A stretch of DNA of 64,000 bases from Lingula anatina. Taxonomy: Eukaryota > Animalia > Brachiopoda. Where the stretch lies: NCBI GenBank assembly GCA_051362555.1, contig CM120646.1:8122001-8186000 (forward strand), read 5' to 3'. Shown here piece after piece: positions 1 through 64,000 of this stretch; positions within the stretch are counted from its first letter, which is position 1, and every line of letters starts with the position of its first letter. The position numbers and the translations under genes were made by a program. The notes below the pieces were generated by a model, which searched no databases, was not told the origin of the DNA, and was given only the letters and a program-made list of their open reading frames with translations.

Positions 1-39
1 CAACAGTTTCACGGTCACAAGTGAATCTAACGACTATCC

Positions 40-430
40 GTTAGTGATGCAGTTAAGTCCGGCCATCATAATTGTATTTTCTTCAAGGTCGATTGAAATT
101 AGACCTGGGTCATTTGCTTTGGCTGTCCAAGAGTCAGCGATGCATTGAGTCCGTTCAATATAACTGTTTTTTTTTCTTCAAGGCTGATCCAAGTCAGACT
201 TCGATCTTTAGCTTTGGCTGTACAGGGGCAAAGCTGCACTTAGTCCAATAATTCCGATAGTATATTTTCAAGGTCGACAAGGGTCATTTTATCTTGCTGC
301 CCAGTGACTTGATCTATTGGCTGTCAAAAGGAAGTGATACCATGAGTCCTTTGATTATAATAGCTGTTCTTAAAAGGCCGATTTAAGTCAGACTTGGTTC
401 ATTTACTCTACTTTGGCTCTCCGAGAGCAA
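40..430. repeat. Degenerate tandem repeat, ~95-100 bp unit, about 4 copies
   Basis: Recurring blocks TTTCTTCAAGG..GAT..AA.T.AGAC.T.G.TC.TT.GCTTTGGCTGT at ~78, ~173, ~265/305 and ~370; boundaries approximate. Confidence 0.55.
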
Positions 431-3400
431 CTCTCAGTGGCCTTTTTATGTGTATATCTGTTTTAATGAAAATAAACCATCTATCTACTTCAACCGCTGA
501 AGAAATCACTGGGCCGGGGGCACGGATACATGAAATACCGGCTTGGTGGAACTTAAAAGCATTTAACTACTTCTCTGGTCAGTGTATACTTACCAAAGAT
601 GAAAAGATGGAAAAGTAAAGACAGGCTTGTGGTTTACATTATTTATTATGGGAAGCGAAATAAGATGTTTTGACACGAATTACTCCAATAAGTAAATAAA
701 GTGAAATTGCAGATTCAAAGAGGAAATTGGATCAGATAAGCAGTATAACCAAGTCTAACACAATCTGAACTTATGAAAAAATATGTAAGCACGCGCATAC
801 AGTGAAATAATAAAAAGGGGGTCTTGTAATTTTCATTTTATAACGCATTTAAGTATTCAGGATATTAACACTATTGCTAATCTGTGAAAATGTACCGGTA
901 CAGACTGTATCGCTAAAGTATACCGCTCAACGTTAAATAAACTCGAACAATTAAACCGCGCGTTACAAATTACAGAGTTAGATTGAACGTGATTCGAGTC
1001 TGAACCGACCTCTGGTACCGTGATTCTAGCCAGAGTAAAAAAAGCCCACCATCGGCGTCCTTGATAACGCGTCACGTAGTTTTCAAGAATGAGTAGGAGG
1101 AGAAAAACAAAAGTGAAGTGGTTTAACTTTTGTTGCGTATGGCCATTGTGGGCCCCTGACTGCTTGGAACAGCGCCACGCTATTGTAGACCACCAAGACT
1201 GAGCACTGAGGATGAAGTGTTCATAAATCAAAACGATTGTCATTACTTTCAACACGTGAGATAATTGTCTTTTCCCTAAGATTTCAATAATTATATGGTT
1301 TGATTTATAGACTGCCATAGTTTAAGATTCGTTTTTCTTTGACGGCTGAACCAGTGTGTATTTACATAGTAAAAACTCTGTAGAGCTTTTTTTGCTTTAG
1401 TCAAAAGAAATGGTGCGAAATGATCGATGGTTTGATTGCGCTGTATTTCATCTACATTGTAAATGAAATTTTTATACGAGATTTTGTATATTCAAAAATT
1501 GGCTGCTGTTCCAAGTGCATTCTGAATTCTGACACATATAGACTAATAAAATGCACTGTGTTTTCTAGTAGACAAGGTGGTACATGTACTCAGTCCTCTG
1601 ACGTACAGTGCACTGGTCCTATAAATAACAAAATACCACGACAAAGCCGAGCAAGTTCTGGAAATGCGGAATATTAACCTGTTCTGGACAAGCTGCTTAA
1701 GCTGTAATTAAACTGAATCTAATAACTTTTTATTTTTTAAATTTACTAATATAATGAGAGCTTTTTTGTCAATATGTTAAGAATACTTAAACACAAATAC
1801 GAGACAGTCCACTTGAAGTTTAAGTTGTTCCACATTAAAACATGGATATTTATTGGCAGATCTTAACCACTTCAGAGAAGTTTTATGTTATTTTACAAGT
1901 ACAAATTTCCAACGCAGCAATGTGAAGTGTCTTCGTGTACAGTGCCGGTGACGTCAACCCTTTCAGGGAAAACATGCTTTTCAATTTCCTATGGTTTGAA
2001 GAGAGCGGATTGCCCTGGGCTCTGTGATTCCGAGGACAAACCAGAATAATCTTTGTGCAGGATATCATAGAAAAGCTAATCACCAAAAAGAGATTCTTTA
2101 ATTTGGTTTAATTGGTTTACATTTGCTGCGATTCACAGAGCAAGAACGGTCTGCAAGCAATACAGAAACCTTAAGTTTGTTGGGGGAGCCTTTTATGATT
2201 ACTTATTGATCAACTTAAGTAATCAGATTTTGAAATAAATAACTGGCGACAGAGCCCGAAAAATAAATAAGTAAATAAATATATACATGGCTGAGTCACA
2301 AACAATTCGAAAAATAAATGGATAAAGAGTGTGTGGAAGCATCCTCAAGATTTTGAATGCAAATTCGCACTTATCGGTAGTTAGAATCTAAAATTAGAAA
2401 GCTGTGCATTTAACTGTAGTGTTAGAGTAAGATGTTGCCCTAGCATCGGGAGCACGCTGAATAAGTTTGACATTTGCAAAAATTGCAGAGGAAAAACGCT
2501 AGTAATCTAAATAAGACGCTCTTTATCCATAACTAAACGAGACAGATAACCCCAATTACCAGACTCCCCTTTAGACCATCTATCTCCCCTTAAATAAAGC
2601 AGCCCACCTCGTCCTGTCACGGAAATTGTTCATAGAGTTCTCGTAGAGTAAGGGGAATGTGAGAAACTTCACCTAACAAGCCGTTAAGTGCCGACTCCTG
2701 CCACGGCTCGAGTTGTTAACTTCTGACAGAATCTCACGATTCTGACAGACGGAGTGATCAGCGTGTCATCATGGGGCGCTCTGGAAATGTCAGTTAATTC
2801 AGCGTAGGGCATAATACAGCTTGTTTACACCGCTTTGGAGGAGATGTACGACACAAGAAGAAATCCCACTTTAAACAAATTTGTTGGTTGGGAGTTAAAG
2901 GGCAGATTTTGAGGACGTACCTGCAGCTGGCTGTTGGTGTTTCTTTTAAAAATAATGAATTTTACTTTCAAATAATCCTGTTAATGATGATAATAGTATT
3001 CCATTAACCCCACACCCAAATAAGAAGACTATTTAAAGATTGTCAAGTTACATGACGAATTCATTTTTCTTCAGTTGATCTTTGTGATGTAACGAGATAC
3101 TAAAATACTTCCCATAAGAACAGACAAAGCTGATACCAAACCATCTCCATTTGAAACAAAATTGGTGCAAAAATATCTCATTCTTTCAAAATTAGGATTG
3201 GTTGCCCTCGTTATTTATTTTTCCGGTCTAAATCAGAATGTTTTAAAAGCCCTGGGGTTTATCCCGACAACAAGGCTTCGATTTTACGTAATAGGTCTAT
3301 CAAATTCCATGTTATCTGTTCATGAAATGTAATTATTATGAAGCACGGAAAGCACCTTTTATCGTTAAATCGTGACGCATTTGACTCTTTGCCAACTAAT

Positions 3401-4641
3401 TTTGGATTGTTGAGGTAATGTTCGTCTTCTTTCCTTGTACTGAAGGTTTGTCCAATCACCAAGCCTACGTAGCAGATTGAACAGATCATTAGAGACCAAG
3501 CATAAATTATAAAAAAGAGAAAAAAACATTCATCAAATTTTATTTATATGATTAAAAAAATTTAGTTTACAATCTAAGTGTTAAGAGTTGCAATAAACAT
3601 ATATCGTCATTAAACCAGCGAGCGGTTAATAATATTCAAAGTTATCATGAACATGAAGAGAAATGTCGACCAAATACAAATTATTTGTAGAAGAACAAAT
3701 ACTAATATCGTCATCTACCACAGAAACAAGGGCGTTTGCTCATGTCAGTCAGGATCCAGATTTCAAAGTTTGAGAACTTAGGATCTCCGGAAGGACTACC
3801 CGCTATGTTGATGCACTCTCACGTCCACCTCTGGACAGTGACCATACCCAAGTTAGTAATGAAGTGTACAGGTGAAGTGCTGGGCAGGTAGAATGGGTTC
3901 CAGGTGCAGTCTAGAGGCTGTATAGACACCAGAGTCGGTTTCAATGCAGACAGTACAGGGTTTACGTAAGGTGCAAATTAATAAACTAGGCTGAAAATGA
4001 ATCTATAGAGAGCAACTGAAACTAGGTATAAAACATTTTATGCATAGTTAAAGTTGATATTTTCAGGTGCATTTTTAGCTTAATTTATTAATTTCAAAAC
4101 CTAGATCAACACGGTGATAATTCTATGTAAGATACATGCACACCTTATTCTCGCAGGGGATTGGCTGTATGCTTTTGACAAATGTCAATGCCGTTGCAGA
4201 CCTTTGCTCTGCTTTTGGGCTTCATTTCTGTTTGCCAATTAAAGAAATAAACTTACCAGTCCCGCAGTCTTTATATGTAGGCATGGGGTCGTTGTTAAAT
4301 GTAGGTAATATATCTAGTGTGGGAGGAGCATACATTTAGGGCAAGCCCAATTAAGTTTCGTTTTTCATTTTTTTTTTTCAACTGGAAGGTAAAGAAGTCA
4401 TAAGAGGACATTTATTAAATTGGCCTGGAAATAGAGGGATGGGTCGCACTTATGTTATTCAAAATACTGACAATCGCCCAAAATAGACAAATAATGTACC
4501 ATAGAACGACAAACAAGTCAAAGCAAATACCCCCATCTTTTCGTTTTGCTGTCAAATAAGGATGTCGCATAAAGAATTTCAATGAGACCTTCAGTGAGAG
4601 CTTGTTCTAAAATAAATCACGTTCTATAGGTTCAAACATAC

Positions 4642-4683
4642 GTGTGTGTGTGTGTGTGTGTGCGTGTGTGTGTGTGTGTGTGT
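4642..4683. repeat. (GT)n microsatellite
   Basis: About 20 GT units with one GC interruption. Confidence 0.9.
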
Positions 4684-7600
4684 ACCCTTGTTCTTCCTTT
4701 GCTAATTGACACAGTAAACGCCCTTGCATTTGCGCTCTTCTTTTTGTCTAAACTTTTTTCTTGTAGGCGTACATCAAAGACAATGAACTGGAAGTCCTGT
4801 ATAAACAGCATTGTCAGGTAAATGAAACATAACTTAAGGACCAAAACATTTTTACCATCTGGATGTCGGTCACGACTGAAACCGTGCAATTCAAAGATTA
4901 TTTTCATCTCTTCGAGTTTCAGAGCCTAAAATCTGAAGTGCAGTTTTTTTTTTTCACGGTTTACACGACTCGCCTTAAACAAATTGCTACAGATTTATAG
5001 CGTTAACCTTGCAGACGACATCCGTAAGTGTAGCTAATTAACCTGCATGTTTCTAGGTTTAGCCACAAACGCCCGAAGCGTCTTCCTCGGCGGTAGACGT
5101 CTGGTCTGTGTAAACGGGACAACTAATCTCACGTAGACTTTTGATAAGGCATTGACGTCCCTCCCCCATGGGATAATCAACCACGGAAATTTTCATTATC
5201 ACCAAATGGCATAACAGATTCCACTTACAGAACCTAATGTCTAGGCATGCAAACAAAGACTTACGTAGCTTCAGACAAATTAATCTCTCGTCCTAGGTTG
5301 CAATTTGGTGTCTTTATTTGTCTCACGAAGTGTTACATATGTTTGTGTTTGTGTGTTTGGACGTCAGAAAGTTCTGACAAGACCTTGTGACGACTGCTCT
5401 GTCCAGAATTGTTTCAGTTTTACCGGTATGTGGACTACTAGTAATCATGCACAGACCGCCTTGAAATACTAAATGATCTCTGAAAGACGTAACTTGTTCA
5501 AAGGAGTGTCAAAAAGATAACCAACCCGCAAATAGAAAAATATCGCAAACTGCTTAATTCGTGTTGTTTATTTATTTATTTATTTATTTTTTTAATTTTT
5601 ATTCATGTGAACAAAGCAGAGCATCAAAATAATTAAGACGGGGACAATTGAGAAGACGACACTGTTTACACTGTTTGTGTTGTTAATTGCCAAACACCTC
5701 TCCCAACCAGTATCACTTTACTCCTGCAATTACAGGTACCAACGCAATCAAGCCGTTATCCAATAGGAGCAGAAACAAACTGTGTATGTTATCCATAAGA
5801 CCCTATAGTTGATAAATGCTAAACGATCAGAAACAGTTTGTTCTTACCAGCGGTTACTGAATAATGTTGTCTTGTACGGCTACACACTACTAATTTCATA
5901 TTATTGTTAAATAAGTCTTATCAAGTTACCATTATTAAAATAATCGAAGATAACCACTTTCTTTACGATAAAAGACGCCAAAGTATATCGACCATTCTGG
6001 TCATTTCTCCACAGCTGTCAGACTCGTATCCCCCCTTCTTTTGAATTCTCTTTTGTACTAGTTGAATCTAAATGCGCGTTTGAATAAAGCCATTTTTTTA
6101 CATTTGATTATCCTTTTTCACTTGTCATGTTCAATTTTTGCAGGTAAAATACATTTTACGAACTGTTATCTTTTTACAAATTCTCAGTGAATGAGGTTGG
6201 AAAAGTCAAAGAAACATTGCAATGGGAGACATCTTTCGCGGAAAATCTAAGTATCGGTTCTTTTAAAGGCCGGATCCAATCGCGGCAGCATGTATCCGGG
6301 GGAAACCTTCCTTGATTGCCCCTAATCACCAACGTTCGATCTGAACAATCCTCAGCGGCGAAAGCAATACAGATAATTTAAATCTGCGGTTAAAAATGCA
6401 GATAGATTGACATTGCCCTTTACATCGACTCCCCATTTTATCCGCAGACGGTTGATATATTGATAACGGTGTTTAAAGTGAAAATTGACAGCAACATAGA
6501 TCAAGTTTAATCTGATCACTAGAGGCTCATTAAAACTGTGTTATCATAAGTGAGTGATTTTCTACGATATTGGCTTTGTCGTCACCATGGGACTGTGATG
6601 GAAGAACAATTGTGTTGCGCCTTCTGATTGGATAATCCAGTGAAGGTTTCAGCATCGATGCCCCTCACATTACCGTCCCCCTTCTAAGCTGTCGCACTTT
6701 GATCTAATGTTAAAGTGATGAGTGGCATTCTTGGAATCATGAATTTTGCATCCTTTTTAATTGTCTGTATGTATAAAAAAAACATCGCTTTCTCTGGCTG
6801 TCTTGAATGGGAAAATGACGATGCTTAACTGCCATAAGGACTATTACTTGCTTCAATTTGGTTAAGACCTACACTAAGACCTACCATACCAAAAGAATAT
6901 GAGTGATCTTTGGTTACTAGGTTGCAAACAGCCCAACCATAGTAATGTGCCTTCTGATGTAGACAAAGGCAAATATAATTTTCACTTAATTTGACATCTT
7001 TATAAGATAAGCGTCGGCGGATAAAATTTACAGACAATGTCATATGTTCATACATTGTTCTTGTCTTGTACATGTACTCACACTAATCTTTATTGTTTTT
7101 GTGAATGAAATGTTAAAGTTAAATTTAAAGTCATTTCAGAAAACATCAAGCACTGTACTTTGTCTGGTTTTGAAGCAACAGCTAAAAAAACATAAACATC
7201 TTACAAAAATAACAAGTAATTCCCATGCATTGACATCAAAATTTGTTACAAAACTGAGAAACGTTCCTCTTGATGTTTGACACTTTCACACCACTGGTAT
7301 AACCATGTCAAATGATTTCTAAGTTGTCGTTTCAAACATTATGCCCTTCAGCATTCATGTTTTGGCAGATTTTTATCAACCAATAATTCGATCATTCAAA
7401 AAGCTCCAAATTTCAGAAATATACACCAGTGCCACATGGCATCTGTCTCCGTGAGTGGCCTGCTTGTGATTCCCTTGAAATCATTACGAAAATCGACTTA
7501 CAGAATCCTTCATTTTGGCAAGATTTAATTACAGACACATAATATCTTGCCAATGTGTCGCCAGGTTGACACCAAGCCATATAACATTCTGGTAATCAAA

Positions 7601-9546
7601 GTGAATGCCTCTGCCAAACGATGTTCACTTCATCGTTTTCTTAAATAATTTTTCTGTAAATATAGCGGCCATTGCACAGTAGTATGAATGTATAGGAGGT
7701 TAAGAAGAGACTGGCCTTTTTTACTATTCAGTGTTATTTTGACGTAAAAAAATTCCATTGCTACAGTATCAAAATTGGTTTTTGCCTATACCAAACATGC
7801 AAAAAGATACATTAAATCCAATCAACCGTAAAATGAGTGTCAATAGGGAAAAGGACCGGTTAGGAAAATGTTGAAATCTTAATGTTCAATTTGAGAAACT
7901 TGCAATGTTTTGCAAAATTTTGAATCCCAATGGGCTCATATGTGACTAATGTGAATCTAGCATTCTTAATTCACAAGCGACTGGAATTCATTCTATCTTA
8001 TAACAGATTGTGATGGATCTTTGAGATAGGGGGTGGAAGAGTAATGCTGAAGTTTTGATTAAAAAAATTGGACCTAAACCACACTTATTGCAAATGTTTA
8101 ATTTCCATCACAGCATCAAACATACAAGAACTCCTGGACTTCAAAACATAACGAAACGGCAAGAACTATTTTACTGACTTATGTTAGAGAGAAAGGACAT
8201 AGCACTTTGAATAGAAATGCCAAACTAACAAAATAGAGTTTTCCCTGGGGCTTTTTATAAGATCCGTTTTGCTTTTCTAAAATATTAATGAATGATCCAT
8301 CACTAATTTGGCATGGAGGCTATTAAATTACATATTGTCAAAGCCCATTGTCAATCTCATATTTATACATAAGTTCCCACGACGACATATTGTGCCGGTT
8401 ATCAATGTCTTTTATTCTGTTACGTAGTTTTAAATATTGAAGAAAATTATCATTGCTTTTGACAAGGCGGAATTACAGTTATATCTAATTGACACAGTGT
8501 CTTTATCGATAATTTGATCGTCTTTATCGTCAGAGACTTTTTGGGCATAACAGGTAATACTCTCTAATGCTTGATTATTATACCGTGCATAAGGTCGTCC
8601 ACAATGTGTTTTGTGCACACTGCTTTAGGCTTCATGAAACGGAGAACGGCGAATTGAAACACGCGTCAGCCTCAGTCTCTGCCAGGATTTAACAGACCCT
8701 GAAAAGGTCACTCATGCGACTTGTGTTGTTAGGAAAAAAAGCCTCATACTGAGTAACTGCCTAAGCGGCCCAATTAACCTCCTTTTCGCTCAATTCCCCG
8801 CGGCGCCGACCTGGAGAATGACATGTGTTTTACGGGCCGGGAGGGGTACATTCCGTGTGTTTTTACATAAAGCCAACTGGCCTGATTATTCCATATCATT
8901 AGCATATCTATTGACCCCCCTCCCACCCTTCTTAATCATTCTTGGTTATCCTGATAAAGACAGCTGACTGGAATACATTTTTTAGAATATGAGATTCACA
9001 TCTATAGAAAATAAGATTGGCAGAAAAAAACCAAGCTAAATGTAGAACTTAAACAACTACCGGTACCCAAACCGACACGTTTTTGTAGATTAAAGGTTAA
9101 AAGACAAATGGAATCCATAATCACCTGGTTTTCTGCATTAAAAAGCTACACTTGGCGGGAGTTCCTTCACCGCTAACTTATTAGTGACACCCTCGTTCTC
9201 AAACCTTTCCCCTGCGCCATTAAAGATTAAGTGCCGGATACTCATGTACCTTCTATTAAAACCATGCTGATTTAGAATTTGTACAACGTCGACTACTCCA
9301 TCCATTCTAAGTGGAATTACGCACGGTTTCATGTACGTGAGCTGGTATAGTTATTTCGATTGCGCGATGCTCCCAGTGACGTTCACGCTTTAATGCAAAC
9401 GTCATATTAAATTTAGTTTTGGAAGTACGTGTTTTTCTGTTGGCAAATAAGCTTGACTTTTATCTGTCTTTTTCCGTCTGTCTGTTTGTATGGGTGCATT
9501 TTTGCATGTGTGTACACAAAAACATAAATGTATATAAGTAGGTATG

Positions 9547-9717
9547 CAGGCCCGTAGCCAGCAATTTTAAAAAGGGGGTTCTTTTTTTGAAAAAGTGGAC
9601 CTTTTCCCATAAAAACATCATGTACCTAGATCAAATTTTACCCAAAGTGGGCCTTTTCCCAGCAAAAGGGGAGGTTCTGTCGAACCCCCGAACCCCCCCT
9701 CTCTGGATACGGGCCTG
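9547..9717. mobile_element. MITE with 15-bp TIRs and 5-bp target-site duplication
   Basis: Left CAGGCCCGTAGCCAG, right CTGGATACGGGCCTG (1 mismatch); flanked on both sides by GTATG (9542-9546, 9718-9722). Confidence 0.8.
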
Positions 9718-9729
9718 GTATGTAATATA

Positions 9730-11391
9730 CAGGGTTACCACTTAATATGGAATATTATTTTTTTGGCGAGTAAATTTTCTACAAAATATTTAATTTCTCT
9801 CTAACTACTTTAAATCCAAAGCTGAGGTGTCACTCCATGTGTAGCTGGGTGTGTTACCTTATTACCACACAACTCTCGAAACAATTGATGCATGCAGTTA
9901 CATGTTCTGTGGTCAGAAATGTGAGGGGTGGTCTTTTCGGCAATTTCTGCCCTTGTATAAAAACGCATGGGTTTAGTCAATCTTTGGAGTGTGTTTAGAG
10001 AAGCAATAAAGGGATCGCTCTGAAACTTGACAGGTACCTTATTGAAGATATGGTTCGACAGCTTAGCAACGCAGCTTACTATGGGACTCTTGCTCTCAGA
10101 AAAAAATGTCCAGAAACGGACAGCCATTGCCAGGTAATTCAACATTTATCAGGAACCTTTTGTAAAGTCCTCCAAAGAATTGATGCAACAGTGACACCTA
10201 CTCCAATACCTCGACCAGGGTGTCTTCGTATCACACCAAGAAGACAGGATCGCCTTCTCCTTAGAGGACGCCATGCTGGTCGTACAAAGACAACCAGTGT
10301 CCTCAGAAAAGAGAGGCAGAATGTCATTCAAACGCCCGTTTCAAGGTCAATCGTGAACAAGAGATTACTGCAAGCCGGTTATTTTGCACGAAGGCCAGTA
10401 GGGAAACCACTGTTAACAGCAGGTCATAGACAGCGACGTCTGCAATGGGCTGGGGACCACGTGGGTTTGCAGCCAAAACACTGGAATCACGTCGTTTTCA
10501 GTGATGAGGCCAGAAATGGATTTTTTAGGGTTGATGGTCGAATCCGTGTCCACCGACGTGTACGAGGGGCATAAAACGATGATTGTGTACTGCCTAGGGT
10601 GCAAGCAGGGGCTTGTAACGTCTCTGTTTGAGGAGCATTTCATGTCGGTGCCCAGAACCAGTTGGTTTTTCTAAGAGGCAACCCTAGCCAGGATTCCTAC
10701 AGAGGCATTCTACAGCAAACGATGCTTCGATTGGTAAGAGCCATCTTCAGGAACAACTTTGTGTACCAAGACGACTGCGCAACCCCATATCGAGGCCGCG
10801 GAATCACTGTTTTTCTTCAAAACCAATGGGTTCAGCAACTGCCCTGGCCTGCAAACTCTCCAGATATGAACCCAATTGAAAATCTTTTGGCAAAAGTAAC
10901 TCACAGAATAAATAGCTATGGTCATCGGCCGGTAAATAGTGATGAACTGCGACAGGCAAATATCACTGCGTGGAATGATATCCCCATCCAAACTCTAAAA
11001 AACGTGTTACAGGGTATGCCATGTAGGATGAGGGCGCTGCAAGCGGCTGCTGGAGGTCATACCCGCAATTACTGACTTTTCATGATTTACTGTAGTGAGT
11101 TCTTTGATTGTGTAACATATCACTGTCCGAAGGCTATCATTTACTTTAATATCTTAGCTTAAAGTTAATACCGACATTAAACTGTTGATATGATTTTCTG
11201 TAGGTGTTCCTTTCTTTTGAATGGCATCTTATGTCAGATTTGATATCATTGACCAAAATATCTCAGAACAGAAGACTGGATGTTTTTATTACTCAGTGGC
11301 ATACTTTTTTAATGACTCAAGCCAAATAAAATTTAATCAGTACTCAAAAATAACAATGATAAAAAATATTCCATATTAAGTGGCAACCCTG
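9730..11391 (+). mobile_element. Full-length Tc1/mariner (DD34E) DNA transposon, defective
   Basis: 27-bp TIRs CAGGGTT(A/G)CCACTTAATATGGAATATT at 9730 and ending 11391; TA TSD at 9728-29 and 11392-93; 1662 bp; internal transposase. Confidence 0.95.
10050..11075 (+). pseudogene. Tc1-family transposase pseudogene
   Basis: Motifs RPGCLRITPRRQDR, VVFSDE, YQDDCATPY, WPANSPDMNPIEN with 34 residues between second D and E; in-frame stops TAA 10572-74 and TGA 10629-31 (in the VWG motif); N-terminal HTH (TAIAR*FNI) lies in a shifted frame. Confidence 0.92.
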
Positions 11392-11968
11392 TATCTCTGA
11401 CCCAATTTCGACCACCCTTCCCACTGCCTCGTTTCTATTCGTCCACTCATTCATCTCATTTTTTCTTTCTCTCGAAAGAGATGGTTGACTTCATTGTCTT
11501 ATTTTAGTGCACATTTACAGTTCGGGACAGATGGCATTCAGTGTCCCCCTTTTTCCTCTTAATCGATCTACCTCCTTCAGTCTTATAAAATTTCATAAAA
11601 TTATGTTATAATTATAAGGTTAGACCTGATGTGAATTCGACATCTCGGGCTCGTGAATGTCAGAGGTATCTAAGCAGTTGAAAACATTATTTTGACACAT
11701 GGAGTGTTGGACAAATTCATTATCTTACCCCAATGATTTAATGAAATAATAAAACAGGGAGATTTACGTTTTTGCGTTAATGGATCGATTTTCGAGAACA
11801 AAACTTTCAGCGGAAGACAATCAAAATAGCACTCGGCGAAGTTTAAAGGCCGTAAAATCAGGAAATTATTCTGGATTCTTCGATCGAGGCGTTATTAAAA
11901 TCATTATGAATCTTAAATCAAAATCAGCGTACTATAATTGGACACGGTGAAGAGACGTAAGCTGCACC

Positions 11969-12032
<64 letters not shown>
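11969..12032. repeat. (ATT)n microsatellite
   Basis: About 21 ATT units. Confidence 0.9.
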
Positions 12033-13150
12033 GTATAGGGCATTCTATTATATGCATTTCAATGCACTCTACAAAAATATGTATTACACTATCTGTTCGT
12101 CCTATTTGCCTTAGCATATTTGGATACAAGGAGGGGCAAGGTGGGGTTCAAGTTAATTTCGTGCGTTTTCCAGTGAAACAGTTTTAGGATATCAGACACT
12201 AATAGGGGTATTAGTCCAGTAAACGAACGAAATGTCTCCGTTCAGTTTGCAAAAAATGTAAACAAAGGTTTCTCAATAGAATCCGATCCAGTTTGGACCA
12301 ATATAACCCAGATAATTTCCCACCGGAATCCACCCATGTTAAAAAGGCCAAAATCCAAAATGGCCGCCAATGCGGGTGTTTGAGGGGCGGATGTTTAAAT
12401 GGGCATATCATGAAAACTGTGTAACTTTACAACTTGTGAGAGGTTTCATTTCCAATGTTCCAAGTGATGGCCATTCATTTGTAAAAAGTTTGGAAGTATC
12501 ACAGGTCATGGTCATGCCTGAATGTCAAGGTCAATCTCGAAAAGGGACCAAAATAGCTTAAAATACAACATCAACTTTCTTTATTCTTTCTAAATTAACT
12601 TTTTTATGATTTTTATAGCTTCTATTGAGAACTGCATACAAGAGACCACCTTTGTGGATGTGCCATTTAACTGACCAAGGATAAAATAATGTATGTCAGG
12701 GTCAAAGTTGCATCCAAACACATACAAATTTCAAGTAGTAAATAATGTAAGGTTTCAAACTTAAAGGCCACTTTTGAACTTAAGTTATTTTATTTTTTTT
12801 ATTTTATTTTATTTTATTTTATTTATTTATTTATTTATTTATTTATTTTTGAAACTGGTCCCAGATTATAGTTGTTTTGATGCATTTCTGAAAAGCATTC
12901 GTTTGTCGTTCCATTAACGGCTAAGCAGTAGCATCTTTCTTCAAAAATTAAATTTTATCGAGTCAGTGTGGAATTGTAAAATCCTATAAGTGCTCCTAAG
13001 TACAACTTGTGAGGTTTCCTGTAAGATGAAAGTACTTTTTGTCTCTTCTGTGACTTGGTAGTCACACTGATCATGCGGCTGAATCTCAACCATGGCACGC
13101 TAGTTTCTCTTTTTTACTGACATTTGATTTAAATGATTGTGGTAGTGTGC

Positions 13151-13153
<3 letters not shown>

Positions 13154-13191
<38 letters not shown>
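13154..13191. repeat. (GA)n microsatellite
   Basis: About 19 GA units. Confidence 0.9.
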
Positions 13192-13194
<3 letters not shown>

Positions 13195-14469
13195 GGGAGC
13201 ACAAATACATCTTAAAGCTTAACTGTTGACTTCTACAAACATCAGAACACCTCTAAGCTGGATATAAATGAAATTAAAATTGGGGAAAAGGCGCTTGCAT
13301 GATTTGCTTTTATACTAAAGAAGATACAGCAACATATCTATTCAATCGGACGTAGGACTAGAATTTATCATTCAAATGAAAAACTCTCTGCTCAGTGACA
13401 TTTATAAGATAAAGTGCAATTTTTTGCAGCTGCGAAGCAAACTGCCTGACATACATTTTTCTTATGTCAGTTGTTGTCTAACCTTAAGGTCATGTGTTTT
13501 CCATAAAATAACAGAGAGAGAAAGAGAGACGGAGAGATATATAATATCATTGTATTACAGTATGGAAAAGATATATAATTCAGGAAAAAATTCACAACGC
13601 CGCTTGCACTGCTAGCATTTCAAACAGCTGTCTTCAAAAGGTGGCCCTATATATGAGTTATTGCTGTAAAAAATATGTCGTGTTAAACAATCACTGCAAA
13701 CAACACTAGGGACTCTTTCTTCTCTCAGTCATGCAAATATTAACGGTGCAATGCGTTCTAAGCAATGAAATTCGTGGTAATAATCTTATCGAATTACATC
13801 TACATCGCTGGTAATCATCTGCCCTGGATCAAAGAAAAATCTTCCGATGGTTTCCATTACAATTAAATCTCAAGAAAAATATCTTTATGGAAGTAAAAAT
13901 AAGCAATCAGGCAGAAAAAGCACATCATTCTAGACTGTAAATAACCATTGATGTGGAAGACTTCCCATTCACCCGTCATATAAGAATGAAGTGTATTATT
14001 CTATCGAACATCTTAGAAGTTTATGTGTGTTGTAATGTTCGTATGTGTCAGGGAGGTGAAGGGATTACCCTGTGTGATAGCTATAAAGTACATTTGTCCG
14101 CTAAAAATGCACGTGTTGATTGGGGTTTTTATTACGTGTAATTGCAAATGAACATGTGCTAGATATACTACATCTAGGGTATATACCAATAACATAAACC
14201 CAAGGGGAATTACAATAAGAAATATTCCGAATCAGTGAAATTTTAAGTAGATATATATATATAACGATGTTTATTGTAGTTTATTTTCGTGTTAACGGTA
14301 TTTTGTTTTATAATGCATCCCGACTTAGCATGATGATGTGGTATTCAATTCTAAGTTAGAAAAGTAAAGGCAAGTCGAGGTGAACGGTATGTAAAATGTA
14401 TTCAGTTCTACTAAGATTCTGCAAGCATTTGAAAAGATACAAAACGATTGAGAATTACTATTTATCCCC

Positions 14470-15030
14470 CGTCATCCATGCCACTGTCTTCATCAACTAA
14501 AAATTCTGGAAGCACAGTATTTGTTCTCAGACAAAGCAAAGCCGCTTTACCAAAATTGAATGTGGACTATTTTCTGTTTGATCCAAAAACACGTTTGATC
14601 TGTGCGCTGGAGATATATCAAAATTGATTACCAAGCCTATAAACTCTACAGAAAGGAGCGTGCTCGTATAATTGTGCAAGCCGCAATATATGTTAACCGA
14701 TCAAGGAAAATCATTTGTACCTTCTCGTCATCCATTGTTTTCTTCCAGTCACCATTTTAGGAAACACAATATTTGTTCCTAAGGAAGGCAGGTGTTTTTT
14801 TTCACGATTTAAATCTTATAAAGTATTCAAAGAGAAAATAAATTGATTTATTTTATTCGTGAAGTAATGCAGAACGCCTTTGTCATTCTTGTCGCCATCA
14901 TGTCGCCGTTCTTCAAGCAGTCATTTTAAAACACGAATACAATGCCAATGCTTTTTCAAAATTAAATCTGAATAATTTCAAAGGAAAAGATGTGATTCAT
15001 TCTATACATCAAGCAATGTAGAACACCTAC
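14470..15030. repeat. Highly degenerate tandem/satellite-like repeat, about 3 copies
   Basis: Recurring CG(T/C)CATC..T..TCTTC..C..ATT.T...AA.CAC..AT at ~14470, ~14726, ~14893; paired blocks AAATCT....TTCAAAG.AAA...GATT...AAG.AATG.AGAAC.CCT at ~14812 and ~14963. Confidence 0.45.
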
Positions 15031-15789
15031 CTCGAGTCTCATATGCCGTTTTTAGAAGTAGTTCATAGCAGCGTAACAACACTGCATGTAATAAGCCATG
15101 CTTAGTGCACGCTAACATAAGCTAGATTTGCGAGCGCGAGCTTCGTGAAACAGACGCCTCATTAACAATTGTTGCTTTCAGCTGAGCAATCGTCTATATA
15201 ACTTTGAAACATGAACACAAAGAAAGTGCAAAAAAAGTCAAGGAGAGACTAACAGACTGTAATAGTGCTTATTGGATCAGACAAAATTGCACGCTGTCTC
15301 TTGATCCCACCTTTACCTGTCGTCTGAAATACGGTGCCACCATCTGACTGGTCAACCAACCGAGAGCTAGCATCACCCTCAAACCCGTGAAATTTCTGGC
15401 CAAGTTTGATAACGCGCACAAAATTACTCGAAGGTCAGCGTGAAGTAATTGTATGCCTTTGAAAAAGCGTTATTGATATGTGAAGCCTAAGTGGTTCTTT
15501 AATTTTGTGATTTTCAGTGCCATCATCATCAATGGTTTTCAAGATAGTGCGATTTCGATTACTAGGTTAGAGAGAGAGATTAAGGACATTTTTACGGTAC
15601 GTTTAATGGACGAAGATTAAAAAGTACTAGACAAGCGATTAGCTGTTCACGTTTGATTAACGAGAAGTCTATTTAATGTTAAGTAATTTAATTAACAGTT
15701 TGAATTTGACTTGTGACACGCAGATTAAAAAGGATATCCATATCACTAAATTTTAAGTCTGTAGTCGGTTGTTACTTTCCAGATAGTAC

Positions 15790-15791
15790 TC

Positions 15792-15845
<54 letters not shown>

Positions 15846-15859
15846 TATGTACACACACG

Positions 15860-15902
<43 letters not shown>

Positions 15903-16001
15903 GCACACACACACACACTATGTACACACACGCTCTCTCTCTATCTCTCTCCCTCTCTCTCTCACACACACACACACACGCACACACACACACACACACA
16001 C
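15790..16001. repeat. Compound microsatellite, (CT)n(CA)n-TATGTA unit repeated three times
   Basis: Three successive CT-run/CA-run blocks separated by CTATGTACACACACG. Confidence 0.9.
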
Positions 16002-18558
16002 AGGTAATGTGCACACATACTGACACGTATTTTCTCTTTTATACACACACATATGCATTCGTATATGTGCATATAGAACACACAAACACAATGCTTTTGA
16101 TCTTACTACATATCACGAACAAAAATCCTCCTTCTTCATGTATCAATAATAGGTGGAGCACACAGCTGGGAGTGGAGACGAACTAAGCATCTCGCAATAC
16201 ATCAAAATCATCGTATTCTTAAATGCGACAAATGAAAATACATAAGCGCAAACAAAAAAAAAAGCAAGATTCAGACATAATCATAATATAAGCCAATAAG
16301 CAGTGTGTCAGAGTTCATTTTACGTACCAAAAGTGGTCCCATATTATCACAAAATCGTGTAAAAATGCAAGGAATTTCATCAACTGAGAAATTCACTGGA
16401 ATTACAATTATAGTTTCTACAAGCAACAACAGAAGTATTACTACATGTACTCCAAAATATCATTATAATTGTCTAACAAAACACCTTCAGCAGGACGAAA
16501 CTATCGTTAGAACTTTGGGAGATGTAAAAAGAAGATCCCTGTTAATTACAATACGTCTGTGAGCGGGTTGTATTTCATCATTTTCGCTATGCCCTTTGAT
16601 AAATAAACGTAAGATAGCGTGTTGCCATTATTAAAAGACATAGTGATATCCACAAAAAAAGAAAGAAAGAAAAAACAGATACAATTCAGTGAGACAAGAC
16701 AGTGTTCCAATATGCAGTATTGAAACAAGGTTGAAATTGAAATGAGGAGATAATAAGGGAAAAAGACAAAAACACAAGCGGGCTGAATGTAATCACTGAA
16801 CAGCTGTAGTACATGTATCTATAATTTGTCTTTTGAATAAAATGACTGCATAAAGGCGAAAATTAATGTTATAAAGGATACCTTTGTGTCACATTTTAGG
16901 GAGTCTAATATCAGGAGAGACTGAGAGAGAGATAAAGAGAAAGAGAGAGGGGGGAGTACAGTATGAGGAATTATCAATTAAAAACACACTTAGCATTTGA
17001 TCTTTATATATAAAAAAAAAAAATTAGTTTAACTTAAGCTTAACACCCGTTGATGGCTTCTACAATGTAGCTTGCTCATTTTTGAGTCACTAGTACGTAG
17101 AGACTGGAAATCTTCACACTTAATGATAAAAATTAAAAATAATTATAAACTATAAAATTGCCTATTATCAAGTTTAAGACTTCTGTCAGCCTGTGGGTTC
17201 AACTGTCTTTGTACAGTAGATTTATATGCTAGTGAAAACTGTACTCTCTCACACATCTCTTAAATTTGTTTAACAGATTCCCAATCATGATGCTTTTTGG
17301 CGAAATTAAATTTACTCTAAACGTGTCAGAAACTAACAAGGACGATGGAAAAGTCTAATCTTGTTTGGACACCAGTTCACTGTTTATATAAAGACGATCT
17401 TCACTCACTCAAGATTTGAGAAGGCCTTGGGTGTGAAATAATGAAACAACGAGTGAAAAGTCACAGATTAATTTTTAGCCAGATTGACTTAAGTAAAAAG
17501 TAAGATATTGAAAACAAATTACACTAACCAGAGCCATTGGCAAAGAAACAGTGAGGACTGAATAGATATTCGGAAAATCTACACAAGTTTCTGAGTTACA
17601 TTTGAATTCGGCGACTCATGCCTTCGGGCCAGCAAGGTCAGATTCAGCGGGTCAATGAACAAACCCACGGTATAAAGGATCTCGGCACGGGAGGCTGTTG
17701 CATTGTTTTAAATTTGGGGGCCCTAAGATATACCCCGTGCTTTGTTAAGTTCGATGTTCCGAAAAATCGAACAAAAACATCATATGTATGAGATTTACTA
17801 AACCCCTAAGATATCACACTAGAGACGTATGCTTCCCTCCGCCATTACCTCCCCTCCCCCCCCCCCCCCTTTGAACTCCACCCCATCCTTTCTGCTAGAA
17901 TTTCTAGATCAATTTATGAGACACTCGTAACAGATCATCCATCGTATAACCCTTGTGTCTTTGCTGTGCCATTGTTTTTAATATATCTCTATCAGATCAA
18001 AGTTTACCTGCCGCATATCTGAAGATAATGTATGGTAATCACGCTGTCAAGACGGAATAGACCTTTTTCATCTTTTCCGGAAATACGAAGTGCGCACGAC
18101 AGGAACCGCGCGCCACAGGGGTCATGATGGTCCTCTGCTGTTTCCAGCATGGCAATGCTAGGTGTAGATGATATACAAGGTGTGCATATAAAAAGGTCGT
18201 TTGCAGCTTGCACTGCTTTCTGTCAAACTAAAAAGGTGGCTGAAGCACAGAAATGCGTAAACTGTAGGCAAGAAAACAGCTACTTGGACGGAGAATCAAT
18301 CAATTAAATGTTTTTTCTCAGTTTAAATACGATGCGCTGTACAACTAGACTTCACCTAAGCGTCCGAGCCTTGGCACTTTCAATAGTGATGACAAACTAA
18401 AGCTTCAGAGTTCTTTTAAATGCCTCCGATAATAAAGATATGCGAAAGAGACTCGTTATTTTTTATATATATTAAATCAAAACAGCCAGTAGACTCGTAC
18501 ACAGCTTTCAAGAGTGTGGACAGGTGCGTAGGCCTACGTCTTCACAATATTACATGTA

Positions 18559-21500
18559 GACCCCGACCCCGCATTATGGAACGACCCCGGATTATGGAAC
18601 AAAACCGGAAGTTTGCCCTTTTTACCCAGCATGCAGAGCGTAAAAAATCCCCGTTGCCACGAAAGTTTCAAGCGTCTGCTACAATGTATCAAACGCGCTA
18701 TGCAGACGCATGTTACGACCTGATACAATAGAAGTGTTAGCGTTTGAAAGTTCGTTGCTCTCAAATTTGATAAAATCAATAATGAACTTACGTTTATTCA
18801 AGCAAGTTTTAAAGCCGTTTATCGTCCGCTTTCGTCTGCACGTGTTACTGTCAGTTTCCGATCTCGATTTCTAACTTTTTCATACTGGTTACGGGTAGAT
18901 ACATCGATCGCTGTGGACGTAAACACGGCCGTCTTTTACTGCTATAAGTATTGTAGCCTAACTTGTCTCATCCCTTAGCCTATTGTTTGTATTTCTTGTT
19001 TTCGGCTTAATGAAACAATTTCAAAACATCCACTTTCAAGAGGTTGAAGTATTCCAAGATCTCATAAAAATGGCTTTGATGTTGGGCATAGCTGTGGGTG
19101 CCTTCTGCTCACTGTAAACTGCCGCTAGAGAACGCTACGAGCGCTATTAGACTCAAGCGACTTGTGAAATAAATAAATTTGTTCTCACAAAATAACACTT
19201 AATGTTGACTTTTGTATTGACATTATGAGAGAAAAAATCGTTACTGACCTTTTTCATGCTCGATAAATTTCAGCATGTCAAAAAGGAAATTATAGGCCCA
19301 CTCTTATTCAATATCAGAGGCGGCACGTAGGCCTATAGGGCCTATTTGAGGTGCCAAAGACGATCATTTTAAATCATATTTCAGGTAGGCCTACACAAAT
19401 GACACATGATTTATCTTTGTTGTGATGAAAAAAAATATTAGACTTATGAATCATTTAGGACCTACTAGGTTTGCGCCTTTTCTGGGAGTTTTATCTTTAA
19501 AACTTCTTATTTCAACTATCTCTGTCCAGTATCTTCTTCTTCTCTTTTTCTTAAATATACCACAGGTGCTCTCAAGGGAGGTGGTCATGGGAAGTTGGCC
19601 CTCAGTTACTCTGATGGGGCAGCTCTAGTCCACTACTGCCTTATTATGAGTGACTGGGGGTTTCCCCTCACCAAAGACTTGGAGTCTTCAAGTTTGCTCT
19701 GGCGGTGGGAAAACAAAGGGATAGGCCTATGGGCTTTTCAGCGTCGAACGGCTGGTGGGATCGGTTCATGAATCGACATCCCGAGTTGTCCCTGAGAAAA
19801 CCGGGAAGGATAAATAGGTGCAATATAGTGAAATAAAAAAAAAACATGCTAAATAAATGAAAAATAATGAGAAAATGAATTTTGTCTTCAAATTAAGATT
19901 TGTTCGGATATCGGATAATAAGAAAGCATTATTTAAAAACTTGAAAGAAAGAAAGAAAAGAAGAGCTGTAGAAAAAATGAGAAAAGCCGAAGATGGCGCT
20001 AAGCGAAGAATGGAGAAAGAGGAGAAGAGAAGAGCGGGCGTGGAGAGGGAGAGGAAGAAGGCTGAGAGGTACGAGAGCGAAAGGCACAGAGGGCATTGGA
20101 GGTGAATCGTACGTAGAAAAGAGAAGAAGGAAGAAGAGAGAAAAAAGAATTTTTACGTTGCGTTGTTTGTAAAGCCTAGGTCCCAACCTAACGTACGGGC
20201 TGCTACGTGTGGTCTACGGCCAAAAAAATGGGAAAAATTTGGGGAGTTCGTGCGTGAGGAGCACATCCATCGTGCGACTTTTGGAGGACGCAAACAGCAC
20301 GTAGTAACTTTTCGACATGATCAACAGCCGCTACGTGCGATCTAGCTACGTCCTAATCGGACGCAAGGAACTAAAAAACCGTGCGTGCAAAACGTATTTG
20401 GGACCTAGGCTTAACGCGCAAGAACATTTCACTTGCGCTTAAACCACTACATTTTTGGACGTTTTCCTGTGTTATATCTGCTGGAATTTATCTCAGTAAA
20501 GGAGAAACATTGGTTGAGTTCTTTTGTTTTATATATTTTTTAAAGATTTATAGTTTTTTTTTTCTTTATACCGCAAAAGTACATGGGCCTACAAGTGATA
20601 TGTTCTTGTGCGTTACAAACAACGCAACGTAAAAATAAACATACATACGTACATAACACAAACGCACATTATTATTCCATATGGTGAACAGAGTTGCGAG
20701 ACAGTATAATAATAGAATAAATTGCAGTGATTTCGTTTTATGGAGTTAAATGTTTAATGCATTTTATAAAGGTCAGCGATGTTAAAAAACTGAATACATT
20801 CATCTCTTTGTTAGGTCACAGCACTAGTCTGTTACATGAGTTCTCCGTCTTTTTTTTATTTATTTATTTTTATTGTATTTGTCACACTTTCGATAAATTC
20901 TTTGTTGGTGGTGTGTGAGCTGTTAATGTTAATTGCTAGTTTTGTTATCATGAATTAAAGATTTTATTTTCGAATCATTACTGGTGTTGTTACCTGAAGG
21001 CTGGCCAAATGAATGATCAATGAGTTTTAAAATGAGAAATATCAATTTTATTCTTTCATAATAATGAATACAGTATTTTCAAATTGGCATTTTAAATGAC
21101 CAGACTACAAAATATCGCTTCGATACTCCGACGGAGCGGCAACTTCTCGTTTTGTTCCATAATCCGATCAAGGCAGTGGTAAATGAGTTGACTATTCCAT
21201 TTTTTAGCAATATTTGTGTTAAAAAGTAAAAGACCAACTAAATATGAATAACAACTGCTGTTATGTTCATTGATATTCGCAGTATAATGCGCATTTGCCG
21301 TTTTATTGTCTTTTATAGACCCCCTGCGCCACATATTGCCTTGCATCTTATCTAACAAACTCTGACGCAACGTTATCTGCGCACTTCCGGTTTTGTTCCA
21401 TAATCTGGGGTTTGAGAACAACACGAAGTTAACCATTATTTTAGCGTTTTTCTCCAATAGTAACCCCAATCATATGGATTAAGCTTTACAAGATAGTAAA

Positions 21501-21618
21501 TAAAGCTCTATCGTAGCTACATGCAAAGTATTAGAGGTTAGTTTACGTTCATTTTTATACACAGACTGTGCAAAGCCGAAAAACGTCAAATATCGTTCCA
21601 TAATCCGGGGTCGAGGTC
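18559..21618 (+). mobile_element. Internally deleted pogo-like (Tc1/mariner superfamily) transposon nested in the ISL2EU-like element
   Basis: TIRs GACC(C/T)CGACCCCG(C/G)ATTATGGAACGA with TA on both flanks (18557-58, 21619-20); subterminal inverted copies at 18585-18612 and 21383-21410; CENP-B-type HTH remnants LVHYCLIMSDWGFPLTKD (~19626-19678) and WWDRFMNRHPELSLRKPGRINR (~19753-19818); K/E/R-rich stretch ~19940-20100. Confidence 0.88.
20173..20411. mobile_element. PIF/Harbinger-type MITE nested in the pogo-like element
   Basis: Perfect 14-bp TIRs AGCCTAGGTCCCAA / TTGGGACCTAGGCT; TAA TSD at 20170-72 and 20412-14. Confidence 0.88.
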
Positions 21619-22759
21619 TATATATGCAAGCTGTGGCGATATCACCTCATTTACCGGCAGTATCAATTCATTGCGATTTTTATGTCTTGTTTGAAGGGTG
21701 TCTTAAGAGATTTTTGAAATGATAAAATGAAAAGATTCCCTGCATTGTTTGACTCGTACCTAAAAGTGACACGCAGATTGTTCGTCGGTGAACTGATTAA
21801 ATCGTTTGGTACCTGATAAGGCATATCAGGTGTTACTTGTTCAATTGTTCAGTTAGGGGGGGGGGGGGCGGCCACAACTACGACCTTTCCTCTGTAATTA
21901 AAACCTTCTAATTTATAAGTGTTAAACAGGTGAGACAGGAATTCTCGAATCTTTCCCAGACGATAATTAAAGTTTACCGTGTCTTACTCTAGTATATGCA
22001 CAAAATTTACGACAGGTAAAAAATGTCAGACTTTCGGTCTGACAAGTATGAACATTTTCTCAAACTGAAACAAAACCGTCAGGCAAAAACAAAATCATAG
22101 CAACAGACCAAATTATTTGATTTTTAAATGTTTTCATGCGTATTTTCATCGTTTTCAATCAAAGACAATAAAATCATTCAAATAAAGTGTTTTCCACACA
22201 TTTCATACTTTTTAACTATCTAAGACAGAGTTAAATATACGTAGGCCTACTTTAATTCTAAGCATATTTGCATTACTTTAAAAATACTGTACGTTAATTG
22301 TTTTATTATTTTTATTATCCATTTTGTCTTTACCATACATGTATTATGCACGTGTAGCTTACAGAAAGGCTTCTCTGCATTAAGAATATATACCCATTGA
22401 ATTTTCCAATTCTCTTGTCATTGAGTTCAGAAATAAATAACTTTTTATTTTGCCGGTAACGCGTTCAACAAGGGCCGATGTACATTATTCTTCGTATGTC
22501 TCTGTTGATCTTGATAATATGAGCCCCATTTGTACAAATCAGTAATACGTACAGGGTGTACGGGACTGGATACATAATAATAAAAATTTTATTAACGTCT
22601 CACGTTAAAAAAAAAAAAATAGAACCCACCCTACTAAGGGTTATTAGAGACTAAAACCTGTGTTAGGCCTACATTTAAAATGATCACTTATCAATAAAAC
22701 ACACACAAAAAGGATATTACATACAAAACTTTTCAAACCTTCTCTTTGTTGTTACACAA

Positions 22760-23208
22760 AAAGTCGTGAAAGTTCTTGAATTTTTTGTAAGTAGAATCCC
22801 CGTGTAAAACCTCACAGCTTTTACTTTCTTTTTCCATAATCTCATACTTAAAGTCTTTTCTTTCTTTTTAGGACCCTATTCTTCAATTTTTTCTTCAGAA
22901 CTTTGTTTTTATCGCATTGTTTACCCCCGAGTTCTAGTTCGTTATATCCGTTGATTAACTAAGCATTTCTGTTTTTATTAAAGCACCGTTGATCTCCTAA
23001 TATTATAATTTTTCTTCCCGCCTTCTCGCCTTCGAAATGTTCAGCGAAAACGCGGTGCCCTGCTTTTATTCCAAACCTGCTATATTTTCCTTTCTTTCTA
23101 CCATATTTTTCATTCTAACGGGTTTGTTGGGAACTTATTATACCTCATGTGTCAATCTCGCTTACTGTTATTGTAGCAGCGGGACAAAAAGCACGTAAAC
23201 TCAGCCAT
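22760..23208 (-). pseudogene. Decayed THAP-domain transposase N-terminus
   Basis: From ATG 23208: MAEFTCFLSRCYNNSKRD*HMRYNKFPTNPLE*KIW*, then frameshifted GHRVFAEHFEGEK (THAP C-x4-C...FP...W...RVC..HF pattern); near 22800 KAVRFYTG then frameshifted TYKKFKNFHDFL. Confidence 0.75.
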
Positions 23209-25353
23209 GGTTTTTAGCACCGCTGTAAGTGTTTCGACATAGCAGGGCTCCCGTACCCACAATGCAATTTCCATTTCCGGAAAAGATGAAAAAGGTCTAT
23301 AAGGAACCTTTAGGAGGACAATCAAGCATCAGAGATACTAATTCCAGATTCTCACCAAAGGACAGCCCTATCAGACACTTGCCGTTGTGACTTGGTGTTA
23401 CCTAAAAAGTCATATCCGTTGGCTAAGATTAAAGGACATAGACTTCATAAACTTTCAGTGATCAATTTATAACTGATGGTTTCCGAATTGCCAAGTTATG
23501 AGGTCTACTAGTTTAATGGTTTTATGGCTACTGCACGTTTGTGTTTTCAAATGTTTTTTTTTTTTTCTTCTTCTTCTTCTTCTTTTTTTGAGAATTTCGT
23601 TGTTAATCGTAGGAGCATTTCTCCAACGCATACTTGCTTTGGACGTTTATATTTTGGGTCCGTCGTGGTGAATCCTGCCAGCCACCCCCCTCCCTTCCCC
23701 CGTCCTACCCCCCCCCCCCCCCCTTATAGCAACACTGATACAGACAACAGTACTTTAGTCAAATACTTTTTTGCAGATCATTAACATTGTTGCTGTAAAC
23801 ATTAAGAACTTTAAGAGACAAATGTAAAGCAAGTAATTTGTGGTGTGGATTTCCAGTCCCTATCATCATAAGATGAACGCCTTCAATAACGCTGTCCAGA
23901 GTAGATTAGAAATGCTTGCATTTATGTTTGAACAAAATAATAATGACCAAAGGTACGTACCAGCAATTTTGTAAACTTAGTATTTTATTTTGTAGTATTA
24001 AGACTCTGTCTTCAAACTTGAGAGTTACTCACCATCTTAATTTCACTAAGCCAAATCGATTTCAAAGGATTTAAGTTAAAGGCCTCCTCTAGGGAGCCAA
24101 TTTTCAAAGAATATTCGCTTTTGTTTGAAATGCTTTTCTCACCACTTTCAGGATAATTGAGTGAGCGTCCGCTTTAACTTTCAAAATAAAGCCTTATAAT
24201 TCCGCCGTTTGTAACTTGGAACTGTGGATTTATGACTGAGATCGAAGAGGTAATTACTTAAAATGCGATTACATGTTCCGATAGCAGGAACACATGATGT
24301 GAGCAGCACATTTAAACTGCAAGCCGCATGTGCCGGAGTTTAAATAGAGCGGATAAGGAAATATCATAACCTATCGACCCCCCCCCCCCCCCCCCCCCTT
24401 AAACGGCAATTCCATGGCCCGATTTTAAAAAACATTCGCTACGTGCAGTGATATGCTGCAGATGAGAGGAATAAGTTAAAACTGAAAATCATGAAACGGT
24501 GACGTTCTCTCTAATACTGATCTCTTACAGAAAATGTTTTGGCCATTTAAATCCAATGCACTTTCATCTACAGAAACCGTTCACCATATTAAAGGACAAG
24601 CCATTAGCATCATCATACATACAGAGCAAAAAATGGGAAACAGCACTATTGTACACTTGATATTTTTGTTGTTTGTTGTATGAAGACTGTAATGAACCAT
24701 GAAAACCACTTCGTCTTCCCACTTAATTCTGCTTTATCAAATTGATTTCAAACGATTACAGTTGAAAACCTCCTCTTGAGAGTAAATTTTCAAAGATTTG
24801 TTGGCTTTACTAGGAAATGTTATTCTCTCCCTTTTCGGATAATTGAGCAAGCTTTCGTTCTAACGTTGGACACGAAGTGCCGCAGATGAGTTGGATAAGA
24901 TAAATTTTATTAGCATGAAAAAAATTCACAACAGTTTCACCCATTGACATATCACCAAACTATGAAGCAAATGCAAGGACAATTCATATCATACAGAGCC
25001 GACATCCAGACGCGCAAACATGCACGCACACGCACAAATAGCCTCGGGCATTTGCACCCACACAAACAAATCCTGCATATGCACGCACTCGTACACAACC
25101 GCGCGCACACTTTTCGAAAATGTTTAAGCAATGAGTTAAAGTTATTCCGATCAACGTTCGTTTTGTGATGTATGTCTGTGACTGTGTTAGCAGGGGGATA
25201 CTGCACAGCAGCAGTGCGTTTGTTGAGAAACAAACTCCAACAGCACTATGGCACTATATGTCGGCGCTTTCCAATATTTAGATTATCATCGTGTAGATAG
25301 CTTCACGATTATTAAAGGGGTTTAATAATAAATGGTTCGTTGATCTCACTTCA

Positions 25354-25354
<1 letters not shown>

Positions 25355-25407
<53 letters not shown>
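25355..25407. repeat. (TA)n microsatellite
   Basis: About 25 TA units. Confidence 0.9.
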
Positions 25408-26689
25408 GAGTGCATATAAAAAGCTATGTTGGAATGAAATGTGATATCAATAATATTAAAATAGGCGTTTAAAATAGACATCTTTAAAATATATTAACCA
25501 TGTGGTTTTAAGATTACAGATACAAAGTCAATACGAAAAGAATTCCTAATTTTAAACCCAAATATTCTCAAACTGCTCCACATTGCGCTTTCAAAGTTAC
25601 ACATCATCATTCAATGACAAAATTGGTAATAAAATTTATGATAGACCTTAGTAAGGGGGTGTCACCTCAGACCCATAAATCTAACAGAGACAGGTCCATA
25701 ACAAAACTATATTGGTAATTTGGTCCAAAAGTAAATAATCAATGGTGGTGCTTTCTCTTAATTTATTTCATACAGAGCAAACATGGAAAAAGAGACATTT
25801 GGATAAAGCATATAATACAATAATCTTACATTCAATGATGATCACCTATGGTCGTTAGTCTGTGTAGTAGTGTTAAGTTGTTACAAAGCCTCAAGGTAGG
25901 CTTCAGGACCAATGTGCAGATATCACAGTTCTTTGAGACAGTATTAAAACTGGTACAAAGAGATCAAGGTTTCTCTACACTTGCTCCATAATGCCCTAGC
26001 TATGCTCTACCTGAGGCTGGCTAGGTAATGACATCACTTGTGAAATCACGTGCAAAAATTTTCACTGCTCAAAAGTGTGTACAGACTTAGCCTGAGATAT
26101 ATATGAGTGTTTAGTAATCTAAATCTCTATTTTACTCTGTACATCTATTATATCTGCCTTGCTTTCAGGTAAGGTGTTTATCTCTTAATCAAAATAACAA
26201 TATCGATCAACTACTAACATGTATCAATGCTAATTCTTTGTCATTAAATTTTTGATTGCCGAGGTATAGTGTCTTTAATTTATTAGGCAAACCCGTCTTT
26301 TTTTACCATTTAATACTGCTTTTGTGAAATCCTTTCTACTCATTTTGCTGAGATATGAATCACGCATGGGATGTAGTTTTCACTCATCACATCAGTAGCT
26401 GACTATTGCTTTCAGGTATGAATGCTTTTATCATATCCTTTTCTTTCTTAACTTTCTTACTTTGGCATGAATTACGAAATGATATATACATCGGTAGAAT
26501 CGTTACTCATAGAAAACTGGCATACTCTAACTTTGTCTCTTTTTTTTTTTTTTTGTTCATTTATTTTACTGTATACAGTCCCTCTGAATCCACGTCATTA
26601 TGCATCAGTCACAGTACTGCCTTAACAATATCTTACAACCGTTTCTTTCTCTTTTGAATTCAGAACTGCATCAAGTCCTTCTGGATCAC

Positions 26690-27760
26690 TTAAATATCTG
26701 ATACGATAGACCTGGCGATAAGCTCCTTCATTATTTCATTGGTGCCGCCGTAGATGGGTTGCACACGGGAGTCGACGAAGGCGCGTGCGATTGGATACTC
26801 CCACATGTAGCCCCAGCCTCCGTGCATCTGCACACACCTGTCAGCCACAGAACACTGCAGGTCTGTTAGCCTGAAATATCAGACACGAGGTGACACTGAG
26901 GACTGCTGAACTGATTTTTAGTCTGCTGCATAGATGGGTGGATGGGTTTATATTTGTTTTTGATACTTTACACTCTATTCATAATTCCATAAATGATGTA
27001 TTTGGAGATGTAGAAAACGTAATGAATTACCTTTGATACATAACTATTTTGAAAGAGAGAGAGAAGTGAGGGAAGAGAGAGAGAGAGAGAGAAGAGAGAA
27101 AAGAGAAAGTTGAACCTACCAGTATTTGGCCATGGAGGCAGAGAAGCTATCACAGCCTCTGTTCTGGTGGATTTCCAGGCACTGATCCATGAAGGATCTT
27201 CCCACACATATCTCTGTCTTCATCTCAGCCAGCTTGTGCTGGATGGTCTGGAAAATATACGCTTCTTCTTTAAAAAAACATTTCTGGCAATGAAGTTTTG
27301 CTGACATTTTTGTTCCTAAAAGTATATTCAGAATTCCTTGTTTATGTTGTTGCCTACTTATTTAGTCAGAACTGTACTTCTTTCTCTCCAAAAATGCGGA
27401 AATGATATTAAATATATTCAATATTATATAATAATAATAATAATAATAATAATCCTCCCTATATACCTGTAAGCTTGAAATTGTCTTTCCAAATGCCTTC
27501 CTCTGCCTGACATAGGCCCTGGTCTCCTCAAACATCCACTCACACAGAGCAATCCCCATGTCTGCTATCAACAGACGCTCCTGGGGCAACTCCTGCATCA
27601 GGTAATAAAAACCCTTGTTGGCTTCTCCCAGAAGGTTCTCCTTAGGAATGCGCACATCTTCAAAGAACAGTTCTGCTGTGTCCTAAAATATATTTGACAC
27701 ATTTGCATTACAATGTAAGTTGATATATTGTCGGAAAATGGGGACAGGGCAAGGGTAAGT

Positions 27761-27813
<53 letters not shown>

Positions 27814-30800
27814 CACTGCTGCACAAAGTTCAGTAGAAATGTTTGGCAGCTTAAAATTATGATTACAATGACTTTTGTCTTGACTTGGGGTCTCATTGGC
27901 TCTAGAACAAATTAAGCCCAAGTGCCTGAAAGACAAACCTGAGCATACCGAAATATCTAAAATACAGTCACTTATTCGATAACCACATTCTCAAAGAAAT
28001 ATATACACTTTCATATGCCAAACCTTTAAACTTGAGAGAAAAGGACACAAAATAATACAGGAGATCACCAAGCAAATAATGCATTTCAGTATACCTGGGC
28101 CTTATATCCCATCTTCTCCAATTTCTTTCCCTTCTTGAACCCTGGCATGCCTGCCTCCACCAGGAACAGACTGATGCCGTGGGCCTTGGATTTGGCCTCT
28201 GGGTTGGTGACGGCAACAACAATGACCACATCAGCCAGATAACCATTGGTGATGAACACTTTACTGCCGTTAAGGATCCAATCGTCTCCGTCCCTCTTGG
28301 CATTGGTCTTAACACCCTGTAAGTCACTGAGAGAAAGAGGACAGTTTAATGGCCTGTCAAGGTCAATGCTGAAGAGGGTCAATTTAATTGAAATCATAAT
28401 AACACAGTCTGTACCAAGTCATTTCAGCCAGATGGCACGTCAAGACATAAGGGTCTAAGGTAAATGAACAAATTTACAAAATTTTACTGAGCAGGGTTCA
28501 ACAATACAGGCAAGTGCAGTACTTCATTGCTTACTGTGGCCAGCACACACACCTCACTGAATCAAGGTTTATCCATCCCATAACCCAATCAGCTGGACTT
28601 AAAATCCTGTCCTTTGACTTTATTATGATCCCAACATCTTGCCCTTTGACCTTATCCTGATCTTACCTTCCAGCTCCTGGCTCTGTCATGGCTATGGCCC
28701 CAATCCACTTCCCTGCAGTGAGCATGGGAATGAACTTGTCAATCTGGGCCTTGGTGCCATACCTGGTGATGTAAGGCATCACGATGTCCGAGTGCAGGGA
28801 GAACCCTGGTCCTGAGCAGTTCACATAAGACCTGAGGTGAAATGACATCAGCTTTATATCATATGATGAGAACAACTGAGAATCAGAGTGGTGATATCAG
28901 CTCCTAAGCATGTACCACAAACTGGGTAAGACGCATCAAGGGAATAATAACGAATCACAATGAGTAATGAGATGCTATTTAGTAAACTTCTAAGCAACAT
29001 TAATAAGCTGTAATGCACTGCAGATATCTAGGTTTTAAAGATTGTTTAAGCTGCTAAACCTGAATGCTGACTATCTAAATTTGGTCTAGTAGCATTTTAC
29101 AAACTGTTATCCACATTATTAACATTTACTGGAGTCATAACCATTGTGATAACCCTGTATCAAAAACAAGACACATGCCCAGTAAAGCCGCTAGCAAGCT
29201 CAGCGAATGTGGAGAGATCATCAGTCATTGAAAACATCAACACCCTCCACAGATTCCATCACTGTCATATCAAATGCAGACATACTTAAATTGGGAATTT
29301 CCCATCAATGAGAGTACAAAGTAATTTCCCATGCAGTTTAAACTTCATTGTTGACATATTAAGTGAACAATCACTCTTCACTTCAAAGCCTCAACTTACT
29401 GTTCCTCCCATACAATGGCTGCTGACAGGAAGTCTCCTCCTATGCCTCCATGTTCCTCTGCAGTATTCACTCCTAGAAGTCCTGTGGTGCCAGCTGACTC
29501 CCAAGCCTTAATAAATAACAAACACAACTTAAATGACTGATTCCCAAGTATTTTTAAATAAATGCACAGAAATAAACACAATTATTAGTTTAAGTTAAAA
29601 TCCTTCCTGGTATTTTTAGAAAATACATAAGACTAATTTCTGACTTAAATGAACTGCAATTTTTAGATAAAACAATAATAATTTATTCATGATTAGTTAT
29701 AATTAGTTAACTAAGAAACTTAAATCATTTTGTTTTCTTAACGACTTACTACTACATTTACTGATCATAAAAATTACGCAAAAAATCTCCTACCTCTCTG
29801 CTTATTTCTTTGTTCTTCTCCCACCTAAAACAAAAACAGAGGTAAGCTGTTAGAGTAACCTCAGTGATATTTTAAAACATGATGGTTCTAATATTAGCTC
29901 TACCAATGCAAAGAAATTTCCAGTTTAAGCTTGAACAGAAAAAGGTACTATGCACAAGGTGTGTTCAGATTCGATAACTCACAATCCTACTTCAGTTCAA
30001 CAGAACGTCTCCACCTGTTGTGAAGTTCTACTATACAGTTTAAGCAAAGATGATATATATCTGGGAACAAGAACATTTAGATGAAAAACAAGGGCATTCA
30101 ATTACATTACTTCCAACTAGTCTAATTAGACTGCACCCACTTACTCTGAATGGTAAGGTAATATTTCTTCCTGAAAGAACCTCCTCGCTGTCTGACGGAA
30201 CATGTCATGCTCTTCTGCAAATATTCTCCTTGTTCCTATCTCCATCATGTTGTTCACCTCCCCTATTTCTTTTCTAACAGGAGCAGCACTAAATATAAAT
30301 GCGTACTAGTATATAACTGAGTCATATATATTCTGACCAGAGCTTACGCAGTATGCCCCCTTAACTTAAAATTTTTATCGGTGTTATTTCTTAAGTCAAC
30401 GTCTGTTCTATTAAATTAATTAATTTTAAAATTTCCATTTTGATTTTTCTGTTTTTACAAGACACGTCAAATAAAATGCGAACTGGGGTAATTTAAGGGG
30501 TGAACGTCGAAAATTCACAAAAATTAATTGCAAATATAGTTTATGGAAGGAGCAGAAGTACCTTGGTTTTACAAAAAGAGTCAACGCTATAGCTTCACCG
30601 GACAAAGTACACTGGTAGACGTTACTAAAGCACTTAAACTTTAACGTAACTCGAAGGTGTGGGGGATTACTAGAGTTGATTTAACAGGTTTTGTCTCGGT
30701 AAACAGTAGTATTTTCTAAGCAGTAATACTCCCTACATTACCTTTCATCCTGAAATTGAGCAGCGGTGGATTTTGCTACTCTACCATAGCGTTTAGGTAG

Positions 30801-30842
30801 AGAATTTAGCAGAGCACTACACGACTTTCGTAACGCAGCCAT
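26690..30842 (-). CDS. ACADL: Mitochondrial long-chain specific acyl-CoA dehydrogenase, 9 coding exons, 434 aa
   Basis: Exons 30842-30742, 30288-30145, 29824-29794, 29506-29400, 28831-28667, 28326-28095, 27682-27467, 27247-27120, 26870-26690; all GT-AG with consistent phases, 1305 nt. Protein: basic presequence MAALRKSCSALLNSLPKRYGR, IGTRRIFAEEHDMFR, GAIAMTEPGAGSDLQG, LNGSKVFITNG, ELPQERLLIA (LCAD-type catalytic Glu position), QMHGGWGYMWEYPIAR, VQPIYGGTNEIMKELIAR. Confidence 0.97.
27764..27811. repeat. (CA)n microsatellite in ACADL intron 6
   Basis: About 23 AC units. Confidence 0.9.
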
Positions 30843-31039
30843 TGCTCTTCCCTGGGTAAGATGAACCTGGTTTACAATGTCAAGGTTGATTTGTTCATAA
30901 ACCAGGCATGGATTTGACAGCTTTAAGACACATATTTATCAAAATATTCTAATAACCAAGAAAAGTGCCGTATCTAGATATCTCTATTTGTTATTTTTAA
31001 AACGCATTTGCGAAACTATTTCAGATGTGGCCTTTCTTG

Positions 31040-31052
31040 TGGTCAAAGTCCA
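31040..31052 (+). promoter_or_regulatory. Candidate HNF4-type DR1 nuclear-receptor element upstream of ACADL
   Basis: TGGTCA-A-AGTCCA containing the CAAAGTCCA core, ~200 bp upstream of the ACADL ATG; motif match only. Confidence 0.4.
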
Positions 31053-31444
31053 AAGTAGACTGCAAAGTGCTGCCATCTGACGAACAGAAATTTAAACCTC
31101 ACGCTTGATTCCTAGCTATCACTATCAAGAGCAAATAAGTGACCAGCCGGACTATAGAAAGATCTAGAAAGGCAGTGTTATTTTTGGGCGATTAAAAACA
31201 TGAGGATTAGCAACTTGAAGCATGCTTGCGCCCGAATAACCAAACAGCCATTATTTTGGCTGGGATAGGCCTGCGCTGTTTTTAATTGTTCGTAACTAAG
31301 GTCACGCAACGCGTCGCTGAGCCTCAGTTATTTTCTAATGTGCTAGATGTTAATAACGCAGGTTCTCATGCTCGTTACAATATTTAGTATATTGTTTAAA
31401 CAATAATAAAGAATGATCTATGAAGTATCAATTGGGTTAGAAAA

Positions 31445-31675
31445 AAATGGCACCGAAAAGAGGGACAACGGTGCCATTTGCTACGGTCTAGAACTATGAT
31501 TGAGCTAGTCAAAATTCTAATATCAAGAGAGTATTGGTGAGATTTATTTTTCAGAAACCGAAGGGGGGGATAAAAATCTCCATTTGCTACGGTCTATGAT
31601 TGAACTATGATTGAGCTAGTCAAAATTCTAATATCAAGAGAGTTTTGGTGTGATTTATCCCCGACACCCCCTTAA
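31445..31675 (+). mobile_element. Internal fragment (locally duplicated) of the CAGGGGCGGATCCAG MITE family
   Basis: CCATTTGCTACGGTCTA..GAACTATGATTGAGCTAGTCAAAATTCTAATATCAAGAGAG occurs twice (~31475, ~31581); same block at ~36309 and inverted at ~33228 and ~52318. Confidence 0.65.
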
Positions 31676-33168
31676 ACCAAGATATGAAGTTGCCTCGTAC
31701 ACAATTTTTTCAGTGCACTTCTTTTGTTTACGTACTAAAAGAGTAGAATGTCAAGATTCGCTTACCGCCCCCGGTTCCTCTGTTTGAACCCCTTTGACTT
31801 ATCTGCTGACAAACCGACTTTTCTCGACCTGAACTCAAAACAACGGAAGATTTTTTTACCTAATCTGGGTTATAGAAACAAGTTAAAGATGTTTCCCAAT
31901 GATAGATTAGTTGAAAAAAATTAAAGAGAGAAAAAAAGCTTCATTTTTAGTGTCACTTGCGGTATGGAAAATTGATATATTGCACGTAGAATATTAAATG
32001 AAAAAAGTATGCCAGGAAATCTATAACATTATAATGTGCGCCTTCGGATAAAAAAATCGTAGTATATGCTTAATGAGGCAAAACAAATATGTTGTTGTTA
32101 ATGCTGAATTACTTTTGATTTTACTTAAAAAAAGAATAAAATAAATTAGATAAAAAGTATGTTTTCAAGTAAATATTCGATCAAATATTAATTCTAATAC
32201 GGCGTAGCAATAACCATTTTATATATAATGAAAATATAATATTTTACCAATCCGATGAAATACAGCATAAAATATTGAACGAACAACTTCAATAAATTAA
32301 ACCAAGAATTTCAAGATTTTCATTAAACCGGCCCGACTTATTCCATTATTAGTTTATTAATTTTCACACGTTATTGAAATCTGGAGTTTTTATACTTATG
32401 AAGTACTAACAATATATCGCAGATTAAAGCTCGAAAGATTGTTAACGCATTGCATAAAATTGTTTTCAATTTTAATTTGGCAGTTTTAAGTATGTAGTTT
32501 ATTTAAAAAGATCAGTTTTCACGTACGCTCCTGTCAATATACAGCGACGGGTTAGGGTAGGGTGGGGCAAAAAGCCCAGTCGGGGCAAAAAGACAATTTG
32601 CGATTTTTCTTTAATAATGCGAGATTTTAATCCACATGGCATTACGCCATATACCGCATAGCAGACGAAGTGTGTTCATGTAACCAAGGCCCAGTCTCAC
32701 CAATAGCTATGTATTTTACGAACACCTTTGTACTTTTGCCCCCATTTCTCTTAATTTCACCCTCACTTTATATCTGTGGCTCTGCGGGTAAGATGGATTA
32801 AATTTAAAATTATCGCTTTTGCCAGTTACCTAGCAATCTTGTCTCGACATGTTAACACTAACAGTTGTTTATCTCCGAACCTTTCCGATTTTTTTTGGAA
32901 AATAAAACAAATGTATCAGTTCGGGGCAAAGGGCCTACCACAGAAAGGGGCAAAACGCCATGGGGGGCGTCTTGCCCCGCGTGATGGGCGTTTTGCCCCA
33001 CTCTACCCACCTACCTTACTTTTAATTTATAAACTGAGGGAATGATAACATAAAAGGTGTTATAAAAAAACAAGTTACATGTCACAGTTCATAACCACTA
33101 ACTGAAAACCTACTGTGTCAGTGATTGGGGACAAACGACTCTCTATACACCAAGAAAGATGTTTTTAA

Positions 33169-33245
33169 CAGTGGCGGATTTAGAGGGGGGGGGGGTCTGA
33201 CCCCCCCCCCCCCCCCCCCCCTCTTTTAATTTTGACTAGCTGACT
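33169..33245 (-). mobile_element. Terminal fragment of the CAGTGGCGGATTTAG/CAGGGGCGGATCCAG MITE family
   Basis: CAGTGGCGGATTTAGAGG is the exact reverse complement of 36401-36418; AATTTTGACTAGCT matches 36309-36322 inverted. Confidence 0.7.
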
Positions 33246-33480
33246 CAAAAACAGACTATCAAATGGTTCGGTCACCTGGCACGAATGCCCCCACATCTAC
33301 TGGGGAACAAAGTGCATGTAAAGAAACACTCCGGTTTTAAGGCAAGGGGAAGACCGAGAAAGAAGTGGGTACATGTAGATGGAGTACCGAGAGATTTTCT
33401 AACAACATCCCACTCAACCAAGCATTCCAGCTAGTCAGGGAAGGAAAACTCAAACTCTTTCTCCCCTTGACACCGTAAAG

Positions 33481-33482
<2 letters not shown>

Positions 33483-33532
<50 letters not shown>
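33483..33532. repeat. (TA)n microsatellite
   Basis: About 25 TA units. Confidence 0.9.
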
Positions 33533-33534
<2 letters not shown>

Positions 33535-34993
33535 AAGGATGACAAAAGAAAGAAAGAAAGAATACTCGTAGTTCAAATACCAACAACCTGTATCAGCCCC
33601 TGTGTTTTTAAGATAGGCTATACCTCGTTATTAAAAAGTAGTTTAGGTTTGGCAAATGGCACAATGCTAACAATAAAGTTAAAATGATAGGAAGTGTTTT
33701 GCGTATTATGTTGAATGATATTAAGTAATATTAAGAAAAATCATAAATCGTTAATTATTTTCTTGAGTCTGCACTACTCTCCATCTCCAGAAGCAGTTCT
33801 TGTGTTTTAAAATTGTAATGTGTAACATTTCAAAAGTGGTTTTTCTCAACTTACAGCTTGGTATGGATTTGTAAATTGTTTTTATTGCTCTGAAATATAG
33901 GTGTAAGTTGCGTTTGTTGCATTTTCATTAGTGAGTAAATCCAGTTTTCATAGCTTAAGTTGTATGAGAAGTAAATAACAATCCTATCCTCTCGGTGAAA
34001 GAGCTTACATACCCATAATAAAAAAACAACAGAAAATGAAATAAAATGTTATAATTCAAAGAAGAAATAACTGAAATTAGGAAAAAACATTCTTGGTTCA
34101 TTCAAAACAAGGGATATTGTTGGATTTGGGGTAAAACGCCCACCATGGGCGTTTTGCCCTGTGACAAAAGGCTTTTTGCCCCACCCATGGGGCAAAAAGG
34201 CCAAAAAATTTTTTTCCTAATTTTAACCATTGTGTCTTTTCTTTTGCAACTATTTAAAAATGCATGTTCCAGACTGAACCCCATATCAGAACGACAATAT
34301 CGGTGCCAATTTGGATGGAATATCTTTTTGACAATGGAAACTAGAGGGATTCTTCCTTAAGGGGTGCGTTTTGCCCCGCTCTCCCCTACTTATTGTCCCG
34401 GTCCTTTATAAGGAACGGACAAAACTGGTACTTTTTAATTTTACCTGGCCACCAACATCATAATCTTTTTTTCTCTGCGTAGCTCATGAGAAAAAGGCAA
34501 AGTTATACTTTTTTCGTTTTTTAAAAATGGTCCAAAAATATTCATCGGGTGTAAAAGAACATGAATGTGATTAAAGTAAAATGTTCAGTTCGTACGTATA
34601 CGAAGTAACGATTTCGTACGAGCACCAAAGAAAGGGTCATGTATAGTCATTTTACATCATATCCAGAAAAAGAATGACAACAGATTTTTAGTACAATTAA
34701 AAACACCTGTGTAAGAACCCGGGACTCTTTCACGTTGTTAAATTTCAGTCTCTCGGTTGAAATAAAGAACCCGACGTTTTTTAACGAGCCGCAAAAAAGG
34801 AAAATAAAATGCCCCCTACCTCCAGAATGTTATGACATATATTGTTTCAGACAGGTATGAATCAAATTCAAACAGGCTAATTCAGCTTTGATGGAAGCTG
34901 TCAAGCGCACACGACTATGAATGACAGTTTTTTTTTTAACAAACGTCAAACACAATTACAACACTCTTCTCTCCGAACATGTAAAACTCCAAT

Positions 34994-35250
34994 ATCCTTT
35001 GATTGACAAGATGCCAATCAAACTTATTAGTTTTGATAGTCGCTGTCAAGTAATAACAGCTTGATTGGCAGGTTATATAAACAAACGTCAATTACAATCA
35101 TAACACAGTGGATCACTTTAGTCGTTGAACGTTTAGTTCAAGCTTCCTACATCCTTTGATTGACAAGGTGCCAATCAAATTCAGTTAGTTTTGATACTTG
35201 CTGTCAAGTAATAACAGCTTGATTGGCAGGTTATATAAACAAACGTCAAT
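34994..35250. repeat. Direct repeat, two ~100-bp near-identical copies about 156 bp apart
   Basis: ATCCTTTGATTGACAAG.TGCCAATCAAA...GCTGTCAAGTAATAACAGCTTGATTGGCAGGTTATATAAACAAACGTCAAT at 34994 and 35150. Confidence 0.85.
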
Positions 35251-35493
35251 CATCGCGCACTGTGATTTCTCTCGCTGTGAAACAATGATTACGCCGAAAG
35301 AGAGTGCTAAAATCTGAAGTCAGTAATTAACTTGCAAAATATTTCAAAAGAATATATAAAATATAATGCAATTTATGTTTCCAAAACTAATTTTCTTTCT
35401 GAACCCTTCTAATGCGACACTCTATATTACAAACTATTTTGTAAAAAGAGAATTTAGCCAAAGAAACCAATTTAAAAACTAGTAAAGAAATAT

Positions 35494-35709
35494 GACCCCA
35501 TTCCCAGAGATTAGATCGATCTACTTTTAGATCGACCTAACTCCTTGGGGGTTCACACTAAATAGCTGTCAGCCGAGCGGGCACGAAAGTTAATTACCCC
35601 CTTACAGCTTGTAGTAGACGGGACGGACATTTAAGCCGGATTATCTGACAGTAATCTAGTGAGACTCCCCGCGGGGATAGATCGATCTAAAAGCTCTGGG
35701 AATACGCCC
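35494..35709 (-). mobile_element. PIF/Harbinger-type MITE, copy 1
   Basis: Imperfect TIRs (..CCATTCCCAGAG / CTCTGGGAATACG..), TAT on both flanks; inverted homolog of 52972-53185 over its full length. Confidence 0.8.
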
Positions 35710-36131
35710 TATGACATTTGACGTTATTCTGGAGGTAGCGCATGGGTCATTTCAAAATTAGTACAACTATGTGCCCCAGTATGTGCGTGGAAGAAGGAAG
35801 AATAAATGTATTTGAATTATGTGTGGAATATTGACAGGTTCTTTTACTATTAAAGTCTACTTTCTGCAAAATAATAAATAAATAGAATGATACTAATTCA
35901 TCTTCATTAAAGGTGACATTGGTGTTGTGATTGAGGTAAGTGATAATTAGTGGATGGGAAACAAAATATAACTGTAAACAAAAATATTACAAACCGCTAC
36001 TTCGCTTTTGTAACTATTTTTTTTAGTTATTTTACTGCAGTAAAGAGTGGATAAAATAGTTCAAAACGAAGCCCTCATAGTGCTGTTGTTTTTGCGACTT
36101 CAGCTGCTGGGGTTAGGTGAAGGGGCGAGGG

Positions 36132-36418
36132 CAGGGGCGGATCCAGGATTATTAGAAGGGGGTCAGGAACTACAGGCCTCGGATGCGAAGCCGACCATCG
36201 CCCCCTTGGTGTGGGGTTTGGGGCCTGCTCAACGACCCCGAAAAAAAAGTGGTGCTTTGGAGAGCAAACAGTGCCCTTTGGTACGGGTTAAAACTACATG
36301 TATTATTTAGCTAGTCAAAATTCTAATTTCAAAAGGGGAATATTGGTGTGATATATTTTTCAGAAACCGACGGGGGGTCAGGACCCCCCTGACCCCCCCT
36401 CCTCTAAATCCGCCACTG
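36132..36418 (+). mobile_element. MITE, CAGGGGCGGATCCAG...CTAAATCCGCCACTG family
   Basis: Imperfect 15-bp TIRs, G/C homopolymer subterminal tracts, internal block shared with ~31500, ~33230, ~52320; no clean TSD seen. Confidence 0.75.
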
Positions 36419-38489
36419 CATGTAATCTATAAACCGTAGTACTGAAAGATTAAAAGAAGGGAACGATGTTTAATAGATGATAACTTAATACCGCCATCAT
36501 GTGTTAGCAAGTTAGAATATTAAGTTCATCCACTTCAATGTATACATTAATTAAAAATTGATGTTTTCTGTTTGTAAAGTAACCAGTGACAGGGCGTGTA
36601 GATAGCGTCTGGTACTTAGTGTTACACAGCCTGGACAGCCTGGGGTACCCTCTACCAGGGCCGCAGTTATTATTCAGTGGACATTTGAGGGACAGTACAG
36701 AGATTAGCCATCTATTTAACCAGAGACATATCTGTAAATATCTTGTGAAAAATCAATCCGTGGCCCTGCTAGAGGTAAAGCCTTGGGTAAGTTTTTGTAA
36801 AGACTTGTTTGCTTCAAGTTCCCCCTTTTCCCCACCCACGCAGGAGTGGGGAGGAGACCCCACTCCCCCCCCCCCCCCCACACACACACACACGCCAGCC
36901 CACCCGTCGCATACATGGCTACTCTCCCGGTCTCCCGGATACAAAACGAATCTCCCGGTCTCACGTACAGGTAACCAAATCTCCTGGATAAAAGCGACTT
37001 AAAATATATTACACACATATGTATTAAAATCGATTTGTCTTCAGAATAGTTCGGTGATCTCTTGCAAACTACATAATTCTATTCTAATTTTTTTCCTTTT
37101 TGGGGGGGGGGATGAGAGTGGTCGGACAACTTCGTTTGCAGCGTCATTCAGATTGTGCTTACACCGGTATCTTTACAGAGATGAACAATCACTTCCGGAT
37201 AGTTTATTACCCAAGGCAATCTAATTTGCATATAACAGAAAATTCAGTTTTTTTTTTTTTTTGTTTTGTTTTGATTTTGAGTTGAGTGCACATTTCCCGT
37301 AATCCTCAAAATTAATGCCCCTAATGCTTTAAAAATTTGAAAGATTTGATCGACATGCGCTGTTTATTAATCACATCACTGTAAAAAAAACCTTCATACC
37401 ACAGACGTGAATCAAGTTTCCACGCCCAAGTCATAAAATTGTCAAAAAGCGCAGATAACTGCACTTGCTCAATTGCCTGTATAAAAATCCCATATGATTA
37501 TAGATTTTTGTGTATGGAAGCATTTTGGGGAAACATACAAAAGAAAATTATCAAAATGCCAACGAAATATTTGGGACTCTTGGAACCACTAAGGAGCAGA
37601 GTATTTTGAAAACTTTTTTGAAGGGCGAAAAGCTGATGAACTTTTCCAGTTTTACGACTTAAAACTTTGCAGACACCTTGGCAGAATCTTAATTTCACCT
37701 GTCTCTCCCCAAAATGTTGCAGACCGCGTTAACTGTTTCGCTGTAGAGAAACGTGGAATATGAACCAGCAAACGATAGTGTTTTAAAAAAGGACAAGGAG
37801 CACGATTAGGTGGATGAAGGGGGGGGAGCGTGAATATATACATATGGGAATAAGTCATAAAATTTAATATTCTAACAGTCGAAATTGTTTTTAAACTACC
37901 GCCAAAAAAGTATTTGTTTGAATGGTCCCTTGAATATATTTTTATGCTATTTTACTTATATATTATACAGGTATTACTGCTAATCAACTGAAAAAAGCTA
38001 AAGAATAACGAGGTAAATATCCATGGAGTCTTGAAGAAGGAATTCTCCACCCCACCCAAGCCCCATCCTCTGCCCCTTTCTATGAGTTTTACTGTCATTG
38101 AAATCAAAGAGATAGTGTCTATTTCTTAGTTCAAATAGACCGCGTCAATACTCAAGAGTGCACAGTATCATACAGTGAAAACGAATTCATGCCCGGTATG
38201 TGTATTGTGGATGTATATGCAAGGAAGGCAGATAATGTTGTAAATCACTGTCCAGTCATTTAGAAGAAAATTATGAAATCAAAGATCGGCTGAAATATCG
38301 CATCCTAATATATTATATACAGGCAGGGACGGGCCGAGCACTGGCTCTTCTAGCTTACCTTTGCATGACACAAATTTAAAGATAAACTGTTATTTTTAAA
38401 TATTAAAATACCTCCCGTCTTTCTTTTGAGGATAACAATTCTTTGTATTAGATTAATATTTCACAAAAAAATGCATTGTTAACAACTTA

Positions 38490-38720
38490 GGGGAGACCGG
38501 GGCTAGTTGGCCCAGTTAGACACTTTTGGCCTTGTAGAGCAAACTAGGAATGAGTTAGAGTAACAAAACCGATTTCAAAGTAAGTCCCATGAACTAAGCT
38601 ACGTATGCAACGTCATTATTTTTCAAACATAATGCAAGATAGCTCACAATTTGACCAAAAAAAAAAACGCAGTTGACGTCAGGGGGGGGGGGGCAACTTG
38701 CCCGGCCACGGGGGTCGGCT
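38490..38720 (+). mobile_element. Left-end fragment of a pogo-like element
   Basis: TA-GGGGAGACCGGGGCTAGTTGGCC terminus resembling the 32555/34386 termini, with internal GGGGCAACTTGCCC; no matching right end found. Confidence 0.45.
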
Positions 38721-39527
38721 TCGCATCATGATCCGTCCTCCTCCAGATTTTATATCATACCCGGACTCCACGTTTTGATACAGCCATGACGACAATCCGC
38801 TGTCTGGACTGCATTCTACTATTCGTAGAACACACACAGATCTCAACACATAGATCGATCGTAATTCATTAGACCTGATTTAGCGAGAAAATCCCGAGGT
38901 TTTGGCACAGCGACTTCATGGCTTAGTGGTGCATAGACCGACGCACAGCGAGAGAAATGAAAAGGAAAAACCAGATAACACAGAATTTTATCATTATCAT
39001 ATTCTATTAATCTATAGTTTTGTTTTCACTGAAAAGTTTAATTTGGAAAATCCATTGGACGCACCAGAGGTGTGTTTAACTAAAATACTTTAAAATTGAA
39101 TGTGGGCCAATCTTAATCTTTTCCAAATGAATAATATATAATAATAAACATTTCAGAGCGAAATAGACCTTAGCACCGTGGAACAGTCGTGTGATAAAAA
39201 AATGTACGTGTACTGTTCTATGTTAACTGACTAAAAAGCCACCGAAAACAAAACGCTCTCCTCAGATGGCTAGCTATCTTTTAGTATTAATGTTGATGAC
39301 GGTTTTGACATTAAATGCAAGATGCGTTTCTTATCTCTATTGGGGTTTCAAAATTAAATACTAGCACACTGAATATTTTGTTTGGGATTAACTATCTGCT
39401 TTGAAAATGAGAGTCACAGGATTCTACGTTCAAAATCTACTGTTCGCTGGACCCTGAGTTTTAAATCTTAGCGTCCTGAGGCTCCTAGTTTAAAAGTACT
39501 GTCCGTCGAACTGTTAGTTTTAGAAAC

Positions 39528-40407
39528 CTCCGGGCGGACACTGACCTGACTGGACTCTCTGTCACGTCACACCGGTATTCCGTTTCACAACGGTTGTACG
39601 TTTTTAGACTATAAATTTAAATTAATCACAACAGGCATCATACAAGCCTTTTTGTGTCCCATTAAAAATCCCAATACTTTCTTCTGACTCTTAATATGTA
39701 CGGATTCCATGGGACTTGTTTTACCGTTTCTGTTCCACCAGTTTGAGAAGAGGTCATATACGGACAGCCCTGGGTTCATTCCAGAATGTGTTTTTTAATT
39801 ACTTCGTGGCATGTACGATCGGGGAAATACCGTGTATGAGGGTTTATGAAGAGAGCCGCGTTCTAATCACTCGCTATTGGAAATCTCCAATGCATTATGT
39901 CGCGCATAAAAAAGCGCACTGGGTGATCAACAAGAAACAAGACGGAGGCGATCTCCAACTCATGGGCTCTTGTTGATGTGGAATACTCGAAATAAACTAT
40001 TATCCCAATTAAGGTGATGGTTACAACAGCATGTCCTACCGTGACTCTAACTATTCTTGTTCACCACCTCTCAATCCACGCTACTCGAGTGTATACCTCA
40101 CAACTTATGCAAGGCCGCCGACGTGTTTCGGTAATTTCTTGCTCAGCGGCAAATATTCGTATCTTCCAAGAACAGCGGGAGATGTATAAATGACCAACAA
40201 ACGCTGATCTGCGTCACTTGTGTACGACTGCACAGAGATTATGTATTCAAAAAGATGATGATCATCCGTATAAGTTTATGCGCGCTGATATTTGTTCAGC
40301 TTGCCCATGAAAATGGTCAGATTGCTGGACTAGCCCAAAAGTCGCCCAATGTAGAGAAGTGGACGCTTTCAGGATAGAGAGATAGAGTGCAAGAGAAAAC
40401 CACTAAA
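39528..40407 (+). pseudogene. Truncated duplicate of the upstream region and first ~55 codons of the SMB-domain gene
   Basis: Colinear with 44745-45620; encodes MMIIRISLCALIFVQLAHENGQIAGLAQKSPNVEKWTLSG* (40255-40377) versus MINRISLCTLILVQLAHENGRLAGLAQTSPNVEMWTLAGF; a deletion creates TAG and homology stops at ~40407. Confidence 0.85.
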
Positions 40408-41545
40408 TTATTCGCGACGTAATTCCTCCAAATTACGGTGGATATTTATACTGGCGGGCATTACTGTTACACTGTTGTTTATTGTGCAATTTTATTTTAA
40501 AGGATTTGTTTCATACCGTCAGAATGGCTTCAACGGAACATATTCTTCAGACAACATGCCCAACTAACGATATCTTTATCCAAAAACACAAATTAAAAGC
40601 TCATTTTGTAAATTTTTGGCTTTAAAAAACGTCCTATTTGCTCGGCCTAGGAGTTAATGAGCTACGTGGTCACGTGGTCCGATGACGACAATCGAGCCAC
40701 TGGAGAACAGAGCGTGCTTAGCTGTCAAACTGAGCTGCATTGTCTACCTGTAAGATGACTTCTCTGGCTTCTGATAAAAGTTTATACTCATTCAAATCTC
40801 TTACCCGAGGGGTCTAAATCCTCGTGAAGCTGTGTAAAACCATTTCCCGTCTAGTCATTTCTTTAACAAGCATTTCATTATGGTTATCCCAAGTTGTATA
40901 AAACACTGCATTTGAATGAGTTAAGGGAAATGTCGATTATTGCATATGAGGTCCATGTTATTTGTGAAATTCAATTTATTTTATTAAATCGCTGACACTC
41001 CGTCTTGCATACTTTTATTAAACTGAGGTAAACAATGCCCGTTACCTTTACAAGTCCTATCTTAATCATCCATCTAACTGGAACTTCCTTTACCTCTTAA
41101 TTAGAGGGTTAAATGGCATTCAATTTGTCTTGCTTGTATCGAACGCACTCTCTATCTAAGCTTTACTCCAGTTATCTCAGGTAAAAATCTACCTGTGTGT
41201 TAGTTACAAAGCGCAGCTCCCGTAGACCTGGGGGTACTAAATAAAATCTGAACACCAGGTTTATCGAGGAGCTAGAGAAAGAAAGGAAGAATTTTCCCTG
41301 CACAACTTCATAGGAATTTTAACACGGACTTGATCCAGCTTAGACCTCCAAACTAACAGGGTGACATGGGCAATTTTCACAAACAAATCATAAAACTATA
41401 TTTCAGTTAACCGCCTTTAAAATAAATATACCGTTCTGGGTAAATTAAAATAGTTATTAAATCGCGAGAATATTTTTGACTTAAATGATGATTTTATTAT
41501 TAATGGAAATTAAGCTACTATATGAGGTACATTTGCTGTGATTAG

Positions 41546-41920
41546 GAGCCCAAAGTGACAACACCAACCCTCACCAGTGCCAGTGCTGAGCAGGAAAATC
41601 CATTAGATAAAATGCAAGTCAAGGTAGCAAAGATGACCGCCATAATAGTAGGTACATTTACGTTGCTATTTATTCCTTACGTGCTCCTGTCGTCGTTTCA
41701 GAGATACTTTGTAAACAACAGAGTTACCTTTAGTATTTTGTTATACATATCTGTCGAGTTATTGATACTTAGTTCAGTCATAAATCCCTTGATTTATGGG
41801 ATTTTGAACAAACGTATCAGAAAATTAATGATTGGTGGCCGGTTTAAGAGAATTTTTGATACATTCGCACTGACACACACACACACACGCGCACGCACGC
41901 ACGCGCAAATAAATACATGA
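41546..41920 (+). pseudogene. Rhodopsin-like (class A) GPCR fragment: ICL3-TM6-TM7-helix 8; orphan last exon or pseudogene
   Basis: KVAKMTAIIVGTFTLLFIPY (TM6 with conserved P) and LSSVINPLIYGILNKRIRK (NPxxY plus helix 8); weak acceptor ATTAG at 41541-45; TM1-5 not found nearby; frame runs into a CA repeat. Confidence 0.75.
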
Positions 41921-43656
41921 CGATTATTTACAGTAATACTTTTTTTTTTTGTTTAAAAGGTAGGGCTTTGGTGTTGATTCTTTTATTGTTTAGTTTTTTT
42001 ACGGTTTAGTTGTGCATACATGAATATACTGTAGAGAACAATATCCTGCCTCATAATTCGTTTCTCCTGGTATGCTCAGTTGATGTACCGTATTGTGTTA
42101 TTCATCATTGAAATATCCGTTTTATGATATTTTTGTGTAAGTACTTGAATATAACTTATTATTATTATTATTATTAACTTATTTATGTACCAGAATACAT
42201 GTATTGATAGAAGTGACGATGTGTATAAATTCTAATTAATCCTTATGTTAAGTGTAATCGAAATATCGAAATATTTTATTGATTCGGCTAAATATTGAAT
42301 GACATCTTCGGATTTATCCATTTTGACACTGTAGTTCTTAAACCAGTCTGGTTCATTTGTTGATAATAGGGACTTAAGTTTATTCAGTATAGCCTTAATT
42401 AGGGACCTTGGCTATATGCATAAATGAGCAAATTAGTACTCTGTATTACAGAAGGGAGTTAAGTGAAAACTGTTCTTTTCAGTGAAAATAAGTATATTTC
42501 TCAGCCAGTGTAGAACGGTTTCATTAGCAATGATATTGTAATAGACTTGTGAAGATTATTTTTTCTATAGCTACTTATATTTGTCTGGTCTTACCAGCCA
42601 GTATATCGCGCAAAATTTAGCTACATGTACATGTATGTTTCCTAAGATTCAAATTTAAAAACAGGCTCGAAATACTTTTAGGTTGGATAACGCGTTAATA
42701 CTACTTTCCAGATTCGTGGTTAAAATATTTACGTGTAAATCGCTATGAAGAAATCCAACACTGCATGACGACAATAACCAGTTGCAATCATTTAATGTTC
42801 ACTGGTCGCTTGCTAAGGTACATTCTAATAATATGTGGAGAATTACACTCTTTAGTATCAAACCAAGACAGTGGCTTCATGAACTTCTTAATCAATGGCT
42901 TCTTAACAGAATAGTCAACAAACCTACTCTACCTCTTTAGACTTTACATTTTATAAGAAATTATGGACTACAATAAAAAGGTATAACTTGAAGTTACCTG
43001 CGAATTGCGTTTGAATTATTAGATGTCTCTGACATATTCTTCCCTTTCCCAAACAAAGAAAAATGGATTGTTTGTATGAAAATAATATTCCTGTATGGTA
43101 GTAAATATCTAAGTAATTATACCATATCGCCTCAGTAGGCCCCTACTGTTATCGAATTGAATACAAGTAATAAAATTTCAGTATGGAATTATTTGTCGGT
43201 ATTGTCCTTAGATTTGTCTCACAAAGGCCGAAAGTAAGATTTTCTGATTTTACTTTATCCAACTTAATTAATCAAGATTTTAGAATTTATGTGTTAAAAA
43301 AAGTAATGAATTAATAAAATATTGTTATAGTCAATACAAAATGTAAATACATATGTAATGGAAATGTCTGTTGTTTTTGACGTAATTTTACTTGATATTA
43401 TATATATAACACTGAGTAGTGGAAATATAGAAACATGAATAAAATTATCTGAACCCAACTCCTTGCGTTCACTCTTTTATTATTATTATTATTTATTATT
43501 ATTTATTTATTTATTTATTTTTGAGTGCTCTAATGTCTTACAAATGACTTAATACAGTTTTTTTTCACATAAACACATGTTCTAGTAGAACACAAATGAA
43601 AATGGCACAAGAAATCCTGATTTGCTTATTGCTGAATTTTTTTTGAAAGTGACCTA

Positions 43657-43850
43657 AGGGACCATTTCCATAACCCTATTGTACTAGCAGGATCGATCTA
43701 TCTCCGAGGGGATTCTTTCGAAATATCATTTAGTTTGAGCGTGCACCAAAGTTACTCCTACCCCAGCAGCTTCAGTGGGCGTGTCAGACATTTAAGCCAC
43801 TTAAAGTAAATGCAATTAAGAGAATTAGTAGGTTTATGGGAACCCAGTCT
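43657..43850 (+). mobile_element. Degenerate third copy of the Harbinger-type MITE family
   Basis: AGGGACCATTTCCATAAC...GATCGATCTATCTCCG.GGGGA...GACATTTAAGCC...GGTTTATGGGAA shares blocks with the 35494 and 52972 copies. Confidence 0.5.
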
Positions 43851-45450
43851 AATTCAATACCCAATCGGGCCTCTTCCGAGTCTCTCATTCAAAAAGTCTC
43901 CAGCTAGGTGGAGTTCTTTTGGGACTCAAGAGAAGCAAGGGACTCTTGACAACTGAGGCCTTTAAGAGACTCAGAAAAGTGTGCATTCAAGGAAGGGTTT
44001 CTGCTCTCTTTTTGGAATCGAGAAAAGGCCGTCGAAAGCCTCAAAAAGTATGTTAACGTTCTTGACATTAAATGGCGGATGCAACTAAGCTTTTATCAAT
44101 CATATTCTCATCTGCAAAGAATGATTAAAGTTCGGCTTTTTCTATCAAGTTCAAATTATATATTAAAGTTATGAATGCAGAAAGCTTTGTGATTTGAAAA
44201 GTAGCTGCAAATATCCCCTTGTGCGATGGTGTATTGAGTACGTCCCTCTAGAATGAGAATAAACACCACAGAAATATTGCTATCCAGGGCCGCCAATGAC
44301 GCAACTACCTCTGCTTAATCGACATGAGGAAAGTTTTTAGTGAGCATATCAATAGCCCAGGGTGAATCTACTATTGATTGCCAGCAAAATCTTTGTGCAC
44401 TGAAATTTACGATATTTGCCGATATACAAACACATAAAATGTGTCACTGACCTGACAGTTCAATTTTAAATTGAAATATTAATATTAAAATATTACAGAA
44501 AGGCCTGACCAAACTATCCTGTTTATGGTTGCAAATTTTATTTGGTACCCACGAGAGGAGGACCAGGTCCTAGCAGGATGCGTGTTTTCCTACAACACTT
44601 TAAGCTACACTACCTTATAATGAAATACTAAATAAGTTGAAAAGCAATATTAGGCAATATATCTTAAAATATCCTTTTTAGAAATTGATATTTCATTTTG
44701 GACAAAAGTTAATATTTTCATTTAAAAAATGCTTTAAAAAGAGGCTCCGGCGGACACTGACCTGACTGGACACTGTCACGTCACACCGGTATTCAGTTTG
44801 ACTATAAATTTAAAATATCACCACAAGCATCATACGAAGGCTATAAGGTCAAGCCTTTTTGTTTCCCATTAAAACCCCAATACATTCTTTTAACTCTTAA
44901 TTTGTACTGATTCCATGGGACTCTGAGCTGCCATTTCTTGTTCTGCCGTTTCTGTTCCACCGGTTTGTGAGGAGGTCATATACGGACAGCCCTGGGTTCA
45001 TTCCAGAGTGTTTTTTTATTTACTTCGTGGCACGCACAATCAAAGACATATACCGTGTATGAAGGTTGGTGAAGAGAGCCGCGTTCTAATTATTCGCTAT
45101 CGGAAATCTCCAATGCATTATGTCGCGCATAAAAAAAGCGCACTGGGTGATCAACAAGACGGCATGGAATACTCGAAATAACAAACTAATTATCCCAATT
45201 ACCGTGACGGTTACAACGGCATGTCCTGCCGTGACTCTAAGTATTCTTGTTTGCCAGCGCTAAATGCACGCTACTTGAGTGTATACCTCAAGACGTATGC
45301 AAGGCCGCCGACGTGTTTCGGTAATTTTTTGCTCAGCGGCAAATATTCGTATCTTCCAAGAAGAGCGGGAGATGTATAAATGGCCATCAAATGTTGATCT
45401 GCGTCAGTTGTGTGCAACGACTGCGCAAAGATAACGTATTCAAAAACAAA

Positions 45451-47488
45451 ATGATCAACCGCATAAGTTTGTGCACGCTGATACTTGTACAGCTTGCCCA
45501 TGAAAATGGTCGGCTTGCTGGATTAGCCCAAACGTCGCCCAATGTGGAGATGTGGACGCTTGCAGGATTCACGATGGACCAAGAACATCGTAGAGGTGGA
45601 GTGCAAGAGATAACCACTAAAAAGGCGCCCATTACTGAGGGAAGAATTCACGAGGGAATCACACAGGATTCGCCCATTGCAGAGGGTAGAATTCACGAGG
45701 GAATCTCACGGGAGTCGGCGCCCACTACTGAAGGTGGAATGCGTGTGAATGCTACACAAGAGTCGCCCACTGCTGAGGGTGGAATGCGTGTGAATGCTAC
45801 ACAAGAGTCGCCCACTACTGAGGGTGGAATGCGTGTGAATGCTACACAAGAGTCGCCCACTACTGAGGGTGGAATGCGTGTGAATGCTACACAAGAGTCG
45901 CCCACTACTGAGGGTGGAATGCGTGTGAATGCTACACAAGAGTCGCCCACTACTGAGGGTGGAATGCGTGTGAATGCTACACAAGAGTCGCCCACTACTG
46001 AGGGTGGAATGCACAATGAAGTCACACAAGAGTCCCCTAGTCAAAGGGATATATTTCGAATAATAACGGACAACAGCAGTGAAACCTCTTCTTTCCCAGA
46101 CGTGACTCTCATGCCGTATAAATGGCTCTGTGCAAGGAAAGGTTTGTGCAGCATCCAGGTCCACTGCAACTGCGATCCTGTGTGTGTCCAGTATGGTGAC
46201 TGCTGTTATGGGGTGAAAGAGAATGCGACTGTCTGCGCTGCCTCTGTCAGATTAAGAAGGACAAACGACACAATGCAATCTGCAACGATTCCTGGTACTA
46301 ACGCAACAGATTCTGAAAGTTACAGCACCACCTCGACTGCATTCCGTAATAAAACATCTTCTTTGATACGGGGGGGAAAAGAAGTCGACCCTGTGTCTAT
46401 TTTCCTGGCACATAAAAGCTCCTGTAGAAAAAGTCCAACATTATATCGAGAAAACCAGCAAACCACATTACCCTATATGGACATGCATGGACTGAGTTTT
46501 TGGATGGTGGATCAGTGTCCGTCGTCTTGGCTGGAAGAGGAAAGCCTTATTAAGTGCACTGATATCTCAAATACTAGCCTCACAGAAGACGCGCTATTGT
46601 ACCAGCCAGTCACCGACCCAGATACAATGATTACCTTCAGAAACAAGTACTGTGCAACCTGTAATGGTGTTAAGGGCGGCGGGGAACCGTGGGAACTCGC
46701 CATCTATTCCACTAAGAACGTACCATTTGACTTCTTTGCAAATTGCAGCTCCTCAGATTGCCTGTTAAAAAAACTAAAAAATGGCGGAAGTAATGCTATT
46801 TTTGTGCCGAAACCGGAATGGAATTTAAGAACATGCTTCAGGGAAGTTGGGGACAATGTCTTCGGTCCTTGCAAGTTCAGTTTTATCAATGGAAGCGTGC
46901 GTCGTTTACCTCGTCCACTCCCCCTGCACTCAGCTTTACGAGATGCCTGTTTGGCATACAACAACCCTGTTGTCATTGGCGGTGCTGATAACAGTTACAA
47001 GAACTTCCACTGTATGGTGTGTTATCTGGGTGATTTTCTACTCTGCGAAGGTAAGTGGTAGGTTTTAATATATAAGAAACATCATATGTAAAAAAAAATA
47101 GAACCGTGTATTATTGGCGTAAATAATTTTCATTAAGCTTACTTGCCTCCCTCGTAATCTCGGCGAGCAGGATTGTGGAACCTTAGAAATAAAATACGCT
47201 TGATGAGGATAACCTTTTTTGTTTTCTTGAGGTTTGGCATGTGTTGTCTAGATAAATGGTATAATTCAATTTTGCCAATAACATCACAAAGAAAATGGCT
47301 AAATGTAATTGGTATTGCTAAGATTCATTTTATGTTGTGCGATATCTTTTGTATCAGTTTGTGTGGAAATTATATACATACCTGAATATAGGTGAAATAT
47401 CAGTTCAAATTAGTATTCATTTGTAATCCAAAAGCAACTATTGAGTTCATGATGACGGAAAACTGGCATGAATTACTGAGAAAATTGC

Positions 47489-47543
<55 letters not shown>

Positions 47544-47965
47544 AGATATGAAGAAAGTCATTAGCACTCCGATATAAGGTATATTAGCTTTTGCAGCTTG
47601 GGATTGAATTATCAAACCGACCGGATGGCCTTGTGGTTAGAGTGTCCGCCTCCGGAGCGGGAGGACGTGGGTTCAAAAAACCCGTCCGGGGACATACCAG
47701 TCCTTTATAAACGGTACCTGCTGTCTCCCCGCTTGGCACTCAGCACTAAGGGGTTGAAGCAGGGGCCTGGTCAGGCAGTACAGAAATGATATAGCTATGA
47801 GCGCCTAATATGGCAGCCGAGCTGTATGCTCCCCAGGGAGGTGAGACCGTCTACGTAGTGCATCAGTGCTAAAATGACCAGGCTTCCTTGACTTGAATAT
47901 TCATATATAATTGTATAACATAATTTGTATAACTTCAACCTTCGGGTTGCGATTCTCCAATAAAG

Positions 47966-48019
<54 letters not shown>

Positions 48020-49674
48020 CTTGTTTTATATAAAAACAGTCAGTGTTAAGATCGACGATCTGTAATCGTGCGTGGATTCAAAGTGACGCACATAACAAAA
48101 CTTTTAATAGTTTCTCATACGACAAAAATAAAGTCAACATGCCAAGGGATAAATCGAATCAATGACTCGAAAAAGTTTTGTATCTGAATTGGTTATACTG
48201 TTTGAAACCCTATGGTGGTATTTGGTCGGGTTTGGCAAAAACCTCGACTTTAAGTGCACCTGTAAATGGGAGCATATTTTAGGTCACCACAAATAGCAGA
48301 TTAAAAAAAATCGGTTTAAATGTCCTACACGTCTTTTCGAGTTGATAGGGAGTAATTAACTAATTAAATAACTACTCAAGGAGGCGTGTCAGGCAAGATG
48401 ATTATAGTGTTTGCTTAGTCATAACTTTCAACCTTAATCACTTTTTTTGCTTTGTTTCTGTTATATGTACAAAGTACGGTGACTTGTAGGCCCATGAGGC
48501 CGGGTGATTTGTATATCTATATCACATGGCACGTTAATAAATAAACATTTAATACACTGAATGTATTTTAGTGAGAATACCCCTCAGCATTGGCTCGATT
48601 CAGCTGGTACGATATTTGAATCTAAACGCGGTTCTAAAGCAAATAAATCTAGTTGTGTAAACTACAATTAGACCGGTTGAAGAACAAGTAACTGATCATA
48701 TTTGCCAAGCTTACATGTCCACTAATTAATTCACTAAATTAAATGTTATATTCAGATCAGAATTCCACACCGCCACCAGCGAGATTCTTCGGTCTTTCTC
48801 TCCGCGCCCTATTATACCTGGGAGACCAAGACAGGCAAGAGGTGATGACGTCACGACTAGGGTGGGAAAACGAACAGCAATAATCATAAATAATGAGGAT
48901 GATAATGAAAATTGCATTTAGTTAAAAAAAAATTGTAAATTATTACTTTATTTATTCTTTCCCGCATTTGCCATGATACTATTCTGATGTTATTTTTGTC
49001 AGAAGTTTTTTCCCCGACTTTGTGAATGTTGACTGCCGCCCTGAACCGTAAGTTGTAAAACCATACGTGTATATACAGTGTACATCTGCCTTTTTTTCCA
49101 GCCTGTAGATCAGCAGATAATGTGCCCCCCTGGTTTTGTTCCTGATGCCCAGGACTGCCGCCCCCTTATGTACAATTTCACGGTAGTGCGGTCGACCGTT
49201 CTCTTACGTTTTGAACCATGTGGCTGGGTTCCAACATCCAGAGATGGCTGTAGAGATATCAGACGTGATGTGCGATTGGGAGCTGTACTGAGAGCTGTGC
49301 AGGCACTTATTCATACCTGTAATCTGATGCATGGCGCGGATAACACGTCCATCACCTTTGTCGTACATACAGTGGTCACTGTTCGCGTAAGACTAGCCCA
49401 CTACGAGGAAGTTCGCAAGATTTTTGACCAAGTAAAAGCATGGATGGAAAATGCTCTGCAAAACGTGCAGTTGGAGATATCAGGAGGACCAGTGGGTATA
49501 CGCTTAGGGTCGTTCTCTGCCTGCATGAAGACCGCCGCAAACCACAGCTCCGTTACGCCATTTCATGGGGCTTCCACGCTCTCAACCCCGAGGCATAGCC
49601 GAGGAAATGTACCTGTTGGTATTGCTAGAGTTTGGTTGTTAATGGCGATGGTGGCAGCGGTGTGGAATTTCTAA
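45451..49674 (+). CDS. Secreted/cell-surface somatomedin-B-domain protein with mucin-like repeats (adhesion-GPCR-like ectodomain family), ~750 aa, 3 exons
   Basis: Exon 1 45451-47050 (phase 1 donor G|GTAAGT; in-frame ATG also at 45391), exon 2 48756-48841 (DQNSTPPPARFFGLSLRALLYLGDQDRQE; weaker donor GTGATG), exon 3 49102-49674. Motifs: putative signal peptide, SMB-like CNCDPVCVQYGDCC, FWMVDQCP, PVTDPDTMITFRNKYCATCNG, YKNFHCMVC, CPPGFVPDAQDCRP; hydrophobic C-terminus. Confidence 0.85.
45625..46038 (+). repeat. Coding 45-bp tandem repeat (15 aa, ESPTTEGGMRVNATQ)
   Basis: About six near-perfect units GAGTCGCCCACTACTGAGGGTGGAATGCGTGTGAATGCTACACAA flanked by diverged units (PITEGRIHEGITQD, PIAEGRIHEGISRE, SPTTEGGMHNEVTQ). 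Confidence 0.97.
47619..48017 (+). mobile_element. tRNA-derived SINE with (ATT)n tail in intron 1 of the SMB gene
   Basis: A-box TGGCCTTGTGG, B-box-like GGTTCAAAAAACCC, body GCTTGGCACTCAGCA...TATGCTCCCCAGGGAG resembling conserved metazoan SINE cores (from memory), AATAAA then ~17 ATT units. Confidence 0.8.
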
Positions 49675-49863
49675 CTATATGGGTAAGACCATATAGAGAA
49701 TGATATAGGACTGGGCACTACTTTGGCTTATCAATCCATAGATGGATATCTAATGTTTTCCTTGTTGTTTTGTAATTTATCGTTTTTAATTATAATCAAG
49801 TTTTAAAAACATTTACAGTTTTACTATTAAGCAAAATTAATCTCAAATAGTTATGTGGACGCC

Positions 49864-50085
49864 ATGACCCCCGCCAACAAGATTCTGTTTTTGCCCTTTA
49901 ATTTTTTTTCGTTAGTTAACAACATATCTCAATAAGTTATAGGCCCGTTTTGATTTACTTTTCAGGATTAGAAATGATACAGCTTAGAAGCGATTAGATG
50001 TTAGTGGCTGTTGTTATTTGATTAATTAACAATGAGAATTGTTCCGTCTTGGAGGAGTCTTGCACTCTCCGAGTGCGTTTTAGTT
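49864..50085 (+). mobile_element. Helentron-associated non-autonomous element (HINE/DINE-like)
   Basis: Sub-terminal inverted repeat GACCCCCGCCAA ... TTGGAGGAGTC followed by 3' hairpin GCACTC-TCC-GAGTGC and TAGTTT end. Confidence 0.6.
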
Positions 50086-52269
50086 TGGTTTATCAAGACG
50101 CTGTATTAGTATTCTGTATTCAGTTAGAATAATACATGCAGTTGGTTAGTGCTCTATACAAGAGGCCATATATCAAAGGCCCTACATAACGTCTTGCTGG
50201 ACAGTGCAGGAAAGTGTGTTGAATTAGCCAGAGGCATATATTTGTGAATTTCTAGTGAAAAAAATCAATCTGTGGTCGTGGTAGAGGGTAGCAGATTAGC
50301 TTGGGTTCTCTTTTTGATTCATTTGATTTACTTTTTAAACAGTCACAGGTCTTGTGGTGCATGGCTGGTATTATAATTTAGTAAATTGTTCTTTGTGAGA
50401 TAATTAGCTGTAAATTTGTTATAAATTTGATAAATAACAGTTAGACGCTTTTAAGGAACAAAGGTTGATGATTTGCAAAAGGCAATTTCATGTACACGTA
50501 ATTACACTTTCTCTTCTTTTTTTTCAGAGACTGACTATATTGTGTAAATTATGTCATCCAATGTACATAGTGCATGGTTTTATGATTAATCGATTATATG
50601 AGGGTTAGTGTAAGATATATCGATTAAGTGTGTAAGATATATCGATTACATTATTTTATATAAATTAACCGTGAATTATAGTGGGAGGATATTTATATAA
50701 ATCTTGGTATACGGTTTTCCGTGCGATATTTTGACATCATAAATGGCTACGGCGAATATTTTTACATTACGCGCGAGAGCCGTGCCTTTTTTTCTGACAT
50801 GACCTTGAGGTCAAGTAAAAAGATTTTTCGGTGGAAAAATGAGGATACGATGCCCTTTCAGTCTCAGTGCCTTCTGCGTTGTCGGTGCAGCCCCATGTAC
50901 GATTTTTAGCACCCATGTGGTCAGAATAAGGAATCCCACCACTTCATTTTCTCCTAGATAATTAACGCTAAGTTATTAACAACTTAATTTTATTTACCTA
51001 GATTATATTTGCAATGCAATGACCGCACGTTACACATATACTGCCGTGATCACTTTTCTGGGCGAAGGTAGACGGTGCGAAATCGTACGGCTTCACGGCC
51101 ACCACAGGCTCTGACATTTTGTCAAGTTAAGTTTCTTGAAATTTTTTTACAATTGCAAGCCCGTATGGCAATGCACAGTTGCGGTTGAGTAGTCGAGATG
51201 GTGATAATTGTGATACCTGTTGTTGGGTTTTTTCCCTTTCGCCTTCAGTGGTTTAGGGGGAATGACAACAGTTTCTCTCTATCTTCAGGTATATTGTCTT
51301 CGTAGAACGTTGACTGTCATGAATCTCCACTGTACATATGTTTAAGACTGTGTTATTCACTCGCATAAATTTAAATTACTTTTTTTTTCTGACCACGGAT
51401 GAAAAAACCGTAAGGGCGCAGCTGCATCGTCAACGTATCGATCTTCAAACTAAAAGGTTTATGCCGTACGGAAGGCAGCGAAGTTAGTCCGTGTTATAGA
51501 ATCCGATGACTGTTTTTAAATGTTGTACATGTAATATCAGGGGCATTAACTGGAGCTGTATATTTGTCATGTTGTAAAGAAAAAGGTTACGGTTATCGTT
51601 TTATTAATTGCAAATTAGCAGAATTTAATTGAAATTCGATAAACTAAAATTTCGAAAGTTACTAAGTTCAAGTATATTTCTATTAGGAAACAACTACCTG
51701 TACTACGGAAATTCCCTTCTGTATTAGTCAGGAATGGGAATTATTAAAGTCTCAAGGATTGGGTGAATTGTTGGTTTCACAACCAAAAAGAAAAATTTCA
51801 TGACGTTAATAACGCTGGACGATTGTGGTTTGAATGCATTCCCAGTTTGTTGAAATAAAATTCAAGACAATTCATTTTGGGTTTGGAAAGAAATAAAAGC
51901 GGCCTTAACTGGCCTAAAACCAGTTAACCTATATATATTGCGTTTGTGATTTTATGTCGTTAATTGATTTTAAAGAGGGGGCGAGATGATAAAGGTATAA
52001 TATATTTTAGATACGCAGTTTAGTTTGATAAGGCGTGAAATAATGTCAAAGTGGAAGTTGAATACTTGAATGATATATAGAACCTAAAGGAATTTTTTGA
52101 AGCTGGAAAGACAATGTAACCTGAATGTTTCTATTACTGGCATGTATCCTTTTACAAGTGAAAACATCCTTCAAAACTTCATTATACTAGTACTATATGG
52201 TTTGTCTATTGTACTGGAACCAGTACATGTACCAGTACATATCTTTACACTGATTCAGGCAACGACTAT

Positions 52270-52496
52270 AATTAATCCAGACCCCCCCCCCCCCTTCGAT
52301 TTCTGGTCCCCTCTTGAAATTAGAATTTTGACTAGTAGAATCATAGTTCTAAACCGAACCAAATGGCACCGTTGGCTCTCTAATATACCAAAAATTTTCG
52401 GGGCCCTCCATCGGGTCCCAAACCCCACGCCAAGTGGGGGGGTCAACTTCGCATCCGCCCCCCCCCCCCCTTCAAATAATCCTGGATACGCCCCTG
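52270..52496 (-). mobile_element. Inverted copy of the CAGGGGCGGATCCAG MITE family
   Basis: AATAATCCTGGATACGCCCCTG is the reverse complement of the 36132 terminus (1 mismatch); internal TAGAATTTTGACTAG..AATCATAGTTCTA..AAATGGCACCGTTG matches ~31467-31520 inverted. Confidence 0.75.
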
Positions 52497-52971
52497 CACA
52501 TCACCGTGGTCGTAGAACGGATGTCGGATGTTTTAGTCAGATGTTTGCTCAAGCATCTTTTAGGACAAGCCTCGAACCAGCAACTTATTAAGTGGCAAAC
52601 ACTGGATACGTTTGACATTTTACTACAAGGATTATTTTCTTTTCAATAAATTTGCACATTAGTAAGTCCAAACGTATTGAAATGTGTGTGTGAGAGAGAG
52701 AAAGAGATAATTTCGGAGACTGTCAGAAAATATCTCTGGATCCGCCCCTGTTGTAGCCCTACTTCTATGGTTTTTCTCGGGTTTTAAACACAACATCACA
52801 CAAATTGCTGTAAACCGTGTTGAATGATCATATCGCAATCTTAATTGGAAAACGCACTGAACTTGTAAAGTATTCTATATCAAACATTGTTTGTATTTTT
52901 TCTCAAAGCTGCTCAACAATAGCAAAGGATAGTGTCACTCAGTGCAGTTTATTTTTACAGTAAAAGTGTTA

Positions 52972-53185
52972 GGGTCTATTCCCACAACTTTAGATCGATC
53001 TATCACCGCGGGGAGTCTCACTAGATTACTGTCAGATAACCCCCCTTAAGTGTCCGTCCCCGCCTACTACAAGCTGTAAGAGGTAATTAACTTTCGTGTC
53101 CGCCCGGCTGACAGCTATTTAGCGTGAACCCCCAGGGAGTTAGGTCGATCTAAAGTAGGTCGATCTAATCTATGGAAATGGGGTG
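52972..53185 (+). mobile_element. PIF/Harbinger-type MITE, copy 2
   Basis: TTA TSD at 52969-71 and 53186-88; imperfect TIRs GGGTCTATTCCCA / TGGAAATGGGGTG; inverted homolog of 35494-35709. Confidence 0.85.
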
Positions 53186-53331
53186 TTAAATTACACGGTG
53201 TCAAGGTAGGCCCATTCTCATCCCAATTTAGTCCCATCGCATTGAATAATGTTGATATACCAGTATGCACTTCTGATATCGTCTTATATTAACAGTATAT
53301 AAGTTCTTCTAAAACAGAAAAAAAGTTGAAA

Positions 53332-53478
53332 GCAAAATGTGTTGCGGTTGCAAAATGCGGTGCGTCTGCAAAATGCTGTGTTGTTGCAAAATGCGGCTCC
53401 ACTAAAGCTGGTTGCAAAATGCTTATTTCCCTTTTATTTGGTTACAAAATGCGGTTGTTTGCAAAATGCGGCTCTACA
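53332..53478. repeat. Cluster of about 7 TTGCAAAATGCGG-like motifs, probable DNA transposon terminus
   Basis: (G/A)CAAAATG recurs at ~53332, 53350, 53368, 53386, 53414, 53444, 53461 and the array ends in ...GCTCTACA; no partner end found. Confidence 0.5.
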
Positions 53479-54023
53479 TCGTTTCATCTTTGAAAAAATT
53501 AATATGACCATTTTACCGGCAACTATGTATTTCTGTTTTCATGAATTAGTAAATCCGATCCAAGAAAAAACAAATCTTTCAGTCTTGAAAAAACTCCAGT
53601 AGTAATTATTTTACACAATCGTTTAAAGCCAGTCATGAAAAAAAACACAAATAGTAATTATTTTTATTACAGGTACAATAAGATTAAAATTCACGACATT
53701 CACATCACCGCCACATAGATGCAGAGTTTCAGGAAGGATGAACCATGCATTTTAAGATTTATCAAAGTAATCATGCAATTTCGGTCAATTTGAAGTCTGT
53801 GTGTGTGAAACATGGATTTGTTGATCTCGAATGCTGGGTCCGCCATTAATTTCACCTATCAAACCCACCCCACCCCCTGTCCTCCTGTGAATAAGTTTAG
53901 TCATATCAAAGCTTAAAATATAATATACACTGTATCAAATAATGATTATCTGTTTTCTTTTGAACCGCTGTTTCCATGAACATTTGATGTCGAAGTTGCC
54001 TGTTTCAAAGTGACTCCAGCGCT

Positions 54024-56369
54024 CTACTGCTTCGTTGGATAGTACTCATCTGGGGCGTAGGGAGAGTACTGAAATAATGGAGGAAAAGATATACAGAGCA
54101 TATGTCCAAGTTCAGAGTAACATAATAGTGATGAAATAACTGCATGTATACCGATGGTCTGATATTATATCTAAGTACCTCTATGCCACACGATCAATGA
54201 ATGGCTGCTTATTGATTCCATTCGTAAACTGGCACCACCAGTATTCAAAATAAGTAGAAAATTAAACGAAAAGATACATTTTTAGCTATGTTTGATAATT
54301 ACGTCATGGACGTAGTGGCGATAGGGAGTCACCCAGACGACCCGTTATGAGTACGTCGATCGCGAACCGCGTGTAGGTACGTATAGAGCACAGTTGGAAA
54401 TGACGTAATTATTAAAGGTGGCTGGAATATAGCGCCGCTAAGGGCTAGAAATGAACGACTCAGATGCCCATCAATGTCTTATGTAAGAACTCAAACAAAC
54501 AAAAAGGAACTACAAACACGAAACACATGTTGTGAAATCACCTACCAAGACCTTCACAGTGAACTGAGCGTGCGGCCCTTCCCTCGTGTTACTGGCTGCC
54601 TTTAGAGCGCCCTCTGGCTTAATGCCGAGATGATGGTCGCTTTCCTCCACCGAGCCAAATGTGTAATAATCGCCATGTTTTCTCACAATTAATTTCGACT
54701 CACATCCTAGCTGTGCACCGGGGGGCTGGGGGAAAGAATCAATTGATTAATTAAACCCAGGGTTATTTCTTATAATTTAAATTTGCTTTTCTTTATTTTC
54801 ACTATAATTATCGTTTTTCTTTCTTTTTCTCTTTTTCTTCTTAATTTTTGTAGAAATGTTGAATATCTTGAATCAACTGAACTTAGAGTTGTGCCATGTA
54901 TTAATAATAATAATAATAGGATCGGAATTTAAGTCTTGGCTATCTCAGTTCAATTGCGATTTTTAACAAGGTTTATTCAAAGAAAAGGGGGCATATCGTT
55001 TCAAGCATTATATGCTCTCCTTCACGAATTAAATGACGATGCAATGCTCTGTATTCTAACAGCCGGTGTGGTCACTTACATAATTAACTATCATAGCTTT
55101 GCCGTCTACTATTACGATATAGTTGTTACAGTTATGAAGTCGGATGACGTCTTTGTCTTCCTTCACCACGGTCCAGTTGGCTGAAATCAATATAGTTAAA
55201 GATGACACTGCGCACTGGGCTAATATAATGGTACATGTAAAAGATGTATGAATAAACATTTCTTATTCTAAATAAATAATGTCTGATGGCTATTTATATA
55301 CGTCTCTGCTTACATATACACCTATATATACCTAATGGGAATTTGATGTTGGAAGTTTGGTTTACGTGTAAACTAAAAGCTGCGGGGATTCAACCTCATG
55401 GCATACGTGATAGAAACCTCGAAATGAAATAATTTAAGATGTAAAAAATCGGATGCTTTTGTTTGTTGGTGCATGATTATGATATGCACATACTTTTTTC
55501 TTCATTGTTAAGGTGTAGAATGGCGGGTTTCAGGTGTCTGCCGCATTTTCACGGTGCGAAAGCTGCACTGTAGGCGTAGAGTATATATAATTATGACTAA
55601 AATGGTAAAAATGTGTCTGCGGACTAGAAACGCGGTATTCAAAATGAAAAAAAAAACAGTTCTAGTGACAGTTTTAAGTAATAACTGTGCCTGTACAGTA
55701 ATATAATGCGGGAAATGGCGCCACGAATCTACGCGGTGCCACGTAAACACGATTCATATATGATTCACATATTTCACGTAAAATCAAGCAGTCCCGTTGA
55801 CCGGTTTAATGATGAAATTTTCACGGCTGCCGAGTGGTATGCCAATTGGTTTATATCCAAGAACTTTAACAGATTAAAAAGCAGAGTAATTCAATAGTAC
55901 AAATAAATGAAACAGAGTTGAGCGAGGACGTCATTTCACGGGGTAGATGGTAGTATTGGCAGCTACTTTGTAGATAACCAGATGAAACGGAACAAAACTG
56001 AAACAAACTAAACAAATAAGTAAAAACCGAAACAAGATTTAAAAGGAAAATGAAACATAGAGTCTGAAGAAAAAAGTAATAATTAAAAAACTAAAAATAT
56101 TTAATACAAATACAGGACATACCATGCTGAAATTGCGCCCCCTCCGGGCCCATGCCGTCAAGCATAAGTTGGCCGTCTGCACCGCGGACTATCTCGAGCG
56201 TCTTGGAGCTAGATTTTGACACGAGCTGGAGAATATTTCCCGTCTTAAATTCTGCCATGTTGACTGTTTTCTCTCCTGTATCCGGTGTATCTTGTGTTTC
56301 TTCGCTACTTTCGTCTCCGCTGTCTGTTTCGACAGGATTTTCTTCTTCAGTAGTCAGTGAAGATCCCAT
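54024..56369 (-). CDS. Beta-trefoil-like (IL-1/FGF/fascin-type fold inferred) protein, paralog B, 190 aa, 4 exons
   Basis: Exons 56369-56123, 55180-55080, 54725-54546, 54068-54024, GT-AG, phases 1-0-0, 573 nt. MGSSLTTEEENPVETDSGDESSEETQDTPDTGEKTVNMAEFKTGNILQLVSKSSSKTLEIVRGADGQLMLDGMGPEGAQFQHANWTVVKEDKDVIRLHNCNNYIVIVDGKAMIVNYPPGAQLGCESKLIVRKHGDYYTFGSVEESDHHLGIKPEGALKAASNTREGPHAQFTVKVLYSPYAPDEYYPTKQ; alternative start 56258. Gene model supported by the paralog; fold is inference. Confidence 0.88.
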
Positions 56370-58305
56370 ATAAGTATCTAAACGCCAAATCAACGGGCGC
56401 TATTTTATAGATGGTTAAGTACGATGAGGCACGCGCTTATGACAAATGCGATTTTCGATATCGATGAGCTCACCTGATGAGTGACTAAGACTGCAGCTGA
56501 CGACACGCAGAATATGGAACCTTCTGGCAAAAGATATGCGGGATTCGTCAACATAAGTTTAATGAAATCACTGAATATTTTATAAATTAAATGTTCGTAT
56601 GCCATGTCCTATGCGACAGCTGATTCTGCATTTTTCATCATGAAATATAGCAATATGGAAAAACGGATTTTTTACTGAATTTTAAAATATGATGAAGTTT
56701 GTACAGTGCACTTCATTTTATATGCTGAACAACCATTTACCCTTAAGCTCATAGCAAATCTTAACAAAAACAAATCAAAACAAAAAAAAAAAAAGAATAA
56801 CAGTTTCAAAATAAATGATGGTAATAATCACATGACCAGTTTCACTTTCACTGAACCATTGCATGCAAAGCATTTCTCTTATATATATTTCTCTGCGTGC
56901 GGCTTCCCGCTTATCCAAAGAATTGAGACTTTTTTGCTTTTCCGTTTGCACTTTTGTTAACATAAAAATATTCACCTTTTCCCAAAACAGCGTGAACAAC
57001 TTTTTAGGCTAAAAGGTGCAAAATGACAACATATAAAACAGTGAGATCCTCAGATTTTTTTCCCTGAACTGTCAACTTTCAAGTAATTTTACGAATTGAT
57101 CAACTGCATTCATGAATCAATTTTTTATTTCAAAACACAGTTCTTGAAATTGTTATTCAGAATATATTGTGATGTCCTTAATGCCTTTTTAGAATTAGAT
57201 GTAAAGTATCCAACTTTTAGTTAAAATATCAAAAATGGCCATAATCCGTGGCATCTGCCATTTGGGCTTTTTCTTACTTGTTTTCAACAATAAACATATA
57301 AATCCCTTAAAAACACTTTATTGGTAAGACTACAGTATATACATTTAAAGAGAAACATGTATAACATCTGACTACCAGTACTTGTATCTGTAGTAGCAAC
57401 AGACAAAAATAACAATAATGTAACAATGCACTGTAGACAGAAACATCCTTCTGACATTTCATTAATAACTGCACTCAAATGACCAATAAATTCGAGGTTT
57501 ATTTGCAATTTTCAAGCAGTGATTGGCATAATAATAAAATCACTCAGAATAGAAACAATCAAATGATCCAAATGTTTACAATCACTACACCCCAGTAGTG
57601 TTACATGCAGCAGTATCCTTAGACCAGCTATAAGATTATGAATTATAACCATTAACAACAGTCATCACTTTCAAGTCAATGCATTTAGATTTAAGAAAAT
57701 CTCCTACCTTCTTTAGCAAAAATAACTTAATTAATTAATTAAACCAAAAAGTAATAAATAAATTTATTAATAAGGATAAAATTGGAAGGCAGTAATTAGT
57801 TATTCAAGCAAATCCTTGTGGTAAAATGTATGATACTTTTATGTACATGCGTTCCAAAGGCATATCCTGCAAAGCTACTTAATATGACAATTTCAGAGCT
57901 TTTAAATAAGACCCCTCAAATTTAAGTATTTGATATTGATATTTTCTTCTAAAATGTCAGGAAGACTAGTTTGTAATGGTAAAAAACACTGAATCCAAGT
58001 GCAGGGTTGGGTCAGGCAACTGTCAGCAGTTGAAAACACATTACATAAATAATTCAGAAAAGAAGAAGTCTATATTCCTTAATACAGAAGTCTTGAATGG
58101 TCAGTGTTCATTGTTCTTTATGCTGAGAATCAGAGTCACTTTTCAAGGACAAACTTCATGTATAACATTTGGTTTAGACCAAAAAACTGTTCACTGACAA
58201 ATCTTTGAGAGTATGAAACTTGATTCTTTCCATCTTGGGCTCACTCATTATTCTGAAAGCAGCAGCAGATCTGGGCAGGATAACATCTTCCATTTTCTTT
58301 CAGTT

Positions 58306-61300
58306 TCACTTTTTCTGTGGTGCTGGTGGATATGGGGAATACTATAACAGAAAAAAAATTAAAAAATGAGTCATGGTTCCTTTATCAAATTAGTTGAATA
58401 ATATTTCAAAACATATCAGATATAAAATACATATTCTAACTACACAAATCACGTAATCTATACATATTAACATCAAAACCTAATAAGATGCTGGATGACA
58501 TTACACCATACACAGAGACATTAATTAAATGTGGATTGTACCAGGAAACAAACAGGAAGGTATAAAACAGTTTTCATTAAAAACGGATGAGATGACAAAA
58601 ACTATTTCTGATGACATCCCTAAAATCGATCTAAGGACAGGTTATATAGAGATGTTCGGAGTGTCATTATTGACATGTGTATCTTAGACAAACATTGGTG
58701 AGAAAGCACTGGCATCTCTGTTAACTCAGGTGAAATACAAGATGCATATGTCTGCACTAATAAATGTTTCATCACTGCAACATATTAAGTGGCTGGCATC
58801 AGTAATAGTCTATACATCTAAAACCTGATTCACAACCAAACAGTCATGCTTTATTACCAACACTTCAGTACAGAATTTACAACTTATCTGAGAATAATAA
58901 ATTTTGTCTTTGTCAGTGCCAAACAAGTGCACAATCAAGACCTTCAAGATGCTAAATATTTAACAGGAATATCTTGATTTTTCTTTCTTTTTGCAAGTTT
59001 TGAAATAATTGAAGTGTGGAGCCTTCAAGGATCTGGTATGCAAGTATTGGTGGAAGGACCATTTAATTTCAGCCTGCGACATTAGTCACTAGTCAGTAAA
59101 ATTTAGTGACCAGTATTTTTGAGTGTGTCTCCATGGATGAAAGAAGATTTGACAAAGTCAAGGTCTAGTCGTTACTAGTACTAATTTTTAATAGGGTTAA
59201 ATGTCTGATCTGATTAAAATTTTATTTGGACAAGTGGACCAGTAGATTTTAGAAAACTGGTTGTTTGAAAAGCCAATAAACTGAAAAGATCACGGCACAG
59301 ACTGTAATTTAATTTTACTTACTTTAAATTTCAATTGCTTTTATTCAGGGGAATGGAATTTGCCTTTTTGCTATGCATTAAAGGCAATTATTTAGTTACT
59401 GTAGTGAGTAAATACTATATAAAGGATGCTTCATGCAATTTCAGGACACTGAAGACAATATAATTATATCCCACCCAGTCCCTTTACAATTTTAGCTCAT
59501 TGACAAACCATACAAGGGCAATTTCACATTAAGCACTCAGAGTTTCATGGGACACTGGGAACTTACCTCTGTACTGCCAGCATAGCCTCTGACATTTCCA
59601 GATACTGGTAAATGTATCTATCAGTGCCTGAGGAATGCTGATAGCAGAGGGGTGGGTTCCCAGTGCCCTCTGAAACTCAGGGTGACAGGAAGAGATGGAG
59701 GGACACAAGCCTTAAACTTCATTATTTAAAAAAGCATAATGACTGAAAGTAATTTCTTCTGTGATATAATATCACCTACATAGTATTAATACAGTATGCC
59801 ATTTTATGCAACAAAACATTAGACTTACAACAAGTCGTACTCCAAACTGTGCATGATCTTCCTTCCCCGTCGCTAAGGCAGACTTCAGTGTGCCATCTGG
59901 CATCACTCCAATGTGGCGGCCAGGTTCGTTGACTGATTCAAATGTCACAAAATTTCCAATCTGGACCACCCTCAGTCTGGTTTCATTGCCAAGGTGGGAA
60001 CCTTGGGGCTTCAAGTACACAAAAAAAGATACCTCATTGATTTAACAAAGTTAAGGTGTAAAAAGTATAATAAAATAGTCTGTACATATTAATTAAACTT
60101 TCATTTTTATCACTAGGATTTATTAGTTGTCATTTTGTTATTTCTTCAAACTTAATTGAATTTTCAACTGGGATCACACCTAACACAATACTAGTGTGCC
60201 TCACTTCACTGTCACACCTAACACAATATGTGATACAATCAGAGCAACTGCTATCACCATAATCCCTATCAAACAATTCCAATAGGTGGATACAGGGGAG
60301 AGTATATCACGAAGACACTTTTTGAGAAACTGGTTCCAGTGTGAAATCCACTGGAGATTCCTTTTTACCCTGCTAAAACATGGGTATTTATTATAAAAAG
60401 GACAAACACATATGGATATCATGGTAGAAAAAAAGTGTCAGTTAAGTACTGGTGACATCTACTCACTCCATGCCAATATCATGTACTTGTATTAGTACTA
60501 GACTTGAGTAGAGGAAATTGCATTCAGTTAACTCCAATTACAAATTTCACGTCCCACAAAGAGGGCTCCTGCAGGTGTAGGCACTGTATCTACAAGGACA
60601 GTTTCCAGGATTTGCCTCAACTATATCTTAACCAAATGACTTATATGTATTGATTTACACCCTTAGCAGGGAAGTTGATGGAATGCACTTCCAATAGAAA
60701 TGTACAATGTAATAGGCCACTGGCTGTCTAACATGCAGAGCTCAATGAAACAATAAATTATAAAATGAAAGAAATGAAACATTAAGTCTGGTAAACTGAA
60801 GATGGAAGTGTCTTGAACATGACATTCAAAACAAAACAAGCAGAATTTAAAGAGATACAAATTGCAGTTAAAACACTACTAAGAGATGAGGTTAAAACAA
60901 AGAAGCCTAGCAGTCATCAATGCAGTGAAATATAACCTATCAAAAATGTAAAATGAGTTAACCACACTGAAAGGAAAATTAGTACATGTAGATCTACAAG
61001 CAAGAAGTATGCCTTGTATTCACAGGTTTACTGGTAGGTGAAATCGACAAAGAAGACAACATGGAGATTTCTTTGTTAACTTTCTGCAAGAGATGAAGAT
61101 GGAGCCATATCCTTGGCATTCTTACTTTGTTTTTACAACTTGTTTTATTGAAGATAACACCAAACTACTCACAAAATTGACCACCATGGTGCTTCCATTG
61201 ATAATACATAGATAATTATAGTTGTTGTGGAGGCGCACTATCCGGTTGCCTTCATTTATTACTGTCCAATGGCCTAAAAACAGAAGAAAAAATAATTAAA

Positions 61301-62009
61301 CAGCACAACATTCATACATGTACATCAGTGATAAAGGAATTCAACATAGATCTCTAAAAAAATTTGCTTAAAATCGAAATCATCCACAAACACTGCTAAA
61401 ATTTAAATTATAAGTGAACCAATCTTCCATACTTTGTTTAAAGGGTCAGTGGGCAGTTTCTTTTATTCCTTATTTAAGATATTTACTTCTTATCTACTGA
61501 AGATACATAGAATTTAATCTGAAGTCTATCATTTATTTGGATAATTATCATTAAAAGCTGCTTCTGCATGTTTTTTTTTTCTAATTTTCATAATATAATC
61601 CATAATATTCTATTATATGTATACATAAAAATTTTACGATGTAGACGACATTACATCATCCTCACCAAGATATACGTAAGTTTTGGAATATTCTTAGGCA
61701 TCTGGTTCAAGTAAAATAAAAATGAACTTTAAAACTGTTGGATGATGAGGCAAAGTGCTTTCAATTGTAACTCTAAACAGACTTTTTAACTCAGTAATAA
61801 AATCAAAAACGGCTATCTGTTAAATAATTTTGGACATTGGATAGTATTCAGAAATGTATTCTTGAGGAGATCTTACTGTTATATCTCTGTGGATCATCTG
61901 GACCTTGGCCATCTACAATAAGTCTGCTGTCAGGTGACATCACAATCTGAAGTGTCCTTCCACTAGCACGAGAAATGAACTGGAGAATGTTGTTTGTTAT
62001 GAAGTTATT
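58306..62009 (-). CDS. Beta-trefoil-like protein, paralog A (start exon not identified)
   Basis: Exons 62009-61877, 61273-61173, 60008-59829, 58341-58306; middle exons 101 and 180 nt as in paralog B. NNFITNNILQFISRASGRTLQIVMSPDSRLIVDGQGPDDPQRYNSHWTVINEGNRIVRLHNNYNYLCIINGSTMVVNFPQGSHLGNETRLRVVQIGNFVTFESVNEPGRHIGVMPDGTLKSALATGKEDHAQFGVRLVYSPYPPAPQKK*. Confidence 0.9.
59535..59683. repeat. Long imperfect inverted repeat (~70-bp arms) in the last intron of paralog A
   Basis: GAGTTTCATGGGACACTGGGAACTTACCTCTG...AGATAC versus GTATCT...CAGAGGGGTGGGTTCCCAGTGCCCTCTGAAACTC, with a loop of about 8 nt. Confidence 0.75.
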
Positions 62010-63512
62010 CTGAAAGGAAAATGTAATAAAAAGTAAATATATTGCATCAAAAGCCTCTAGATTGGTGGTAATTAAGAGCAGGAAAAAAGAAACTAAAAAT
62101 TGGAAAACAGCCTGACTGACTGGTGGGTACAGGTAATCTTGAAGGCATCCAATAACATGACATGTATACATCAGGGATAAAAGAACTCAACATCTCTACC
62201 AAAATTTGCCAAAACAAAGTATACTGTGACACCTACTCAGGCTTTACACTCATGTGCATGTTCCAATACAGCAAATTAAACGAGTGGATGTCACATATAC
62301 ATCTTTGCTGGCATACTTGACTCATATTACAACTATGTATATAAAATTATTTTTCTTGAAAGTCAGGCAATGTTTTATGCATATTTACTAAGTAATACAT
62401 CTGATATAAAATCACTCCTTCATCCTAATATTTGTCTAAGTACCTCTTAATGAGTAAAACAAATTTTAATAAAATAATTACTAAGAAAAAACAATGTTAA
62501 GAAGAAAGAAAAATGATGCTTTGACCTATACTGACGAAATCAATAAAAGACAATAAAACCAATACAACTTCTTAAAGTTTGAAGAACATTTGACAAAAAA
62601 CCAATTTGTCTCTGTTAAAATTCTTTAAAGCCAAACAAGTAACACACTTTAGTGAATGAAACAAATACTGCAGAACAGACATTTTTATTTTTATCAGTAT
62701 GTTACATTAACACTAAAGTCCTAAGTGAAGTACCAGTAAAATTGAAGAAAAACTTTTTTTGTGATTTTTGTGGATTTTTGTGAATTTGCCACAGTCACTG
62801 TCAGTTAGTCACTAGTGTTAGTACAGTGTTAGATCATAGTTATGAAGGGCCACTCAGCTAAACAGTTTTACAATTAGGTACTGACTGTGACATATGATGA
62901 GAAGGGAGGATTGGAGTGTTCAGTGGTCACAGGGAAAAATCAAGGGAAAGAGACGCAGAGGAAGACTAAATGTCAAGAGTTTAGGTTTATGGATGGGCAT
63001 GTCCAGTGTAACAATTCTGAGATCATGCAAAAAGAGTTGTTGAGGTCTATGACAGTCAATGTCCTGCAAGTGGAATATACTTAAAAAGAGGGAGACTGGC
63101 TCTTTCATGATAGTTCATTAACAGCAATTGGGAAAAAGCATGTCATATGAATTATGATATTTGTTCATTAAATTTATAAAATATATACCTGTATTGAAAA
63201 AAAGTTTTGATTTTCATGTTTCAAGTCAAAATATCTTACTGCACTCTATTTTCTTAAAAAAGCTAAGCCTAGTGAAAATTAAGCAGTATTTACTATGTAT
63301 GTAATTGTACCTGCTGAAAGTATTTTGGTATGCAAAAACAAGGTATACATTATTTTGACATTTTATTTACAAACATTGGAAAAGAGCGCATACCACATTA
63401 ATTATTCATTTCATTTATATATTTCTTTGCCAGCTCCAAGTCTAATTTTCTGTCTAAATATAATAAATATATTAATCTATTCAGTATATATAGCCAAAAG
63501 CCCCAGGCAAAA

Positions 63513-64000
63513 TTATGCAGTTTTTGATTTATCCTGCTGAAAATATTTCACTACACTTTTTATTAGTTTCCATGACAATACTGCAAGAAGTGCATAAGCA
63601 GAAATGAGCAAACATTTAACTGCCACTTTGTAAGCAATGACATCCAGTAGAAAATACTGATACCAGTTTAAACTATAAGCTGCTTGGGAATGAAAGTGAA
63701 GAGGTCCATTGTGACGCATGGTGTAGTTGAGCCAAAATAAGAGTTCTTCTTGTCCTGACATAGGAGTGTCTTGCAAAATTAGTGAAATCTTCTCTGCATT
63801 TTCTTTGAAAGATTTTTCATTCATGACCTTTACAATGGCATTTTCTAACTTAGTTTCAGTAAGGGTTAGATAATCCAGGGAAACCCCAACTTTAACACGA
63901 TCTGTTAATTTTCTGGCATTTTGGGGCTGATCCCAAAAGAGAGGAATGGCCACCACAGGCACTGCATGGTACAGGGTCTCCCACATGCTGCTTACTCCAC
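63513..64000 (-). CDS. UDP-glucuronosyl/UDP-glycosyltransferase (UGT family), 3' portion; continues beyond window
   Basis: UGT signature end GVSSMWETLYHAVPVVAIPLFWDQPQNA; LLFWLNYTMRHNGPLHF; LNWYQYFLLDV; C-terminal transmembrane helix and KSKTA* di-lysine-type ER retrieval tail. Confidence 0.95.
   Translation of the reverse strand, partial: GVSSMWETLYHAVPVVAIPLFWDQPQNARKLTDRVKVGVSLDYLTLTETKLENAIVKVMNEKSFKENAEKISLILQDTPMSGQEELLFWLNYTMRHNGPLHFHSQAAYSLNWYQYFLLDVIAYKVAVKCLLISAYALLAVLSWKLIKSVVKYFQQDKSKTA

What the first reader, a model, noticed from the sequence alone, without database searches (positions are those of the whole stretch)
54024..62009. Tandem pair of beta-trefoil genes with IL-1/FGF-like architecture: candidate invertebrate cytokine locus
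Seen: two minus-strand paralogs, fragmented in the ORF track, about 40-45% identical by eye, with identical internal exon sizes (101 and 180 nt) and a ~140-aa domain of short beta-strand-like segments. Paralog B has no signal peptide; the N-terminus of paralog A was not found. The domain is cut by a phase-1 then a phase-0 intron. Paralog A has FESVNEPGRHIGV, which fits the first part of the IL-1 family signature (F-x-S-[ASLV]-x2-P-x2-aromatic/aliphatic-[LI]; IL-1beta FESAQFPNWYIS) but with H and G at two constrained positions. HIGVMPDGTLK...HAQF also resembles the last FGF hairpin. Established (from memory): vertebrate IL-1 and FGF core domains are beta-trefoils split by phase-1 then phase-0 introns, and the FGF middle exon is ~104 nt. 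Inference: these may be IL-1/FGF-lineage cytokine-like proteins rather than ricin or fascin repeats. I recall structure-based reports of invertebrate IL-1-like proteins, so novelty needs a literature check.
Basis: partly seen in the sequence, partly recalled or inferred. Interest (0 to 1): 0.85.

Follow-up and report, generated by a model that had tools for sequence, protein, structure and literature searches.

The report
Leaderless FGF-like gene pair, not IL-1
Two neighbouring, spliced and expressed brachiopod genes encode proteins predicted to fold like fibroblast growth factor (FGF) rather than interleukin-1, with no apparent secretion signal and without two residues recalled as FGF receptor contacts, so they likely act inside the cell at membranes, as members of an old FGF-like family rather than as invertebrate IL-1 cytokines.

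Summary
Two minus-strand paralogs share 67 of 149 aligned residues and have 101- and 180-nt exons; RNA reads confirm all six introns. They are Lingula anatina LOC106173169 (A) and LOC106173136 (B). The IL-1 reading fails. In a wide structural search of the confident model of A, FGFs take ranks 1-9 (best Z 19.1); IL-1beta, IL-1alpha and IL-33 rank 41-47 (Z about 14), below fascin and lectins. The two published Lingula IL-1anc genes are other, PDZ-bearing loci. The 'FES' motif aligns with the general trefoil strand-9 motif of FGFs. They are not canonical FGFs either: 0 of 79 family members keep the FGF Glu or Asn recalled as receptor contacts, and the basic heparin patch is reduced. The family is 46-61% conserved across molluscs and annelids, and reaches rotifers, amphioxus, a brittle star, a sponge, an amoebozoan and a metamonad. 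It typically carries a Pro/Tyr-rich PPxY tail and an amphipathic helix before the trefoil; A has two expressed versions of that helix. Best reading: cytosolic membrane-associated FGF-like adaptors, probably the published 'FGF-like' class (paper not readable here). The function is inferred, not shown.

The parts
61877..62009 (-). Paralog A (LOC106173169), first trefoil exon (strands 1-3), followed by a phase-1 intron. Upstream exons with the Pro-rich tail and two alternative amphipathic-helix segments lie beyond the window end
61173..61273 (-). Paralog A, 101-nt exon (strands 4-7), followed by a phase-0 intron
59829..60008 (-). Paralog A, 180-nt exon (strands 8-12, contains FES)
58306..58341 (-). 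Paralog A, last coding exon with stop codon
57212..58305 (-). Paralog A 3' UTR (approximate lower end, from read depth)
   Evidence: AATAAA/ATTAAA sites
56123..56476 (-). Paralog B (LOC106173136) first exon: reads start at about 56425-56476. In-frame ATG at 56369 (37-residue acidic extension that begins Met-Gly) and ATG at 56258 (start of the trefoil, A at -3); strands 1-3
55080..55180 (-). Paralog B, 101-nt exon
54546..54725 (-). Paralog B, 180-nt exon (FGS in place of FES)
54024..54068 (-). Paralog B, last coding exon with stop codon
53670..54023 (-). Paralog B 3' UTR; read ends cluster at 53670-53694, with an A(A/T)TAAA hexamer at 53668

Best explanation
These are two spliced, expressed paralogs whose products are predicted to be FGF-like beta-trefoils and likely act as cytosolic, membrane-associated adaptor proteins rather than secreted cytokines. 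SHOWN: gene structure, splicing, expression, two alternative helix segments in A, and the family's range. PREDICTED: the FGF-type fold; no signal peptide (crude hydropathy test); absence of two residues recalled as FGF-receptor contacts and most of the basic heparin patch. INFERRED mechanism, in three steps. (1) The amphipathic helix just before the trefoil would dock A on a lipid surface, and the two alternative versions would tune that docking. (2) The Pro/Tyr-rich PPxY/LPxY tail would recruit WW-domain or similar proline-binding partners such as NEDD4-type ligases or trafficking factors (established for such motifs; recalled). (3) The conserved trefoil would bind a conserved intracellular partner. 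B has lost the tail and the helix and evolves faster. It may use a Met-Gly N-terminus (possible myristoylation) as a substitute anchor, and its expression varies strongly between samples.
For: Fold: the 43 Foldseek PDB rows shown (ranks 1-50) are all FGFs or designed symmetric trefoils. VIA second look: FGF18 Z 19.2, rmsd 1.5 A over 122 residues. Wide search of 48,161 chains: FGFs at ranks 1-9 (Z 16.6-19.1), fascin Z 16.3 (rmsd 1.8, 121 aligned), IL-1beta Z 14.0 (rmsd 2.6, 130), IL-1alpha and IL-33 Z 13.8. The Atlas model of B is nearest to an FGF17 cluster (TM 0.81), then to a chordate PLAT+FGF cluster (TM 0.77). Sequence: best natural PDB hits of the 79-sequence profile are FGF18 (E 5.6e-7), FGF8b (2.6e-4) and FGF13 (0.004). 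15 of 36 relatives scanned match Pfam FGF at E<=0.01, 8 above the curated cut-off; none match Pfam IL1. Not a ligand: HMMER alignments put the FGF Glu of strand 8 against family Leu/Val and the FGF2 Asn of strand 9 against Val/Ile; 0 of 79 have E/Q or N there, and 4 of 79 have Tyr at the strand-1 position. The strand 10-12 loop has a median of 2 Lys+Arg (A 2, B 3) against 7 in the aligned FGF18 stretch. N-terminus: 0 of 79 reach mean hydropathy 1.8 in the first 35 residues; 58 of 79 have an 18-mer with hydrophobic moment >=0.45; 48 of the 70 testable rows beat shuffles at p<=0.05; 36 of 79 have PPxY/LPxY. Range: 46-61% identity across molluscs and an annelid; named relatives in rotifers, amphioxus, a brittle star, a sponge, an amoebozoan and a metamonad. 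Sponge FGFR-type kinases lack Ig domains (PMC8224027 section 4.3), so the domain likely predates FGFR signalling.
Against: No localisation, lipid-binding or partner data exist; the mechanism rests on sequence anatomy. A and B themselves have no Pfam match. In the 18 closest members, weak ricin-B matches (12 members, best E 0.0007) outnumber FGF matches (5) and fascin matches (6). Language-model features point to ricin and fascin clusters at 0.90-0.91. The helix region has pLDDT below 50. The helix shuffle control used only the last 45 N-terminal residues while the observed window scanned the whole N-terminus, and the 79 rows include near-duplicates; no composition control was run for PPxY. Leaderless FGF1/2 and IL-1 are exported without a signal peptide (established knowledge), so lacking one does not prove an intracellular role. 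The roles of the FGF Tyr, Glu and Asn residues are recalled; two paper searches did not retrieve a source.
Confidence: 0.55

Rival explanations
1. Leaderless extracellular signal (FGF1/2-like or alarmin-like). The protein is stored in the cytosol, docks on the inner membrane by its helix, is released unconventionally or on damage, and acts on a receptor other than a canonical FGFR. B's acidic extension would be a caspase-removed pro-piece.
For: FGF fold; no signal peptide. B's extension has several Asp-ending tetrapeptides that resemble caspase sites (seen in the sequence; consensus recalled). B depth is about 200 per strand in runs X7-X9 but 0-2 in X1, X2, X4 and X5.
Against: Residues recalled as FGFR contacts are absent in 79 of 79 rows, and the heparin patch is reduced. 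Relatives occur in a sponge and in protists as tandem trefoils. Cross-phylum identity is 46-61%, whereas invertebrate IL-1s could not be found by sequence at all (PMC13736523). An Asp-rich stretch yields such sites by chance, and it is seen only in B.
Confidence: 0.2
2. Intracellular actin-binding or glycan-binding trefoil (fascin, hisactophilin or ricin-B like) tethered to membranes; B would resemble a myristoylated single trefoil.
For: Fascin Z 16.3 and lectin trefoils Z 14-16.4; hisactophilin at E 0.049; weak ricin-B and fascin Pfam matches; Atlas features; B begins Met-Gly.
Against: FGFs score 2-3 Z units higher than fascin and take ranks 1-9. A and B have a single Trp and no QxW motif (seen in the sequence; motif recalled). 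They are single-domain, not four-domain like fascin. This rival differs from the best explanation only in the ligand of the trefoil.
Confidence: 0.18
3. PDZ-less members of the invertebrate IL-1anc family that act as pro-inflammatory cytokines.
For: FES in A, and F/L-E-S in 45 of 79 family rows; no signal peptide; some IL-1anc proteins lack the PDZ domain; IL-33 is a weak partial profile hit (E 0.014); one amoebozoan relative passes the Pfam IL33 cut-off by summed score; two introns lie inside the trefoil.
Against: IL-1 structures rank 41-47 in the wide search. The full IL-1 signature matches 0 of 79. The listed Lingula IL-1anc genes are LOC106166605 and LOC106154450, both with PDZ, and LOC106173169 is absent from the paper's main text and the 7 supplementary files held. 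The motif is shared with FGFs and designed trefoils.
Confidence: 0.04

Closest known systems
'FGF-like' genes, putative predecessors of bona fide FGFs (Bertrand, Iwema and Escriva 2014, doi 10.1093/molbev/mst222; paper not held; known here from the passage in PMC8224027, and from recall)
   Same: FGF-type domain without the canonical ligand features; present in sponges and bilaterians. I recall a link to RP1, which would fit the chordate PLAT+FGF cluster that ranks second by structure for B.
   Different: Could not check whether these genes or their orthologs are in that paper. Relatives here extend to an amoebozoan and a metamonad. The PPxY tail plus amphipathic helix, and the alternative helix exons, were not found described in my paper searches.
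Vertebrate FGFs (FGF18, FGF8, FGF1/2; intracellular FGF12/13)
   Same: Nearest solved folds (Z 18-19, rmsd 1.4-1.8 A for the best rows); short strands 10-11; introns before strand 4 (phase 1) and after strand 7 (phase 0), as recalled for FGF genes; leaderless like FGF1/2 and FGF11-14.
   Different: 16-20% identity; no conserved Cys-x-Phe-x-Glu (0 of 79); reduced basic patch; Pro-rich tail and amphipathic helix; an extra intron after strand 12.
IL-1anc (PMC13736523; abstract, sections 6, 7 and 20, passages and supplementary Table S2 rows read)
   Same: Invertebrate leaderless beta-trefoils with an F/L-E-S motif in strand 9 and introns inside the trefoil.
   Different: No PDZ domain; different Lingula loci; trefoil closer to FGF by about 5 Z units; highly conserved in sequence.
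Fascin, hisactophilin and ricin-B trefoils
   Same: Same fold class; cytosolic; weak profile matches.
   Different: Lower structural scores than FGFs; single domain; no QxW repeats.

Membership tests
IL-1 / IL-1anc | Trefoil structurally closest to IL-1 family members | tested here: not met
   FGFs ranks 1-9 (Z 16.6-19.1); IL-1beta rank 41 (Z 14.0, rmsd 2.6, 130 aligned), IL-1alpha rank 45, IL-33 rank 47
IL-1 / IL-1anc | N-terminal PDZ domain (most IL-1anc; a subset lacks it) | tested here: not met
   no Pfam family on P0001 or P0036; the N-terminus of A is low-confidence coil and helix
IL-1 / IL-1anc | [F/L]ES motif in strand 9 | tested here: met
   A has FES and 45 of 79 rows have FES or LES, B has FGS; not specific, since it aligns with FGF YRS/LMS
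IL-1 / IL-1anc | Full IL-1 family signature (pattern recalled) | tested here: not met
   0 of 79 match the full pattern, 1 of 79 the short one; A and B do not match
IL-1 / IL-1anc | Conserved phasing of two central trefoil introns | tested here: inconclusive
   phases 1 and 0, before strand 4 and after strand 7; the paper's text gives no phase values, and FGFs are recalled to share them
IL-1 / IL-1anc | Linkage to IL-1R, GCC2, ESD, TRAF3 or EIF2A | tested here: inconclusive
   170 of the window's 201 open frames of 62 aa or more were scanned: only transposase, acyl-CoA dehydrogenase, GPCR and UGT families; short exons would be missed, and the linkage is reported for cnidarians and ambulacrarians
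IL-1 / IL-1anc | Immune induction and caspase processing | not testable with these tools
   RNA runs carry coded labels
Bona fide FGF ligands | FGF-type beta-trefoil | tested here: met
Bona fide FGF ligands | Pfam PF00167 above the curated cut-off | tested here: not met
   no match for A or B; met by 8 of 36 relatives scanned
Bona fide FGF ligands | Conserved Cys and Glu around strand 8, and the Asn and Tyr receptor contacts (roles recalled) | tested here: not met
   0 of 79 with Cys+Glu, 0 with E/Q, 0 with Asn, 4 with Tyr; register from HMMER alignments
Bona fide FGF ligands | Basic heparan-sulfate site between strands 10 and 12 | tested here: not met
   median 2 Lys+Arg, balanced by a median of 2 Asp+Glu, against 7 Lys+Arg in FGF18
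Bona fide FGF ligands | Binds and activates an FGFR | not testable with these tools
   no Lingula FGFR sequence was in hand; no complex job was run
FGF-like genes (Bertrand et al. 2014) | FGF-related domain lacking canonical ligand features | tested here: met
   definition taken second-hand
FGF-like genes (Bertrand et al. 2014) | Presence in sponges, protostomes, invertebrate deuterostomes and choanoflagellates | tested here: inconclusive
   sponge, spiralians, brittle star and amphioxus found; no choanoflagellate among the named hits, but only 22 proteins were looked up for names
FGF-like genes (Bertrand et al. 2014) | Groups with the published FGF-like / RP1 sequences in a tree | not testable with these tools
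   paper not held; a PLAT+FGF chordate cluster is second by structure; a search of longer proteins found nothing, which is weak
Fascin / ricin-B lectin | Best structural neighbour; four tandem trefoils or QxW repeats | tested here: not met
   fascin Z 16.3 at rank 12, behind nine FGFs; single domain with one Trp

The most novel reading that the evidence does not exclude
These genes are living representatives of the pre-signalling FGF: a pan-eukaryotic, cytosolic trefoil that docks on membranes through an amphipathic helix (switchable by alternative exons in A, replaced by a lipid anchor in B). Secreted FGFs would have arisen from it by gaining the receptor-contact Glu/Asn and a heparin patch, and its membrane docking would be the ancestral step behind leaderless FGF2-type export. 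The family profile matches the idealised three-fold symmetric designs better than any natural FGF, as expected of a less-derived trefoil.
Probability: 0.25. Interest if true: 0.75.

Novelty: new member of a known kind. Interest (0 to 1): 0.4.

Why it matters
As an IL-1 candidate it matters little: invertebrate IL-1s, including Lingula's two, are already published and are other genes. It matters as a small, well-expressed, highly conserved and unannotated FGF-like protein family. If these proteins are the intracellular sister group of FGFs, they make the question 'what did the FGF domain do before FGF receptors existed' directly testable. They also warn that F/L-E-S plus intron phase is not enough to call an invertebrate trefoil an IL-1.

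Tried and rejected
No whole genome is held for the window, so no genome-wide search for Ig-TIR receptors or FGFRs was possible. Single-sequence folding failed (pLDDT 41); the 79-sequence alignment fixed it. Pfam gave nothing for A or B. Language-model feature hits were unspecific. The search of longer proteins for an RP1/PLAT fusion found none among 290 candidates, which is weak evidence. No RNA run was listed as an indexed holder; the runs laid came by species label. No earlier scan findings were returned. Nine paper searches were run. None returned a paper that describes these loci or this architecture. The only test by locus id was LOC106173169 in PMC13736523; LOC106173136 was not searched by id, but the two Lingula rows of Table S2 are other loci. 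Bertrand 2014 and the Ornitz/Itoh review are not held, so FGF intron positions and receptor contacts stay recalled; two searches gave no intron phases. P0092 (6179 aa) in the profile search is a spurious short match and fell out of the tree by the coverage filter. The tree is the quick version, unrooted and without FGF sequences, so it cannot order events. No complex prediction was run. The published IL-1anc sequences were not aligned directly against these proteins, so that comparison rests on accessions, domain architecture and solved IL-1 structures.
Full report
OBSERVATION. Reading 52500-64000 on the minus strand and splicing by coordinates gives two paralogs. A has coding exons 62009-61877, 61273-61173 (101 nt), 60008-59829 (180 nt) and 58341-58306. 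B has 56369-56123, 55180-55080 (101 nt), 54725-54546 (180 nt) and 54068-54024. All six introns are GT..AG, with phases 1, 0, 0 in both genes. The proteins share 67 of 149 aligned residues; the local score is 361 against a maximum of 55 in 1000 shuffles. tblastn finds no third copy in the window. RNA reads from seven runs were laid. They join A's three introns in all seven runs, and B's three introns with several hundred reads each in X7, X8 and X9. In the stranded libraries first mates lie on +, as expected for minus-strand RNA.

IDENTITY. A's 180-nt exon is 100% identical to Lingula anatina LOC106173169 (253 aa; isoforms X1 and X2). B matches LOC106173136 (190 aa) with three substitutions. 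Both are 'uncharacterized'. The first 104 residues of A are not encoded in the window. Loose read ends at 62010 and 62012 translate into the ends of the X1 and X2 upstream segments (51 and 11 reads in X5), so both isoforms are made. They differ at 13 positions, all within residues 70-104; I infer mutually exclusive duplicated exons. B's reads start at about 56425-56476 and no upstream joint was listed. Two in-frame ATGs follow: 56369, which gives a Met-Gly start and an acidic 37-residue extension, and 56258, which has A at -3 and starts the trefoil. A is expressed at depths of about 10-50 in all seven runs. B is at about 200 per strand in X7-X9 (one study), about 1 in X5 and about 0 in X1, X2 and X4. 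The samples are coded, so the cause (tissue, stage, treatment or population; many X7-X9 reads are only 90-95% alike) is unknown, and immune induction could not be tested.

FOLD. With a 79-sequence alignment, AlphaFold2 gives A a confident domain: 145 residues at pLDDT >= 90, ten strands of three or more residues plus short strands 10-11, and a low-confidence N-terminus. The introns fall in codon 149, just before strand 4, after residue 182 at the end of strand 7, and after residue 242 in strand 12. Foldseek's listed PDB rows are all FGFs or designed symmetric trefoils, and VIA gives FGF18 Z 19.2, rmsd 1.5 A, 122 residues. The Foldseek-independent search of 48,161 chains ranks FGF18, 10, 8b, 12, 4, 13, 12B, 20 and 9 first (Z 19.1-16.6). 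Then come a Symfoil-type design and a ricin-type haemagglutinin component (16.4), fascin (16.3) and many lectins. IL-1beta (14.0), IL-1alpha and IL-33 (13.8) appear only at ranks 41-47. In the viral library the best hit is an iridovirus FGF, followed by two fascin-like proteins and baculovirus FGFs. The Atlas's own model of B is nearest to an FGF17 cluster (TM 0.81), then to a chordate cluster with PLAT and FGF domains (TM 0.77). By sequence, the family profile's best natural PDB matches are FGF18 (E 5.6e-7), FGF8b and FGF13; symmetric designs score higher still, while IL-33 (0.014, partial) and hisactophilin (0.049) are marginal. Of 36 relatives scanned, 15 match Pfam FGF at E <= 0.01 and 8 pass its cut-off; one passes IL33 by summed score and none match IL1. 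Against this, A and B have no Pfam match themselves. Among the 18 closest members, weak ricin-B matches (12) outnumber fascin (6) and FGF (5), and language-model features point to ricin and fascin clusters.

NOT IL-1. Invertebrate IL-1s are published (PMC13736523; I read the abstract, sections 6, 7 and 20, further passages and rows of supplementary Table S2). They are mostly PDZ plus trefoil and were not found by conventional sequence searches. Lingula's two are LOC106166605 and LOC106154450, both with PDZ. B has FGS, and the recalled full IL-1 signature matches 0 of 79 rows. Intron phase cannot separate IL-1 from FGF if, as I recall, both share these two introns; the 101-nt middle exon is close to the 104 nt recalled for FGF genes. 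Intron positions appear conserved in the family: 61 of 64 short hits among the 150 listed representatives span just one of the three trefoil exons (indirect, sources not checked). No Ig-TIR, FGFR or IL-1anc-type neighbour was detected among 170 of 201 open frames scanned (short exons would be missed).

NOT A CANONICAL FGF EITHER. The alignments place the FGF Glu of strand 8 against family Leu/Val/Ile, and the FGF2 Asn of strand 9 against Val/Ile. No row of 79 has E/Q or N at these positions, none has the Cys-x-Phe-x-Glu pattern, and 4 have Tyr at the strand-1 position. That these are receptor contacts is recalled; two searches found no source. The strand 10-12 loop carries a median of 2 Lys+Arg and 2 Asp+Glu, against 7 Lys+Arg in FGF18.

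FAMILY AND ARCHITECTURE. Twenty relatives are 46-61% identical to A's domain (bivalves, a gastropod, a chiton, an annelid and unnamed sources). The full profile search finds 261 representatives at E <= 0.001. Named ones include rotifers, Branchiostoma, Amphiura, the sponge Sycon (two trefoils), the amoebozoan Planopodium (two) and the metamonad Anaeramoeba (five). A quick, midpoint-drawn tree of 109 domains with at least 105 profile columns shows three groups: one with all named spiralians and both Lingula paralogs (SH-aLRT 96), one with amphioxus and the brittle star (86), and one of tandem-trefoil proteins (92). B's branch is twice A's (0.88 against 0.42); whether A and B are sisters is unresolved. 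In the 79-row set no N-terminus looks like a signal peptide (0 rows at mean hydropathy >= 1.8; crude test). 58 rows have an 18-residue window with hydrophobic moment >= 0.45, mostly just before the trefoil; 48 of 70 testable rows beat shuffles at p <= 0.05 (the control is somewhat lenient and rows are not independent); and 36 have PPxY/LPxY (no composition control). B has neither tail nor helix.

MECHANISM. I commit to a cytosolic membrane adaptor (0.55). The helix would dock the protein on a lipid surface, the Pro/Tyr tail would recruit WW-type or trafficking partners, and the conserved trefoil would bind a conserved intracellular target. A would switch between two helices by splicing; B would use a possible myristoyl anchor, or be a bare trefoil from its second ATG. 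All functional steps are inferred. Rivals are a leaderless extracellular signal (0.2), an actin- or glycan-binding trefoil (0.18) and IL-1anc (0.04).

KNOWN KIND AND NOVELTY. [quoted passage not shown] 2014 among others. That paper is not held, so I cannot say whether these genes' orthologs are in it, and its supplement may bear on novelty. The match in kind is good, and the PLAT+FGF neighbour fits my recollection that it links FGF-like genes to RP1. I file this as a new member of a known kind. The tail-helix-trefoil architecture and the alternative helix exons were not found in my searches. Interest 0.4: real, conserved and uncharacterised, useful for the origin of FGF, but not the invertebrate IL-1 locus that was proposed.

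Noticed in passing
window:63513-63998 (-): Last coding exon of a UDP-glycosyltransferase (Pfam UDPGT E 1e-35). It lies on the same strand between paralog A's trefoil exons and A's upstream exons, so it is likely a gene nested in A's intron; read depth below 1.
   Followed up: partly
upstream of window:62009 (outside the window); P0001 vs P0003 residues 70-104: Two alternative versions of the amphipathic-helix segment of A, both supported by reads; likely mutually exclusive duplicated exons.
   Followed up: partly
window:52950-53200 and 35495-35711: A short repeat of about 200 bp with heavy read pile-up, opposite-strand joints at 52989/53167 and a 90%-identical inverted copy at 35.5 kb; looks like a MITE-type element transcribed from many loci.
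   Followed up: partly
window:54244-54455: Reads pile up inside B's last intron with uniform loose ends on both sides in X7-X9; probably a repeat expressed from another locus.
   Followed up: no
window:9999-11075 (+): Tc1/mariner-type transposase remnant in pieces (HTH_Tnp_Tc3_2 and DDE_3).
   Followed up: no
window:26693-28896 (-): Exons of an acyl-CoA dehydrogenase gene.
   Followed up: no
window:41546-41920 (+): C-terminal part of a rhodopsin-family GPCR.
   Followed up: no
window:45325-47061 and 49045-49674 (+): Large exon for a protein with about eight tandem 17-residue Thr/Glu-rich repeats followed by a Cys-rich region, with no Pfam match at E 0.001; by eye it resembles somatomedin-B-like extracellular regions (recalled).
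   Followed up: no
P0084 / P0172 (Anaeramoeba flamelloides), P0106 (Planopodium), P0086 (Sycon): Non-bilaterian and protist relatives carry two to five tandem FGF-like trefoils; the metamonad protein is named 'fibroblast growth factor 1' by its source and passes Pfam FGF.
   Followed up: partly
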